Of a stretch of DNA of 64,000 nucleotides, positions 1 through 64,000 are shown in pieces. The notes under the pieces were generated by a model. It was given only the letters and a program-made list of their open reading frames with translations. It was not told the origin of the DNA and did not search any database. Made by a program: the position numbers and the translations under genes. Positions within the stretch are counted from its first letter, which is position 1. Every line of letters starts with the position of its first letter. Origin of the DNA: Phallusia mammillata (taxonomy: Eukaryota); contig OZ281497.1 of NCBI GenBank assembly GCA_965637545.1, positions 18,476,001 to 18,540,000 on the forward strand. The letters are read 5' to 3'.

Positions 1-768
1 GGTGTTTACTCGACCTCGAAAGGGAAAGCGGGTAAGTGTGTGGAGAATTAAGCCTCCGACGAAATTCACGCCGTTGACGCATTTGCTTGATCCGCAGAAA
101 GCCTCAGAAATACCTTCGAGTTTAAAACGACACCCGGTGTTAAAAGACGGTACTCTTTTAATGGTTCATCGTCAACCGGTTGCCCTGGATCGGTTTATGG
201 TGTACGACGTGGAAACAGAACACGCTTCATCATTAGGGGTCAAGAACGCCTTTCTTGTTGTGCAAGAGAATCGATTTCAGCAAATGACCACTATCACTAT
301 GCTGCAGGCCTCCTCAGAGGATTTAAAGGTGCGATATGTTTTATTGTTAGCCACATGCGATCGCCAATGTTACTCTCTATTGCCCTCTTACAGAACCTCC
401 AAACATGTTCAAACAATTTCACACTAAAATTTTAGTCGTGATGAATGCTGAAACCACAGCTTTACGCGTTTTTACCAATAAATAATATTTTACAGCGCAA
501 ATGGCTGACGCGACTCGCTTCAACTGCTGCACAATGGATGGAGAAGCACATATACGCGGCTACAAGCATTTCATCACCTTGTATTAACCGTAAACCAGAT
601 GAAAATGGACTTAGCGACCAAGAACTTTTAAACATAGGTACCCGATCCCGGCTTGCCAGGCAAAAATCGGTTGAGCCAAGTGACGATTTATCAAATGAAA
701 CTTTTTCCGTGACCAGCGATAGCAAAAGTCCATGGTTGGAGTTAAATGGGTGTTTTATTGACCCCTAA
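1..768 (+). CDS. PLEKHG7: 3' end (PH domain and tail) of a PLEKHG7-like Dbl-family RhoGEF; partial, begins upstream of the window. Exons approx <1-31, 98-328, 496-768
   Basis: Spliced translation ...HRQPVALDRFMVYDVETEHASSLGVKNAFLVVQENRFQQMTTITMLQASSEDLK|RKWLTRL closely resembles the PLEKHG7 PH C-terminus as recalled (DQPIPLDRL...GLRNAFLIQHENRYRQ...LLQAQTENIKKTWMAQI). GT-AG junctions at 329/495 keep the frame; stop TAA at 766-768. Confidence 0.75.
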
Positions 769-2465
769 AGTCATAAATGGTTGCAGGTTTTTCCTGCACC
801 GTCTCTGGCTTAAGTTTAAAGCCATGCAGAGTATTTTTCGACAATACAGTGCAATTCAGAATTATTCACACATTGAAGTACCTATAACACGGACTTGAAA
901 ATAGCTAAACTGAGATCACACGTTTGTTCGGTAATAATGTATGCTCGGTTGCAATTGTTTTCACCCAGTCTGTACTGTGTATGAAACACGTCGGCTACTC
1001 TGAACGTTCGGTCCAGCGCTTGCACAAATTGAAAATAGTTTGACCTTTACTGGGAAAAACGTCCATTTATTTCAGTTAGTTTTACCTTTTTTGAGCTGGA
1101 GGCCGTCTGAGAAATTCGCTTGACCCTGTGGGTGCGACACTGATTAACGTTGCCCTTCTGCTAACAAATATAATTTGGGCCACCAAATAAAATGGAAACA
1201 CTGCTGGTAGACGTCAGTCACAATGTGTTTTATACACCCACCATCTGACATCACTGTGCATAAATGTGGTCTCTATTTGCTGTATATGTATATACCACTC
1301 TCCTGGAACATTTCAACGCGTTGTGCTGCTGGGTAATGCAAAAGTTCAGAAGTTTAAAGTGTGCAGTAAGCAAATGAATATTCGCTTTTGCGGCTTTCCA
1401 TTGCTTATTGACGAAATCACTATCGCATATTACGTTTTGGGACAACAATAAACGTAGCAATGCCAGATCCCACAAACTAGTTGCTTGTTTAAAACGCGTA
1501 CAAAGAAATCAAATACAAATTGACTAAAATGCAATTTGCAGAAGGTTGGAATAATGGAGAACAAACACTTACAGCCTGTTTTTCGCAAGCGAAGATATTA
1601 GTTGCCTGCTTTATTTAAAGATGGATAACCTACAATTACTGCAACATTGTGGCGTCACATATGTAGGTCATTGGTTTCAGCTTGGGGGGGTAATGGCCTG
1701 CTGGTAATGAAGCAAAGTCTCGGCTTTGTTCTGTATCTCGCGTGTGTTTTAACAGTTGCCACCTGGATATGGTGTAACATCGGATAGCTTTGTCGTATGT
1801 ATCAGTCGTTGTAGTATGTTTCTAGCAAACTTGTTTGAACAGAAAACAAATTTAAAACACAATTCACAAATTATGCTGTTAATTTTTCTGATGTCATTTG
1901 CGTTTCTAGAAAAATCTGCTGTCACACAGTTATACTTTCCAACATATTTTAATATTTAGTTGTCATATTATGTATTTATGAACCTAAACATGTTAGCTGC
2001 GCAATGATTACGCAAATTAAAATTATTTCAACAAAATGTTTAATTATGGTACAGTACATTGGTTTGTTGCATCACAATTAGTAAACAATACATCTATAAA
2101 AACTTACCTTTTACATATCAGCAGTTTAAAATTTAAAACTATAAAATGTTTTGGAGCCCTACAGTTCAATGCCAAGTGTATTTTTCACTTTTAAATGAAA
2201 AGTTTTTATTTGTGTTGACAATGCTGTGGTTACAAGGATAAAACAGAACGTCGCAACTGGCAAGCACTGGTGCGGAACGCCATTGCGCAACTGCTGATGC
2301 AGCTTGTGACCTATTTTAGGAAAGGAAAAAGGCAAACGTCATCAACGTCGACATACGTCGTGGATACGTTTGTGAAATAAGGCAGTTGAGATTTTGCTGA
2401 GTTGGAGAGGGTTGTCATTTTCGTCAGCGACATACTTTTTAAAAACTGCAGCTTTTTTGAAGAAA

Positions 2466-3173
2466 ATGATGAGTGTTGCTTTACCCGCACAGCCTGTAGT
2501 AGATACTGATATCATTTCAACAGAAATCGAAAGTGTCGATTCAAGCTTTGAAATTAAAAATGTTGAGGTCGATCATAAGCGAACGGAAAGGAAAAGACGG
2601 AGAAATCGACGTACCCGAAGAGGCAGAACTGCCCCTTATTCTGCCAAAAACTTCTTGGGAAGACCTAAGATCAACGCACCAGCCAATACTACACAATTTT
2701 TGTTTGAGGACAAGGAACTTGGTTTAAATATACTGTTTGACTCTGACAATGAGTGCAGTGAGCCAAGTTTGTCCTTGAACACCAGTTCCGAGGGATCAAA
2801 CCAACAAAATGAAGAGTCAACAGAGAGTATGGGCACACCAATATATGATGGTTTTTCAATGAATGAAGACGTTGATCGCTTCCATGAAGAACAATTCGAT
2901 CGCATGTACAATGATGTGCGGGCAGAAATGCTTAGACAGCAACCAGTTGATGTGCTATCAACACGCTGCATGGAACTAGAAACTGCTATTCACAACATGG
3001 AATTTCTTATTCACAAAGAAACAGACCGCAAGCATCAAATCGAAGAAATGGTGTACCTCACAAGGCGCAACGCAGAACTGGAAGCTGAAAACCAGTTTCT
3101 TCGCCAAGCGGAAAAGAAAACTAAAGTGGACACAGATTTTGTGCAAGAACCAAGTGTTTCTACGACTTGCTGA
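2466..3173 (+). CDS. HEXIM: HEXIM (7SK-binding P-TEFb inhibitor), single coding exon, 235 aa
   Basis: Arg-rich RNA-binding patch RKRRRNRRTRRGR, PYNT-like motif APANTTQFL, acidic region, and C-terminal cyclin-T-binding coiled coil (EEQFDRMYNDVRAEMLRQQPVDVLSTRCMELE). First ATG in the ORF is at 2466. Confidence 0.88.
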   Translation: MMSVALPAQPVVDTDIISTEIESVDSSFEIKNVEVDHKRTERKRRRNRRTRRGRTAPYSAKNFLGRPKINAPANTTQFLFEDKELGLNILFDSDNECSEPSLSLNTSSEGSNQQNEESTESMGTPIYDGFSMNEDVDRFHEEQFDRMYNDVRAEMLRQQPVDVLSTRCMELETAIHNMEFLIHKETDRKHQIEEMVYLTRRNAELEAENQFLRQAEKKTKVDTDFVQEPSVSTTC

Positions 3174-3876
3174 TCACCTAAAATTATATTTCCAGTGAAC
3201 AACTGCAGCTAAAGTGCAATATAAGCTGGTGGCAGCACGTCCAAGACCATGTGGAGAAAATGGTTGGTTAAGTTTGTGGTTCAAAATTCAAATGTTGCAC
3301 ATTTTTAACAGTAAATGCTGGACATCAACTTACATATAACACTTAAAATTTGTGTCTATTTTTGCCTTGTTGAAACGTTTTAGTGTATTTCAGGTCACAT
3401 TACTGCAACCAGTGGTGTGGACATCTTGCTTCTGGGATGAACCTGCACCAAAACAGGTGTCTATTCTGTGCTTTTAACCTATGACTACTGTTACTTGTTA
3501 GCTTGTTTATTACTGTTCTATTGTGCTATTTCTTTTCTTGTGACAATTAAAGTATTCCTACCAAATTGCTTCTGTGTTTAATTACATGACTTTTAGTCAT
3601 TCAAGAGTGTGGACTTTTTTTAAAGGTATTGGTTCTTCAACCAGTATCGTTGCCTGATTACCTGCTCAAAAGATCTATCAGAGGTAAGCTTCTGTGGAAG
3701 TATGGTTGTCACTGAAGTATAAATATTTTGGCAAACAAAAAAAAACTTTAAAACAATACAAAACACAGAATAAAATATTAATATAAGTTCATTTCACAGA
3801 GTTTCTGGAAATCCTTTCAAAGCGTTGGTGCAATATTTGTGGATTTCACAAGGATGGAAAGTCTCTAACTGCTTGC

Positions 3877-5111
3877 TCATGTTGAAATGGATTGTTGCAT
3901 TCTAAAATAAAAAATATTAACATATACCTGTGTTTATATTGGGACCACATAACTTACCCCTTTAGTTTTGATTCCAGAGCCATTTCTTCTATTGTGGTTG
4001 ACTGATTTTTAAGTGTTTCCTCAATCATTTCACTAAACAGTCAACATGCAAAACTTGGCACCGATAATTCATTAGCAACTACTTACAAAATTTGATGCAT
4101 GATGTTCTGCTGTAAAACATTGGATGAACGGCTCTCATCTGTTAAAAACATAACACCATAAATAAACAAATTGGCCCAGTTGTACAGTGATATTAAGCAT
4201 ACCATCTTCCAACTGTTTTAGTGCATGGGCTTGTTTTAACAAGTCATCTTTCATTTGCTGAAGCTCCAATACTGGAAAACAAAGGCTTCTTTTATTGTGT
4301 GGAAGCAAAATTGGCAACACAACATAACCCACGCTTTAGCTTCAGGCATTCCTTCTCTTGCAGTTTTGCCTTTATCTGACTTTCCATGTCGACGTTCTAT
4401 TAAAAATAAAGTTATTTTGCCCGAATATTGTTGTATGAGTAAATAGTCGCACAATGACCATTTGTAACCGGCCAGACTACTTACATAAAGCTGTGCAGCG
4501 TCTTTAAGCTGCACCGAACATTCCGTCATTCGTTTCCCCCAATCACTGACCGAGTTAATAAGTCGTTTCCTTTCCTGCTAATAACTGCTCAAGTTAGTGC
4601 ACACTTACGGAACTACAAAAGAACTTTGTCTAATTGATATTTCACAACAAACAAAAGACAAATGTTTAAATCAGTTGGAGTAACCTCGTCGCTTCTTAAA
4701 GTAAAGTCGTTTATTTTGTCTTGGAGCCACACGTTTCGTTGTTGAGCTTCGTTTATCTTGTTAATACAGCAATCCACTTTATATTTTGTGATGTTTGAAG
4801 TCTCTGGCAATAGACAATTATTGTTAAGAACTTGAAAATAAAACTATGAGCAGGCATTTTACCGCATAGTCGAGCTGCAACATCGCATCGTTGGCAGTAT
4901 ACAGCAGTTTCTGAAAGAAAAAGTATGATCAAATAGTGTGTGCTGGTAACACACAGTGAAAAACATTGTGCAAACCTTGCTCCAATTCTGCGTTAAGAGC
5001 TTCTCTAACTTTGCGCAAATCGCTTATTTCTGATATCAAGTCGCTTTCAACTGAATGTTCGTTCTCAACCACTTGGTTTACTTCGTCCAGTCGTAGTTGA
5101 AATACATTCAT
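3877..5111 (-). CDS. Uncharacterised coiled-coil protein of about 250 aa, about 9 short exons
   Basis: Phase-consistent GT-AG chain built by hand: MNVFQLRLDEVNQVVENEH...ELEQ|ETAVYCQRCDVAARLC|ETSNITKYK...RSDE|QERKRLINSVSDWGKRM...AQLY|NVDMESQIKAKLQEKECLKLK|LLELQQMKDDLL...LED|DESRSSNVLQQNIMHQIF|EMIEETLK...SKLKG|MQQSIST*. Rich in E/Q/K/L heptads; family not recognised. Confidence 0.65.
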
Positions 5112-5490
5112 TTCTTTATAATTTAAGAACAAATCTACAAACTACGCAATTATTAAAAATTGTACATGCAGGATGAAAAACAGTTTGGGAATTTAAATTT
5201 AAAACGCTTTTGTTAAAAACTTATCACGCATCCAAACTTTCCTTTAGGTAAACATGAACTTACAAAGAAACAAGTTCTAAACAAGTAAAAACAATAAAGT
5301 TGCAAAATGATTTCTCTGGTCGCGGCATGTCATCGGATGAGTGCAAACAAATCATACAAAATTACAAATATGTACGCTGTGTTAAATCGGTTTTCGGTTA
5401 TTATTGTTTTACTGTTTTGCGTGAAAATACTTTATTTTTATTTGTAACTGTTTCCATTTTTCTTTTGTAATGTTTTTTAGGCTTGTCACA
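5112..5490. promoter_or_regulatory. Short divergent (bidirectional) promoter/5' region between the coiled-coil gene and PTGES2
   Basis: Start codons at 5111 (-) and 5491 (+) are 379 nt apart, head to head; each is preceded by a T-rich tract ending in AG. Confidence 0.6.
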
Positions 5491-6950
<1,460 letters not shown>

Positions 6951-7065
6951 AGAATGTATTGCATTTCAAAAGACAATTGTGTGTTCTATGGCAGTACCAA
7001 CAGAAAGCATTTCAATCAAAGTGCATAGTAATTTATAGGCAGCTGAATACAAAGCTAGTGATTAA

Positions 7066-8225
7066 TTATTTAACAAGCTTGGTTTTGACAGATCCATCCT
7101 CCAAGCCAAAGAACACAGCATTAGTCATATCAACAAATAGTCCAGTTTCAACAACTCCTGTGTAAAATATAATTTTATTGTACTTTCAAAGTTTTATTTG
7201 TACTTGAAAAAAACTTACCTGGCATAAGTTTGATTTCCTTGTGCACTTCACTCCATTTATGTACTTTGTCAAATTTCCAATCCAGAATAAAGTTTCCATT
7301 GTCAGTTACCACTGGGCCCTGTTAAGTACAAAAAATAAATACAAAGGTAGAGAATAGTCTCATTTCTAGGGAAAAAAATATATTACAGCTTTGTTGATAG
7401 CCATCCGAAGTTCAGCTTTTCCTCCAAAGTTGGATTCAATCTTCCTTTTTATAGGGACTCTTGCCATTGGTATAACCTCCACTGGAATTCCTTTTTTGTA
7501 CTGTTCTCCCAAAAGTGTAGAATCCTTTCTAAACATTTTGTAAGAACAGAACTATTACCATCCAAACTAAATGCCAATTTGGCAAGCACCTTTTATACCT
7601 ATAATCTGCAATGACAATAAATTTCTTTGCAACAGCAGCAACAATTTTTTCTTGGGTGAGACATCCACTGTCAATAAATAAAAAATATTAAGGCTCTTGA
7701 ATTTCTATTGATGAAACAACTTGAAACTTACCCTCCACCTTTTATCAACACAAAATCTTTGTCAACTTCATCTGCACCATCAATTGCCACATCCAGTACA
7801 GGTGTTGTATCTAAACTTTCCAATACTAAGCCACTGCTTAAGATGAGTTCTCTAGCTTGAAATGATGTTGGAACACAAACCACATTAAGGCTTTCATCTT
7901 TTGTCCTTTCAGCTTAAGCAATGAGGTAAGTATAAATAATATGTTGTAATTACTATCGTTTAAAGTCACTTTATATTACCAATGCGTTCCACAGCAAACT
8001 TAATGGTTGATCCACTCCCAATGCCAACTTTTTGGCCATTCTGTTGGTAAAATGTTGTTTTAGTGGTATTTCAAAAACATGTAACGCATTTTTCCGAATT
8101 ACCTTCACATATTCGTCAACTGCGGCTCTTGCTGCCAGACGCTTAGCGGCATCAACCATAGCAACTGTTGTCTTGTGTCTGCTGATGGAATTAAATGCAG
8201 CTTGTTTAATTAATTTCAGCAGCAT
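7066..8225 (-). CDS. RPIA: Ribose-5-phosphate isomerase A, about 7 exons
   Basis: [84 protein letters not shown]; stop at 7066-7068. Confidence 0.95.
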
Positions 8226-9096
8226 TCACCACGATTAGTCTGTGTAGTAAAATATGATCGGTTGTGTTTAAAACATTTTCGAAACTACATCAAAATATAA
8301 AAAAACACTGAACATATGACACTTTTTACAATCCATAAGCATCTTTTTTCCGAACCGGCTTATCGTTTGTTGTGTTTTCCTACAGTTGTTGTACCGCGGC
8401 TATTAATAACAATACCGTGCTTGACACTTCCTCCGCAGATCATCAATACCAAACTGTGACAAATGTTGATAGACGCCGCATGTAACCGCTGTGCATTTTT
8501 TTTAAATCCGAAAATTAAAACTAAAAGGCGCACGCTGCACATTGCATTCCAGTAAAACAGGGGATTTCCTGAGTGGTAGGTGGCGCAAGTAAGCTCGAAT
8601 TTCTGTTCGTGATTTTGTCATGGCAAACAGCCAGTTGCGGTATTTTAATCTACACGCCACTTATGCAACCAGTTTTAAAGGTCATTATGTTTGGTACTTG
8701 GTACTTTGTAGTTGCATTTCATGGTTTTAAATCGGAGTACAAAAAAGCAATCGTGAACTGACATTTCTGCCAACAATTGCTAACCTTCCATGCTTAGGCC
8801 TAACTGTGGGAAGACTATGTTTTGTGTCAAGGTCATTTTTTTTCGTTGAAAAAACGAAATCCTACCAAGCACCTATAAGTTTGTTCAGTTTGACATTATG
8901 CCAAAAAGTAATCGCATCCACTTGTGATATGCACGTGACAATTTGTGTCATGCTAGTGGCAATCTCGCCTCTGGGTAAGCTGATAAACTTGAATTTCTTC
9001 TACTATCAGTTGTAACTCGTAATTATATGATGGAGAGCTAGTTTGGTTCGATAGTAGTCGAGTCAAGTAATACGACAGAGAACAACATCGTCTAAA

Positions 9097-11707
9097 ATGA
9101 AGGCTTTTCTTTTAGGCATAATCTTATTTACCAGTGTAGCAGCAGGTAAGCACAGGTAAATCAAAATAAACATGTGTTTTTTAAACAGTATATGCCTATC
9201 CACAGGTTTGCGATGTTTTACCTGCGACAACGCCAGAAGCATGTTTATGTGTGCATTTCAAGGGAGAATTAGGACGTGCCACAATAACCAGGTCAGGCTG
9301 GTTTATCTAACTTAACCAATCATATGTAGGCTGGTTGTCTACTGTGACTTTATGCGTTTGTCGTTATTTACCAAAACGTTTCGTTACGAGATTTTGCATT
9401 TAAAGTATGTGTTTTATTTCGGTTTTAGGATTCATGTGAAACCGTTGTGCGTCGCGTTGGCAAACGATTGGTAATCATTAAGCGGTGTAAACAAAAACAG
9501 GCGTGTGTGGAAAATGCGAAACGACAAGTAAGTAAATTTAAAAAAATGTAAGTTGGTATTGCATGTTAAGTTGCATAAGATACATAAAACGCCTTTGTAA
9601 AAAGAAGCTAAACAAAAATAATGTCAATTTATGTCGTTTAACTTGGAAACTTCAGGCGTTAATTTCACGCAATCAAACAGTTTCGGTCGAAACATTTGTC
9701 CGGTTAAATCTACTTAAAAATGGGAATATGCCAGCTGCCCTTAGTTAGGTTTAAACCTGCAATTGATTGCAATTTACAGTTTGCCGTGTCGGAGTTTGGA
9801 TTTGTCGAGTGTAATACAGATCAAAGTAACGCTGTGTGTACTTGCTGCTGCCAAACCGAGCTTTGCAATTTGCAGCCTCATGCATGTACAGGAATGATAT
9901 GTGAGTAAATGACTTTCTCTAATATAGCGTACTTTCATTGCAATCATTTCTTACAGTTCCATGTCAAGAACGCAATGCAATTGAAAACGGTGCTGTGACT
10001 TGCTCAGCAAACAACCGCCCTCGTTCGGTTTGCAAGTTTGAATGTCGCAATCCAGGATTTTTTATTCGACCAGTGCGCAGTTCGGAGACGACGTGCAGAG
10101 CCACGGGAGAATGGGATAGGCCAAAACCATGCTGCGCAAGTAGGATGAGATTAACCTTTTAAAGTTGCGAATAACTTGCTTCGGGAATGCGGATCACAAA
10201 ATTCCGCGAGTATTTTATTGGAAACCCTATACTTTACCTTCTCAAAGACAGAAGAACCTTTCTATTGTCAAAAGCAAAGAATATGAAAACAATTCTTTTC
10301 AAAACGATTTTATGGAACCATTTTCTATAGCCTATTTTTACTTTTGTATAGTCGCAAGGGAAAGCAAGGTTATTTTGGTCTTACCTCTGATAGCTCGAGG
10401 CGACTCTGTCAATTTTTTTCAATAGATCCTGCCAAAGTCAACGTTACATGCGTTTTGGTAAAACATTCCAAATTTAGTTGTTATTCTTCACAAAAGTTTA
10501 CGGGTCCTACATTTTTGAACACGTCCATTCGAAAAAACTTATCTCAATATATTAAACATTTCGTTATTTTCAAGGAGCGTGCCCCCCGTACCTTCCAAAT
10601 GATATCGTATTTGTGCGCCAGGCTAGCACCTCGGAAGCGTGGGACGAATTCAAACGCAGGGTTGTCACCATAATGGGGTAAGTAAGTGCACGCATTAGCG
10701 CGGCTAAAATTTTGTTATGTAACAAACCACCCACGCGTTCCAAGGGAATTCAACGTGGGAAGTGAAAGTGCTTTGCCGGGAATTATATCTTACGGTGAGA
10801 ATGTTCATCAATCCACAGTAATTAGGTTTTCCGATTTTCCGGACGACAAGACTGTTTTCCTCCAGAAAGTCAATGGCCTAGAATTCACGCAAGGTAGATT
10901 ATACAGATTCCACAACGTGTATTTATACTACTGGAAACGCCACTAAAGCTTAAAAAGGCCCTTTTTATCCGCTATCACACGAAAACCGTTTGTTTTTCAC
11001 CCTCTCTTAGATAACAGTTCCAATGTGCGGACGGGAAATGTGCTCAAGTATCTCCTTGAGGATTACTTCACCACGGCAAACGGAGACAGGAATAGCGTGA
11101 GAAATGTAATTGTGCTTCAGGCTGACAACGCTTCGTCGGATGATGTAAGCGCTCCAGCCGATCGACTAAGAAAAGCTGGCCACAAGGTAAAGCTATGGTT
11201 TAAACGTCATGTATGCCTAATTGTTCTTCTGGTTATACAGCATAACTTTGTACACCGTTCAAAATACTTAGTCGAACGGGTTCCACAACACTATCTTCCC
11301 CCTGAAATCCATTGTTTTGTTGAGATAAGCTGATGCAAGGTACGGCCTGTGGAATGCTAGAAAGGAATGCTACAAACAGCTAAAAAATATTGGAATTATT
11401 CCATCGAAAATTGAAAGTTTACCAGCTCAGAAAATAAACAATCCTTCCTACTTTTGCGGTACAAGGCCAAATATAAAAAATACACTGTTAATACTTTTAC
11501 CACGGTCAGTCATACTTTCGTTTTTTGTAGATTTTTGTTATAGCCACAGCCAATTCATCCAATCCCGAGTATTACAACCAAGCAAGTGCCATGGTCGGTG
11601 ATCAGAAGCAACTTTATATTCAACAAAATCCATCTGACGCGACGTATATACAAGATCTCGTTCGCGAACTCTGTGATGATCCGTGTCAACCAGACAGTAA
11701 TCTGTAG
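9097..11707 (+). CDS. Secreted protein: signal peptide + Ly6/uPAR (three-finger) domain + one Sushi/CCP domain + C-terminal vWA domain, about 9 exons
   Basis: MKAFLLGIILFTSVAA|GLRCFTCDNA...CHNNQ|DSCETVVR...KRCKQKQAC...|...VCTCCCQTELCN (LU signature); PCQERNAIENGAVTC...CKFEC...TTCRATGEWDRPKPCC (CCP); NDIVFV...GIISYG...NVRTGNVLKYL...RNVIVLQAD...ADRLRKAG|IFVIA (vWA). Junction phases are consistent; stop TAG at 11705-11707. Confidence 0.85.
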
Positions 11708-12211
11708 TTTGTTGTTTAAAACGCCAAAATCAAATGTTACATGTATTACTTTTACATCATTTTAAAAATACATATATAGGCTTGCATTCAGTTTATATGG
11801 GGATTTGATACCGATAAAAAACAACAAATTCATCGTCTAAGCGGCAGCACAGGTTTTGTAGAAGCAAATTCGTCGATTTAATTGCAAACAATATGATTGA
11901 ACTGATCTTTTCCTAAAAGTTAGCTACTGAAAATAATGCTTTGTCGTACTGGGAATGTACCAACGGATTGGCTATTTAGCAACTGTCCCTTACTTGAGTA
12001 ACGATGCGTTGTTTTTCGCACTTTTTAAATAAAAATATACACGTTGCTTTCACGGTCTAGAACAGGGCTATATTTAAAGTGATATACAGAGAACGTGCAA
12101 AGACAAATCGCATAAAGTATGGTCTGTCATACGAAATAAATAATCGAGCGAAACGCCAGGTCGGTGGGATTGCATAGGCTGACAACAGAATCGGATAGTG
12201 GTGAGACAAGC

Positions 12212-12541
12212 ATGGTGGTGAAGAGGATTTGGATAAGCTTAAGGTATGGGTAGACATGACTGGCTCCACCTTCCACAATACGGACTAAAATTTACGTAAA
12301 GGTTTTGTGCAGTGTGTGGACTTGGGGTAGAGCACACCAGTTTGCGATAAACGTGTTACTACTGGGGATTGTAATATGCGGTTTGTAAGGTAACGTTGTC
12401 GTTTTTGATGGGGGTCTTTTGCGATACATATTCAGTAGCACACACAAGGTCGTGATTGCTTTAAAAATGCAAGAACACAGAGTAATTTCAAACGGGTGTT
12501 TTGAAGAGGTTTTGACTTTAAAAAACGGAAGCGGTTTATAA
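12212..12541 (+). CDS. Possible 69-aa single-TM small protein (exons 12212-12243, 12313-12384, 12436-12541); may instead be a non-coding spliced transcript
   Basis: Two GT-AG introns (69 and 51 nt) join MVVKRIWISLSVWTWGRAHQFAINVLLLGIVICGFSTHKVV...NGSGL*. No homology recognised. Confidence 0.25.
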
Positions 12542-14702
12542 AAAAAACAGCACGCTCGGTAAAAAAAGTTTGGAAGAAGTGTTTAGCTGGAACAAAGCAC
12601 CAAGCTTTAACCAAAACGAACTATTTGCTGCAAACATCACACAAGGTTTGCTACACATACAAACGACGAAAAACATTAAGTGCACAGAAGGGAGGAACAG
12701 TGCCCGTGGAAGAAAGTGGTATGTCGTGAAGACTTCGGTAAAAAACGGTCCTTGAAGCGTGCGGGGATAAACATAAACGAATTCGAGGTACATTGGATGC
12801 AAAACGTTGGGTTTTTAAGTTCTCGTACCAAAAAGTGTAAAAAAGCGCTGGTCCTGTGTGGACACAGACACAACACTTCTAAATGACAATGAACTTTATC
12901 AGGATTGTTAGAAAATTTCTGCCACACAGCTGCGCCAAGGAGCAAGCAAATTTCGCACCATGCGAGAAGTGCCTACGACACAACGATACTTGGCTGGATG
13001 AGCGGAACGTTTCCACTGCTACTTCCAGAGGAAGAAGTAGAATGAATACTACCAGCCGATCTGCCCGCTGGTCGACGATCGTTTGACGATTTGGGATTTT
13101 CTGATTCAGATTTGCTTGTAAAATCTTTACTTTCTGAAAAAAGGAAATAAAATACTAACTTGATTCACCTATTAGGCATCTGCATAGTGTGACATGTATA
13201 CTGAGCGAAATAGACCCTGTCCGAACTTTCGTGTTCAGTAAATATGTCGAACAGCATGTGTTTTTTATTGTTATTCAGCTGTTTGCTATTGATGAAAGTC
13301 CTCACGTTGAACGTTCGTGTTGTTTTGTTGACAATGCGCGATAAAATGAGTGTGGGTCCTTGAATTTTTATTGACTCACCTAAATTACTGACGACAATAC
13401 ACACACGTAAGTCTCCATATGATTTGCATGGTGGCGGGCTTACCGATCACACAAGTCAACCCACCCGTTGAGACATATTAATAAAGCATGTCAACATAAT
13501 GTTATATTCCAGGCACATTTCCTCACTAGTTATAGTTCCCCAGAGCAACCGCGAACTATAACCAGTAACCTTTTCGCAGGGTTTAACCCATTTAGAGCTA
13601 TTTTTATTTTAAGAAAGCCCCTAGTTTTGGTACCTATGGAAAGATTAAGGCTGGGGGAATTCCATTTGTATTACAGCAGCAACACGTGAAGTTGTCACGA
13701 AGGTTTTGTGCGATTTCTCTAAAATGCGTGGTTTTACGCTTGAGTGTCAATGTGTTTGGGGAGATTCCCATTCAAAAGATAAGTAGTGCTGTTTACTTGC
13801 TAAAAATCTTATGGTGTATTGATTTTTCCCCTAAAACTACAAAGCTGTGCTAAAAATCAGCAACAAGTCAAAACACAATTTTGCTTCATTACACTTTCAT
13901 ACCATTTTTGCTTTGCTCAACAAACTGCAAAGCTTTTAAGGCTGAAAAATGCCCCAAAAACGCAATAACCAGAAGTTAACACTATTTTGTCACCTACAAA
14001 GTTAAATTGAAACCTGGAGCGTTTTGTCAAGTGCCTATTGTCCTTCTTATATTTGTTTTCGTTGTACGTCGCAGGAAAATGCACTTGGCTGTGAAAATTG
14101 CCAAACCACATTAATATAAAACTGAAGCCTATACCGTTCAAGGACAACTGTAGCAACTTGGTGTTGGACTTTGTTTGTACGTTTCGCTGGGAACGGCAAC
14201 ATGTGAGCTTTATTGGCAACGAAATATTGAATTTGGAGTGCTTCACATTGTAGCAATAAGCCCCCGTAAGTAAACAAGGACGTTTATTATTACTTCAAGG
14301 ATTAAAGAAGGACACTGCTGGTAAAATGTACGAAACGGCCTACGATTAAACTGATACTGTTACCCCAAAAGACATTCAGATACAGGTGAGCAGAATTTGT
14401 TATGTTAGGTAGTTTGGATATGTTAGGTAGCTTTTTGGTGTATAAAACATCAAAATACCTTTGTCTATCATTTCCATACACAGTGGCATACTTTAGCCAG
14501 AAAATCGTAGGAAGTCATATTTAAGCTCTACGATTCAGTAAATTTTGCCTCGAAGGCCCAGCAACCTGCCAGGTACTTTCGCACCCAGAGCTTCTGGAGA
14601 AAGTCACGGGATCTTGCGAAAACACGCCACCTTTCTTTGTGCAGGGCCGATGTTCAATGAACCTATTGTCGGTGGTCTATAATACGCCTGTGAACCAAAC
14701 AG

Positions 14703-17700
14703 TCACGTGAACAATGCCCGGTCCGTTCCGCCTTTGTTGCTTTCGCTTGTGGCCCAAAAACCAAAGGAAGTCTCTTTGTAGGCAAATTCTGGCTCCCCAC
14801 ATCCAGGCTTTTGTCAATGGTGACTTGTTGTTAGTTAGAAATCAATTTTTGTTTGTTGTTCTTACCTTTCAATTGAGATTGCGATTCTCCTTCGACGTTT
14901 TCTGTCTTGTTTTCTTTCTGGACAGCCGGAACTTGGATTGTGATTTGCAGTCCGTCGTCGTAGTTGCCTGGCACTTCGCATTTAGCCTGCACATACGTCA
15001 CCAATGCTTCTACCTGTGAAAAATCAAACTTTCAGGGTTGCGCAAAAATCCCACTAACTGCAGCGACTCGAGTCAATTTAACAAGCCTTTGTATTAAAAT
15101 AGGCTTGTAAGTAGGCCAAAGTTTTATACAGAACTGTTATAGCATACCATAGGGTGTGGTCGGCGTTTAGCAGCAAGGCACGCTGCCTCGTAACACTTGT
15201 ATTTGCGTTGCCATGTACGGTTGTGCACACATTTCACAGCAGTGAACCAAAACGACCATTCCGCGGTTTATAAACGGTCACGTCATCAAGCAAACCTTTG
15301 TCTATGCTCACGTGACTCAGTATTATAGTCGTTGGAGTGTATGGCAACAGAACGGAAATTACCAGTTTTTTTGAAGTTTCGTCACTGTCTCCATTGTCTG
15401 GTTGTGGTCTATGAGTAAGCGCGGTCACAGTTCGCTGAGCAACTGACACAAGGCCATTGCCGGTCATTGGTGGAAAAGAACACATACAATCAAGGATACA
15501 GCGAAATGTGCAGCACGGACCCTGCAAACGTGTAACAGATATTATTAACAACTTTCCAAATGACACAAATCTATACAATCAAATGTACCGTCCAGAAAAC
15601 TAGACTTGTAATAGTATGTGGAGATTAAATCCTATATTTCTAACGGGTTACAAAGTTTCGCTAATGGATGCTGCAAACGTAATCATTGCATGTGCTTATT
15701 ATGAAACAAGTGAACATTGAAGTATAATTAACATACCTCCATTTCCTAAAGCAAGAACAGGTCTAACTATTTCTAACACGCGCGTCTTCCCGTAAGAAAG
15801 CAAACAAATGTAAATTCGGGTTGTCTGCTCAAGATCGTGATTACTGCTTGCGCAAGGCCATTAATCAAGGCGATTTAAGCAGATAAAGCCTGTTTACCGC
15901 CCAAACCATCGCCCCACACATAATATCGATCGAACATAATTCCACGCCTTTACCCGTTCGATGCTTTCCAGAGCCCTGAGGAAGCGCTCAGTCGCTGCTT
16001 TGTCTGGTGAATTTTCCCTGTTGAAAATGTCGAGAATTTGACGAACGTCACTATCAGCCAGAATCGGTTCCTCGAGATGTTCGAGCCAAGACCACATCAG
16101 CGACGAGAGGACATACGGGTCGTTGAGGTCGGCTAGCTCTTGCCAAGCATTGATGTGATTGTTGATTGCCACTTGCTGTGTGTAGATCTGCGAAAGGTAG
16201 CTATTTTGAGTATCAACGCAATTACTCTCTTTCTTTGCCATTTTTAGCGTGGAATTTAATTGGTTTACTTACATTTTCCATTTTATGAAAATAGAATCTT
16301 GTGAAAACTTTTGACACATTTTTTTAACAAATTTCATGTACAGAGTCTTGTGAAAACTTTTCATAAATTTTTCACGAATTTCATAAACTAGAGTCTCATG
16401 AAAACTTTAAACATTAAAACAGTTTCTACCTTTTCCCACATGTATTCGTCATCAGTCAGTTTGTAGGAAAACGCTTTAGCGATGCTAACCGGATCGAACA
16501 CCTGCTTTTCTGGTGAGGTTGCTCGCGGTACATCCCCATAACTACTGCGACGACTTAAGCTAGAAGGGTCCTCCGTTGCTAAAGCTCCGGCCAGATCGTT
16601 CATACTCTTTGATGTTCGGGGTGAGAAAATTGGTTTATCTGACACCGTAAGAAGGTTGGCTGAATGATCAACATCTGCGTCTCGATGAGGCATTGTGTCT
16701 GCACACTCCTCTGGGTCGCCCGTGGATTGTGATGAGCTAGGAGAGGTTCGGCCATCAGAGCTGCTGTCTGTCTTACTGGTTAGGTTTTGTTGGTCGCTAG
16801 CGTCGGACAGACGTTTTCCACGCTCTTCCATCATCTCCATGTTTCTCTCCCCTCTAAGGTTGATTTTTAATGTCAATGCATTTAAGGTGAAAACTGAAAA
16901 GTTTACCCACAAAGGATGCTTTGCATTTCAAGTAAGCAGAGCCCAGGACACATTGTAAGGCAAATTGCAATCCATATTAGGATTTTGTTTTTACTTGTCA
17001 GTTGTCACTTCTGTCATGTTGGTGTTTATATTTTCATACCTATACATCAATGGTGTGCTTCTTCCTTTGTTGGCAACTTTAGCTGACAACCTTTCGCCCT
17101 CTGCCTCATCAGATGTTTGATTTCCTTCAGTTTGGGGTTGATTGTGTCCAACACCTGTCATATTAACAGAACTTCCACATCTGCCCATTAAGTTAAATGC
17201 AAAACATTACCTTCATTCATTTGTTTCGACCAACTGACTTTGGAAGCAATTGAGCTGTTAAGTTCCTTTGCACATTTACTTTCATCCTGCAAAAGCATAA
17301 TGCACAACTGCTGTATTATGTGTTAACTATTTTGCTAATTTATTTACAGATAATATGCAGGCACCCAAAAGCACAATAAAAAAGTGAAAAAAAAGACCTA
17401 AACAAACACAAATTATGACCTGACTTTTACACAAAAAGGAAACAATAGCAGCAAAACAAAGAAACCTATTTGTTAAGAATCAAGTTTCACCATACCTCAT
17501 TTTCACTGTCGGAAAATGAAGGACCATCATTACCAGCGATGTCAATTACCTCAAGATCTTCATCACCTATTTTAAATTGGGCTTTTAAATTCTTTTTTTT
17601 GCAAACATAGTTAAATACGAATTTGATATCATGTACCACAGTCCACCATGCAAAGAATAGATCTATCATGCAAAGGAAATAATGTTATGCAATATCTTGG

Positions 17701-20700
17701 TTGTCATGCACCATCATTTTAATTTTTGAATCATTGCCAGGTCAGCATGTAATTTTTTTTCAAATTAAACTACCTACCCTGATCCCCAATTAGGAACTCT
17801 ACTTTGGGATTTTCGGCTTGAAGTTCGGAAACTTTATCAACGAAATCAGATTGCGGTTCATTGGTAGTGCCAGATTCAATGCTATTTGGGCCCCCATGCT
17901 GGCTTTCTGCATCAGCACCTTCATCATCAGATGAACCAACATTTGAGGAAGAAGACAATAGAGGAAGTGCAGCTTCATTTGCTGTTAACTCAGAGTACAG
18001 TAACATTGTTTTTTTGGCTGATACTTCTGATTTCACAGGGTTTGCATCTGTTGTGACTCCCGGAGTTCCTACAAGCTCTGTGATCTGTTTGTTAATTGCT
18101 TCTTGGCCCTCCTTAACAGGAAGTTCTTCATCTGATAGCTTGTCAATCCCCGCACTCATGTCAGTATCTAAGTTGTTTGCCACATGCATTTAAACCAAAA
18201 TCAAGCTGGAGGTGATTAAACAAAAAATTACAAATTCACGCAACATTACACCTCTCAGTACAAATGCCAAGGATTGCAGCTACTACAACATACTGTTTTT
18301 GTATCTACAAATCTTGAGAAAAAATTGAGCAAAATGTATAAATTAAGCTAGGAAATAAAAGATTGCATGTGCACCAATAACCAATAATCAATTTCTAGTA
18401 GGAACATTCATGTTGGAATATAAATCAGGAAAAGGTACAGAAAATAAGTCACTACAGTGCCTACAATAACTACATTAGCATTCAAACTTACCTTCAGGTA
18501 GTTCCACATCCTCTTTATCAACCACAGACACAGCACCCTGACTTTTTGCACTTTTAGTATGCTTGGCTCTTGATCCTGTAGGCAGCACAGTTTCTGACAT
18601 CCCAGCGGACTTTCTTATTTTCCTTTGTTTGGAACCAGATATTTCTGCTAATATTGCAGATTCAATAGGAGCTGTGTGGCTAGCAACTAATGATTTAACA
18701 CCACTGGAATGCACTGGCTCTCTAGGTGACAATTTAGGTGAAGGAAGCGGTGATTCTTTGATGTCTACACTTTGAAGACTAGTGTTGTTGTTTTCATTGT
18801 CATTAGTTGAAGGAGAGTCTAAGTGAAGAGATTGCATATCTTCCAGCATATGATTGCTACTGGTATTCAAGTTCATTGTGGAGCCAACTAGAACACTACT
18901 TTGTACATCTGATGAGGATAATTCAACTTCATCATCAGCAAGACAGTAGCCCTGCCTTGACTGTGGTTTGACAAAAGTTATTTGGGAATCTTCTTGGGAG
19001 ACTATGCTGTTATGTGGTGTTACACCACTTTTTGCTGAACTGGAGCGACTTTTTACCATACAAATTGAGTGTGTCTTAGTTTTGGTTCCCAAATTTTCTG
19101 AAGTTATACTTTCTGAAACATCAGATTCATCATATGACTTAAAGTCTGCTTCACCATGAGGTGTTTGGCCTGCAGAAGAGGGTCTGTTGGAGCTTTCAGA
19201 AACATTTCTTGATCTTCCACTGCCACGTCTGGAAACTCTTGGGGACAATACTGCATCTACATCAGTTGGAGAAGAAGCAAGAACCTTAAATGGTAATACA
19301 ACTTGTTAGTTTTTTTCTGCTAGTCTCTATCAGCTTACAACACCAGCTGAAGTATATTCATTGAAGATTTTACCTCTGGTTCAATTTCATCTGCATCTTC
19401 TGTTTCATTGACGAAAGCTCCTGGAATTGTTTCCTTCATTTCAGCAACGGTATTGCATCTAGCAAGCAAATTCAAAATATTAAACTTATTGCTCACTTTG
19501 ATATGAGCAAATCCCCTCCATTCCCCATCTAACCTTTTCACAGGTTTGTCTGCACTATCCAATTGAAATTGAGAGAAGTCACTGCTGCTGCTACTTTTTA
19601 CCATTGTCGACAATTTGTTGCATACAACATGTACTAGTTTTGGAGTGTGGCGTAACTCCCTGGACTCAAAACCATGCAAAAGGTGATTTTGTCGAATGAG
19701 GAACTGCTTTAAAGATAATCGCTTAGAGTGGGGTACAACCTGCAACAAAATACACATCTTAAATTTACAATATTTCAACATTAAAAAGTGACAATTGTGC
19801 TAGCCATGTATACCTGTGGAAAAACAATTCTAAGGGGTCGAAGAAATTGCCAAAACTCATGAACACAGGCTATTTGCCCTCGTGTTTGAATGGAGTTGCT
19901 GCGATTTTTCCTTACTGTCAGGATCGCTGTGCCTGGTTCCATACGATGAGCGAACACAAGGTAACAAGCAATCAGCACACCTAACAGTATTGTTAAAATA
20001 ACAGATCAAGTATATTTTCAACAAGGTATTATTGTCTCTTTTTTTACCTGTTCTTCCTAGGCCAGCATGGCAATGCACTGCAACTTTTCCTTCCTCAAGA
20101 GCAAAAGACATCACTTTCACCATGTCCAAGATGGTATTAAGTGATGTTACTCCAAAATCTTTCCAACCAAAGTTGTAGAAAAAAACTGCTCAGAAGGATT
20201 AAAATAAGGATTGATAGCTATCACGTAAAAAGTTCAAAAAGCTTACTGTCACTGTCCATAAAATCTTGGGGATGATATGTAAACAGACTGTCCTTATCAA
20301 GAGGTGGTCCACAACTTGCATGTTCCCCAGGACGTTGTAAATTTATGATTGAAGTAATGTTGTGTCTGCAAACATGTATAAGTGATCCACATTTAAATGT
20401 GTTTTTCGTCTTTTTATTAAACTTTTACTTTTTAAATTGTCCAATGATGTCATATTTCTCCATTATCTCTGTCGATGGTCGGGACATTGCAACAACATTA
20501 TCCAAAACCCTTAAAAAGATTGAAATTTAATGTACGGTGGAATTAATAGAATGCTTTATAGAAGGAACTAACTTACCAGGATGAAAATACACCCTTTATT
20601 GCTTGGTCTGCATCACTCCATCTTGCAGGGTTTTCCCACTTGCAATTTCTTCCCCCACATGCCATAGAACATTGCATAGGTCCTGGGATAGCCTGCCGAA

Positions 20701-20923
20701 TCTTCTCACCCAGTCGAGTGTATTTTGCCTCAGGAATGCCTTGAAAGCAAATTATACAACCTTAACTTTCAACAAACTGATTGGCATTTATTCATGTATT
20801 TTTATCACCACACCACCATCAAATGTAATTGAATTAGTCATCATTAACAGTTAAAAACAGGTTTATTCTTTACATACCATCATCAATGGAGTCATTCCTG
20901 GACTGGGATTTCTTTTTATCCAT
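14703..20923 (-). CDS. PTPDC1: Protein tyrosine phosphatase domain-containing 1, many exons, with a long Ser-rich disordered middle
   Basis: AKYTRLGEKIRQAIPGPMQCSMACGGRNCKWENPARWS...AIKGVFSSW; intact P-loop VAVHCHAGLGRTG; NSIQTRGQ; C-terminal DPYVLSSLMWSWLEHLEEPIL and CILDCMCSFPP block. ATG at 20923, TGA at 14703-14705. Confidence 0.93.
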
Positions 20924-22119
20924 TGAAGACTAAATTTGTTGAGGAAAGTCCTCAATATGCTCCTGACTTCACAATTTTTTCATTATGTATAGGAATTCGG
21001 CATAGCATTAGTAAACCTATTATCTAATTCTTACAATAACAAAAAAAAACATGGCTAAATCCCACGTATCTGATAACACGCGAACTGCGGGCGCTAATAG
21101 CTTAAACAATAATAAGAAACATAAGTTTTGGCTACTGAAGCCTTGTTCGGTTGCAGGTGCCCGCCACAAGCGTTGCGCCTATGTTGACGCTCAGCAAACA
21201 TCGACATTTGAAGTGAACCTACTTTCTCACGAAAGTTCGCCGCGTCACCGAATGACTTCACACAAAAGAAAAAAGTTCACTTTCGGATAAAGTTGACTAC
21301 AGTCGATCACAAGACTTGCTCATTCACTCGACAATTTACATCACCGCGTAACCACCTCCGTTACCAATAAGAGGCCGGAACAACATGATATCGATTCACA
21401 TAAAAAGAGACTCGACTGGAAAGCCCTTTGTTTGTACCGGGCTTAGAACGACGTGCCAGGCGTTCCTATGGAAATAAACGAGCAACAAAAACAAAACTAA
21501 GCCCGCACAGTCACGAGCTCATCCCTTGCCATCTCTCCTGCGTTTTAAACCGCCCAGGCTTATAAAATCTGAATCGATTTTTGCTGCGCACCGGGGCAGC
21601 AATTTAACATGCATTCCTCGCTGTCTAATTAGCACCAAGAAAACAAAACACGAAATTTCATCACGTTGAAATAGTAACTGCAAAGAGGGCTGCAATTCCA
21701 CATCGATCACACGACGGGTACATACAAGTCGATAGTACACGCATTTTACTGTTTATTGCACGGATAAATGAACTCGCTTGTTACTCCTAATTCCCTAGCT
21801 ATTGCAGCTTTCCGATAAACCGCCCTTTTAAGAGGATTTGACTGCTCTCAAGAGGTCGACCGCAGTAATTAAATGGGACAGCGCACTGATGTACCAACTG
21901 ACAATTGATCACCAGCATTTTTTGGCAAGAGAACAGAAAAGTTTATGAAAAAAAAAAGTTTCATACATTGAGACAATACAATTCGTAACTGAATTCATTA
22001 AATGAACTTCATTTGCGTCGATTACAATTTTAAAGAAAGCATAATAAAGCGAAGAATAATATGAACAGTAGATGGGAACAGCAGATTTCACAGTGCAAAC
22101 GTGCTCGACCTATGATCAT

Positions 22120-25100
22120 TCATAAGCTTGGTCTGTGAAAGTGCGATTCGATATCATTGTCACCGCCTTCATGGGCATCCGGTTCCGATGGCATAAGAGA
22201 TGAACGGGTCAATCCCCAAAAGAGTTTCGGGGTCAGATCGTCTTTTGTTGCCTTGAACTTCCAGCCCATATGCTGATGGCACTCTGCACACTGACATATC
22301 GTCCACGCGTATCTGCAAGACGAGCTAACGTTAATCGTGAAGTCTAATCTATTAAGAAGTTAAAACAAAAGTTTGCCAAACCTAGGGGTACTGCGTTTGC
22401 CGCCAATGATGTTATGTCAAAAAACATGTCAAAGCGTATATGGTACAGCCATTACTTATTTCAAAATTTTTAAACAGATAGCATTTAGGAGTCTTTAAAG
22501 TTGAATTGCAACTACAAACCCGACCACAAGAACACAAATCGTCGGGAAGTCGTGGGGATCAAGGTGGTGCTCGGTAAATATTAACAATTAAATAAAGAAA
22601 CATATGGTACACGGCTTGTCATATCCACAATTCCCAAAACACTATCATAATGGTTGAAACGCATTGATATCACAACACAATAGCTTCGACAAACATTTCA
22701 TAAATGGGAGAAGAGGTCAGAATGGCATATTTTCCAAACGAAACAATCAACCCCAACCTAGAATAATATTGACAACCGCCGGTACGTGGGATTTTCTATC
22801 AAAATATCGCGTCATTGAAATAGTCACAGCATAGTTCGGTTTGTGATCTATGGTTTTCCGGTAAGAATAATAGTTCAAGCTTACCCTGGAAACCAGCTGT
22901 GCTCTGTTGTCGACCTTCCGACGTAGGTTAGTCCTTTAACTTTGTACAGGGTAAGCGTTTCATGCACCACGCCGCCGGGGTTGACGTAGGCCGCCATTGT
23001 GCCCGACTTGGACATGCTGAACACGTCTTTGCGATTCGCCACCAGTGCGGAACAACCGGAACACGTGATCGCCGTCCGCTGAGCATGAAATTAAATACAC
23101 ATTAGTTGGTGTCGCGTTGCAATTGTGCGACGTTTCGTGAATGAAGTAATTCAGTTCGCCAGCTGCTTGGGTACACAAGAACTGCCTTACCTTGATGCTT
23201 GCTGGGGTAATTAACTTACAAAACACGTTATATATGTTTCAATCTGGATTTGGAAAGTTCTTTGTTTTGCTGGATGTTAAATGTAGCCTTGAAAATCGAA
23301 TGCAATCATATCAGTGTGGCCGTTTTTTACGATATTTTACTGATCAGCTTGAGAATATCATATGCTCGCGTTAATGGCCAGTGCAAAAGGGTTTAGGGTA
23401 TAAGATGTGCAAAAGGGTTCAAAATGGTTTCAGGTATACGATAACTTGAAAATATTCGTTAAAATGTTTGTATTATTATTACTCTGCAAAAACCGAAGAA
23501 TTTTAAAATGAACCTAGATGAACCACATAAAGCGCCACCCCTTTGAGTGTCGAGATCAGTCTATATTACCAGGTGTTTACGTACAGTTGTCCCCACCTTA
23601 CGCAATATATTCAATATCATCCGAAGCCGCTGTACGGCGCTCTCGAGTCTCAACATTTCCAGTCTGGTTTGATCGCGAATCGGCAACATAGTTATGACCC
23701 AAAACGAGAACTCTGTCGCTTCGTTGGAGCATTGGCTTTCTTTCAGTTCCTGATTCCATTCACGTAGTTCCGTGAATATGGCCAGCTTCAAGAAGTTCTG
23801 TAAGTCAACAAATAGAAGAGATCTGAAAAAGCGATTATAAACAAGTAAGATATTTTGTTGTGACCACTTCCATATTCCCTTTTCGCCAAGCGAAATAACT
23901 TAATTAGGTTCAACTACTTAAAAACACGTTTGCCCACAGTTTGACAAAAAAATAATATACTTTATATTTAAAGTATGGCACAAAGTACAACAGATTTGCC
24001 AAACGGTATTTCAGTGTTGCCTTAAATATCATGGCGTCATTGAAAACGTCACTTTTCAAATACTTCCGAAGTAGGACTCGTTGGTACAATCCAAATCAGC
24101 GAAGGCTGGCAGAACACCATTTCTGCTCGACACCTTATGCAGGGCAAAGCAGCTAAGTTGAAAGTCTTTAGTATTAAATCAACAGAAGTCGAAAGCATGG
24201 GAGTTTGGACCTATATTAGAAAGATCATTTTGCTGGGGCCTTTGTACAAGTTCGGCAACTTCAAGGACCGTGTGCACTGGGTCATTATATTATTTTTTAA
24301 GATTCTTTTGCCGTTTTATTTGGTTCTTGTGTCAGAACAGAGCGAAGTGGAGTCGTACAGGCACCACACGAAAAACTATTACAAGGTTGGGTATAGTATA
24401 CAAAGTCAAAGTGCTGATACAAAACTGCCTAGCGGCAATCGCCCTGCCTTTACATATTGTTTTGCCAAACTTATTTAAACGGTTTTCTTAGAGATTTGCC
24501 GCATCTAGTGAGTGTAGCTATACAATGCAGCTGTAACTATAATTACACTTCGGTAAAACATAAAAAAATGAAACTGTGTTCAAATTTGGGTACTAAAGCC
24601 TGAAAAACAGTGTCTAAATAATATTCTTCAAAGTTTTGACATTGGAAACCTGTTGTTAGAAAATCCATTTAATTCATATTTTTAGGACGAAATGCAAGCG
24701 ACATGTCAATCATACTCCCACTGGGAAGACGACTTACAGTTTTTACCTGACAAGTGGATATCCACAACAGGAAATTTTACCGATGTGAGCCTAAACTCAA
24801 CGGACAACTACAATGAAACTATTTTCTATGAAAGCACAGGCAAAATTGTAAACGAAATATTAGCTTACAAACGAATAGCGTCCCAGATAAAGATGGAAAA
24901 CCAAAATATCACTAGAGAATGCTGCAGCGTCTACAGGTACAGTTGTTTATTGATCACGTAAATAATGTTTTTAAGGATAACTTTGTGATATGAAAATGGC
25001 CAAAACATTTTACAGAATACATTTTTATAATATTTATTTCTAGGATGAAATGTTTATTTCTTTAAAGCGCTAATACATACTAACAATAAAAGCGGATTAC

Positions 25101-28100
25101 TGTATGAATCACAGTACGCCATTGCTGTGATATGTACGAAAGAAAATGTCCAATTGATACGAACTACTTAATAGCGATTTGGTCGTATTGAAGTTGAAAT
25201 GTTTGGACCAAGGCAGCGCAACTTCGGCGTTTACATTCACGTGTACGATGTTCTTTCCACTGATGGCAAATCTGCTCGTTGCTATCTTAATGACTCCGCT
25301 TAAGGTAAGTTGTACATACACTTGGTAAGAGATCTAAGTCAAGAAGGGTGCTGGCTTGTGATCAAGTCGTTACAAACATGCGGACAGTTTTTGTCACTGT
25401 ATACCACAAATTGTACAATTGGCCCTCATGCTTGGAGGACCCTGTGCGAAAGCCCGACAAACTTAAGATACATTCTGAACAGTTATGTTTACATTTACAC
25501 TTTATGTTCACAGTCTAGCCGTTTTCTTCAACGCAAGCTACTCGTAGAAGGAAATCGACCAAGCGTCCAATTGACCGCCGAGGAAATGATACGACAAAGA
25601 CAGGTCAATAAAATTTTACATTTAGTAGTTCATTATGTCCCAGTGCTTAAACGTTTGTAAAGGCAATGGTATTAAAAAGTTTTAATACGTACACTTCTGC
25701 TGTAGAATGGCGTGCAGTATGTCGCGGACATTCTTGCCTTCTACCTCATTGTGTATAAAATTGTAATCATTTCTGGAGCACTCAAGATTTGCCTATCCAA
25801 CACCTACTGTTTGCCACGCTACAAGTCATTGCAAGTGGGTTTGCTTTAATTTTGTTTGGTGAGACATTTTAACTAGAATGTTCTACACTTATGCAGGTAC
25901 ATATTTTTTAGATATCGTTTCTTCTAATATCATCACAGGCACCCTGGCTCAGCATTCTTTGGAGTTTTATAGGCACCTGATTTGCTTGCATCGCAAAGTT
26001 AACAGAATGAATGTTTAATAATATGCCTTGTTTGTAGACATGTGTATGTCTGTTTAACTTATATTACGCCATGAAAAAGGAAGCAGAAAAAAGCAACATT
26101 TTTAAAAGATCAAACTGTATGTAGGTTTGCTTTGATTGACTACTTGAACATCAACTAAGCATTGCTTTTCAATGAACATAACTGTAGCAAAAATCCAATC
26201 AAATATATATGAAATAAACTTACCACATCATACATTCTGTGAACCCAGGCAGGCCATGCAGTGGACATGGATGTTCTTCGTAGTACTTTATTATGACGCT
26301 TGAATTTGTGATGTAAAATTAAACCTTCAGGTGTCCCTAAAGTACAATTGATGTTTTTTTCACAATACAATGTGTAACAAGGTTATAAGATTACAAATAT
26401 TATTATAGATGATACGTACAAGTTACACATTTTGCAATCACCAGTGTAAAAGTTTAGTAAAGTTTTCTTTTCAGAACAGTTACTTTTTTGCCGGTAATTT
26501 TTGGTAACATTTAAATATTGCTTTTTTATATTTAAATACAAAAATTTATACATAAAATTTTCAAACAATAAAAGAAAATGAAAATCAGAACCTCAATCAA
26601 AGTGAGATGAGTTACCTTACCATGGTTGCCAAAAACAAATCTACAGAAAAAAAGAGCTTTTATACCTCCAATCAGTTGTGCCTTACATCTGTGGCATGTT
26701 TCAATACTGTTTGTGACTTCGGGAAGAGTGACATCAGAAATTAGCTTGACCTTTGCCAGCACATTTCTGCAAATCAGAATCACATTTGAAACTTCTAAAC
26801 AAAAAGGCATGAATGGTAACATAAAAAAACACACCCATTTAACTGATTTCTTTTTTCCATAACTTGAAAACGATCTCGTCCCTCAACTACCAATCGCAGT
26901 GATTCAATTTGATATTCTTCTTCATCACGAAAGGAGCATATTTTTGCAGTGCAACCAAAATCATAGTATTTTTTCCTGTAGGCCATGTTTTCATCAACAA
27001 TATATCTACACAAAATAAGTATAATCAATTGTAACATTTTTTCCCCTTTTTTTAAGTGTAATTAATTGTAACATTTTGACATTAAGCCATTTTGACTAAC
27101 ATCACAATTATGTCACAAAGCAAAACATGTCATTGCAATGTTTCTCAATAGTCATGTTGTCTTATTTACTTGACAGTTAAAACCCCAAAGGTCTTATCTG
27201 ACTGCTGTAAGACTTGACGAATCATTGAAACTTCATTGAGTCGTGTGATTTGCAGTGGTAATGTTTGCCAAGGAATTAAAACAAAGTCTTGTATATAAAG
27301 GATTGGAAGTGTGACAAAACTGTCTTTTTCTAAGTAGGAAGTCCCAGTACATTCCTCCATATCCCCGAGATACTGTCAAAGTTGAACACATCTGTATTAG
27401 ATTAAATGTTTTTAATAAACCTAATATGGCATAATGTAATTACTCTATGACATGTTGGAAGATTTTGATCAAATGTGATAGATTCAGGCTTCGTTTGTTC
27501 CACATCATCGCTGCTGTCCAAATCTACACAGGCACATGAGTTCATTACTAAGCAACCAATAGAAAACATTAACAATCAATTACCTTCATTTTCTTCTCTC
27601 CCTCTTTCTAATCCAAACAAACTGCAAATATACAAATTGCGTAAACAACTCTTGTTGAGAAACAGCGTTTGATTTTGATTTTTTACAGTCTTTATTAATT
27701 TCCTTAAACACATATTAACACTCTAGCTCTCCCAAACACTAGTGCATTTACACTGATCGATTAAAAAAAGCATAGAAACATTTGGTCAAATTGTGTTTGC
27801 TAATTTAAATAAAAAACAACAGGTCAAAAACTATACACTGATAATATTTGCTCGACAGTGTATTATATTCAACACAATTTAATACACAAAAGTACAATAT
27901 TTACAATTTATATGACTATTTACAGTAACCTACAAGTTTCCAATTCTACGAAATCCTCTTCGAACTGGTCTGGGTAAATGGAAATGCACAGCATTATTTT
28001 CAACAGGCTCCTGCAATTGTGCCAGGTCTTCAGGATCAGAACCTTCATTATCAGAACTTTCATTTTCTTCTATTTCTATTTCACCATCAGCATTTATATC

Positions 28101-28231
28101 TGCATAAATTTCAAAACAAAGTATGCATAAATGTTATGGACCTTATGGTTAAGCTAAAGTAATAAATCAGCATTTTTGTTACCATCTTCTTCAATTGGCA
28201 TTGCATCCTCTTCCTGATGTTCATTGTCCAT
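22120..28231 (-). CDS. CRBN: Cereblon (Lon N-like domain + CULT thalidomide-binding domain)
   Basis: [10 protein letters not shown]|[17 protein letters not shown]...[51 protein letters not shown]|[28 protein letters not shown]. Tri-Trp pocket and both CxxC pairs present. ATG at 28231, stop at 22120-22122. Confidence 0.95.
24197..26018 (+). CDS. Nested antisense gene in CRBN intron 23798-26223: multi-pass membrane protein resembling a diverged, truncated mucolipin (TRPML S1-luminal loop-S2-S3-S4). Exons 24197-24385, 24686-24936, 25175-25304, 25514-25603, 25706-25834/25838, 25912-(25980 or 26018)
   Basis: Six exons with consistent GT-AG phases; hydrophobic segments; luminal loop with NFT/NST/NET/NIT sequons. 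Motif-level similarity to TRPML is given in the findings. The last exon's frame is ambiguous. Confidence 0.7.
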
Positions 28232-29709
28232 TATGATTTTTTGATTTCAAATGCTTGGAACAAGTTTAATAAAAGTCCGGTAAAGACAGTATTTTACATT
28301 AGAACAATAATTTTACACTTATGTTTCCACAAACAATAGTTTAACTACATTTAAAATTCATTTTGTAAGAAATTTATGTTTTCTGTAAAAGGACAAGACA
28401 AAAAAATATTCAAAAAAACGACAGAAATATCTCAACATTATTTGTAAACAATCTGCAGAACCTGAAAATAAAATGGACGGGGAGTTTTTTTTTTCTCATC
28501 CTTGAGTATTCCAATTACAAACAGAAATATCTTACGTTTGGAGAGTTATTCCCAATTGAATAACCTTATTAAACCAAGCAATAACATGTCATAAATCTAA
28601 CATATATTTGCAAAAAAGTCTCGTTTTTCACTTTTGCAATTTTACACTAATGGGGTATTCCCCTAAATAACGAATTCATGACATGTTTTTTTTCAAGCTT
28701 TTTACGTCCACTTTTTCCCAAATGTTACTGCATTGAATGTAATTGATTTTGAGGAATTGGGGGATTATTTAAACTCCAATTGTTCTTTTTTGGGAGGATT
28801 TTTATCTTTTAGTGAATTATAGGCACTTTTTCCAGTGGAAATAAGGAAATAACCAGAACGTTTATACCTCTTAAAATAATACCAATGTGTTTTATCACAG
28901 ATAATTTGCTGTCTAACCGGTATGATAATATATCTATGGTTTTATGTTACTTGAACCACTTCCTTCGTAATTACGAGGAGATTGACATAAGACTGAAACG
29001 ATAACGGCATTCAAGAACAAAATGCACCAAGGAATTGCAGTCCGACAGCAATGACTTTGGCAGTCGACACTTTGCAGCATAGCTACGCAACTTTTAAAAA
29101 TATTGACATAACAAAATAGTTTGATACAAAAATAAAAGGTGCCCGAATTATGACCACTCAGTGACAATTATTCTAACCCGCGCCGAGTTTAATCAGTAAC
29201 GATCGCGGATTCATCCCAGCGGTACCATTCACCGTCGAGTTGTTCATACATTGCGCGCTGGCTGTAACCCTATAAACGGTCTGAGCACGGCCATGACGTA
29301 ATGGCAGTTCGACAAAGCGTTAGATTCGAGGAGTCGCAGTGAAGAATTTTTAGCAACGTCGTGATTGCAATTTGAAACGGGCATCGCGTTACTTCCTGCC
29401 CAATCCCAAAACAACAGAGTTTGCGAATGCGCTCACCGATCTGGCGATCTAGTCATTTCGCGTGACGTCCTATTTAGCCCGGACTGGGCTATGAATGAAA
29501 GTTGTTACATGACTGCTTATTTGCACTGCGATAATAGGCAGCTTGTATAATCATGTGAGGTCTGTGTAAATTAGATATCTTAAGGGAATACGGAAAATAT
29601 GAGTATTGATAGCCTTTCCTGTATAAACACGTCTTTGATCATACTGATATGCGAAGCAAGCGCAACTTCTGTAAAAGGTTGTGAAAGTTTGGAGTAAACT
29701 AAAAGGAAA

Positions 29710-32700
29710 ATGGACACGAATGAGGGCACAAGATCAGTAGGCAAACTTGATAACTTAGACGAAAAAGAAGCGAGCAGCAGAAATGTTGCTCAAAGTAGCC
29801 CGACGACCCCACCGAAAACTCCAAAACGGAGGGGCAGCAAAACTCTTCGAAACCTCGCGCGAAGGGGCAGTTCAATGTCAATACTGAAACTCCGTTCACC
29901 AACTCATTCAAATTTACCCGAAAACCCTGTTATAGAAGGTATGCCTTGCATGTACTGTTGAAATGTTTGTTATTTCGGTTGAAAAACAACCTGTTTATAT
30001 TTTGTTTGCAAGCAGATTTTTTTCACCAGCTTGATCGAAACCGGAACTTTTGAACTTTTGCGCTATAGGGCATCATGTGCCACCATAATGCAGTTTGTTC
30101 ACAGATATTTTCAGACCGCTTTCATTTATCGCCTAAATAACCTTGCTTTCAACATCTTGTAAGTTTTGGTAGCTATAACTAACATTTTTGTCATTGCAGA
30201 AAGTGTAGATGAAGTGGATGGAATTTTGAAGAAGAATAAGCCAGAAAAGTTAAAAAAGAACAAGGTAAATGTGTCTGTGTCGGATTTGTCCTGCAACAAT
30301 TGCTAAACACTTAGTATTTTAGAATTCACAAAAGCCCGTATCCGGCGAGGAACCGCCATTAACAACACCAACTAAAAGGCCCAAGTTTCTGAGAGCATTT
30401 AGCAGTCCGAATCTAAAAAAGGATCATCAGGGTCAAAGCATCGATTTCTCACCCATAGACACGGTTCAAGAGGATGCTGCTGAAAATGAAATTATATTTG
30501 AACCCAAACTTCCATCTCCAGATGTTCAGGATTTTAACTATGAAGGTATTTATACTTTTTGTTTTGTTGTTTATCAAGTTTTGGTAGTGTATAGCAGTGG
30601 TCGGCAACCGCCTGTCCGCGAGAAGTTCGTTACCACGTCTTTTCAAGGTTGTCCGCGATAATTTTCCGGTTTCGAAAACGGTTCGCAGTGCCAAAAAGGT
30701 TGCCGACCCCTGGTATATAGCATTCGTGTTTCATTAGGTATGATTGTGTTTTTACACAGTCGGTTTAAACCCTGCAAAGCCATAAAAGCACTTGAACTTG
30801 GTTGCCCGGTACAGGAACAGACTCGTGACCACATTGTCGATGAGTGCATGCAGAGCGAAGCGAGTCTGATTGCCGAAATTATTCCTGGTTTATTTGCAAT
30901 GCTTTAATAGAAGTATTCTATTAATAGAAGACGACCTTGATAGTTAATCCAGCTTTTCGTTAATGGTGTTTAGCAAATGAAAAAGTGTTCTTCGGAAAAC
31001 CATTATACCTGTACTGATATGAAAAGGAAAACGTTTATTTACAGAGGTGCTGGCGGAAACCCATAAGGTCGAGGCAGAAAAGGAGTACGCTGGAACAGAA
31101 AAGACCCAGCCTTTTACTTCGGAATATGGAAAGGCAGATATAGACTCGGTCGAATATGGCCATGATATGATTATTCAAGAAATTGAAACTGGTTTTTTTC
31201 TTGGACCTGTTTTAAGGTTGGTTATTGCAAATTGGATTTGCCCCGGTATCATACCCTCCACATACAAAACAAGAAACAGATAAATACATTTTGTTTTAAA
31301 AGTTATTCAAACATACCCCCACTTTTTTGTTGTTAAACAAACAGTCTAACATAAGATACTAGATTTCAGGTGTACAGACTAAAACCATAAACTTTTCAAT
31401 TGAAATCACTACTTTTTTGGTGAAAAGTGAAATCTTTTTAGCGCCGTTAGCGGAAATTTTGTCAACGCCGCTGCGTTCATCGACACTGGACTGTCGACAC
31501 TTGTTTCTTTTTTTCTCCCTGAGAGCTGAGATAAGGCCGGGAGCGTCAGATCCTTCGTTTGTTTATTTTGGTTTGGTGTTTAGTTTTACTTATTGTTCGG
31601 TACGGTTGCCCATTGAGGACTTAGGGAAAAAAAGTTGTCTAAAATTATTAAATTACAATGTTATTGGGAGGAGACATTTTTGCTTTCGTATTTTCCCAGT
31701 TTATTTACCTCGACAGTCGACACCAAATGTAATTAATGGACCGGGTTATTTTTGGCTAGATTAGTTTTTCACACTTACAGCCGCCAGCAAGGCTTACTTT
31801 ACTTTGAAGAGTATTAAAAAAATCTTTTTCAGTAGTATGCATGTCTGAATTGTGAAACAACCAGTAGCTGAATGCCTATAAATAGCTGAGTACCCCAAAG
31901 CCCTCTAAAGTTACAAAGACTATAACCGCGTTCTGCTTATTAATGTTAATTAGGTAAAACTGGCCTAAATCATGTCAGGTTTCAAAAAGGGGTGGTTGAA
32001 CAACCAGTTCTAGTTAGAATTATTACAAGAAATTTTACAATGGAGTATGCTGATCAAGAAAAGTCTCCAGAACCTGTTCAAGAACAGGAAACTAAAACTG
32101 ACCGTGAACATGAACGTATCCTAAATGAAATAGAAACTACAGATACAGCATTCATAGGTGCTTCTCTGAGGTAATTGAAAGACAAATCCAGCTTAAAGAT
32201 TTAAACTTGAAGATTGTAAAGTTTTGGCTTTTCCAGTAGAGGAACAAAACTAAGACAAACACTAGCTGTAAAAACATTGTAAAACATCAAGTTCCATGCT
32301 AGGGTTTATTAGTTTTACCAGTAACAAATCTAATGTGTAAAATAACAGCACTAATACTACTTCATTAGAGCATTCTGAGCTTTCACTATCACTTTCATTG
32401 GAAATGTTCGAAGTAGATTCACTGTTGCATCAAACTAAAAATACTTATTACACTTATCAGTCAACTGATTAAATAAGAGATACCATGATTATATTGCTGC
32501 GGATATTTGGCCTGTCAGACAATTACCGCAAGGTTGATTCACAAATTTAAATTTTATTTGTATAAGTCTATATATTGACCACATGAAAGACAAGTAGTAG
32601 GAAAGATTGATATGATTGTAGGAAAAATCTGGTCGAATAGTGCTAGTGTTTAAGCATCAAATTATAGCTGAACTTTTCTTTATGTTTAAAGGGCGGTTTA

Positions 32701-35700
32701 TGAGGGAAATGACCACAGGAAATTCTTGGAACGACTTGAAAATCGAATAAAGCAGCATGACCGTGACATCGAAAGGATGTGCAATTTTCATTATCAAGGT
32801 TTTATTGAGTCCATCACTGAACTAATAAATGTTCGGACCGATGCAGACAAGCTCAAAGTAAGAAATACTTAATACTAGATTGGATTAACTGTTGTACTAA
32901 CATTTGCATGCTTTTGTGTGTGTTTTTTTCATTAGCATATTTTTGTCAATGAAAATTTTTGTGTTAACTGTTTTCAATCTGATGAATAGATACCAAAAAT
33001 AAACAAAAACACCTATTTATGTTTTGTGTAGGCACAAACGCTCATAATCAACAAAGAGCTTCAAGAGTCTGGAAAGGAGGTTGCTAGAAAAAGTGAAGAT
33101 CTTATTCAATCTCGTTTACAACAGTGCAATGTTGCTTCTGCTATAGAGAAGTTAACTGTTTGTCTGCCTGTTTTGCAAATGTATGCAAAAATGTGTGAAC
33201 AGATGAAAGCTCGAAGGTGGGTGACAAAGACAAACAAACAATAAGATTATTCGTCTTGTGGCTCTTGCCTTAAGTGTTGTGTATACACATAGTTATCATA
33301 AGGATGTGTTACCTTCAGTTTGTCTTATGAATATGTTTTTCATTTTTTTAGATATTATTCTGCTTTAAAAACACTGGAACAATTGGAACATACTTACCTA
33401 CCCCGGGTTTACTCATATCGTTTTTGTGACATAATGTTGACCAACATTCCAAAGATACGTGAGCAAATAAAAGAAGTCTCCATGTCTGAACTTAAAGACT
33501 TCCTGGAAAATGTTCGAAAAAATTCTCACAAAATTGGCATGGTTGCCATGAAACAGGTTAGTGTGTTTTACAAGAAAATTTATATGTTTTTTTGGAAGAA
33601 TTAGTGTCATCTTCTTTCATCATTCATTTGAACTTTTTTGTGTACTTACTTTGTTCTTCACATATTTAGCTTACCTATGGCAGATAACTTACAATAGACT
33701 TATCATGCACATTACATGTTTGTGCCCACAAAACAAGGATAAAAATGAAAGAAACAACAAACCATAATGTATTTTGAGCAGCACTATTTTGGTTTAGGTG
33801 GAAAAAGAACACAACTTGGAGAGTCCATGTAGTGAATCAACAAAACAAGCAAACCCGAATCAGAAACAGTCAACAGATGATGAAAGTGCTGTTGAAGCAG
33901 ATCGCCCCACTGCCAGGATAAAACCCACCCAAAGTGAAACTGTAAAAAATCACATAAACACAAAAAAGTCTAAACCGACCAAACTAAAACAAGAGTCCAA
34001 AAATACCAACCAGTCAGCTTCACCTAAGCATAGACCAAGGATTAATCCATTTGATGACCTTTCTGACGAAGAGTCACCAGTGGTTATGGACAATCGAAAT
34101 CCCTTTGATGAGGACACTAACCCTTTCGGAAGTGAAACTGTTGAGCATAACTCCAACCCATTCCTAGATCAAGAATCCTCAGATATTCCTGAAACTGACA
34201 ATTCCCAGCAAGTGAATGGTTATAATCCGTTTGCCATTGAACCATTAAAACAGGAGCCAAAAAGCCTTCTTGTGGACACAACAGAACTACTAAAAGGTCT
34301 CAACTATGAGGTAAGGTTTCAGTTGTTTGTTGAAATTAAATAAAAAAACACCTTATGTGATAAATTTATAAATATATATATAGTTTTCAAAGTAAAACAA
34401 ATAGCGACCTTGACAGTGCCATTTTCTTGTTACTTTATACATGTCTGTTTGGGAACCACAACAGAATAAGCCCATGCTGTTGTCTCAGTTAAGGTATGGC
34501 TATTTTTTTGGCCGGTGGTAAACAACGCTCAAACAAGCAGCGAAGCATCAGATACTGTTTCTTATTTCTGTTTTTTCCCTTGCAAACAAACCTTAACATT
34601 AACTTATTGACATAATTTACAATGAAAATAAACCTCCACCATATTTGGTAAAATGCCCTGCCCAACAATCTTTATTACTTCCCTTGAACAAAATTTATTC
34701 CAAGCTTTTGGAAAACTATTCATTTATATTGCGAGAATTTTCACACAGTCACAGGAAGACACAAATCCATTTCTTGAACCGGATACAGCTTCCTCTCACG
34801 ACCCTATAGAGTCAGTAAACACAGATCAGCCAAAAGACAGTGAACCAGAGGGAAATCCATTTTTAGAAGATGAAGAGAAACAGTCAGTAGTTATTCCACG
34901 TTCTGAAAACGATTCCAAACCAGTTAAAACTGCTGAGCCCCAGTCAATTGCAGATATTACCAACAATCCTTCTTTGGAAAGCAACGGTTTGGAAACAAGT
35001 GGTTCTGTTTCTCCGGGCAGTGAAGCATTGCCAATTAAAGCACCTCCAAGAAGGAAAAAGAAAAAAGCTGCCCCCAAAGTACCAGTTCCACCTGATGAAA
35101 AAACTGCTGACACAGAGAACAATAATGACAGTCCTGGTGCTGCACGGTCAACAGTAAATGTTGTTTCTGATGTAAAAACTGATAATACCAGTGCTAAACC
35201 CTTGCAAAATACAGAGAAGAAAAGTGATTCCTCTAATAAGCCTCCAGAAAGTGTTGATGGTGGTCCATCAAGTTTCCTTCATCTTGTAACTGATTTGCAA
35301 ACACAGCGTGCTTCTTTAGTTGAAGAAATGATTTTGCCTAAATGGCAGAAGACAAGAGATTGGCAAATGCCTAGAATTTATCATGTATGTTTTTTTTATA
35401 CCTTTTGGAAAATGGAGCGATCAGAATACAGAAACAATTGCAGTGATCGATAAAAAGTGATGTGATTGCAGGTTAACAATTAAAGCTGTTGCAAACTGAC
35501 TTTTGTCAACCCTTGAACATTGATTGTCAGTTCAATTTGTCTAATTGATATCGATATCAAAATTACTTCATGGAGAAAAAAAACAACATAATTTTTAACG
35601 AACACCAATTAATGAATGTTATGTATTGAGATTTTTTCAGGTGTTAATGTTGCATTTTTATAAACTCCCTAAAAATCTACATATAAATCAAGTTAAATAT

Positions 35701-38700
35701 ACAACTGCAGCTTGTCATCACACTTTAGGAATTTAACATTCTGATTATGTTAGTGTGTGCTGCAAGAGAAATTGTTTTTTTTTAACCAATTAACACTGCA
35801 ATCATCTACAGATGTCTAACCATTTACACCAGTAGTTCTTAACCGGGGTCCGGCAAAGCCGAATCAGGGGTTCGACGAAGGTATTTTTGAGGTATAATAC
35901 AAATACCAGTTTTCTTCAAACTTTAGGGTCTATAGTCGCTAAAAAATGGCATTTTTATTTGACAAATATCTTAACGCTGGAACGTTACACTAAGGCAGGG
36001 GTGCACAACCTGCGGTCGTACGGCTGCATGCCGACGCAGAGTCGAGTTTGTACGGCCCTGACGTAAATAAAACTCTTTGCTAAATATTTTGATTTTTAAT
36101 CTGCTCTAAACAGTTTTTGTGGTACAAATTAGTATTGCCAGCCTAATAACCATATGCGTCAGACTTTTTGTACGTCTATTGTGTGCAAACAAAACAGGTT
36201 CCACAAGCATCACAATATGGATTATGACATCATAAACACTTAAAGACTGATCTCCACGCTGTGCAGCTCAATCTGTGCACCAAGCTACAAATTAACCTGG
36301 GATTTTTGGGCGCTTTTAGATGGTATATATATGATATAAATCAAGTATTTTAAAACAAAAAGGCAGGTGAATGGCGGCCGTTGGTGAAATAAAAATCTAC
36401 GATGCGGCTGTCTTAGCAAAAAGGCTGTGCACACCTGCACTAAGATTTTTTTTTTTTTTTTTTTTATGTAACAAAGAGCACTGTGCGCGTTGTTCGTAAG
36501 CAGAAAAGCAACGGGATTTTGTAGGTAGCAATCTTTTTCATGTTTGTGTACAAATGAAAATACAATGCTTCATTTTGGTAAAAACTTAAAATTGCCGGAA
36601 TTAAAGCAATCCTGAAACAGGTTGATTGCATTATTATTATGTCAGAATTTAACAAAATGTCAAACAGTAACTGTTGGCACTACGTTTGAACAAAAACTGA
36701 ATACGACCCACCAACCACAATGGGTTAAAAACGTATAGGATGTAACTTGAAGAATATCGTAGGGGTTCAGCCGTTATAAAAAGGTTAAGAACCACTGATT
36801 TACACACATATGTCACCACCTTTAGGTTTAGCATATGATACGACTTAACTGTGCAATGTCTGCAATAATGTACTTGCAATCAATTGAATTCTTAGGTCAT
36901 CAAAAATATATACAATACATTTATCTTCAGTGTACCAGGATGCCTACAGATGATGATTCTGACTAAAAGCAAGTCAAATATTTTAAACTTTTTTGACAAA
37001 CTGTAATATGTCATTAAGTTTGGAATTTGGTATGCAATAAAACAGAACTGGTCGTAATTGCCCAGATTGCAATCAATAAGAATTGTCTGTAATTCCACTC
37101 TATTGAATGTTTCCGGGACATTAAACTCCAATACAGTATCAATCAAAATCTAAAATACTGATTAAAAAATTCCATTTTTCATCAACTATTCTATCCGTTT
37201 AATTTTCATGAGCATATTTGGTACTTACATTTATTTTTAAATGCAGGATCTTTCGGCCTCTGATTTGGTGGATTTTTCCCCAGTATACAAATGCCTGCAC
37301 ATCTTTGGCCTTGTGGGCTCAAGGGCAGTTTTTGAATCGTACTATCGCACACAAAGGAAGAACCAAGCCAGATTGGTTCTGCAGCCTCCTGCCGTTATGA
37401 CGGACAACACAGAAACTTATGCACAGTATTTTTACCAGATTGTAGGGTAAGCAATACTGTGATAAAATTAACAGTTTTGTTTGTATTATATGAAATATGG
37501 TTTTAGGTTTTTCGTTGTTGAAGATCACGTCTTACACACTGCTCCGAATTTAATATCTAGGCAATTTATTGATGATTTGTGGGATTTGGCCATATCCAAA
37601 CTTGTGGCTGTGCTACAGGCAGACTCAGTAAGTTCCAAAAAAACATACTGCAACTGCTAGAAAATAATTAGACAACATCACATTTCTTATTTTTTTGCAG
37701 GGTTATCGTAGTGATGCTGCCTTAATGATGAATGTCAAAAACCTCATAGTGATATTTGCTGACACTCTAAAAGTAAGTTAACTATTTAGTTGCAGCATTT
37801 TGTGTATTCAGCATGTGCTGTTTCTAATTTTCATATTGGTGTCCAGTGTTTTTTTAAGGTGTTTTGGGGGACCGAAACGTTCCCCCAAATTTCTCCAGCG
37901 GTTTCCCAAAATTTGGAATTGCAACTACAGTAGAAAAGTAATGGTTGTTTCTCGCTATGTCTTGTCGATAATACGAATATAGCCTACGATCAAATAGTTC
38001 ACGGCACTGCCAGTAGCCTAATAAATAATTCGTTTAAGCAAATATGGCTATTTTTTGGTATTTAAATGAAACACTTGCGGTCTCTTAAAACTACTTAGCG
38101 GCCAAACCAAACCTTAAAAAAAAACCTGTTGGTGTCTGTTCTTCTCAAATAAACTATATTTTTGTTTTCCTTGTCATTTGAATACACTGAAGATGCCTGC
38201 ATAAGTAAAATATGTTTGTTCTGTATATGATAGCTAACTGATTTTACCCTGAAAATAAATATAATTTTTCTTGTCAATCTTTAATATTTAGTGAATGTTT
38301 TGATTATTTTAGGCATATGGCTTTTCTGTCACAAGACTTTTTACCTTGCTTATGGAGTTGCGGGATCAGTATGGTGAAATCTTACTGAAGCGATGGGCAC
38401 AAAAGTTTAATGATGTTTTTAATGAGGACAATTACACTCCTATGCTTGTGGAGAGTGAAAGTCAGGAACAAATGGTCCTCAGTTCATTTCCTTATGAAGG
38501 TTAGTTGCTGTCTGTATTATGCAGGAATGAACTTTGTGCCCCTATTGTATCAACATGAAATTGTTTGCACTGAACCATTGTATGGTTGGTATTTGCTTAG
38601 TGGTGCATTATTAGTAATGTTGACTTACAGCATTATATTGTACATGCCAATCCACCTAGTTCACAGCACAACAGTACCAACTGTGCCAAGTTTTTTTTTT

Positions 38701-41700
38701 ATGGGTCCCCTTCTATGAAGGGGACACATTGTTTTTGTCCGTATTTTTTTTCTTTTTTTCTTTTTTCTGTCTAACGCTGGTTTGTTAAACACGTTTGGTC
38801 AAGAAAGAGTGCTCCAAATTTAATGAAATTTACACAAATGTTAGTTATTAATCCAAATTTGATCCTCCTGAAGTTTGACCCCAAATGACCCAGCGGTTCA
38901 CCCGCAGGCCCCCAAAACGTATTTTTTTAAAAACGGCTGTACTGACTAAAGTACATCATCTCTGAGTGATATGCTGTGTTGTTTGGTGCAATATAAGATA
39001 TTTCAGAGAATTTTGTATCTTTTTTTTGATTCACCCCTTAAACCCCCAAATATTCATTTCTGTCTAACGCTGGTTTGTTAAATGCGTTTGGTCAAGAAAG
39101 AGTGCTTTACATGTATTCAAATTTGCACAGATGTTAGTTATTTCACCCATTTTACCCCTTAAACCCCCAAATAATAAGTTTTAGGCCAAAAATACAAGCC
39201 CTAATGTGCTGAAATGTTAAACAATTGTTTGCAGTAGGTTATTCGTTCAGTACTTAAAATTTTGCCTTAATCAGCCAAATAGTTACTTTTACAGCCCATA
39301 ATATGTGTACACGTTCAGTCAGATAGAAGTCTCAACTCTCAAGGGAGTAATTCACTTGTTTACGATTAAGGCGGGTGAATGCAGCGGGATTTCTCAGCTT
39401 GACATCCGGACAGGCGTTTTACGAGACAGTCGTTTCGGTGATTAGAAATCAGCTGTTTTTGCGCAGCTATGCTATGTCGTTTTATTGAGTATCAAGCACA
39501 TTTTCAGTTGTGGAAAATTGTGTTAAAAACTGACCTTGAACGACAATATCAAGGTCAAAGCATGAGATTAAGTTAAAAGTTTTTTCCCCGTTCTTATGTA
39601 CTGTTTTTTTTGTAATTATATGACAATAATGATGCAAAAAGAATACGGACAAAACTTTTAAAGCTGGGTTATTGCTAAAGTTGGTTAAGTTTTTTCTTAA
39701 GAATCTAAAAATAACCAGTACGTTAAATCCGCACAAACACGCGTGTGGGGACCCATCTGTTTTTGCTTGCAAAAACAATCATATATGTAGATCAAATGGT
39801 GTGTATAGTAAATTGGTAAATATCGTATAGAATATATAAAATGGAAGTATATCAGAAAGCCACCTTTCTAGTTTTACTGGTGATTGCACCAAACCTTAAT
39901 TCAAATATCCTCCTCCCCACACAAATATTAAGAAAAGATAGTTTGCATGTAGTTTTCTGTTGATAAAGTGTGGTGTGTTTTTATTTTGATCTTGTAATTG
40001 GCACAGTACTGTTATTTTTCTCTACTGACAGATCCAAACTTTGAAAATGCAATTTACCCTAAAAAGCTGCCTTTCTCCAAATTTGTGCCTCGAATATACA
40101 ACGAAATCAAGCAATTTATCCTTGCCTGCCTCAAGTACTGTGAGGACCTGCACCTCAGGTCAGTCTGTGTTTTTTGTATTCTTGGAGCTGCCTCAGTTTC
40201 CTTCCTGGTTTAACCACAATAGGGTGTGTAGAAGAATGCCAATGCAATGCACCCTGTAATGTCAAGGACACTAACTGGCTTTTACACAATTTTGCACTTT
40301 GTGGTTCTACAGTAAAGCACAGGACAGTTCAAAGATGAGGCACATTTTTACTACTGTACAGTTTATAGTTAATGCTTTTCTATGTATTTAAACGCTTTTC
40401 TATCCATTCTTACAGTCATAAATTTCAAAGACATGAGATTGGTAAAACTTAATGTTCTTTGTGAATAAGATAACATGCATATAATTTGAGACAACAGTAC
40501 TAAAAATGATTTTTTATATACAATCAAGTGTAATACAGTCAACGACAATGCTACTTAACTGTTGTTTTTAGCATTTTAATCATGAGCCAATTAATAAATA
40601 CTCACATGGTCTAGCAATAACAGTGTTTGTTTGCCATGCTGCAAGCCCATACATTCTACCATGCCATTTTTATCATTACAGTTCGACGGAAGTGGATGAC
40701 ATGATCAGAAAATCAACAAACCTGCTGCTAACACGGACGCTGGCATCCGGCCTTCAGACCTTGGTGCAGAAACCTTCTCTAGGTCTTACTGAGGTAAGCC
40801 TAGGGCGACATTTCAAACACTTCGTTTGCAGCAAGCAGCGAAAACTTTCCAAACCACGTAAAAACTACCTTCTTACAAATGCGTAGTTATTACGTACGCT
40901 CATTTACAAACATGTGTTAAATTTTGTGAATGAATTACACAAAATATATTTTGGCTTCTGCATCGAGGAAAGGCAATGCCACATTGACCAACTTGTATAT
41001 GGATTGCCGACTTTAATTCGGTGCACGTTCGTGGAGAGTCTGGCTTGTGTGGAAGTTTAGTGTCAATTGGGAAGCATAAGTGTTAGGTTGGAGTATTCTC
41101 ACATTACAAACCAGTGGTTGCGCCTAAACTGTTTAGAAATTAGTAGGGATGTGCCAAAACTGCAAATGTTCTGTTTGGTCGAGCACCGAGCATCTCACTT
41201 TAATCCCTAGAAATTAGCAATTTTCTTTAGAACGTGACTTGCTTTTTAGCTGGTACAAATTATTGTGAACACGACACACTTGGAGAACTCGTGTCGTCAC
41301 GTTGAGGAGTTTGTCCACTCGATCACTGGAGTCAGAGTGGGAAGCGCACACTCTGCAAAGTTGGTCGGAGTTTCAACGTTCAAAGACGCGCGGAACGGAA
41401 CAGAATCTCAGGTGAGGCATCTTCTGTCGCAAATACGATTCGGTACTGAAAAAAATATTTGTGTTTGCCAAAAATCGACGTTCTGACTGTGAAAGAAATA
41501 GGTGTTACAACTGGACGACTTACTTTAGGGAATTTGGACCAAGAACTGTTTAAATTGCTAATGTCTTCTTGGGGTTCCGTATTGGCTAACATTAAACCAT
41601 GATCAACGCATAAAGGAAATACTGGCATTGTTGTGATGAAGGTCATACATCACGCTGAAATATTAACCTCAAACTTGTTGTGGGTTTGGCATATGCTAAA

Positions 41701-44275
41701 GAACGTTGCTGATATCTCAATTTGCGACCATGTTTCCTGAATATGTCTTTGTTTTCGGAGAATCGGCCGCGGGACAACATGTTGTGTATGAATTGTATCT
41801 TTGTTAGTTTATTGCTCAAACATTTGAAAATGCACATTTCAGTGTTACAGAGGGTTGAGAACTTTTTAATTTTCATTTTGTGGAATGATAACTAGTTTCA
41901 AAGCCGAAAACGTGGCAGTGAAATTTCTCCACTATGTTTACTGTAAGAATGAAAATCCTTGCTTCTCCACAGATGTCCTGAACATTTCAATTTTGGATAT
42001 GTTGACAGGCATACACCCTCATAAAGTATTTTTAACGACATTTGTGAATATCCCATGGGTGATAATGACGATCAAATAATACGCCTTCATTTATTTGTAC
42101 CGTTTGATTACATTGTATTTGAAAAACCGAGCATGTTTTTCAACATGTTTATGTTCCAGTGATCAATGTTTGAGCACGTGAACGTTTATTTACACTGTGG
42201 CCTCATTTAACGCAGATATACAACAAGCTGAACAGTAAGATTGATGAGTTTTTCGAGCTTGCTGAGTATGATTGGAACATGAAAGAACCGCGTGGAAGGG
42301 CAAGCAGATATTTGCTCGATCTCATCGCCTTCCTGCAACACAACTTCGAAGTCTTTACCAACCTTCCGGTATTGTTTCTGCTGCGCATACGTGAAATGTC
42401 AAAATTTCTGTAATAATCTACTACGCTCTTAACATTTTGTTGTGTTGTGGGATGTGTTGTTCACTACAAACCCCAAACAAAACTTCTTGCAAAATACTTT
42501 TTGGTTTAAAGTAAAATAACAATTACAGAGGATTTAAACTTTTTTAAAAGTATTTTGTCAAACGTTTGTTTTGAACCGTCAAAGCAAATTGAGGTAAAAA
42601 AATGGCCTTTGGGTATGTAGTGTTGCGTTCCTCATTTTATCGGCCAATCTGTGCCTTTGTTTAAAACTATTTGTGTTTCCACAGTCAAATGTTGCACAAA
42701 CTGCCTGTATGTCGGCATGTCGTCATATCAGCACGAGTTTAATGGAACTGATTATGGATCGCGACATTAAGCTCATCACCATGGCAGCTCTGCAACAATT
42801 TAACCTGGATGTGATGCAATGTGAACGTGAGTCGAAAAAAATCAGCGGTTATGACGTAATGAGTGGTATTGGTCCACTTTACATATAATATGAAAGAATG
42901 GCAAAAGAGGGACTAATCTGCATCTATTTTTTAGCACTTTTCTATACGGTGGCATAGCTAACCCATCTACTGAACTGTAATACCCTACAAGGCTACAAGA
43001 AATAAATTTGTTTGTATAGTGTTTGGATATTTTAATGGTGAAAATAACGGCCCAAATAGATGTAAAAAGCGACATGCTTTATTGTTTAAACGTTTCGGCA
43101 AATGCTCATGCCATCATCAGTGATATAAAGGCCACATCAGTTACACCCGTTTATATACACTTGTCTTTTTTATGTAGCCTTGTATAGACATGGAAACTTA
43201 AATCTTCATAGGCTTTTATACATTTGCTCATAGCATTTTAAAGCAACCAAGTCGTTTCGTTTCTAGTTTTCTCCAACTCGGAACCGGTTCCAGGCTTCCA
43301 GGATGGAGCTCTGCAAATGAGTTTCGTCGAGTTGCGTCAACTTCTCGATCTCTTCCTCTCATGGGATTGGTCATCGTATTTGGCCGATTACGGCAGCGGA
43401 AACAGCAAATATCTTCGCGTCAACCCCGGCACCGCGCTCAATTTGTTAGAGAAGTATGTTTTTGTGTCACTAGTTTGGGGAACATTCCCATGTTAGCATG
43501 GGTTTTTATATCAAATTGTTTCCTTTAATGAATTGTATATTCTCATGCTGTCCGACAATAGCGGCACTGTCACATGTAAATCTTAACATAGGCCTACAGG
43601 TTATATCGAACCAGTTTCTTTACATGATTCGGTAAGATCAGTGGTTCACAACTCATTCAGTTTGTGGACCACTAGTTGAAATGAAAGAATGTCGTGGACC
43701 ATTCGTTTTTTAAGTTTTTGAATAATGCATTTACAACAAGCTTTTTAGCTTAAAAAATATTTTTACAAAACCGAATTTTTATCAGTGACAAAATGATTGA
43801 CAACCATTTTGACATCACTATTCTACTTATAATATGCAACAAACTTGCGTTTATCACCAATCTCCCAAATATCATCATAGACCACATTTGGTGTATGGAC
43901 TACCAGTTGAAAACCACTTGTTTAGTAGTTTTTTTCTGCGCATATAGACAAGGGCATTGGGTCAAATATGGACTACTGACCACCGGGTGATAAACAAACA
44001 CGCACTCGAACAAATCTACTTGACAGCGTTGACCACATGGCGACCGTCGCTTGTTTGTTGTCACAGTCGACAGTCCTTGTGACGTCAAATATTCCAAAAA
44101 CAGTTACGTAACCCGGAGCATCGGAATGTTGGGAGTAAAACACTTTGTTTTTAGAATCAAGGAGGAAAGGGGCCATCGAAACATTTTCACATCCTTAAGC
44201 AAACAAGAACGCGAGAAAAAGAAGCTTCTGGAAACAGTTGTAAGGCAGCTGCGCGGGATTGTAAACGGTAAGTGA
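29710..44275 (+). CDS. EXOC6: Exocyst complex component 6 (Sec15). Canonical short start at ATG 32040; alternative long N-terminus from ATG 29710; two large NPF-rich cassette exons at 33798-34310 and 34749-35384
   Basis: EHERILNEIETTDTAFIGASLR|AVYEG...HDRDIERMCNFHYQGFIESITEL, DLVDFSPVYKCLHI, YYRTQRKNQARLVLQPP, STEVDDMIRKSTNLLLTRTL, KIDEFFELAEYDW, QQFNLDVMQCE, LRQLLDLFLSWDWSSYLADYG, KKKLLETVVRQLRGIVNGK*. Confidence 0.95.
30595..30712. mobile_element. 118-bp hAT-type MITE in an EXOC6 5' intron
   Basis: TIRs CAGTGGTCGGCAACC / GGTTGCCGACCCCTG (14/15 match); 8-bp flanks GTGTATAG / GTATATAG (7/8, TSD-like). Confidence 0.85.
35830..36797. mobile_element. 968-bp non-autonomous hAT element containing a nested MITE
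   Basis: TIRs CAGTAGTTCTTAACC / GGTTAAGAACCACTG (14/15); perfect 8-bp TSD ATTTACAC at 35822-35829 and 36798-36805. Confidence 0.9.
35996..36437. mobile_element. 442-bp hAT-type MITE nested in the element above
   Basis: TIRs CAGGGGTGCACAACC / GGCTGTGCACACCTG; flanks CACTAAGG / CACTAAGA (7/8); a T20 run follows at 36446-36465. Confidence 0.85.
38701..39360. mobile_element. Probable non-autonomous repeat (Helentron/DINE-1-like organisation) in an EXOC6 intron; right end approximate
   Basis: Begins after a T run with the hairpin GTCCCCTTC-TAT-GAAGGGGAC (38705-38725). Internal direct repeats of about 49 nt at 38765 and 39058 (2 mismatches) and 20 nt ACCCCTTAAACCCCCAAATA at about 39033 and 39154. 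Family assignment is inference. Confidence 0.45.
43639..43920. mobile_element. Possible degraded hAT-type MITE
   Basis: Ends CAGTGGTTCACAACT / AGTTGAAAACCACTTG resemble the other hAT TIRs in the window; no TSD found. Confidence 0.4.
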
Positions 44276-45484
44276 AAAAAAGGGATGACATCATACAATG
44301 TAATTATGACTTGCATTCAACGCTTGGTGCACGGCCTGATTTAATCTCGGAAACATTTTAATTGAAGGAGCATGCTTTTTGTTTGTTAACCCATACCGAT
44401 GGTTTGTTCAAATCAGAGGTTTCTCAAATCCCTGATCGCTTTCGGAGACAAAATCCAAGCAAAACTATTGCGAAAGCTTAGTCTCTTACCTATGTTAACA
44501 GTATGTAGTTAGCGTTCAAATGTAGAAATAACAGTATGGACCTCATTTGTAAATAATTTTTTTATTTTTTTAGAAGTTCCCAAACCTATGTCTTTTTAAA
44601 TTTATCTAAAAATTATTTAAAAAAATTACCTCTTGGGTTGACAACCTCTGCTTTGAATTGTTTGGTAGTGACTTACATTGAACAAAATGCAAGTACTTCG
44701 CAAATTATTTTTAGTTTCATATTGTTTTGTGTTTGCACACTGTTATTGGTGCCTCTGTGTTATTGTTCTAATAATGTTGGGCCAATACGCAGCATAACAC
44801 AATGGGTCGTTGATGTTGCCATGTTTCTTACCAGTTTAGTCTGCTTTTAATTTTTCGGCTTGTTGGAGGTGACGCATGTCAAGAACGACCTGATTGGCCC
44901 ATCTAGTATCTCAATCTCACAATTGCAATTGATATTTTACAAAAAATACAATTAAATGTCACCAAAATTAACAAAACCGAATAGTTTTCGCTAGTTCTTT
45001 CATAGCTGTAGACATTTTCATTAAGACAGGGACAAAACAAAGCTTTAGCTTTTTAGCAATCAAATTTTTGTTGCGGTGATCCTATTATGTTCGCTTATTC
45101 CAATGTTCTTTTTTGTTTCCGCTGCTTTCTGGTCGAATAAACAGCTGCTTGAACACCGGTGAAGAGGACTCGATGGATTCGAAACGGTGCGAACCTTTTT
45201 GATATCCATAAAATTAAGCCTATATATGTTTGTGATTTGGCAGTTATTTTTATGATTGGTGGTCCTTATTTATTTGAAATTGCTTCATATTTTACCTATT
45301 ACAGTTTTACTACATATCTGGCCGTTTAGAAAGCCACCATAATTCTATAGATGTGTGCAACTTTGCCTTGTTTATGACCAATATAAAGTTGACTGTCTAA
45401 CAAGTACAATACCATAACCAGTAGCATGTGACAATACAAACTAATTACAATAAACAAAATATTATTCAAAAAGCATGATAACGT

Positions 45485-46477
45485 TCAGCTAAACCGTGTC
45501 CAATATTTTCTGGTTTCTTTCCACCAAGCAGACGGAGATGTTGCAAGTCCACGCAAACGGAAGCGTTTCTTCAGTTCAAGTCGAAAGTGACTCCAGTACT
45601 GCCCCAGTCCCCTTGGTCCCTTTGTTGCAAACATTACATTTCTCGTTAAAGTAGTTTACCATAACAATCAAAGAAAGTTAAACCCCATCAAGTGAGGACT
45701 TTTTAGTGTGTCTAATTCTACATAAATGCCAAGAATATAAATACCCAACCTGACTGAACTACATGCTTGGTGGTTTGTCGATTGGCGAGCAATATGCAAC
45801 TTAATACCCTTTTTGAAATGTGGCGCATTATTTATGTACATCGCACTTAATTTGGACTGAAATATATCTAAGCCTGTGTTATTGCGACAGTTTCTTTATA
45901 GCGCTAATGCGCTTGTCATTCTAAAACATCGCACCATGGTCAATGTTTTGACGTTAAGATCGTAAAGCCTGCGTGTATTCCAGGTGCTTAAAGTGGATTT
46001 TATTCTGCTCTCTACTGTTTTATCGGGATTGCTGTTAGACGTTGCTCCGTTATCACCTTGTATCTCTTTCCTCGTCTTTCTTGGTCTCCACTTTTATTGA
46101 TCCTATCCTTCACGCTTGTAACAGCATGAATCGCGAGCGCTGTTTTTTTTTCTTGCAGCGTTGCTGATTCCAGATCTACTAAATAAACGCTTATATAATC
46201 GAAAATGTCCATGGTGTGGTCAGGATACCTAGGTGCTGAGCTTGCAACAAGGCGTGACAGGCTTTTATACATGGTATTGCAGGCAACATCACCGACCCAG
46301 TCATTTGCTGTAACAATTTTACACTTGCGCACTACTTAACCGATTTTACTTTGCCACAGACTGGAGCCTGCTCTGCGTCCCACGTCGCAAGCTCAGCCAA
46401 AGCAAAAGGGGCGTTGCGAAGAGAATGTAAACATGACTAAAAGCACTAACTATAGCACTTGGAGACGTATATTGCAT
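45485..46477 (-). CDS. Uncharacterised gene, probably 4 exons; N-terminal hydrophobic segment and Trp/Arg-rich C-terminus; 5' splicing uncertain
   Basis: Open exon-sized frames MQYTSPSAIVSAFSHVYILFATPLLLWLSLR..., NDWVGDVAC...RRGKRYK|SKLSAMY...ACSSV|RNVMFATKGPRGLGQYWSHFRLELKKRFRLRGLATSPSAWWKETRKYWTRFS*; the last two junctions are phase-consistent. Confidence 0.45.
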
Positions 46478-47809
46478 TATTTCATTGTGATTTAGCTGCT
46501 GTGTTGTTTTATTCCGTTCCAAGCCTTATCTGCAGATATAATTATCTACGTGTATTTTACACTGTACGGTTTGTGTACAAAAAGTCCGTCCAACGTGGGT
46601 GTCCCGTATGTTCTTGCCCAAACAAAGAGAGAGGTTTTTACTATTTACAAAGAACTAAATGAAAACACTCGCGTGATTTAATGCAGATTAACTGACCAAT
46701 CGCAGGCGTAAATTCGGCCTTGGAGTTCTGCAATTATACGTGGCAGTTCTGTCACGTGACTCGTGGCCGAATGCAAAAGTTTCCACTAACCCTTTAAGTT
46801 TCCCACAGAACCACCGGAAACACGCAGTCATTTACAAGCTAAACAAAACAAATGCTGACTGTGAGACCTGATGGTATTAGGATTCCCAAACCGGTTTTCC
46901 CAGCTTTGCAGCTATAATATGTGGCAATTCCGAAGCTGCTTCAGTTGGGTTTTAGCAGAACGCTAGAACGTTGCAACTTGCGTGATAGATTTTAAACGGA
47001 GTTGCAAATTGGCAGTTTTAAATTAGGCCTACTGTCATCGCGACCCCCAGTTCAGCACAATTTATACGCGTGCTGTTGAACTGTGCATTCGTGTGTTAAA
47101 ATTAAGTCAAAGTTAGAACTGCTACGTTAACGTTTTTAATACAGATGCTATGTTAATAACTAAACGTAATTGTTTTATTTTAATCTTTTTTATGTAATAG
47201 GGATGGTTTATTTTGTTGCAAAGTGTTAAAGCAAAGTTTGTGGTAGGCTACATAGGATACTGTAGGCCAGCAAGGTGAATTTCCAAAAGATCCGAATAGC
47301 AAACTCTATGCTGATATAATTAATTGAATTGAAACCTGCTCCAAACTTTAGATTGCATTACTGGAGTTATTATTATTTATCATGGCACTGGGCCCGATTG
47401 TTGGAAATACGTCTTACTGGAAATCGTGACTGGAGTTATCTTCGTCCAAGATTGGAAGTATTATTTGTCCGGCACCGGCTATGGGCTAGCCTCTTGATTA
47501 AACTTTAATCTAAAAATTAGGCTAATTAATTTTGCATAATTTTCAGGGCAACCACATTTCGTAAATGTTAATACTGCAATGCAAGTATCTTGACGTAGAT
47601 ATACCGGTAATCTCATCTGTCCAGCCAGCCTGGTTGCATTTTGCATGTGTGTGGTTTAGTGTTGCAGCAAGCAGTACTATTCTCAAGGCAAAACGTACGA
47701 AGGAATTACTTTACGTTAGGTCTGTATAACTAATGTTAACTTTGATTGAAGTATCTTTTTTCATTTTAGGCATTTTTACTAGCCGCCTGTATAGTAAGTG
47801 TTGAATAAA

Positions 47810-50370
47810 ATGTCTTGGTTTGAACGGGATCACTGCTACACCAAACATTGGTCTGAAGAGCGTTTAAAGGACTCTAGCCGAATAATTCCGGTAAAAACAG
47901 TTTTGACTCCCTGCCAACTGTTTGGAGCTACAAGCCAAATCAGGTAAGAACTATCTTGTTTTGATAAATCAAATATAAAACAAACAATTTTGTATGCCCC
48001 AAAGGCCCAAAAGCTCAAAGCATTGCTCATAAATTGTAAGGCATACATTTTTACATGAACATGAGTAATGTTCACCTTATACAGAATGTAGTGTCTCAAC
48101 TTTTACCATATTTTTGGCATTTGCATTTATCACATGTACGTTTTATTCAAATACATAAAGTATACTACTATATGTTTGTTACTTTGTTTATATTACTTTT
48201 ACAATTTAGCTTTTATGTCACTTTTGTGTAGTTTGTAAGGGAACATACCAGTATTTTGGCAATGTAATACACTACATCAGGGGTGGGGAACCTTTTTGTT
48301 TGTGAAGGCCGCCAAACGGTTTATCGACACTCGTTCAGGCCGCACAGACTATTTCTCAGACCAAGGACAGTGGCCTTCAAACTTTTTGACCTACAGAATG
48401 GTTGATGTGCTATTGGACTTACGGTCCAAGCTAAATAAAATTCGTCACTACATTCTCTCCCTCACTACCACATTCAGGATTTTATTAGCATAAAAACTCG
48501 CTTGTTTATCAATATCAATCTAAGAGCAGCTTGTGACATCACAGACGAGTTTAAGACATTCGATTATGCACAAACAATTGTTCTTTTGCAACACAAGTAG
48601 GATTGTAGAACCTTGGTCTCTTGGCAGTTCTGCGGATATCGCTTTGTGTACCTTTATGCAAACATTTGGCTCTTGTTTCAAAACCGCTGCCCTAGAACCA
48701 ATCAAATAGTAATGTGGAATAAAGGTAAAAAATACGTTTCTGTCTAGTTTTTAGCGCCTGGTGCAGTGTGTATTATCAACATCCTAAATTGTATTCTGAC
48801 ATCGAAGGCCGCACTTAGTGCCCTAAAAGGCCGCATGCGGCCTTTAGGCCGCAGGTCCCCCACCCCTGCACTACATCATATACAACTTTTGTTTCATCCC
48901 ATGCATTTACTATTGCAGACCAAACAAGAACTCTGACCAGAATGATTCCGATTCGGACAGTGAGGTAAATATCCTGGGTGCAAAGAAACTATTATTTTAG
49001 TTCAAGTTGTTTTGGAAACAATAGTTTGTGTTTTTTTGTCCAGATTGATGTGGACACATGCGACGAAAATCCCAACACAATTGGCTCATCATCTTGGCAT
49101 TGTGCTGACCAGAAAGCTCGAATGCAAATGAATGAATGTGAAAGACATGCCATTGCCACAGCAAACAAAAGCTTTGCACTACATGACCAAGAGCTTGTGT
49201 GGGAAGATACAATAAACAAGTATGGCCCAATGCTGCTATATGTGTATATATACTTAAACTGTGCATTTGAATTATTGTTTTGTTTAGGTCTTCTTGGGGT
49301 ATCATGGAGATGAAATTGTTTAATCGTGTAGTAAGCATCTTGCAGAGTGAGAAAATGGCAAGGCTGGCTTACAAAGGGGTGTGTATGTTGAAAATATGTT
49401 CCTTGTTCTTTTACCTTAAGTCAGTGGTCCCCAACTGCATAGGAATTTTAAAACTTGAGAGAAGGAATGTACTTTATTTAGCATGTGGTTGGAATAGACA
49501 CTTAAAGTCTGGGAAATATTACCTGTGAGGTTGATAAATGGCCCAATTTTAAATGATTTTTTATGGTTTAGAATCCACTATGTAGGATATTAGTGGGGAA
49601 TGAAAATATTTTAAATTTTGAAGGGAGGAATTTGTTGAAAAATCAAGAAAACACTGTCTTAACTATTGTCTTCTTTTCAACAGAACAGTGATGAAATAGT
49701 GTTGCGGCGACTTTCAGTTGACCGGTCAGCAGCTCGACTTCGCAGTGCACTGACCAGTGTTGGTTGGTCACTCAAACTGACTCAGTGGTTACATTTACTG
49801 CTTATTGAAAAACTGCCCACAACTTTACTATCCATTTATTTAGACATCATGCAAACACTAAGATCAATGGTAAGTTGTTGTTAGTTTGTTTATTTATAAG
49901 TTTGTCTGCTATAGTTTTTTTGAAACTTATATTCTGTAACTCACACAATAACTAGGTAATTTAAAACTGTAGTTTCTGTAATAAGAGTTTTTAAAATGTT
50001 ATAGGTGCCAGCATTGGTAGAAAGAATGATTATGCCTTCTCGTGACACTGGTACTGGGGCTAGTGAAAGACTCGGTATTCTCTTAAAAAGACCATGGGAT
50101 CCTGCAGTTACAGCAGTGGTTTCAAATATGAAACAGGTTACTTTCTGAACCTTTACCATTTGTTTTTGTTACATTGAGTGTTTTGAAATATTTACTATGT
50201 TTTGCAGCAAATGAACCTTGGCCACTCCATTCTGTTTATTGTGGTGCAGTGTACTGTAATGCAATCATCAATGCCTGTTACTTCTCGACGTTTGAGATTT
50301 TGGAATTCATTGCTCAGTCAGATAGGAAAAGTAAGATTTTGTACTTTTAATATACAAATGTTTATGCAGA

Positions 50371-50411
<41 letters not shown>

Positions 50412-53400
50412 AACAAAATGTAGCTGCTAATAAAGCTTTTTCCATCAGGTTTTGTTCAAGAATGCTTTTTATGCAGGTAATTCAAACTGGATCTACAAGT
50501 GATGAGACTGACAACATGGCGGAAAAACTGAAGTGGAGTGTACATGATTTGGCGGGGCAGACTTTAAACAACATTCGCAAAAGAATCCGTGAACTTTCTG
50601 CAAAGCATCCAACAAGAAAGATTGTATTGCTAGGCTGGCACACAGCCAGTTTGTTAAACTGCCATGTAAGTTAATGTAAAGCACGAAAATGTTTTTTACC
50701 ACAGTCATTAATGATAGATGTTTTCTACTGGGTATGTTTTTATGATTAATTTACCACTAAATAATAAATTATAAATATAATGTGATGAGCAGAATCACTG
50801 AAAATCATTTATGTAAGGTCAAATATCCCTCACTTAGTTTGACGATTTATGGTGTATCTGGGAGTTCCAATAGTTGTTACATGCTGCACTTCATAAATGT
50901 GTTTTATTTTTCACAGGCTTGCCTTAAAGAAAAAGTTGCAGCTGTTGTCTGTTTGGGATTTCCTTTGTACACCATGTTTGGGGAACGTGGGGTGAGATGT
51001 TTTAGCTTTTTCAGAAAATTCACAACATTTGGATAATTGGGTTCATCTCAGAAATGTTTACATGTGTGTGCAATTTCCAGACAATCGATGACGTATTGTG
51101 TGACATCACAACGCCGATGCTTTTCGTGGTCGGCGACCGAGCGATGTCATGCCGCGTGAGCGATCTCGAGGACGTAAGGGAAACGTCATTTACCGAAGCT
51201 ATGACGTCACTGATGGTTGTAAACGGCGCTGATGATTGGCTGAGAGTTTCGGACAACACTAAACGTCAATGTGCCGTTACCCAGTCGATGGCTGACAGGT
51301 TTGTTGGTTTGGTTTTCCAAATTCGTATTTCAATGTAAGTCCAGAAAATACTGAATAAACGTTTCGTCCATCAGGTTACATAGTTCGTTGTACAAAATAC
51401 CTGATTTTAGTCCAAAGAACACGTAACGTTTTGCCCATCTTATAACTCTATCTATCCATAAAGCAGCCAATACTTTTCTGTGAAACATTTGTGACGTTTC
51501 GACCAAGGCTTTTTCTGATTGATAGCAATGGCAAAGTCGGAAATGTTTTTCGCTAAAACATTGCCACATTCTTCAAAAAGGCATAAAGCTATGGTCAGGG
51601 CTAGGTAGTTGGTCCATCCGATTTTAACAAAAACTGAATAAGATGTGCCCATTTTGGCATTTTATTTAATGACAACTTTCTGGCAGGAAAATTTTGGAAT
51701 GTATATGCGAGTTTCTACACACGATATTCGCCACCGAACAAGCTGATCGTACCGAGGTATGTAAACTTTGTTTTAAACACAGTTAACTACTGTTCTGTAC
51801 TGCAAGATAATTTTGAACTTTTTTCAGGGTGGAGTTTGTCGGAAAAAATCGTCAAGTTTTATGGGTAAGTTTTACTGAAATTAATACCTTTGTCTTTCTA
51901 AATTAAAATAAACTAACTATACGAATAAAATAATGTAATATTTGCTGTAGGAGACGAACACTTGGCGAAAAGACTCAAGTTTGGCCATGAACGCGGCAAC
52001 ACACCAGAGGTACTACAAAATGGGCGATTAGACTTTTAGATTTAGCTATACAGAACCCTTTTTAACTACAACTTTAAATATTTTGCAGCGCATGTTAACG
52101 GGGAAAAGACATCACAGTTACACGGAATTTGCGGATACTCAAGGTTAGTGGGTTTTTCGTATGTTAGGCGTGGTTTTAATGTATGTTTTGCCATAATGCC
52201 GGAATATTATGTGTTTTAGCCAAGAGACACAGATCCTCGTCTCCTATGTCTCGGCATTATCCGTCGTCGTCTTCCCAGCTCGATGACTTCTTAATCAACC
52301 AAAATGACGAAGGTAATTGCTTAAACAAAAGTGGTCAATAGCACCCTTGACTCTATTACGTGTGCAGCAGGAAAGACGTCATAAATGACATCATTAAACT
52401 TGACAAACACGTTTTCTTTTTAATTAAATATTTAAATTTTTTATGTTGTTTTGCAGGGGTAAGTGGTCAGTTGCATGGTCTTTCGTTCAACCTTCAAACT
52501 GGCTCCATTAGCGGTCTCACTGCTATGCCTGGCGCGCATGGAGACGAGGTTCAAAGGTCATACGGCAAAGGTCACGACAGACTCGAGGGTCGTGACGCCG
52601 CTGGTGGCTCGTCCCGCAGCATTACCATCGACCTGACCAAGGTAAGTGATTCATTTAATCATAAACATTACTGCCAAGGTGCTGGTGTATATAGAATACA
52701 TCGTTTAGACGTTTCAACAATCTCTGTTGTCATCATCAGTGTAGGTTGTCAATCAAGCTGTAGAACACGGTATATAAAGCACTAAGGAAAAAAAGGTAAA
52801 AGCCAGATGTGTAAAGTGACGTCACAGACGATAACAGGGAACTGAACGATGTATATTCGTCTGAACGTCTGAACGATGTATTCTATATACACCAGCACCT
52901 TGGCAGTAATGTTTATGATTAAATTACTTTTCAAGTCCGTGTATAGTGTTCCTAGGTAAGTGATTCATATTACCTGACTTTTGATTTCAAAGTAGCAATT
53001 TCAGTGAGGGTTAGGAGATTTTTTAATTTATATGCTTTTAAGACTCGTGAAGCCAGTGGTCTTAACGTGTGTGTAAATACTCTCAGGGGGCAATTACGTT
53101 ATCGTTTTAAGTTGCATGACGTTATTCTTATGGAAAGTCATAGTTGGTGCAAATAGTTTTTGCGTTGTGGTTAAATTAATCTGGTTGCTCACAGTGGGAA
53201 AATTAATTCTGGTTGTCTAAGGCAGGCAACAAATATGAAATAAAAACTTAAATAACCATTGGTTTAAGTTGTGCTTGATTAAATTGAAATGTATCATTGG
53301 CCAAAACCCTTTTTTTGAAATTGTTGTGCAGGATCCCAACGCCCAGTTGTCATCTGCTCTGTCTCGTCGTAAATCGCAGTTACTCCAGCCAACAGAAAAA

Positions 53401-56400
53401 CAGACCGAAGCGGCGATTGCGGCGATACTCGGTGGCGATAAAAGCGACGACGCTGCAACTTCTCACACAGCCGTTATGTCTCCATCGGCCGACCTACGCA
53501 GGTAGAACTTGGATTTTAAACTGTGGCTCTTAAACCTTTAAATCTTCTGGAATAACTTGTTGGAAACCATTTTCGTGCGACACACTTCGTAGGGTAAAAC
53601 GTAAAAAGATGTTTCGAAAGACATATTTTGCAACTAAGTATTGTACATAAAATAATAAAATCAAGACCAATGGGGCTTCTAGCATTGTCATGCACGCCAG
53701 CATTTTGTTATCAAGTCCTAAAACTTAATGGATCCGCCAAACAATAGTTTTCCGCCACTCTTGAAAATCTCTCGAAACGCACTAGTGTAATGTTGCACAC
53801 AGTGTACGAATGTTTTATATAAGTAAGTTACTTTTTCAGGTTTGCCAAGCCCACCCCGACGGAATCCGATCCACCTGCCGTGTCATTGCCAGCCCCACAA
53901 CCTGTGAAAAGTGGCATGCACTCTGGCAGCCTCACCTTGAATTTAGGTAAGTTCAAGTTGAAATCATGGCGCCCCAAATTTTGTAGAAATTTTTGTACAG
54001 TCCATTTCCATCGTAGATGGGCAGAGCCGAGCAGTACTCAGTGTGCTAAGCGTTTGTTAGGCCCGGTTCAGCCTTAGGGTAAAAAACAGAAAAAAAATTG
54101 GGCCGGCATTCACACTCTGCCTCGTTTGTACCGCAGTTTTACCAACTTTCGAATCGAATTTGGTATTTAAAAAAAAAACGGCTTCGGGCCCAACCTTTAC
54201 GTTGTTGTCATTGCAATTTTCGGAACTGTATGAGACGTTTTTTAGGTTAAAAAGTATGTTGCCTTATAACCTGAACTGGAACATAACGCGATTTAATATA
54301 TTTCTATTATTTAGGTGCTTCAAACCCAATGGCTTCCATCAATCTTATCAAACCAGGTATGTAATAATGCTTTTCCTGTCTATTGAAAGTTTGGAAAAAA
54401 GTAATTTTCTTCGACACAAACCAAACGTACATGCACCTTTACCTGGTTTTGTGCCAAAAGAGTTTTTCTTTAAGTTGCATTTTGTTCTTAGATCCTCCCA
54501 CCAGCCGGAAAATGGTGAATCAAGGACCGGTGGCTTTCTCGCGATCGCAATCGTTCAGCGTCGACCAATCACGATCCGTTCTGGCTTCGAGAAGTAGACG
54601 CGACGACCGCGAGACTCAGCAAGCCACTGCGATACTGGAACAGCTGACAAGTAACCTGGACACCGGAGTCGGCTCTCGGTCGCCCTCTCCTGACCAGTTC
54701 TTGACGTCGACCGGAAAGAAAATGCAAGGTTGGTTTGTTTTAAGTTTGAAACTTAAATGCGCATGACGAGTGGATCCATCATTAGAAAAATGAACGGTTT
54801 CATAATTATTCCACTCTTTGTTGCATTATGTTTCGAAGTTGTAATAAACCGTTTTGATGTTCCTATTTGGGCAAATCGTTACAAAAGGCAAATTTATTTT
54901 TGTATTTTGTAAGGTGTGTGCTGGTTTTCCGTTATTTTATTGTCCAATAGTTTTGTTACATCACACATGCATGCGAATTTCATTCAAGTTTTAAAATGAG
55001 ATAACCAAGTAAATAGGATAAAAGATTAAAAACTGAAACTATTTTAAAAATTTGGGTTAAGCTATGTATAACGGGGAGAGGTTACCACCCTTTGGCCGCT
55101 ATTTTTAGTAATTGCGTTATGAATGGCTGCGGTTTGGCACTCCAATGATTAGGGCAGTGGACCGTTGTTGAATAATAGAATTCCCCGTAATTTTTCGTCC
55201 CAGAATGTTTGCAGCTGCCGGAACCAAAACTTTACTCGAAAACTAATCAACCGTAAAGTTCGTTCATTCGTTTCCTCAAACGTCAAATTAATTGTGTGTT
55301 TTTCCGGTGTTCTGAAACAAAGTCGAAAAAATCACTTTGGTCAAATGCGCAAATTTAACTCAACGGAAAAGCTCGTGTTGTGGGTTTCCCTCATAGTTTA
55401 CGAGAAAGGGCACATGCAGTAGTTTGACCTTACCCTATTTTGTTGAAACCTTTTGGTCAGGACAAATTTGTCTATATATGCTATTCTGCCGTCGTTTGGT
55501 AAAACCTAGTAACTGCAATTTTCAAGTTTTCGAGAAAAAGCACAAAACGCGTTTGATGTTGGTTAGCATCCAAAAATATTTTTTTTGTCTACCTGTTTGG
55601 TGTTTTTCACAAACATGTTACAGTAAAAATTTTTTGCCATACCTACAGTTCACGACATATTGTTAGTTTGTTTATTATCCATGAAAAAACGATATACTAG
55701 GTTTTACCGGATAAGAAATGCAAAACTAACTAAAATATAATTTGGAAAAGTCTAGGCTCAGAACAATAGATGGATTTTTTTTGCTTTATCACCTTCACAA
55801 ATCAAACAGAAGCTTTTTATTTTTTTCATAAACTGTGTTATTACATTTAAGTCACCAATTTTCAAGCTGTTTGAAGAATGCTGGAGTACAAATGTTCAGT
55901 CAAAAACCTTTTATTAGCAATAGCAACATGCTAGTGCTGAGGACCAATAAAAAGTATATTTGTTCAACAACATCACAAGCACATGGCAAAGATACTTTTA
56001 CAAAACATGTCATAAACTTTTGTGAGTTCTTGATGTGGTTAACTTACCATGCTACAAAAGTCTAACATGAAAACATCAAGCAGTTTAACCATCAATTGAT
56101 TGGCACCCAAAAAGATGCTTTTACATAACAAATAAAAACATATAACATCTAGAAAGGTAGCTTCTTTATGTATGTTTTATTTACAGATTTACTAAACACA
56201 TGTCATTTTTTCTTACAACAGCATGTTGTCGCAAAACTGGTAAATATAGTTTGTTAAACTACAAAATCTAGTTTCATTGTTTGTTTAATATGGCTACCAC
56301 ACAAGGAAAGTTAATCTTGGACCTTTTAAAGAAAGAAAAAAAAGAATAAAGCTCCATGCAGCTTTCAGTAATTTTGGAAAAAAGGCTTGTTTGCCTTAAA

Positions 56401-59400
56401 AAGGTTTTGTCAATATTATTTTTTCATTGTTAAATTGTCATATATTTACAAAACTAGTCAAAAAGAGAGGAAAAATACACTATCAATCCAGATTTGCACC
56501 ATTTCGTATGTTCAGTTATAAACAATCAGTTTTTATTCCCAAATTTGTTTATATAAAACACTTTGCAAACTGTGAGCTTGGCACCACAGCAACCAGGCAG
56601 TTCAGACAGCAGCAGGATATCTTTGCTCCAACATTGCAGTTTTATGAATAGTGCCCTTCATATATTTCCTTCTTCCAGCAAAGTCCTGCGACCAGCAGTT
56701 TTTATAATATTTTTAGACATGAAAACTTATCAATATTAATAAAACATTGGAATGGTTAACTTTGAGATGAGCAAACTTAAACAATTATGTTTATCTGTTT
56801 GTGAACATTTATATTTTATAAGCTAAAAATCATCATTAACCTTTAACAACATAAATTAACATCATGCAAGGTTTCAAGCGTGAAAGAAAAATACCTTTAA
56901 TAGGTTCAGCATGTAAACTTTCAAGCTTAGATGAAATTATAACATATGGATTTTCTTTGGTTAAACTATCTGAATCTTGGTCCAGTGGCACAATTCTTCC
57001 TAACCAAGAACTGTCATTTTGGAGCTGAAATAGTTTTGAATCCTGATCATTTGATGAGTTAAATGATGCTCAGTAGTCATGTCAGATAAGACTACAAATG
57101 ACAACAACTACTCACGTTATGATTAATATCATCCACACTTGCGGTTTTAATTTCAGCACAATAATCTGTTTCTTAGTCTGATTCTGAGCCAAATCTATGT
57201 GTTATTTTTTGCTTATGGCTATGATGCTGAAATCAAAGTGTACTTACATGAACTATAATATTTCAAACTTTTATTCTCTTGGACATTAACAATGTGTTTC
57301 TCATCTCAACTTAAATTTCTACCTTAATGCCTTCAGAAGTGTAACCTGGCAAGCAAGTTTCTTAATCCAAACTACCTGGAAACTGGAGCTTCATTCTTTG
57401 TTTTTCTTTGAAGGGCCAAGATTAGTTTTCCTCTTGTGGTAGCCATATTAAACAAACACTGAAACTGGATGGTATAGTTACAGCTAAACAAACTTAAAAT
57501 ACCGGTATTTACTTAATAGCAAACAAAACTAAATCACAACGCCAATAGATATGTAAGCAAGGCGACAACACGCAGCTGTCAGAAAAAAGTTGTCACGTGA
57601 CGAACTCGACCGTCATGATTGGTCAAACAGCAATACTAGGTTTTGCCAAATACTTTTAGCGTTGTGTTTCACTTACTAGGGTTTTTTAACCGTAAATATA
57701 TCAATAACTATATATCTTTCAAATTCCAAATTTTAACACAGAAAACTAGCCAACATTAAGTAACCATTCCACTAAAAAAACGCATTTTGAAAAATATGTC
57801 GCTTACTAGGTTTTTCCAAAAGACGGCAGTATTGCTGCCAGGTATAAAATGAAAAAAGAGTATTGCTTTTTTAATACAATTTTATTATAAATAGTCGACG
57901 TCCCATCCGACACACCTTTGTTAGGAAGATCTTTCTAAAGTTTTACACACTTTGGTTAGGCATGCGTAACATTAACCCTGTTCAAAGTTTACATAGACCC
58001 TATAGGTAACCGAAAAAATGGCTTTTACTTGTGTGTTATTGTAATGGCAGCAGGCTTGGAACCACGTATATAAAGGGTCATGGCGCATATAAAAATACTG
58101 AATAGCCACTCCCTGTCGGTTTTGCCCGTAAACTATCTCAGCGGTTTCAGTCAGTTAATTTGATGTGTTTGCACAATGTCATGGCGCGAGTTTGTTGGCA
58201 AGCAGAAGTGCGCCGGCTGTCTTCCCGGGCCGTTTCAACCTCCCGTCTCGGGTGAGCAGAGTTAAACTTTCAACCCCGGCTTGGGGTTTCGGTCGAGTCG
58301 CTCCGTGACGACCTCTTGTGGCGCTAAATAAACACCGTCTGTATTTGGTAAATATCGCCTCAGGATTTAAAAGCAATTACCAAAAAACTGTGACATACCG
58401 TAGGTAAACAGAGTACATGACGTTATCTTTAAAAAAAGTATACTGTTACCTTAAAGCAGGGGTTCTCAACCAGGGGTGCCAGCACCCCCAAGGGGTGCGA
58501 GAACTGTTCCTAGGGGGTGCGGGGGTGCTGTATCCTTAAGGTTGGTTAGGTCTATTCTATATAAATACAAAAACCCAGGGGGTGCGAAAATGGGTTGGTG
58601 ATTTGAAAGGGGTGCAGCAAGGAAAAAAGGTTAAGAACCACTGCCTCAAAGGTTTCTTAAAAACTTGTAAAATACTTAAATTTTACACACTCCAACAATC
58701 TTAAATGTTAGCATCAGGTTTCATATCTGCGAGAAACTGTTCTTTTTTATTCAAACAATGTTTTTTAACGTTGCTTTCATACAGCGAGCTTTATTAAAAA
58801 TATCGGAACTTAAACCACTTTAGACACTATAACAAGTGAGTTTGTTTTCGCAGGAATGTCGTCGAACGTTCGCCGTCGCAGCAGCTTCGACTCAATCGGA
58901 GCTCGAACCACAACCACCCGCACGCCTACCACTAAGGGGCGCAGTCGGGTCTACAAGCAAAAGTCGCGTCCTCTCAATCCAACGACCACTCCAGCCCCGG
59001 CGAGCGTATCACTGTCCAAGAGCAAACCTTCCGTAGTCAGGTAAACACTTTTACGCTTACAGCGCTTAAACAAACCTATCTAGGGTTAGTGTAAATGCAA
59101 GGTGAGTCTAAATTATGATCGATACCTTAACATCGAACCTGAACTCTTCACTGCTTACCTGATGAGTCTTTTGTGTGCTTGCGGTCGAGAGTTAATTGTG
59201 TTTCTGTGGCCAGCTAAGCGTCAAACCGACACGCGCGTGTTTATCAAGATTAGTTACACTCGCTTGTTCTGCTGCAGTGCGCTATGTGCAATATACGTAC
59301 TGGAATTGCAACTGCTGTTGTATTGGGTTGTAAAAAAATGAAACTGTGTTTAGGATGAAATAAATGCGCAAATTTAGCTGGTACTGGGTTAGCTTTTGTT

Positions 59401-62400
59401 TGCCGTGAAACTACGTACCACGGGGAAAAGTGCGGTCCTAAAATAGTTTAAATTGTAGTGTATCGAAAGCATTGGGATTTTTTGAAATATCTTAATGGCA
59501 CTGTTGTTTTGGGCCTTAGTTTGAACCCAATTACAAGGCTCGAATATAACATGCGTGATATTACTTAGCCTTAATTTAGCTCTGGGAAACTGGAAACTGG
59601 CCTGTCCCGTACATGACGCACAAACTTTATATTCTGATTTCGTGGCACTTTTTATTGTTGCGACTACAGTCAAACTTCGATACTATGCCACCTTGCTATT
59701 ATGCCATCCTCGCTACTATACCATTTTTGATCATCACCAACTAAATTCAATAGAAAATATATTTACTATGCCACCCCTTACCCTTGATACTATGACACAT
59801 GAGAGTACAGTATTACTGTATTAACGGTCTGGTTATGGATTGAAAATTGGGCCTTCTGACAACTTTCGGTTTGAGCTCATGATAAAACACAGAAAACACG
59901 AAAAACAAATCGTTGATTAAACAAACATGGTCATGTTAAGAGGTTTCACGGCTTTGCAGCGAGTTATGTAAATGCCGTTCTGTGCTTGTGTCACCGCAAA
60001 ACTAACAGATCTTGTTTGTTCTAGGCACGATCTGTCCGTATTTTTGTAATAAATTATACTGTATACTGTAATAAATTATAATCGTATACGATTATAACAC
60101 AACGTATACAACATACAACACAACGTGACATTACAGTACATTGTCACGTCACAAGGCTATGTTTGAAAACAACCCTGCTACTATGCCACTTTCTCTCGGT
60201 CCCAAAGGGTGGCATAGTATCGAAGTTTGACTGTATTTGTAATCCTTTCTATGATCTGTCAATCTCTCGTATCTGTTTAGTTTATCGCCTTACAGAACGG
60301 TGACGTAATTTGCCCAACCTATCACAGGCCACTCGACGACCCCTGTCTAATCACGCCAAGCCCTCCTGTCGAACCCTTTGGCGACCCTCGTGGCATTGAA
60401 ACATGCCGTATTAGGCCGAAAATACATCGAGTTCTATGAATTCTTGCCATCTGAAAATAGCGCTACCGAAATTCCGCCACATGCTTGTCACGTGAACGGG
60501 CGATCGTCATAATAGGGTCAGTGGTTGTTTGTAAAACGCATGGGATTTTTTTTATAGAAGGCTTAAGCTGTGCGTTGTGCTCAGTTGCGATTTGCGTTGT
60601 GACGGCATTAAATGCTGTGACCCTTGTTATAGTGAAGATTAAGTATGTAATAATGTCAACTCTAATTTTAGATTTAAATGTGGCTGGATTTACAGCTTAC
60701 ATCGAACCGAATTAAAGTTGTATTCAGTGGCGCCTAGATAACGTTCTTGTTGATCTTATGTGGTGTATTATAATTCTTACACATATGCTTCGGCCACAAG
60801 CTACCTTAAGTACAACCATTGATGACACTTGGAATTTATCCCGTATAATACTAATAAATATTTATTGGGAATGTTTTACGCTCTTGACTATGACCCGCTT
60901 TTCCAATTTTCCTCGTTTTGAAAACCACTTAACCGCGGGAGAAGACGCGTGTCGGTCGTTCCGATTTCTTGAATATATTTCGCGCATCGCTTCTACGAAT
61001 CGCTTTCATGACTCGTCTTTCACCTGCGCCGTGACCACCGTGGCCGCTTTAGTTCGCTTGAAGTTCACTCTTAATTGAGTCTTAACCGCTTAAATTAAAC
61101 GGTCCTTGGTCGTCCCTGACGTGACCTTATGGGCTGACATCAAATTTTCATGTTGCTTTGGTTAATGAATTGTGAACATTATTTCGTGCGCCCTCATGCC
61201 TATCCCGGCCTTTTTCCGCACGACCGCAGATGTAAAAGGCAACAGTAACTTCAAATCATAACATACCACGCAATTATTGTATGAAAGTCGACCAAATGTA
61301 GCGATTTTCTCCTATTTTTTGTGTGCGTCGATAAGCGTTGCTATTTATATAGATGCGGTATACTAAAAAACGTGAAGATACATTCCTCTATTTGCAGATG
61401 TTTGAGCATTGAGCATCTAAGTACGTTAAATACTTTTTTTAAGCAAAATTTTGTTTAAGCAAAATGGTTGCATATTTGCCCAGAACCAACCGGCTTAAAG
61501 GCCACTTTTTAATACTCGTTTTAGTGTCAAACATCGGTCATCAAATTTCAAATTTCGCAAATATGGTTTTAAACATAAAAAACTTTCAGCACTTTTTATT
61601 TCTCGGTACATCGCGTTTCGGAATTGTTCACAGTCGGTGAATTCCTCTGCAGGTCAGCGAACGGTCGTGACCCCGCCACTATTTCTACCTCGAGCGCGGG
61701 CCAAAGTCTGTCAGCAGCAGTTTTTGGTAATCTCGCTTTTCCACGCCGCTGGGTTTCCAATTTCGGGCCCGAAGCATCGTTGCAACCTGGCCAGAAATTC
61801 GAGAGTGTTTTGCTGTAGCGCAAGGTTGATTACGTCATCCAGAACAAAAATGTATACGCCCATATGTTGGTTTTGCCCTTTACCACGTACTCTTCGCCGT
61901 GCGTCTAAAAAAGAACCTGCAGTCATGGCAAATTCTTTCTCACAAAGTTCATTTTTGTATGTTTTTGCAACGCTAGATTAGGACGGCGAAGTTTTCATTT
62001 CCACTTACTCCCAAGTTCGAATGCGTAGTCACAACAAAACTTTTATTAGTATTTGTTTTGCTTTTTCACAGATACGTTCTTACATCCTCGGGGCTCTCCG
62101 GGATCATTTCTTCCGCCTCTGGCACAACTAATAAGGTCACATTGGTCCAGGAGGCCGGACCCACAGTGTCTCCACAAATGTCCAGAGGCAGCAAACCACG
62201 ACCGATCCCACTCGTATTTTCGCCCAGCGCACGAAAACCCGTTACCATGGCGACGTCTGGCTCGGTGCGGGCTCCCTCCTCAACAATGCGGGTCGTGTCA
62301 CGTGACGTTTCGAAGCAGCCGACTTCTACCCAGTCATCAACACCGCTCGTTGATTTGATGCTGGGAAGCGCTGCAAGCTCGTTGGCGAAGTCATCGAAAG

Positions 62401-63191
62401 TTGGAGTTAAAGTTAGTTGAAAGAATTTCGTGCTTTTCAGTATTTTCCATTTCAAACATCTATTCGTAACCGCTAGTTGTATGAAAAACCAGTGCCACAG
62501 TATCTAATCAGAGAAAGCGCTGTTTTCAAATCTACAAAACATCGTAAAATGTAAAAGCCAAATTTCAGTTACAGCGTGAGAATCTTTTCTCTCATTTATT
62601 TTGGAAATACCATCTCAAAGGTTAAGGCAATAATATAAAACGGAGCAACTAATCTGTGACGTCAAGTGCATGTAATGTCACAATATTCGAAAATTTTCCT
62701 GTTTCATAACACTTGACATTTGCTAATTTCTTCCATGCCTAAAAACTATATTTTTACAGATACCACCAGGGAGCCAGGTTCCAGGGCGATCGGCAGTCAT
62801 CAAACTGGACGGAGTTTCGACGCGGAAGGAAATGCAGACCGTCACAATATCGAGGCCAATCGCAAAACCCCTACAACATGGCGAGGGTGGGCCTGTGGTG
62901 TTTTTACCTGACAACGCGTTGCAAAAGAAGACACAAATTGTCCGGAGTGGGGCTACCGGGGTCTCGACTGGGACCAAGTTTCTGAGCATTGCTCGACCCC
63001 GCGCGGTGTCCACTGGCGCACCTGACGCGAAAAACGCCGCACCCGTGGCGCGTACAAAATCAGATGGGGTCGTTGAAAACCAGTTGGGCTCTGGAGTACG
63101 GATGCCAGCGCTTGTGCTTACGAAGCTCCAGGTCGACTCGCTGGAGTCTTCTACATCTCAAGCTGGAACGTCGAATCGCTCCGACAAATAA
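47810..63191 (+). CDS. KANSL3: KAT8 regulatory NSL complex subunit 3 (alpha/beta-hydrolase-like core + long Ser/Thr/Pro-rich tail), more than 20 exons
   Basis: DHCYTKHW, IDVDT, KARMQMNECERH, LRRLSVDRSAARLRSAL, QWLHLLLIEKL, LLKRPWDPAV, RRLRFWNSLLS, IVLLGWHTASLLNCHV, AVVCLGFPL, DDVLCDITTPMLFVVG, GADDWLRVS, TQSMADR. The tail joins in phase through 54727|58854-59040|62072-62411|62760-63191. Confidence 0.92.
48278..48868. mobile_element. 591-bp hAT-type MITE in the first coding intron of KANSL3
   Basis: TIRs CAGGGGTGGGGAACC / GGTCCCCCACCCCTG (14/15); perfect 8-bp TSD CACTACAT. Confidence 0.92.
50377..50408 (+). repeat. Poly(A)32 tract in a KANSL3 intron
   Basis: Read directly from the sequence. 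Confidence 0.9.
52654..52923. mobile_element. Foldback/MITE with 60-bp near-perfect terminal inverted repeats
   Basis: 52654-52713 is the reverse complement of 52864-52923 at 59/60 positions; 150-nt spacer. Confidence 0.85.
56267..57470. repeat. Degenerate inverted duplication of about 130 bp (about 56267-56396 vs about 57347-57470) in a KANSL3 intron
   Basis: + copy ATCTAGTTTCATTGTTTGTTTAATATGGCTACCACACAAGGAAAGTTAATCTTGG... vs - copy ATCCAGTTTCAGTGTTTGTTTAATATGGCTACCACAAGAGGAAAACTAATCTTGG... Confidence 0.8.
58181..58398 (+). ncRNA. Candidate structured RNA with an H/ACA-like 3' end (scaRNA-like, or the 3' half of a telomerase RNA); strand and ends tentative
   Basis: GC-rich island with several complementary segments, AAATAA (ANANNA) after a basal helix, a 3' hairpin and ACA at 58393-58395. 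Folded by eye only. Confidence 0.35.
58457..58643. mobile_element. 187-bp hAT-type MITE
   Basis: TIRs CAGGGGTTCTCAACC / GGTTAAGAACCACTG; flanks CCTTAAAG / CCTCAAAG (7/8). Confidence 0.85.
59667..60233. mobile_element. 567-bp Tc1/mariner (pogo/Tigger-like) MITE
   Basis: Perfect 26-bp TIR CAGTCAAACTTCGATACTATGCCACC, TA on both flanks, and repeated subterminal ACTATGCCA-like motifs. Confidence 0.9.
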
Positions 63192-64000
63192 ACTAGTGTC
63201 GATTTACTGCCGTAACGCTGTCGTTCGTTTCGAATAAACCTTTGTATTGTTGTCGGCGCATATCAATTTGAGTGTCGTTTGCAAGACTTTTACGACCATC
63301 AAAGTGTCACCATGTTGGCGCTCGCGGCAAGGTTGAACGTTTCTTTGTGTCACTTACGACCGGACGCCTCGTGCCATTCTGGTCAGGGCGAGCTCCTGTC
63401 GACCCATGTCAATGCACGCGTCAGTCACACGCTCGTTATGCTGCCTTGAATCTCCCCTCGCTGCCCCTGTCATTCGATGAGCGTAAAATTGAGATGTCAC
63501 CTGGTGTGTGTCTGCCCGAAGGGTCGAGCTGGGGCTTAAGCGGTGGTAGTGCCATTAGAGGCTGCGACGAATTCCGCGTCTTGTTTAGAAGCGAAACAGT
63601 GCATTGCGCAGCGCTGCTTTCGACCACCGAGCCGAGTTTGGGCGACACTCGGCAGAAATCAGCGGATGAGTAACAAAGCGTGGCCTTGTTGTTTCAAGGC
63701 AGGGGTAATTAAAAAAGCAGGCCAACTATGGCGGCTTAAAACTCAGTTCAGGTGTAAGTGCAGTGAACTTTAGTTCCCGCTACATAGAGTTTAGAATGTC
63801 TTCGGCATTTGAGTCTGTATGAAAGCTACCCGCAGTAACCAAACATGTTTTGAAGGAGCTACATTATATGCTCCGAAACCGTTTGTAACTCTATTATCGA
63901 CTTAGGGCTGCATGCATTCAATTTGGCCAGCCATGCGTACATAATGCGCTTAGCGACCCCGCCAGAAATCGGCGTTTCCCCTTGATTCGATACGAGCCGC

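What the first reader, a model, noticed from the sequence alone, without database searches (positions are those of the whole stretch)
24197..26018. Pore-less mucolipin (TRPML)-like gene nested antisense inside a cereblon intron
A six-exon + strand gene sits wholly within the 2.4-kb CRBN intron. By-eye alignment to TRPML3 as recalled: [40 protein letters not shown] vs [45 protein letters not shown] (pre-S1/S1); NITREC vs DISIREC; LKLKCL...FTFTCTMF vs FKLKAI...FTLTITF (luminal strands); [10 protein letters not shown] vs NGWYIMIIISDIL (S3); [11 protein letters not shown]...YRHL vs DVCSILLGT...IRYL (S4, using the phase-1 donor at 25839). The luminal loop is about half the normal length and carries four sequons. 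The frame ends right after S4, with no S5, no selectivity filter (NGDD) and no S6 before the next CRBN exon. That would be a sensor-domain-only TRPML derivative: a possible dominant-negative or auxiliary subunit, or a channel scaffold repurposed for another job. A further exon at 26038 and one at about 26409 (YDTYK, like TRPML YETIK) would interleave the two genes, but this is speculative.
Basis: partly seen in the sequence, partly recalled or inferred. Interest (0 to 1): 0.78.

Follow-up and report, generated by a model that had tools for sequence, protein, structure and literature searches.

The report
Orphan four-pass membrane gene inside cereblon intron

Summary
The gene is real. RNA contigs confirm the 2,426-nt cereblon (CRBN, - strand) intron 23798-26223. 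One + strand contig inside it joins 25603|25706 and 25834|25912 with GT..AG ends.

The six exons give an open 285-aa frame (305 aa from ATG 24137). Exons 1-3 have no RNA cover, but they show strong third-position GC enrichment that the introns lack.

Exon 6 therefore reads [22 protein letters not shown] and stops at 25978-25980.

The product is N-in/C-in with four helices. Loop 1 is about 118 aa and holds all four sequons. No S5, pore or S6 exon lies downstream.

TRPML kinship has no support. The six exon peptides give no Pfam or solved-structure match to TRPML or PKD at E<=10. Exon 2 has no relative among 1.84 billion representatives. One other animal's orthologous CRBN intron is empty.

The decisive whole-protein profile or fold test could not be run, because the spliced protein has no reference.

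Verdict: an expressed, orphan, nested membrane-protein gene. The scan's notes show no earlier finding of it on other DNA.

The parts
24197..24385 (+). Exon 1 (63 codons). It holds a basic N-terminus and helix 1 (about residues 27-47). The frame is open from 24044 and there is an earlier in-frame ATG at 24137.
   Evidence: Donor AAG|GTTGGG. GC by codon position 0.37/0.24/0.62. No RNA contig covers it.
24686..24936 (+). Exon 2 (251 nt). It encodes most of the roughly 118-aa first loop, with all four N-x-S/T sequons and Cys70/142/143.
   Evidence: Acceptor tttttag|, donor CAG|GTACAG. No Pfam, PDB, word-search or HMMER relatives. No RNA contig covers it.
25175..25304 (+). Exon 3 (130 nt). It holds the end of loop 1 and helix 2 (about residues 166-188).
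   Evidence: An in-frame TAG lies directly before the acceptor, which forces the exon start. The donor AAG|GTAAGT is the consensus. GC3 is 0.57.
25514..25603 (+). Exon 4 (30 codons). It encodes the basic cytosolic linker between helices 2 and 3.
   Evidence: The X1 RNA contig starts at 25516 and joins 25603|25706 with GT..AG.
25706..25834 (+). Exon 5 (43 codons). It holds helix 3 (about residues 223-247) and a short loop with two Cys.
   Evidence: Both junctions are seen in the X1 RNA contig. The donor GT is at 25835, not 25839.
25912..25980 (+). Coding part of exon 6. It encodes helix 4 (22 aa) followed directly by the TGA stop at 25978-25980. The transcript runs on to at least 26008.
   Evidence: joint 25834|25912, contig to 26008. 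(translation).
23798..26223 (-). The host intron of cereblon (2,426 nt), which contains the whole nested gene.
   Evidence: CT..AC joint 23797|26224 in runs X1, X5 and X6. The CRBN reading frame was rebuilt across it.
23597..23797 (-). CRBN exon just 3' of the host intron in CRBN orientation.
26224..26335 (-). CRBN exon just 5' of the host intron in CRBN orientation.

Best explanation
This is an independently transcribed and spliced protein-coding gene on the strand opposite cereblon, lying wholly within one cereblon intron.

It encodes a protein of 285 aa, or 305 aa from the upstream ATG. The inferred layout is:
- a short basic cytosolic N-terminus;
- helix 1, acting as a signal anchor;
- a lumenal or extracellular loop of about 118 aa with four N-glycosylation sequons and four Cys;
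- helix 2;
- a 34-aa basic cytosolic linker;
- helix 3;
- a 15-aa loop with two Cys;
- helix 4, which ends the protein.

Shown: nesting, strand, three splice junctions, the open frame and expression in one RNA run.

Inferred: exons 1-3 belong to the same mRNA; the topology; glycosylation.

The protein has no pore-forming part, so on its own it cannot be a TRP-type channel. The most likely role is a lineage-restricted, non-conducting tetraspan glycoprotein of the secretory or endolysosomal membrane system, for example an accessory or organising subunit. Its evolutionary family is unresolved.
For: -: + strand GT..AG joints 25603|25706 and 25834|25912 in an RNA contig. CRBN joint 23797|26224 in three runs.
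- six exons with canonical sites give an 858-nt open frame.
-, plus the exon 6 translation: four hydrophobic segments.
- all four sequons lie in loop 1.
- K/R count read from the sequence: 5 in the N-terminus and 7 in the helix 2-3 linker, against 3 in the short loop. This fits an N-in topology.
- GC by codon position is 0.37/0.32/0.54 in exons 1-3, with no periodicity in non-exon sequence. Only 1 of 10,000 shuffles reached this.
- GC is raised over the exons.
- no pore-like or paired hydrophobic + strand ORFs from 25981 to 29600.
Against: - Only exons 4-6 are seen in RNA, in one low-depth contig of one of four runs.
- No orthologue was found. Exon 2 has no relatives. The orthologous CRBN intron of locus L001 is only about 1 kb and holds no match.
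- A codon-usage score trained on CRBN did not favour the model frame in the membrane exons.
- There is no family assignment, so the functional statement is inference from topology alone.
Confidence: 0.7

Rival explanations
1. It is a pore-less derivative of a TRPML (mucolipin) channel. It would keep only pre-S1, S1, a shortened luminal domain and S2-S4, and would act as a voltage-sensor-like-domain-only subunit, either dominant-negative or auxiliary.
For: - The topology and spacing resemble a group-2 TRP S1-S4 module: a large glycosylated S1-S2 loop, a helix 2-3 linker of about 34 aa and a short helix 3-4 loop.
These are recollections, not tests.
Against: - No PKD_channel or mucolipin-domain hit for any exon peptide at E<=10.
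- No TRPML or PKD2 chain among PDB matches at E<=10 for all six pieces.
- Exon 2 has no TRPML hit among 1.84 billion representatives.
- The language-model atlas gave nothing.
- The loop is about 118 aa, against about 198 aa (residues 87-284) for the mouse TRPML2 luminal domain (PMC8808176).
- Helix 4 has no Arg, while TRPMLs keep one at the end of S4 (PMC8808176).
Confidence: 0.15
2. It is a non-coding antisense intronic transcript or a decaying gene remnant. On this reading the long spliced open frame is fortuitous or no longer under selection.
For: - Expression is low and patchy: one contig in one of four RNA runs.
- No relatives were detected.
- It is absent from the orthologous intron of L001.
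- The protein ends abruptly at the end of helix 4.
- The codon-usage test was inconclusive.
Against: - An 858-nt frame stays open across six exons in AT-rich DNA.
- Third-position GC periodicity is present in exons 1-3 and absent in the introns.
- There are four well-spaced hydrophobic helices. The sequons lie only in the predicted lumenal loop and the basic residues on the predicted cytosolic side.
Confidence: 0.12
3. It is a divergent member of another four-pass family with a large first extracellular loop, of the claudin/PMP22/LHFPL/clarin/calcium-channel-gamma type.
For: Four helices, a large glycosylated first loop with cysteines, and small size.
Against: - No Pfam hit to any such family on the pieces.
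- The 34-aa basic helix 2-3 linker and the lack of any C-terminal tail are, from general knowledge, atypical for that group.
- Helix 1 starts about 26 residues in, rather than at the N-terminus.
Confidence: 0.08

Closest known systems
[quoted passage not shown]
   Same: Four helices with a large N-glycosylated, cysteine-containing loop between the first two. A cytosolic linker of about 30 aa between helices 2 and 3. A short loop between helices 3 and 4.
   Different: - It has no S4-S5 linker, S5, pore helices, NGD filter or S6.
- The loop is about 118 aa rather than about 200 aa.
- The fourth helix has no Arg.
- No profile or sequence match was obtained for any exon peptide, so membership is not shown.
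Sensor-domain-only membrane proteins (Hv1/HVCN1, TMEM266), from general knowledge
   Same: Four-helix proteins that lack a separate pore domain.
   Different: Those proteins have short S1-S2 loops and an arginine-bearing S4. This protein has neither, and no similarity to them was tested or found.
Antisense genes nested in introns of the same sea-squirt genome (for example the GPR22-family receptor in a COG5 intron, note s1-355923)
   Same: A complete gene on the opposite strand inside one intron of a housekeeping-type host gene.
   Different: That case was reported as conserved across tunicates and assigned to a family. Here no orthologue and no family were found.
Pig Mcoln3 truncated pseudogene (PMC7312350)
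   Same: A precedent for a TRPML locus that has lost its pore-coding part.
   Different: That one is described as a pseudogene lacking five of six helices. This one is spliced, open and expressed, has four helices, and has no shown link to TRPML.

Membership tests
TRPML (mucolipin) channels | S5-S6 pore domain with two pore helices and the conserved NGD selectivity filter (PMC8808176) | tested here: not met
   The frame stops at 25978-25980, straight after helix 4, and the RNA contig reads through the stop. The + strand ORFs from 25981 to 29600 show no pore-like or paired hydrophobic segments. The ten scanned with Pfam gave no PKD_channel hit.
TRPML (mucolipin) channels | Profile match to PKD_channel or the mucolipin luminal domain | tested here: inconclusive
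   The six exon peptides were scanned singly at E<=10 and gave no such family. The whole spliced protein could not be submitted because it has no reference. Short pieces are weak probes.
TRPML (mucolipin) channels | Luminal 'polycystin-mucolipin' domain of about 200 aa between S1 and S2, with five helices, a seven-stranded sheet and two disulfides (PMC8808176) | tested here: inconclusive
   The loop is about 118 aa with four Cys. AlphaFold2 on exon 2 alone gave pLDDT 46, which is unusable. Exon 2 has no TRPML hit in the PDB or among 1.84 billion representatives.
TRPML (mucolipin) channels | Conserved Arg at the cytosolic end of S4, paired with Tyr at the start of S3, for PI(3,5)P2 coupling (PMC8808176) | tested here: not met
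In the RNA-supported frame helix 4 has no basic residue at all. A Tyr does follow the NG at the start of helix 3.
TRPML (mucolipin) channels | Detectable sequence similarity to solved TRPML1-3 or PKD2 chains | tested here: not met
   phmmer of all six exon peptides against the PDB at E<=10 returned no TRPML or polycystin chain.
Antisense nested intronic gene | Both ends of the gene lie inside one intron of a host gene, on the opposite strand, with its own splicing | tested here: met
   Host intron 23798-26223 is defined by CT..AC joints. The nested transcript has GT..AG joints on the + strand, and its coding range 24197-25980 lies inside the intron.

The most novel reading that the evidence does not exclude
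The gene is a true TRPML descendant that kept only the S1-S4 sensor-like module with a halved luminal cap. It would be a free-standing, pore-less 'sensor-only' group-2 TRP protein that joins or regulates the sea squirt's full-length TRPML or polycystin channels.
Probability: 0.13. Interest if true: 0.7.

Novelty: new member of a known kind. Interest (0 to 1): 0.27.

Why it matters
As it stands, this adds an expressed membrane-protein gene, with no counterpart in the protein collections searched, to a sea-squirt genome. It is one more example of antisense nesting in a compact genome, and its transcription could interfere with cereblon's.

It would matter more if the whole-protein profile or fold test showed TRPML ancestry. 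A natural sensor-domain-only group-2 TRP protein would be a new tool for asking what the S1-S4 module and luminal cap do without a pore. No test run here points that way.

Tried and rejected
- **Pfam on each exon peptide at E<=10:** only a sub-threshold CHASE4 hit on exon 2.
- **PDB phmmer on all six pieces at E<=10:** only weak chance matches (TipC2, a capsid protein, GABA transporter).
- **Word-index search with exon 2:** no candidates. It can only see proteins of 46-145 aa.
- **Full HMMER search of exon 2 against 1.84 billion representatives:** two hits. Both are bacterial tandem-repeat proteins scored over 8-9 stretches, and I rejected them as spurious.
- **Language-model atlas on exons 1, 3 and 5:** nothing usable.
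- **AlphaFold2 on exon 2 alone:** pLDDT 46, so no fold search was run.
- **Codon-usage log-odds trained on CRBN:** inconclusive. The training set is small and soluble-protein biased.
- **Metagenome scan with exon 1:** two contigs at 50% GC matched only the helix-1 pattern. I rejected them as chance.
- **Orthologous loci:** the word search with the CRBN exon next to the intron found nothing. The CULT-domain exon gave two fragments.
  - L001 holds the orthologous intron, which has no nested gene.
  - L002 is a close relative's contig of only 916 nt, too short to reach the intron.
the + strand frames there are short, not hydrophobic as a pair, and without family hits.
- **Left out:** Pfam, HHpred or AlphaFold on the whole spliced protein.
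Full report
**What is in the sequence**

The minus strand of 22123-29400 encodes cereblon. Spliced RNA contigs from four public runs of the same organism define these exons:
- 22885-23078
- 23597-23797
- 26224-26335
- 26665-26766
- 26835-27005
- 27170-27372
- 27444-27523
- 27584-27621
- 27934-28099
- 28183 onward

Joining these exons gives a continuous CRBN reading frame from MDNEHQ to the CULT domain. The intron between 23797 and 26224 is 2,426 nt. It is supported by CT..AC joints in three runs.

**The nested gene**

On the + strand inside this intron, six segments with canonical splice sites join into one open frame:

| Exon | Coordinates |
|---|---|
| 1 | 24197-24385 |
| 2 | 24686-24936 |
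| 3 | 25175-25304 |
| 4 | 25514-25603 |
| 5 | 25706-25834 |
| 6 (coding part) | 25912-25980 |

One RNA contig of run X1 (314 nt, depth about 4) starts at 25516. It joins 25603|25706 and 25834|25912 with GT..AG ends on the + strand, then continues to 26008. The last three exons are therefore transcribed and spliced in the sense of the nested gene, independently of CRBN.

The contig also settles the last donor. With the real donor:
- Exon 6 is read in another frame. It encodes 22 mostly hydrophobic residues and stops at TGA 25978-25980.
- The transcript reads through that stop for at least 28 more bases.
- The product is 285 aa.
- It would be 305 aa if the in-frame ATG at 24137 is used. The frame is open from 24044.

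**Are exons 1-3 real?**

No RNA contig covers exons 1-3 in the four runs, so I looked for internal evidence.
- The exon 3 acceptor is forced, because an in-frame TAG lies immediately before it.
- The exon 3 donor is the consensus AAG|GTAAGT.
- GC content by codon position in exons 1-3 is 0.37/0.32/0.54 in the model frame. The introns and flanks give 0.35/0.32/0.33.
- Only 1 of 10,000 nucleotide shuffles reached the observed third-position excess. The statistic was chosen after seeing the data, and open frames are slightly biased, but the effect is large.
- GC is also raised over each exon.
- A codon-usage score trained on CRBN favoured the model frame only for the two hydrophilic exons. I count it as inconclusive.

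**The product**

Hydropathy gives helices at about residues 27-47, 166-188 and 223-247. The RNA-supported C-terminal helix is at 264-285.

Other features, read from the sequence:
- All four N-x-S/T sequons (N93, N100, N106, N137) and four cysteines lie in the loop of about 118 aa between helices 1 and 2.
- The N-terminus has five K/R residues.
- The 34-aa helix 2-3 linker has seven K/R residues.
- The short helix 3-4 loop has three K/R residues and two cysteines.

This fits a four-pass glycoprotein with both ends in the cytosol. It has no C-terminal tail.

**Is there a pore?**

No. Between 25981 and the 5' end of CRBN (about 29600), the + strand has no pair of strongly hydrophobic open segments. 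The ten + strand open segments there that I scanned with Pfam gave no PKD_channel hit.

**Is it TRPML-like?**

Every objective test I could run was negative.
- The six exon peptides, scanned singly against Pfam at E<=10, gave no PKD_channel or mucolipin-domain hit.
- phmmer of each of the six against all PDB sequences at E<=10 returned no TRPML or polycystin chain.
- Exon 2, which is most of the loop, found nothing in the word-index search.
- In the full HMMER search of 1.84 billion representatives, exon 2 found only two bacterial tandem-repeat proteins, scored over 8-9 stretches. They are spurious.
- The language-model atlas gave nothing for exons 1, 3 and 5.

Against the family's defining features as given in PMC8808176:
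- The pore domain and the NGD filter are absent.
- The loop is about 118 aa, against about 198 aa for the luminal domain.
- The conserved Arg at the cytosolic end of S4 is absent, because helix 4 has no basic residue.

What remains in favour is the general S1-S4-like spacing and a few short motif resemblances to TRPML sequences as recalled from memory. These are leads, not tests.

Exon-sized pieces of 22-83 aa are weak probes for remote homology. The whole spliced protein has no reference, so I could not submit it to Pfam, profile-profile or structure tools. Folding exon 2 alone gave pLDDT 46, which is unusable. Distant TRPML ancestry is therefore unproven, not excluded. I put it at about 0.13-0.15.

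**Comparative evidence**

A search with the CRBN CULT-domain exon retrieved two fragments, and each led to one locus.

*L001* comes from a 483-kb contig of an ENA assembly of an unidentified animal.
- Its CRBN is about 45-60% identical to this one. The gene is compact, so I do not take the contig for human.
- It keeps the same intron position. Residues up to 307 end at 8348 and residue 308 starts at 9335.
- That intron is only about 1 kb.
- tBLASTn with the nested product at E<=50 found no match in that intron. The two weak chance matches elsewhere in the 20-kb locus are unrelated.

*L002* is a close relative, 86% identical in that exon. The contig is only 916 nt and does not reach the intron.

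The exon 2 search found no self hit. So neither this gene nor an annotated orthologue with a conserved loop is in that protein collection. The gene looks lineage-restricted or fast-evolving, but sampling is thin.

**Mechanism and verdict**

The best-supported reading (about 0.7) is an independently transcribed, spliced, protein-coding gene nested antisense in a cereblon intron. It makes a small four-pass membrane glycoprotein that cannot conduct ions as a TRP channel does, because it has no pore domain. Its family is unresolved. A role as a non-conducting accessory or organising tetraspan is inferred from topology only.

Rivals:
- a TRPML-derived sensor-only protein (about 0.15);
- a non-coding antisense transcript or decaying remnant with a fortuitous frame (about 0.12);
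- a divergent member of another tetraspan family (about 0.08).

These rivals partly overlap with the best reading, which leaves the family open.

Nested antisense genes are common in this genome according to earlier notes of the scan (for example s1-355923), so nesting itself is ordinary.

Noticed in passing
window 26281, 26721, 26728, 26730: All four RNA runs differ from the assembly at the same four positions in two CRBN exons (T>C, G>A, G>T, G>C). This looks like strain or allele differences between the sequenced individual and the RNA samples. Two allelic contigs also occur at 26900-26933 in X1.
   Followed up: no
That ATG lies in ATGCAG|G, which also looks like a splice or trans-splice acceptor. 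The true start of the nested gene is therefore undecided.
   Followed up: partly
window 24197-25980 versus CRBN exons 22885-28356: The two overlapping-locus genes differ in third-position GC: 0.52 for the nested gene and 0.39 for CRBN. The reason is unknown.
   Followed up: no
window 26213: The only canonical AATAAA downstream of the nested stop lies 10 nt from the CRBN exon at 26224-26335 on the other strand. A long 3' UTR of the nested gene would therefore abut, or overlap in antisense, a CRBN exon. An AATAAT variant lies at 26017.
   Followed up: no
L001 5073-6281 and 16317-17972: In the other animal's CRBN locus, a reverse-transcriptase fragment (weak RVT_1) sits inside a different CRBN intron on the opposite strand. 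A 551-aa DDE_1 transposase gene lies downstream.
   Followed up: no
window 29698-30658 (+): A + strand gene begins a few hundred bases from the CRBN 5' end, with a Ser/Pro/Lys-rich first exon. This suggests a divergent promoter region shared with CRBN.
   Followed up: no

What the first reader, a model, noticed from the sequence alone, without database searches (positions are those of the whole stretch)
33798..35384. Exocyst Sec15 carries a skippable insert of about 380 aa with seven NPF motifs
Between KIGMVAMKQ and DLSASDLVDFSPVY, a linker of only about 60 aa in human, lie two exons of 513 and 636 nt. Both are phase 0-0, so each can be skipped without a frameshift. They encode INPFDD, RNPFDED, TNPFGS, SNPFLD, YNPFAI, TNPFLE and GNPFLEDEE. 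NPF is the established ligand of EH domains, and NPF followed by acidic residues is the preference of the EHD1-4 recycling ATPases. Sec15 is a Rab11 effector. The inference is a splice-switchable direct link between the exocyst and EH-domain endocytic/recycling machinery (EHD, Eps15, intersectin), which I do not know to be described for Sec15. A PPRRKKKK basic patch and a PKVPVPP Pro motif are also present.
Basis: partly seen in the sequence, partly recalled or inferred. Interest (0 to 1): 0.75.

Follow-up and report, generated by a model that had tools for sequence, protein, structure and literature searches.

The report
NPF-rich linker exons in sea-squirt Sec15
In this sea squirt and two related species, the flexible linker of the exocyst subunit Sec15 is encoded by an exon that the assembled transcripts always include and that carries five strictly conserved NPF motifs (the classic docking sites for EH-domain trafficking proteins), followed by a rarer optional exon; this points to an undescribed but untested direct tie between the exocyst and the endocytic-recycling machinery.

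Summary
The sequence features are real. Exon A (33798-34310, 171 codons) and exon B (34749-35384, 212 codons) are open, phase 0-0 and GT..AG-bounded. They carry 5 + 2 NPF motifs, against 0.07 expected from shuffles.

RNA-like contigs from four studies splice exon A into the Sec15/EXOC6 mRNA on both sides, so it is not a nested gene. In all four runs the gene-spanning contig includes exon A and skips exon B. Exon B appears only in short separate contigs, with one 34310>34749 joint. Exon A therefore behaves as a constitutive linker exon, and only exon B as a cassette.

Two other species, with unalignable introns, have the same exon A in the same place. All 15 NPF residues are invariant although overall identity falls to 35-39% (P about 3e-8; dN/dS 0.14).

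Exon B is also conserved in the more distant species. There its NPFs are absent; what is kept is a PPRRKK patch and a 30-residue C-terminal helix/Trp motif.

AlphaFold gives no fold for exon A. I found no paper reporting NPFs in Sec15.

EH-domain (EHD-type) binding is a well-motivated inference and was not tested.

The parts
33352..33556 (+). Last exon of the Sec15 N-terminal domain. It ends with ...KIGMVAMKQ in phase 0.
   Evidence: Pfam PF20651 EXOC6_Sec15_N, E 3.2e-21. Joints 33216>33352 and 33556>33798 appear in 4 runs. Splice context.
33798..34310 (+). Exon A: a 171-aa acidic, disordered linker exon with five NPF motifs, included in every gene-spanning contig.
   Evidence: Orthologues P0001 (68% identity) and P0002 (about 37%) share the VEKE...NYE|gt boundaries. 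dN/dS is 0.14. AF2 gives pLDDT 57 and no secondary-structure elements.
34044..34052 (+). NPF 1 (RINPFDDLSDEE). The following S-D-E is also invariant and resembles a CK2 site.
34098..34127 (+). NPF 2 and NPF 3 (RNPFDEDTNPFGSE), a tandem pair seven residues apart.
   Evidence: Invariant N-P-F in all three species.
34155..34163 (+). NPF 4 (SNPFLDQE).
34224..34232 (+). NPF 5 (YNPFAIE).
34749..35384 (+). Exon B: a 212-aa optional cassette exon, phase 0-0, skipped in the main contig of all four runs.
   Evidence: Joint 34310>34749 in run X1, and short contigs confined to 34747-35388 in X1, X6 and X18. Its words are held at 0.14-0.71 by RNA-like runs of 4 studies. An orthologous open frame ends at the same ...PRIYH|gt donor in L002-L006.
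34764..34772 (+). NPF 6 (TNPFLEPD). Not conserved in the third species.
34854..34862 (+). NPF 7 (GNPFLEDEE). Not conserved in the third species.
35043..35093 (+). PPRRKKKK basic patch followed by AAPKVPVPP, which fits [RK]xxPxxP.
   Evidence: A PPRRKK patch is also present in the third species, though MAFFT does not align the two copies.
35265..35384 (+). Conserved C-terminal module of exon B: a predicted helix (residues 173-195), then P.WQKTR.W.MPRIYH. Its partner is unknown.
   Evidence: 23 of the last 30 residues are identical to the third species, against about 28% over the whole exon. AF2 predicts a helix with pLDDT 70-84. No Pfam or Atlas match.
37247..37446 (+). Next constitutive exon (DLSASDLVDFSPVY...), the start of the conserved Sec15 rod.
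   Evidence: Joints 34310>37247 and 37446>37507 in 4 runs. In-frame translation.

Best explanation
What is shown:
- This is the single Sec15/EXOC6 exocyst gene of an ascidian, on the + strand at about 32040-44275.
- The variable linker between its N-terminal domain and its helical rod is encoded by exon A.
- Exon A is disordered and acidic, is included in all four gene-spanning contigs, and carries five NPF tripeptides held invariant across three species while the rest of the exon diverges to about 35% identity.
- A second, optional cassette exon (B) can lengthen the linker by 212 aa.

What is inferred:
- The NPF array is a multivalent ligand for EH domains. The acidic residues after most NPFs favour the C-terminal EH domain of EHD/RME-1-type recycling ATPases; Eps15, intersectin or REPS-type EH proteins are also possible.
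- It would tie the Rab11-effector subunit of the exocyst directly to recycling-endosome tubules or endocytic sites, as NPF-acidic motifs do in Rab11-FIP2, Rabenosyn-5 and MICAL-L1.
- Exon B is not mainly an NPF switch. Its conserved content is a PPRRKK basic/proline patch and a C-terminal helix plus Trp-rich motif, which probably bring in a different, unknown partner or an intramolecular contact in a minor isoform.
For: Gene identity:
- Pfam Sec15_N and Sec15_C hits.

Splicing:
- Single contigs in four runs from four studies join 33556>33798 and 34310>37247.
- Joint 34310>34749 was seen once. Exon-B contigs stop at the exon borders, and the flanking introns have no coverage.
- Exon B words occur in RNA-like runs of 4 studies.

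Selection:
- Introns are unalignable with the second species while the exons align.
- Exon A has dN/dS 0.14 at pS 0.64.
- All 15 NPF columns are among the 54 invariant columns of 157, hypergeometric P = 2.6e-8.
- Acidic residues follow the NPFs in all three species.
- The NPF count is 7 against 0.07 expected.

Disorder:
- AF2 finds no secondary-structure elements in exon A.
- Exon B is disordered apart from helix 173-195.

Exon B conservation:
- A 279-codon open frame sits at the syntenic place in the third species and ends at the same donor.

Known rules:
- EHD EH domains prefer NPF followed by acidic residues, and several Rab effectors use this (PMC13282721).
- Sec15/EXOC6 binds Rab11 (bioRxiv 10.64898/2026.09.08.749775).
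Against: - No binding data of any kind exist; EH-domain recognition is inferred from motif rules.
- NPF can be read by non-EH partners, such as WASHC5.
- Only three species could be reached, and their names are not verified.
- All RNA evidence comes from assembled contigs labelled 'RNA?', so isoform levels, tissue use and rare exon-A skipping cannot be judged.
- The 3' joint of exon B (35384>37247) was not observed, and one X18 contig runs 4 nt past the donor.
Confidence: 0.55

Rival explanations
1. The conserved NPFs are functional short motifs, but their reader is not an EH domain. It could be a non-canonical NPF binder, or another exocyst subunit or part of Sec15 itself that the linker folds back on.
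For: Non-EH NPF binders exist: WASHC5 binds an NPF motif of ENTR1. Blocks around the NPFs are also conserved, including SASP.H.PR before NPF 1, SDE after it, and NYE at the exon end. This hints at longer recognition elements.
Against: Five repeated NPFs with acidic tails in a disordered acidic segment match the canonical multivalent EH-ligand layout seen in known EHD partners. AF2 gives no hint of a folded or docking element in exon A.
Confidence: 0.2
2. The linker is only a flexible spacer that grew in this lineage, and the NPFs have no specific role.
For: Linker exons evolve fast: 35% and 27% identity against 69-91% in the neighbouring exons. No Pfam family matches either exon.
Against: All 15 NPF residues are invariant, with P = 2.6e-8 given the background conservation. 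dN/dS is 0.14. Seven NPFs are present against 0.07 expected.
Confidence: 0.05
3. Exon B is not a true coding cassette. It could be splicing noise or pre-mRNA signal, or an alternative last exon that truncates Sec15.
For: Exon B is absent from the main contig in all four runs. Only one 28-nt-sided joint (34310>34749) was seen, no 35384>37247 joint was listed, and one contig ends 4 nt into the intron. Runs of study P4 hold none of its words.
Against: An orthologous 279-codon open frame occupies the same place in the third species. Its last 30 residues are highly conserved and it ends exactly at the same in-phase GT donor. Coverage is confined to the exon, with none in the flanking introns. No other conserved piece lies in the intron.
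Confidence: 0.12
4. The NPF exons belong to a separate gene nested in a Sec15 intron.
Against: Single contigs of 2.9-3.5 kb run from Sec15_N exons through exon A into the Sec15 rod exons in four studies. The reading frame is continuous.
Confidence: 0.02

Closest known systems
Rab-effector partners of EHD1 that carry NPF-acidic motifs (Rab11-FIP2, Rabenosyn-5, Rabankyrin-5, MICAL-L1)
   Same: These are Rab effectors of the recycling pathway with NPF motifs followed by acidic clusters in disordered regions (PMC13282721). Sec15 is a Rab11 effector. Here it has NPFDDLSDEE, NPFDED and NPFLEDEE-type motifs.
   Different: There is no sequence homology: Pfam and the protein searches gave no such hit. 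The host protein is a subunit of the exocyst tethering complex. There are five to seven motifs rather than one to three. Binding is untested.
EHBP1 (EH-domain-binding protein 1)
   Same: It is a trafficking adaptor that works with Rab and Sec15 pathways, and its NPF motifs are lineage-specific. They are present in mammals and lacking in fly and worm (PMC3255984). This is a precedent for evolutionary gain or loss of an EHD link.
   Different: It is a different protein family. In EHBP1 the NPFs were shown to bind EHD1 and EHD2, whereas here nothing has been shown.
Vertebrate EXOC6/EXOC6B (Sec15) linker
   Same: The position is the same, between the N-terminal domain (...MKQ) and the DLVDFSPVY helix. 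It is also a variable, presumably disordered segment.
   Different: From my memory, not tested here, the human linker is about 60 aa and has no NPF. The ascidian linker is 171 aa (383 aa with exon B) and has 5 (7) NPFs. PDB holds no metazoan chain matching the flanking exons, so I could not compare with tools.

Membership tests
Sec15/EXOC6 exocyst subunit | N-terminal EXOC6_Sec15_N domain (PF20651) | tested here: met
   Exon 33350-33558 matches profile positions 104-170 of 170, E 3.2e-21, 76 bits against a cut-off of 27.
Sec15/EXOC6 exocyst subunit | C-terminal Sec15_C domain (PF04091) on the same transcript | tested here: met
   Five downstream exons match successive parts of PF04091, positions 5-348, with E down to 1e-13. 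Contigs join the N-terminal exons through exon A to exon 38313-38499.
Sec15/EXOC6 exocyst subunit | Binds Rab11-GTP and assembles into the exocyst | not testable with these tools
   Inferred from orthology only.
EH-domain ligands (NPF short linear motifs) | N-P-F tripeptides, usually several, above chance | tested here: met
   Seven NPFs against 0.07 expected, with 0 of 200,000 shuffles reaching that number.
EH-domain ligands (NPF short linear motifs) | Motifs lie in an accessible, disordered region | tested here: met
   For exon A, AF2 gives pLDDT 57 and no secondary-structure elements. The exon is 75% polar, charged, Pro or Gly residues, with mean hydropathy -1.34. This is a prediction only.
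EH-domain ligands (NPF short linear motifs) | Motifs conserved among orthologues | tested here: met
   Met for the five exon-A NPFs, which are invariant in 3 species, P = 2.6e-8. Not met for the two exon-B NPFs, which are absent in the third species.
EH-domain ligands (NPF short linear motifs) | Acidic residues at +1 to +3 (selectivity for EHD C-terminal EH domains) | tested here: met
   There are 1-4 Asp or Glu within +1..+6 of every NPF in all three species. The signal is strongest at NPF 1, 2 and 7. The rule is taken from PMC13282721.
EH-domain ligands (NPF short linear motifs) | Physical, NPF-dependent binding to an EH domain | not testable with these tools
   No complex prediction or binding assay is available.
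Alternative cassette exon | Length is a multiple of 3 and both the included and the skipped forms are found in RNA | tested here: inconclusive
   Both exons are phase 0-0. For exon B, skipping was seen in 4 runs and the 5' inclusion joint in 1 run, but the 3' joint was not seen. For exon A, only inclusion was seen. The data are contigs, not reads.

The most novel reading that the evidence does not exclude
Ascidian Sec15 has evolved a constitutive, multivalent NPF-acidic array that recruits EHD/RME-1-type fission ATPases, or Eps15/intersectin-type scaffolds, directly onto the exocyst. This would physically couple the scission of Rab11 recycling carriers to their tethering. A conserved optional exon would add a second, still unknown partner through its helix/WQKTR.W.MPRIYH module. 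The result would be a direct exocyst-to-EH-protein link that other animals achieve only through separate adaptors.
Probability: 0.35. Interest if true: 0.6.

Novelty: new variant of a known kind. Interest (0 to 1): 0.45.

Why it matters
NPF-to-EH-domain contacts are a standard wiring element of endocytosis and recycling, yet no exocyst subunit is known to carry them. No paper in the library reports NPFs in Sec15 or EXOC6.

A conserved five-motif array on the Rab11-binding subunit would show how a lineage can rewire trafficking by adding short motifs to a disordered linker of an otherwise rigidly conserved complex. It would also give a simple experimental handle: NPF>APA changes, or exon deletion, in embryos of Phallusia or Ciona, which are easy to inject and image.

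The scope is narrow so far, at three related species, and the function is inferred. This is a solid lead, not a discovery.

Tried and rejected
- **Nested or separate gene:** rejected by the spliced contigs.
- **Pfam on exons A and B:** no family.
- **Word search with exon B:** blank.
- **HMMER profile of exon A against 1.84 billion representatives:** only the two other species. Full-length Sec15 proteins may hide behind 50%-identity cluster representatives, so this is not evidence of absence elsewhere.
- **Metagenome scan and three-sequence profile word search:** the same two species only.
- **PDB sequence searches with the exons flanking the linker:** blank (one search was a frame slip). The claim about the human linker length therefore rests on memory.
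- **ESM Atlas with the exon-B C-terminal module:** no usable hit.
- **Other conserved coding pieces in 33557-37246:** none besides exons A and B.
- **Rfam on the high-depth intronic element 37843-38100:** blank.
- **Full-length protein searches:** I could not hand a spliced full-length protein to the search tools without typing it, so I did no region search with full-length Sec15.

Full report
**1. Observation**

Translating 33798-34310 and 34749-35384 in frame 1 gives open frames of 171 and 212 codons. The other two frames of each hold 8-25 stops.

The borders are canonical:
- ...tttag|GTGGAA and TATGAG|gtaagg for exon A
- ...cacag|TCACAG and TATCAT|gtatgt for exon B
- ...tgcag|GATCTT for the next exon

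All four boundaries are phase 0, so either exon can be dropped without a frameshift.

The seven NPF contexts, PPRRKKKK and PKVPVPP are as quoted. Seven of the eight Phe residues are in NPF. Shuffling the 383 residues gives 0.07 NPF on average, and none of 200,000 shuffles reached 7.

**2. The gene**

- The exon before exon A matches the end of Pfam EXOC6_Sec15_N (E 3e-21).
- Exons from 38346 to 43493 match successive parts of Sec15_C.
- The gene runs on the + strand from about 32040 to about 44275.
- Earlier notes of this scan name the genome as the ascidian Phallusia mammillata. I did not verify that.

**3. RNA evidence**

I laid contigs of four RNA-like runs from four studies (X1, X13, X6, X18) on 32600-38560.

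- In all four runs, one contig of 1.3-3.5 kb joins 32857>33032, 33216>33352 and 33556>33798. It then runs through the whole of exon A and joins 34310>37247, continuing into the downstream exons.
- Exon A is therefore part of the Sec15 mRNA on both sides. It is not a nested gene, and it is included in every gene-spanning contig.
- Exon B is absent from those contigs. It appears as separate short contigs confined to 34747-35388 in X1, X6 and X18.
- One X1 contig carries the 34310>34749 joint, with a 28-nt side. The introns on either side have no coverage.
- A second look-up shows exon-B words at 0.14-0.71 in RNA-like runs of four studies and 0.00 in others.
- Not seen: 33556>37247 (exon A skipped) and 35384>37247 (the exon B 3' joint). 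One X18 contig ends 4 nt beyond the exon-B donor.

All of this comes from assembled contigs whose RNA nature is the tool's guess. Levels, tissues and rare isoforms cannot be read from it.

**4. Comparative evidence**

*Second species (locus L001)*
- A word search with exon A found P0001, 68% identical over the full length, on a 3.3-kb genomic contig of another sample.
- Only exons align between L001 and the window, at 73-80% nucleotide identity. The introns do not align.
- Synonymous sites are near saturation. pS is 0.64 in exon A and 0.9 in the Sec15_N exons.
- Exon A has dN/dS 0.14. The neighbouring exons have pN 0.024.

*Third species (loci L002-L010)*
- A HMMER profile of the two sequences, run against 1.84 billion representative proteins, found one further hit, P0002 (E 3e-12).
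- P0002 lies on animal contigs inside several 'metagenome' assemblies.
- Its Sec15 core exons are 69-91% identical to the window. Exon A is 35% identical and exon B 27%. The order is the same: Sec15_N, A, B, rod.
- Exon A there has the same VEKE...NYE|gt borders.

*Conservation of the motifs*
- In the three-way alignment, 54 of 157 ungapped columns are invariant, and all 15 NPF residues are among them. The hypergeometric P is 2.6e-8.
- Acidic residues follow the NPFs in all three species. The S-D-E after NPF 1 is invariant.

*Exon B*
- Its orthologue is a 279-codon open frame ending at the same in-phase donor...MPRIYH|gt.
- It has no NPF. What is shared is a PPRRKK patch and the last 30 residues, 23 of which are identical.
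- No other coding conservation lies in 33557-37246.
- L001 ends before exon B could be reached.

**5. Structure prediction**

- Exon A, with a 3-sequence alignment, has mean pLDDT 57 and no secondary-structure element.
- Exon B has mean pLDDT 52 and is disordered, except for a helix at residues 173-195 with pLDDT 70-84. That helix lies inside the conserved C-terminal module.

**6. Interpretation**

*Shown*
- The Sec15 linker of these animals is a conserved, disordered, acidic exon with five invariant NPFs.
- A second, conserved, optional exon can follow it.

*Inferred*
- The NPF array is an EH-domain ligand.
- The rule that C-terminal EH domains of EHD proteins prefer NPF followed by acidic residues is stated in a 2026 review (PMC13282721). 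The review also lists Rab effectors that use it: Rab11-FIP2, Rabenosyn-5, Rabankyrin-5 and MICAL-L1.
- Sec15/EXOC6 binds Rab11 through its C-terminal domain. An NPF-bearing Sec15 fits that design.
- EHBP1 is a precedent for lineage-specific NPF gain or loss in a trafficking adaptor (PMC3255984).

*The 'splice switch'*
- It is not supported as stated. The conserved NPFs sit in the exon that all gene-spanning contigs include.
- The optional exon contributes only two NPFs, and these are not conserved.
- The conserved features of exon B (basic/proline patch, helix, P.WQKTR.W.MPRIYH) suggest that it adds another interaction. I could not identify it: Pfam and Atlas were blank.

*Rivals*
- A non-EH reader of the NPFs. 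Non-canonical binders exist.
- A pure spacer. This is disfavoured by the conservation statistics.
- Exon B as noise or a truncating terminal exon. This is disfavoured by its conservation up to the donor, but its 3' joint is unseen.
- A nested gene. This is refuted.

**7. Novelty**

- No paper in the searchable library links Sec15 or EXOC6 with NPF motifs.
- The EHD review mentions the exocyst only in one reference title.
- The motif class and its logic are well known, while its presence on an exocyst subunit appears undescribed. That makes it a new variant of a known kind.
- Breadth is limited to three related species in the data I could reach. Full-length annotated proteins could not be queried, because no stop-free reference of suitable length exists.
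- The human comparison (about 60 aa, no NPF) is from memory only (searches were blank).

**8. Verdict**

- The sequence observation is confirmed, with a 2-nt correction.
- The gene model is confirmed for exon A and largely for exon B.
- The 'skippable 380-aa insert' should be restated as a constitutive 171-aa NPF linker plus a minor 212-aa cassette.
- The EH-domain link is plausible and testable but unproven.
- Interest is moderate.

Noticed in passing
window 37843-38100 (intron between exons 37701-37772 and 38313-38499): This stretch has very high contig depth in all four RNA-like runs (about 230-875, against 18-76 for the host gene). Many contigs carry different flanks and internal rearrangements, as expected of a dispersed repeat or mobile element present in many transcripts. 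It has no Rfam match and only one copy in the window.
   Followed up: partly
window 35784-36380 (intron after exon B): Low-depth contigs in X1, X6 and X18 carry unrelated flanks and a replaced 60-nt segment (36015>36076). This is probably another repeat and not a Sec15 exon. There is no coding conservation with the third species.
   Followed up: partly
window 34062-34070 (S89-D90-E91 of exon A): The Ser-Asp-Glu just after the first NPF is invariant in three species. It fits a casein-kinase-2-type site, so phosphorylation might add negative charge next to the NPF. This was not tested.
   Followed up: no
L002-L010 (ENA ERZ27241785/89/99; JGI 3300001463, 3300001689 and a third JGI sample; Logan SRR5248323): Contigs filed under metagenome assemblies are clearly animal host DNA, with a Sec15 gene containing introns. 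They are probably from a tunicate related to the window's species. I could not name the species.
   Followed up: partly
window 35385-35388: One X18 contig (157 nt, 35232-35388) ends four bases into the intron after exon B instead of crossing to 37247. It may be a pre-mRNA trace or a break in the assembly graph, and it is the reason the exon-B 3' joint remains unconfirmed.
   Followed up: no
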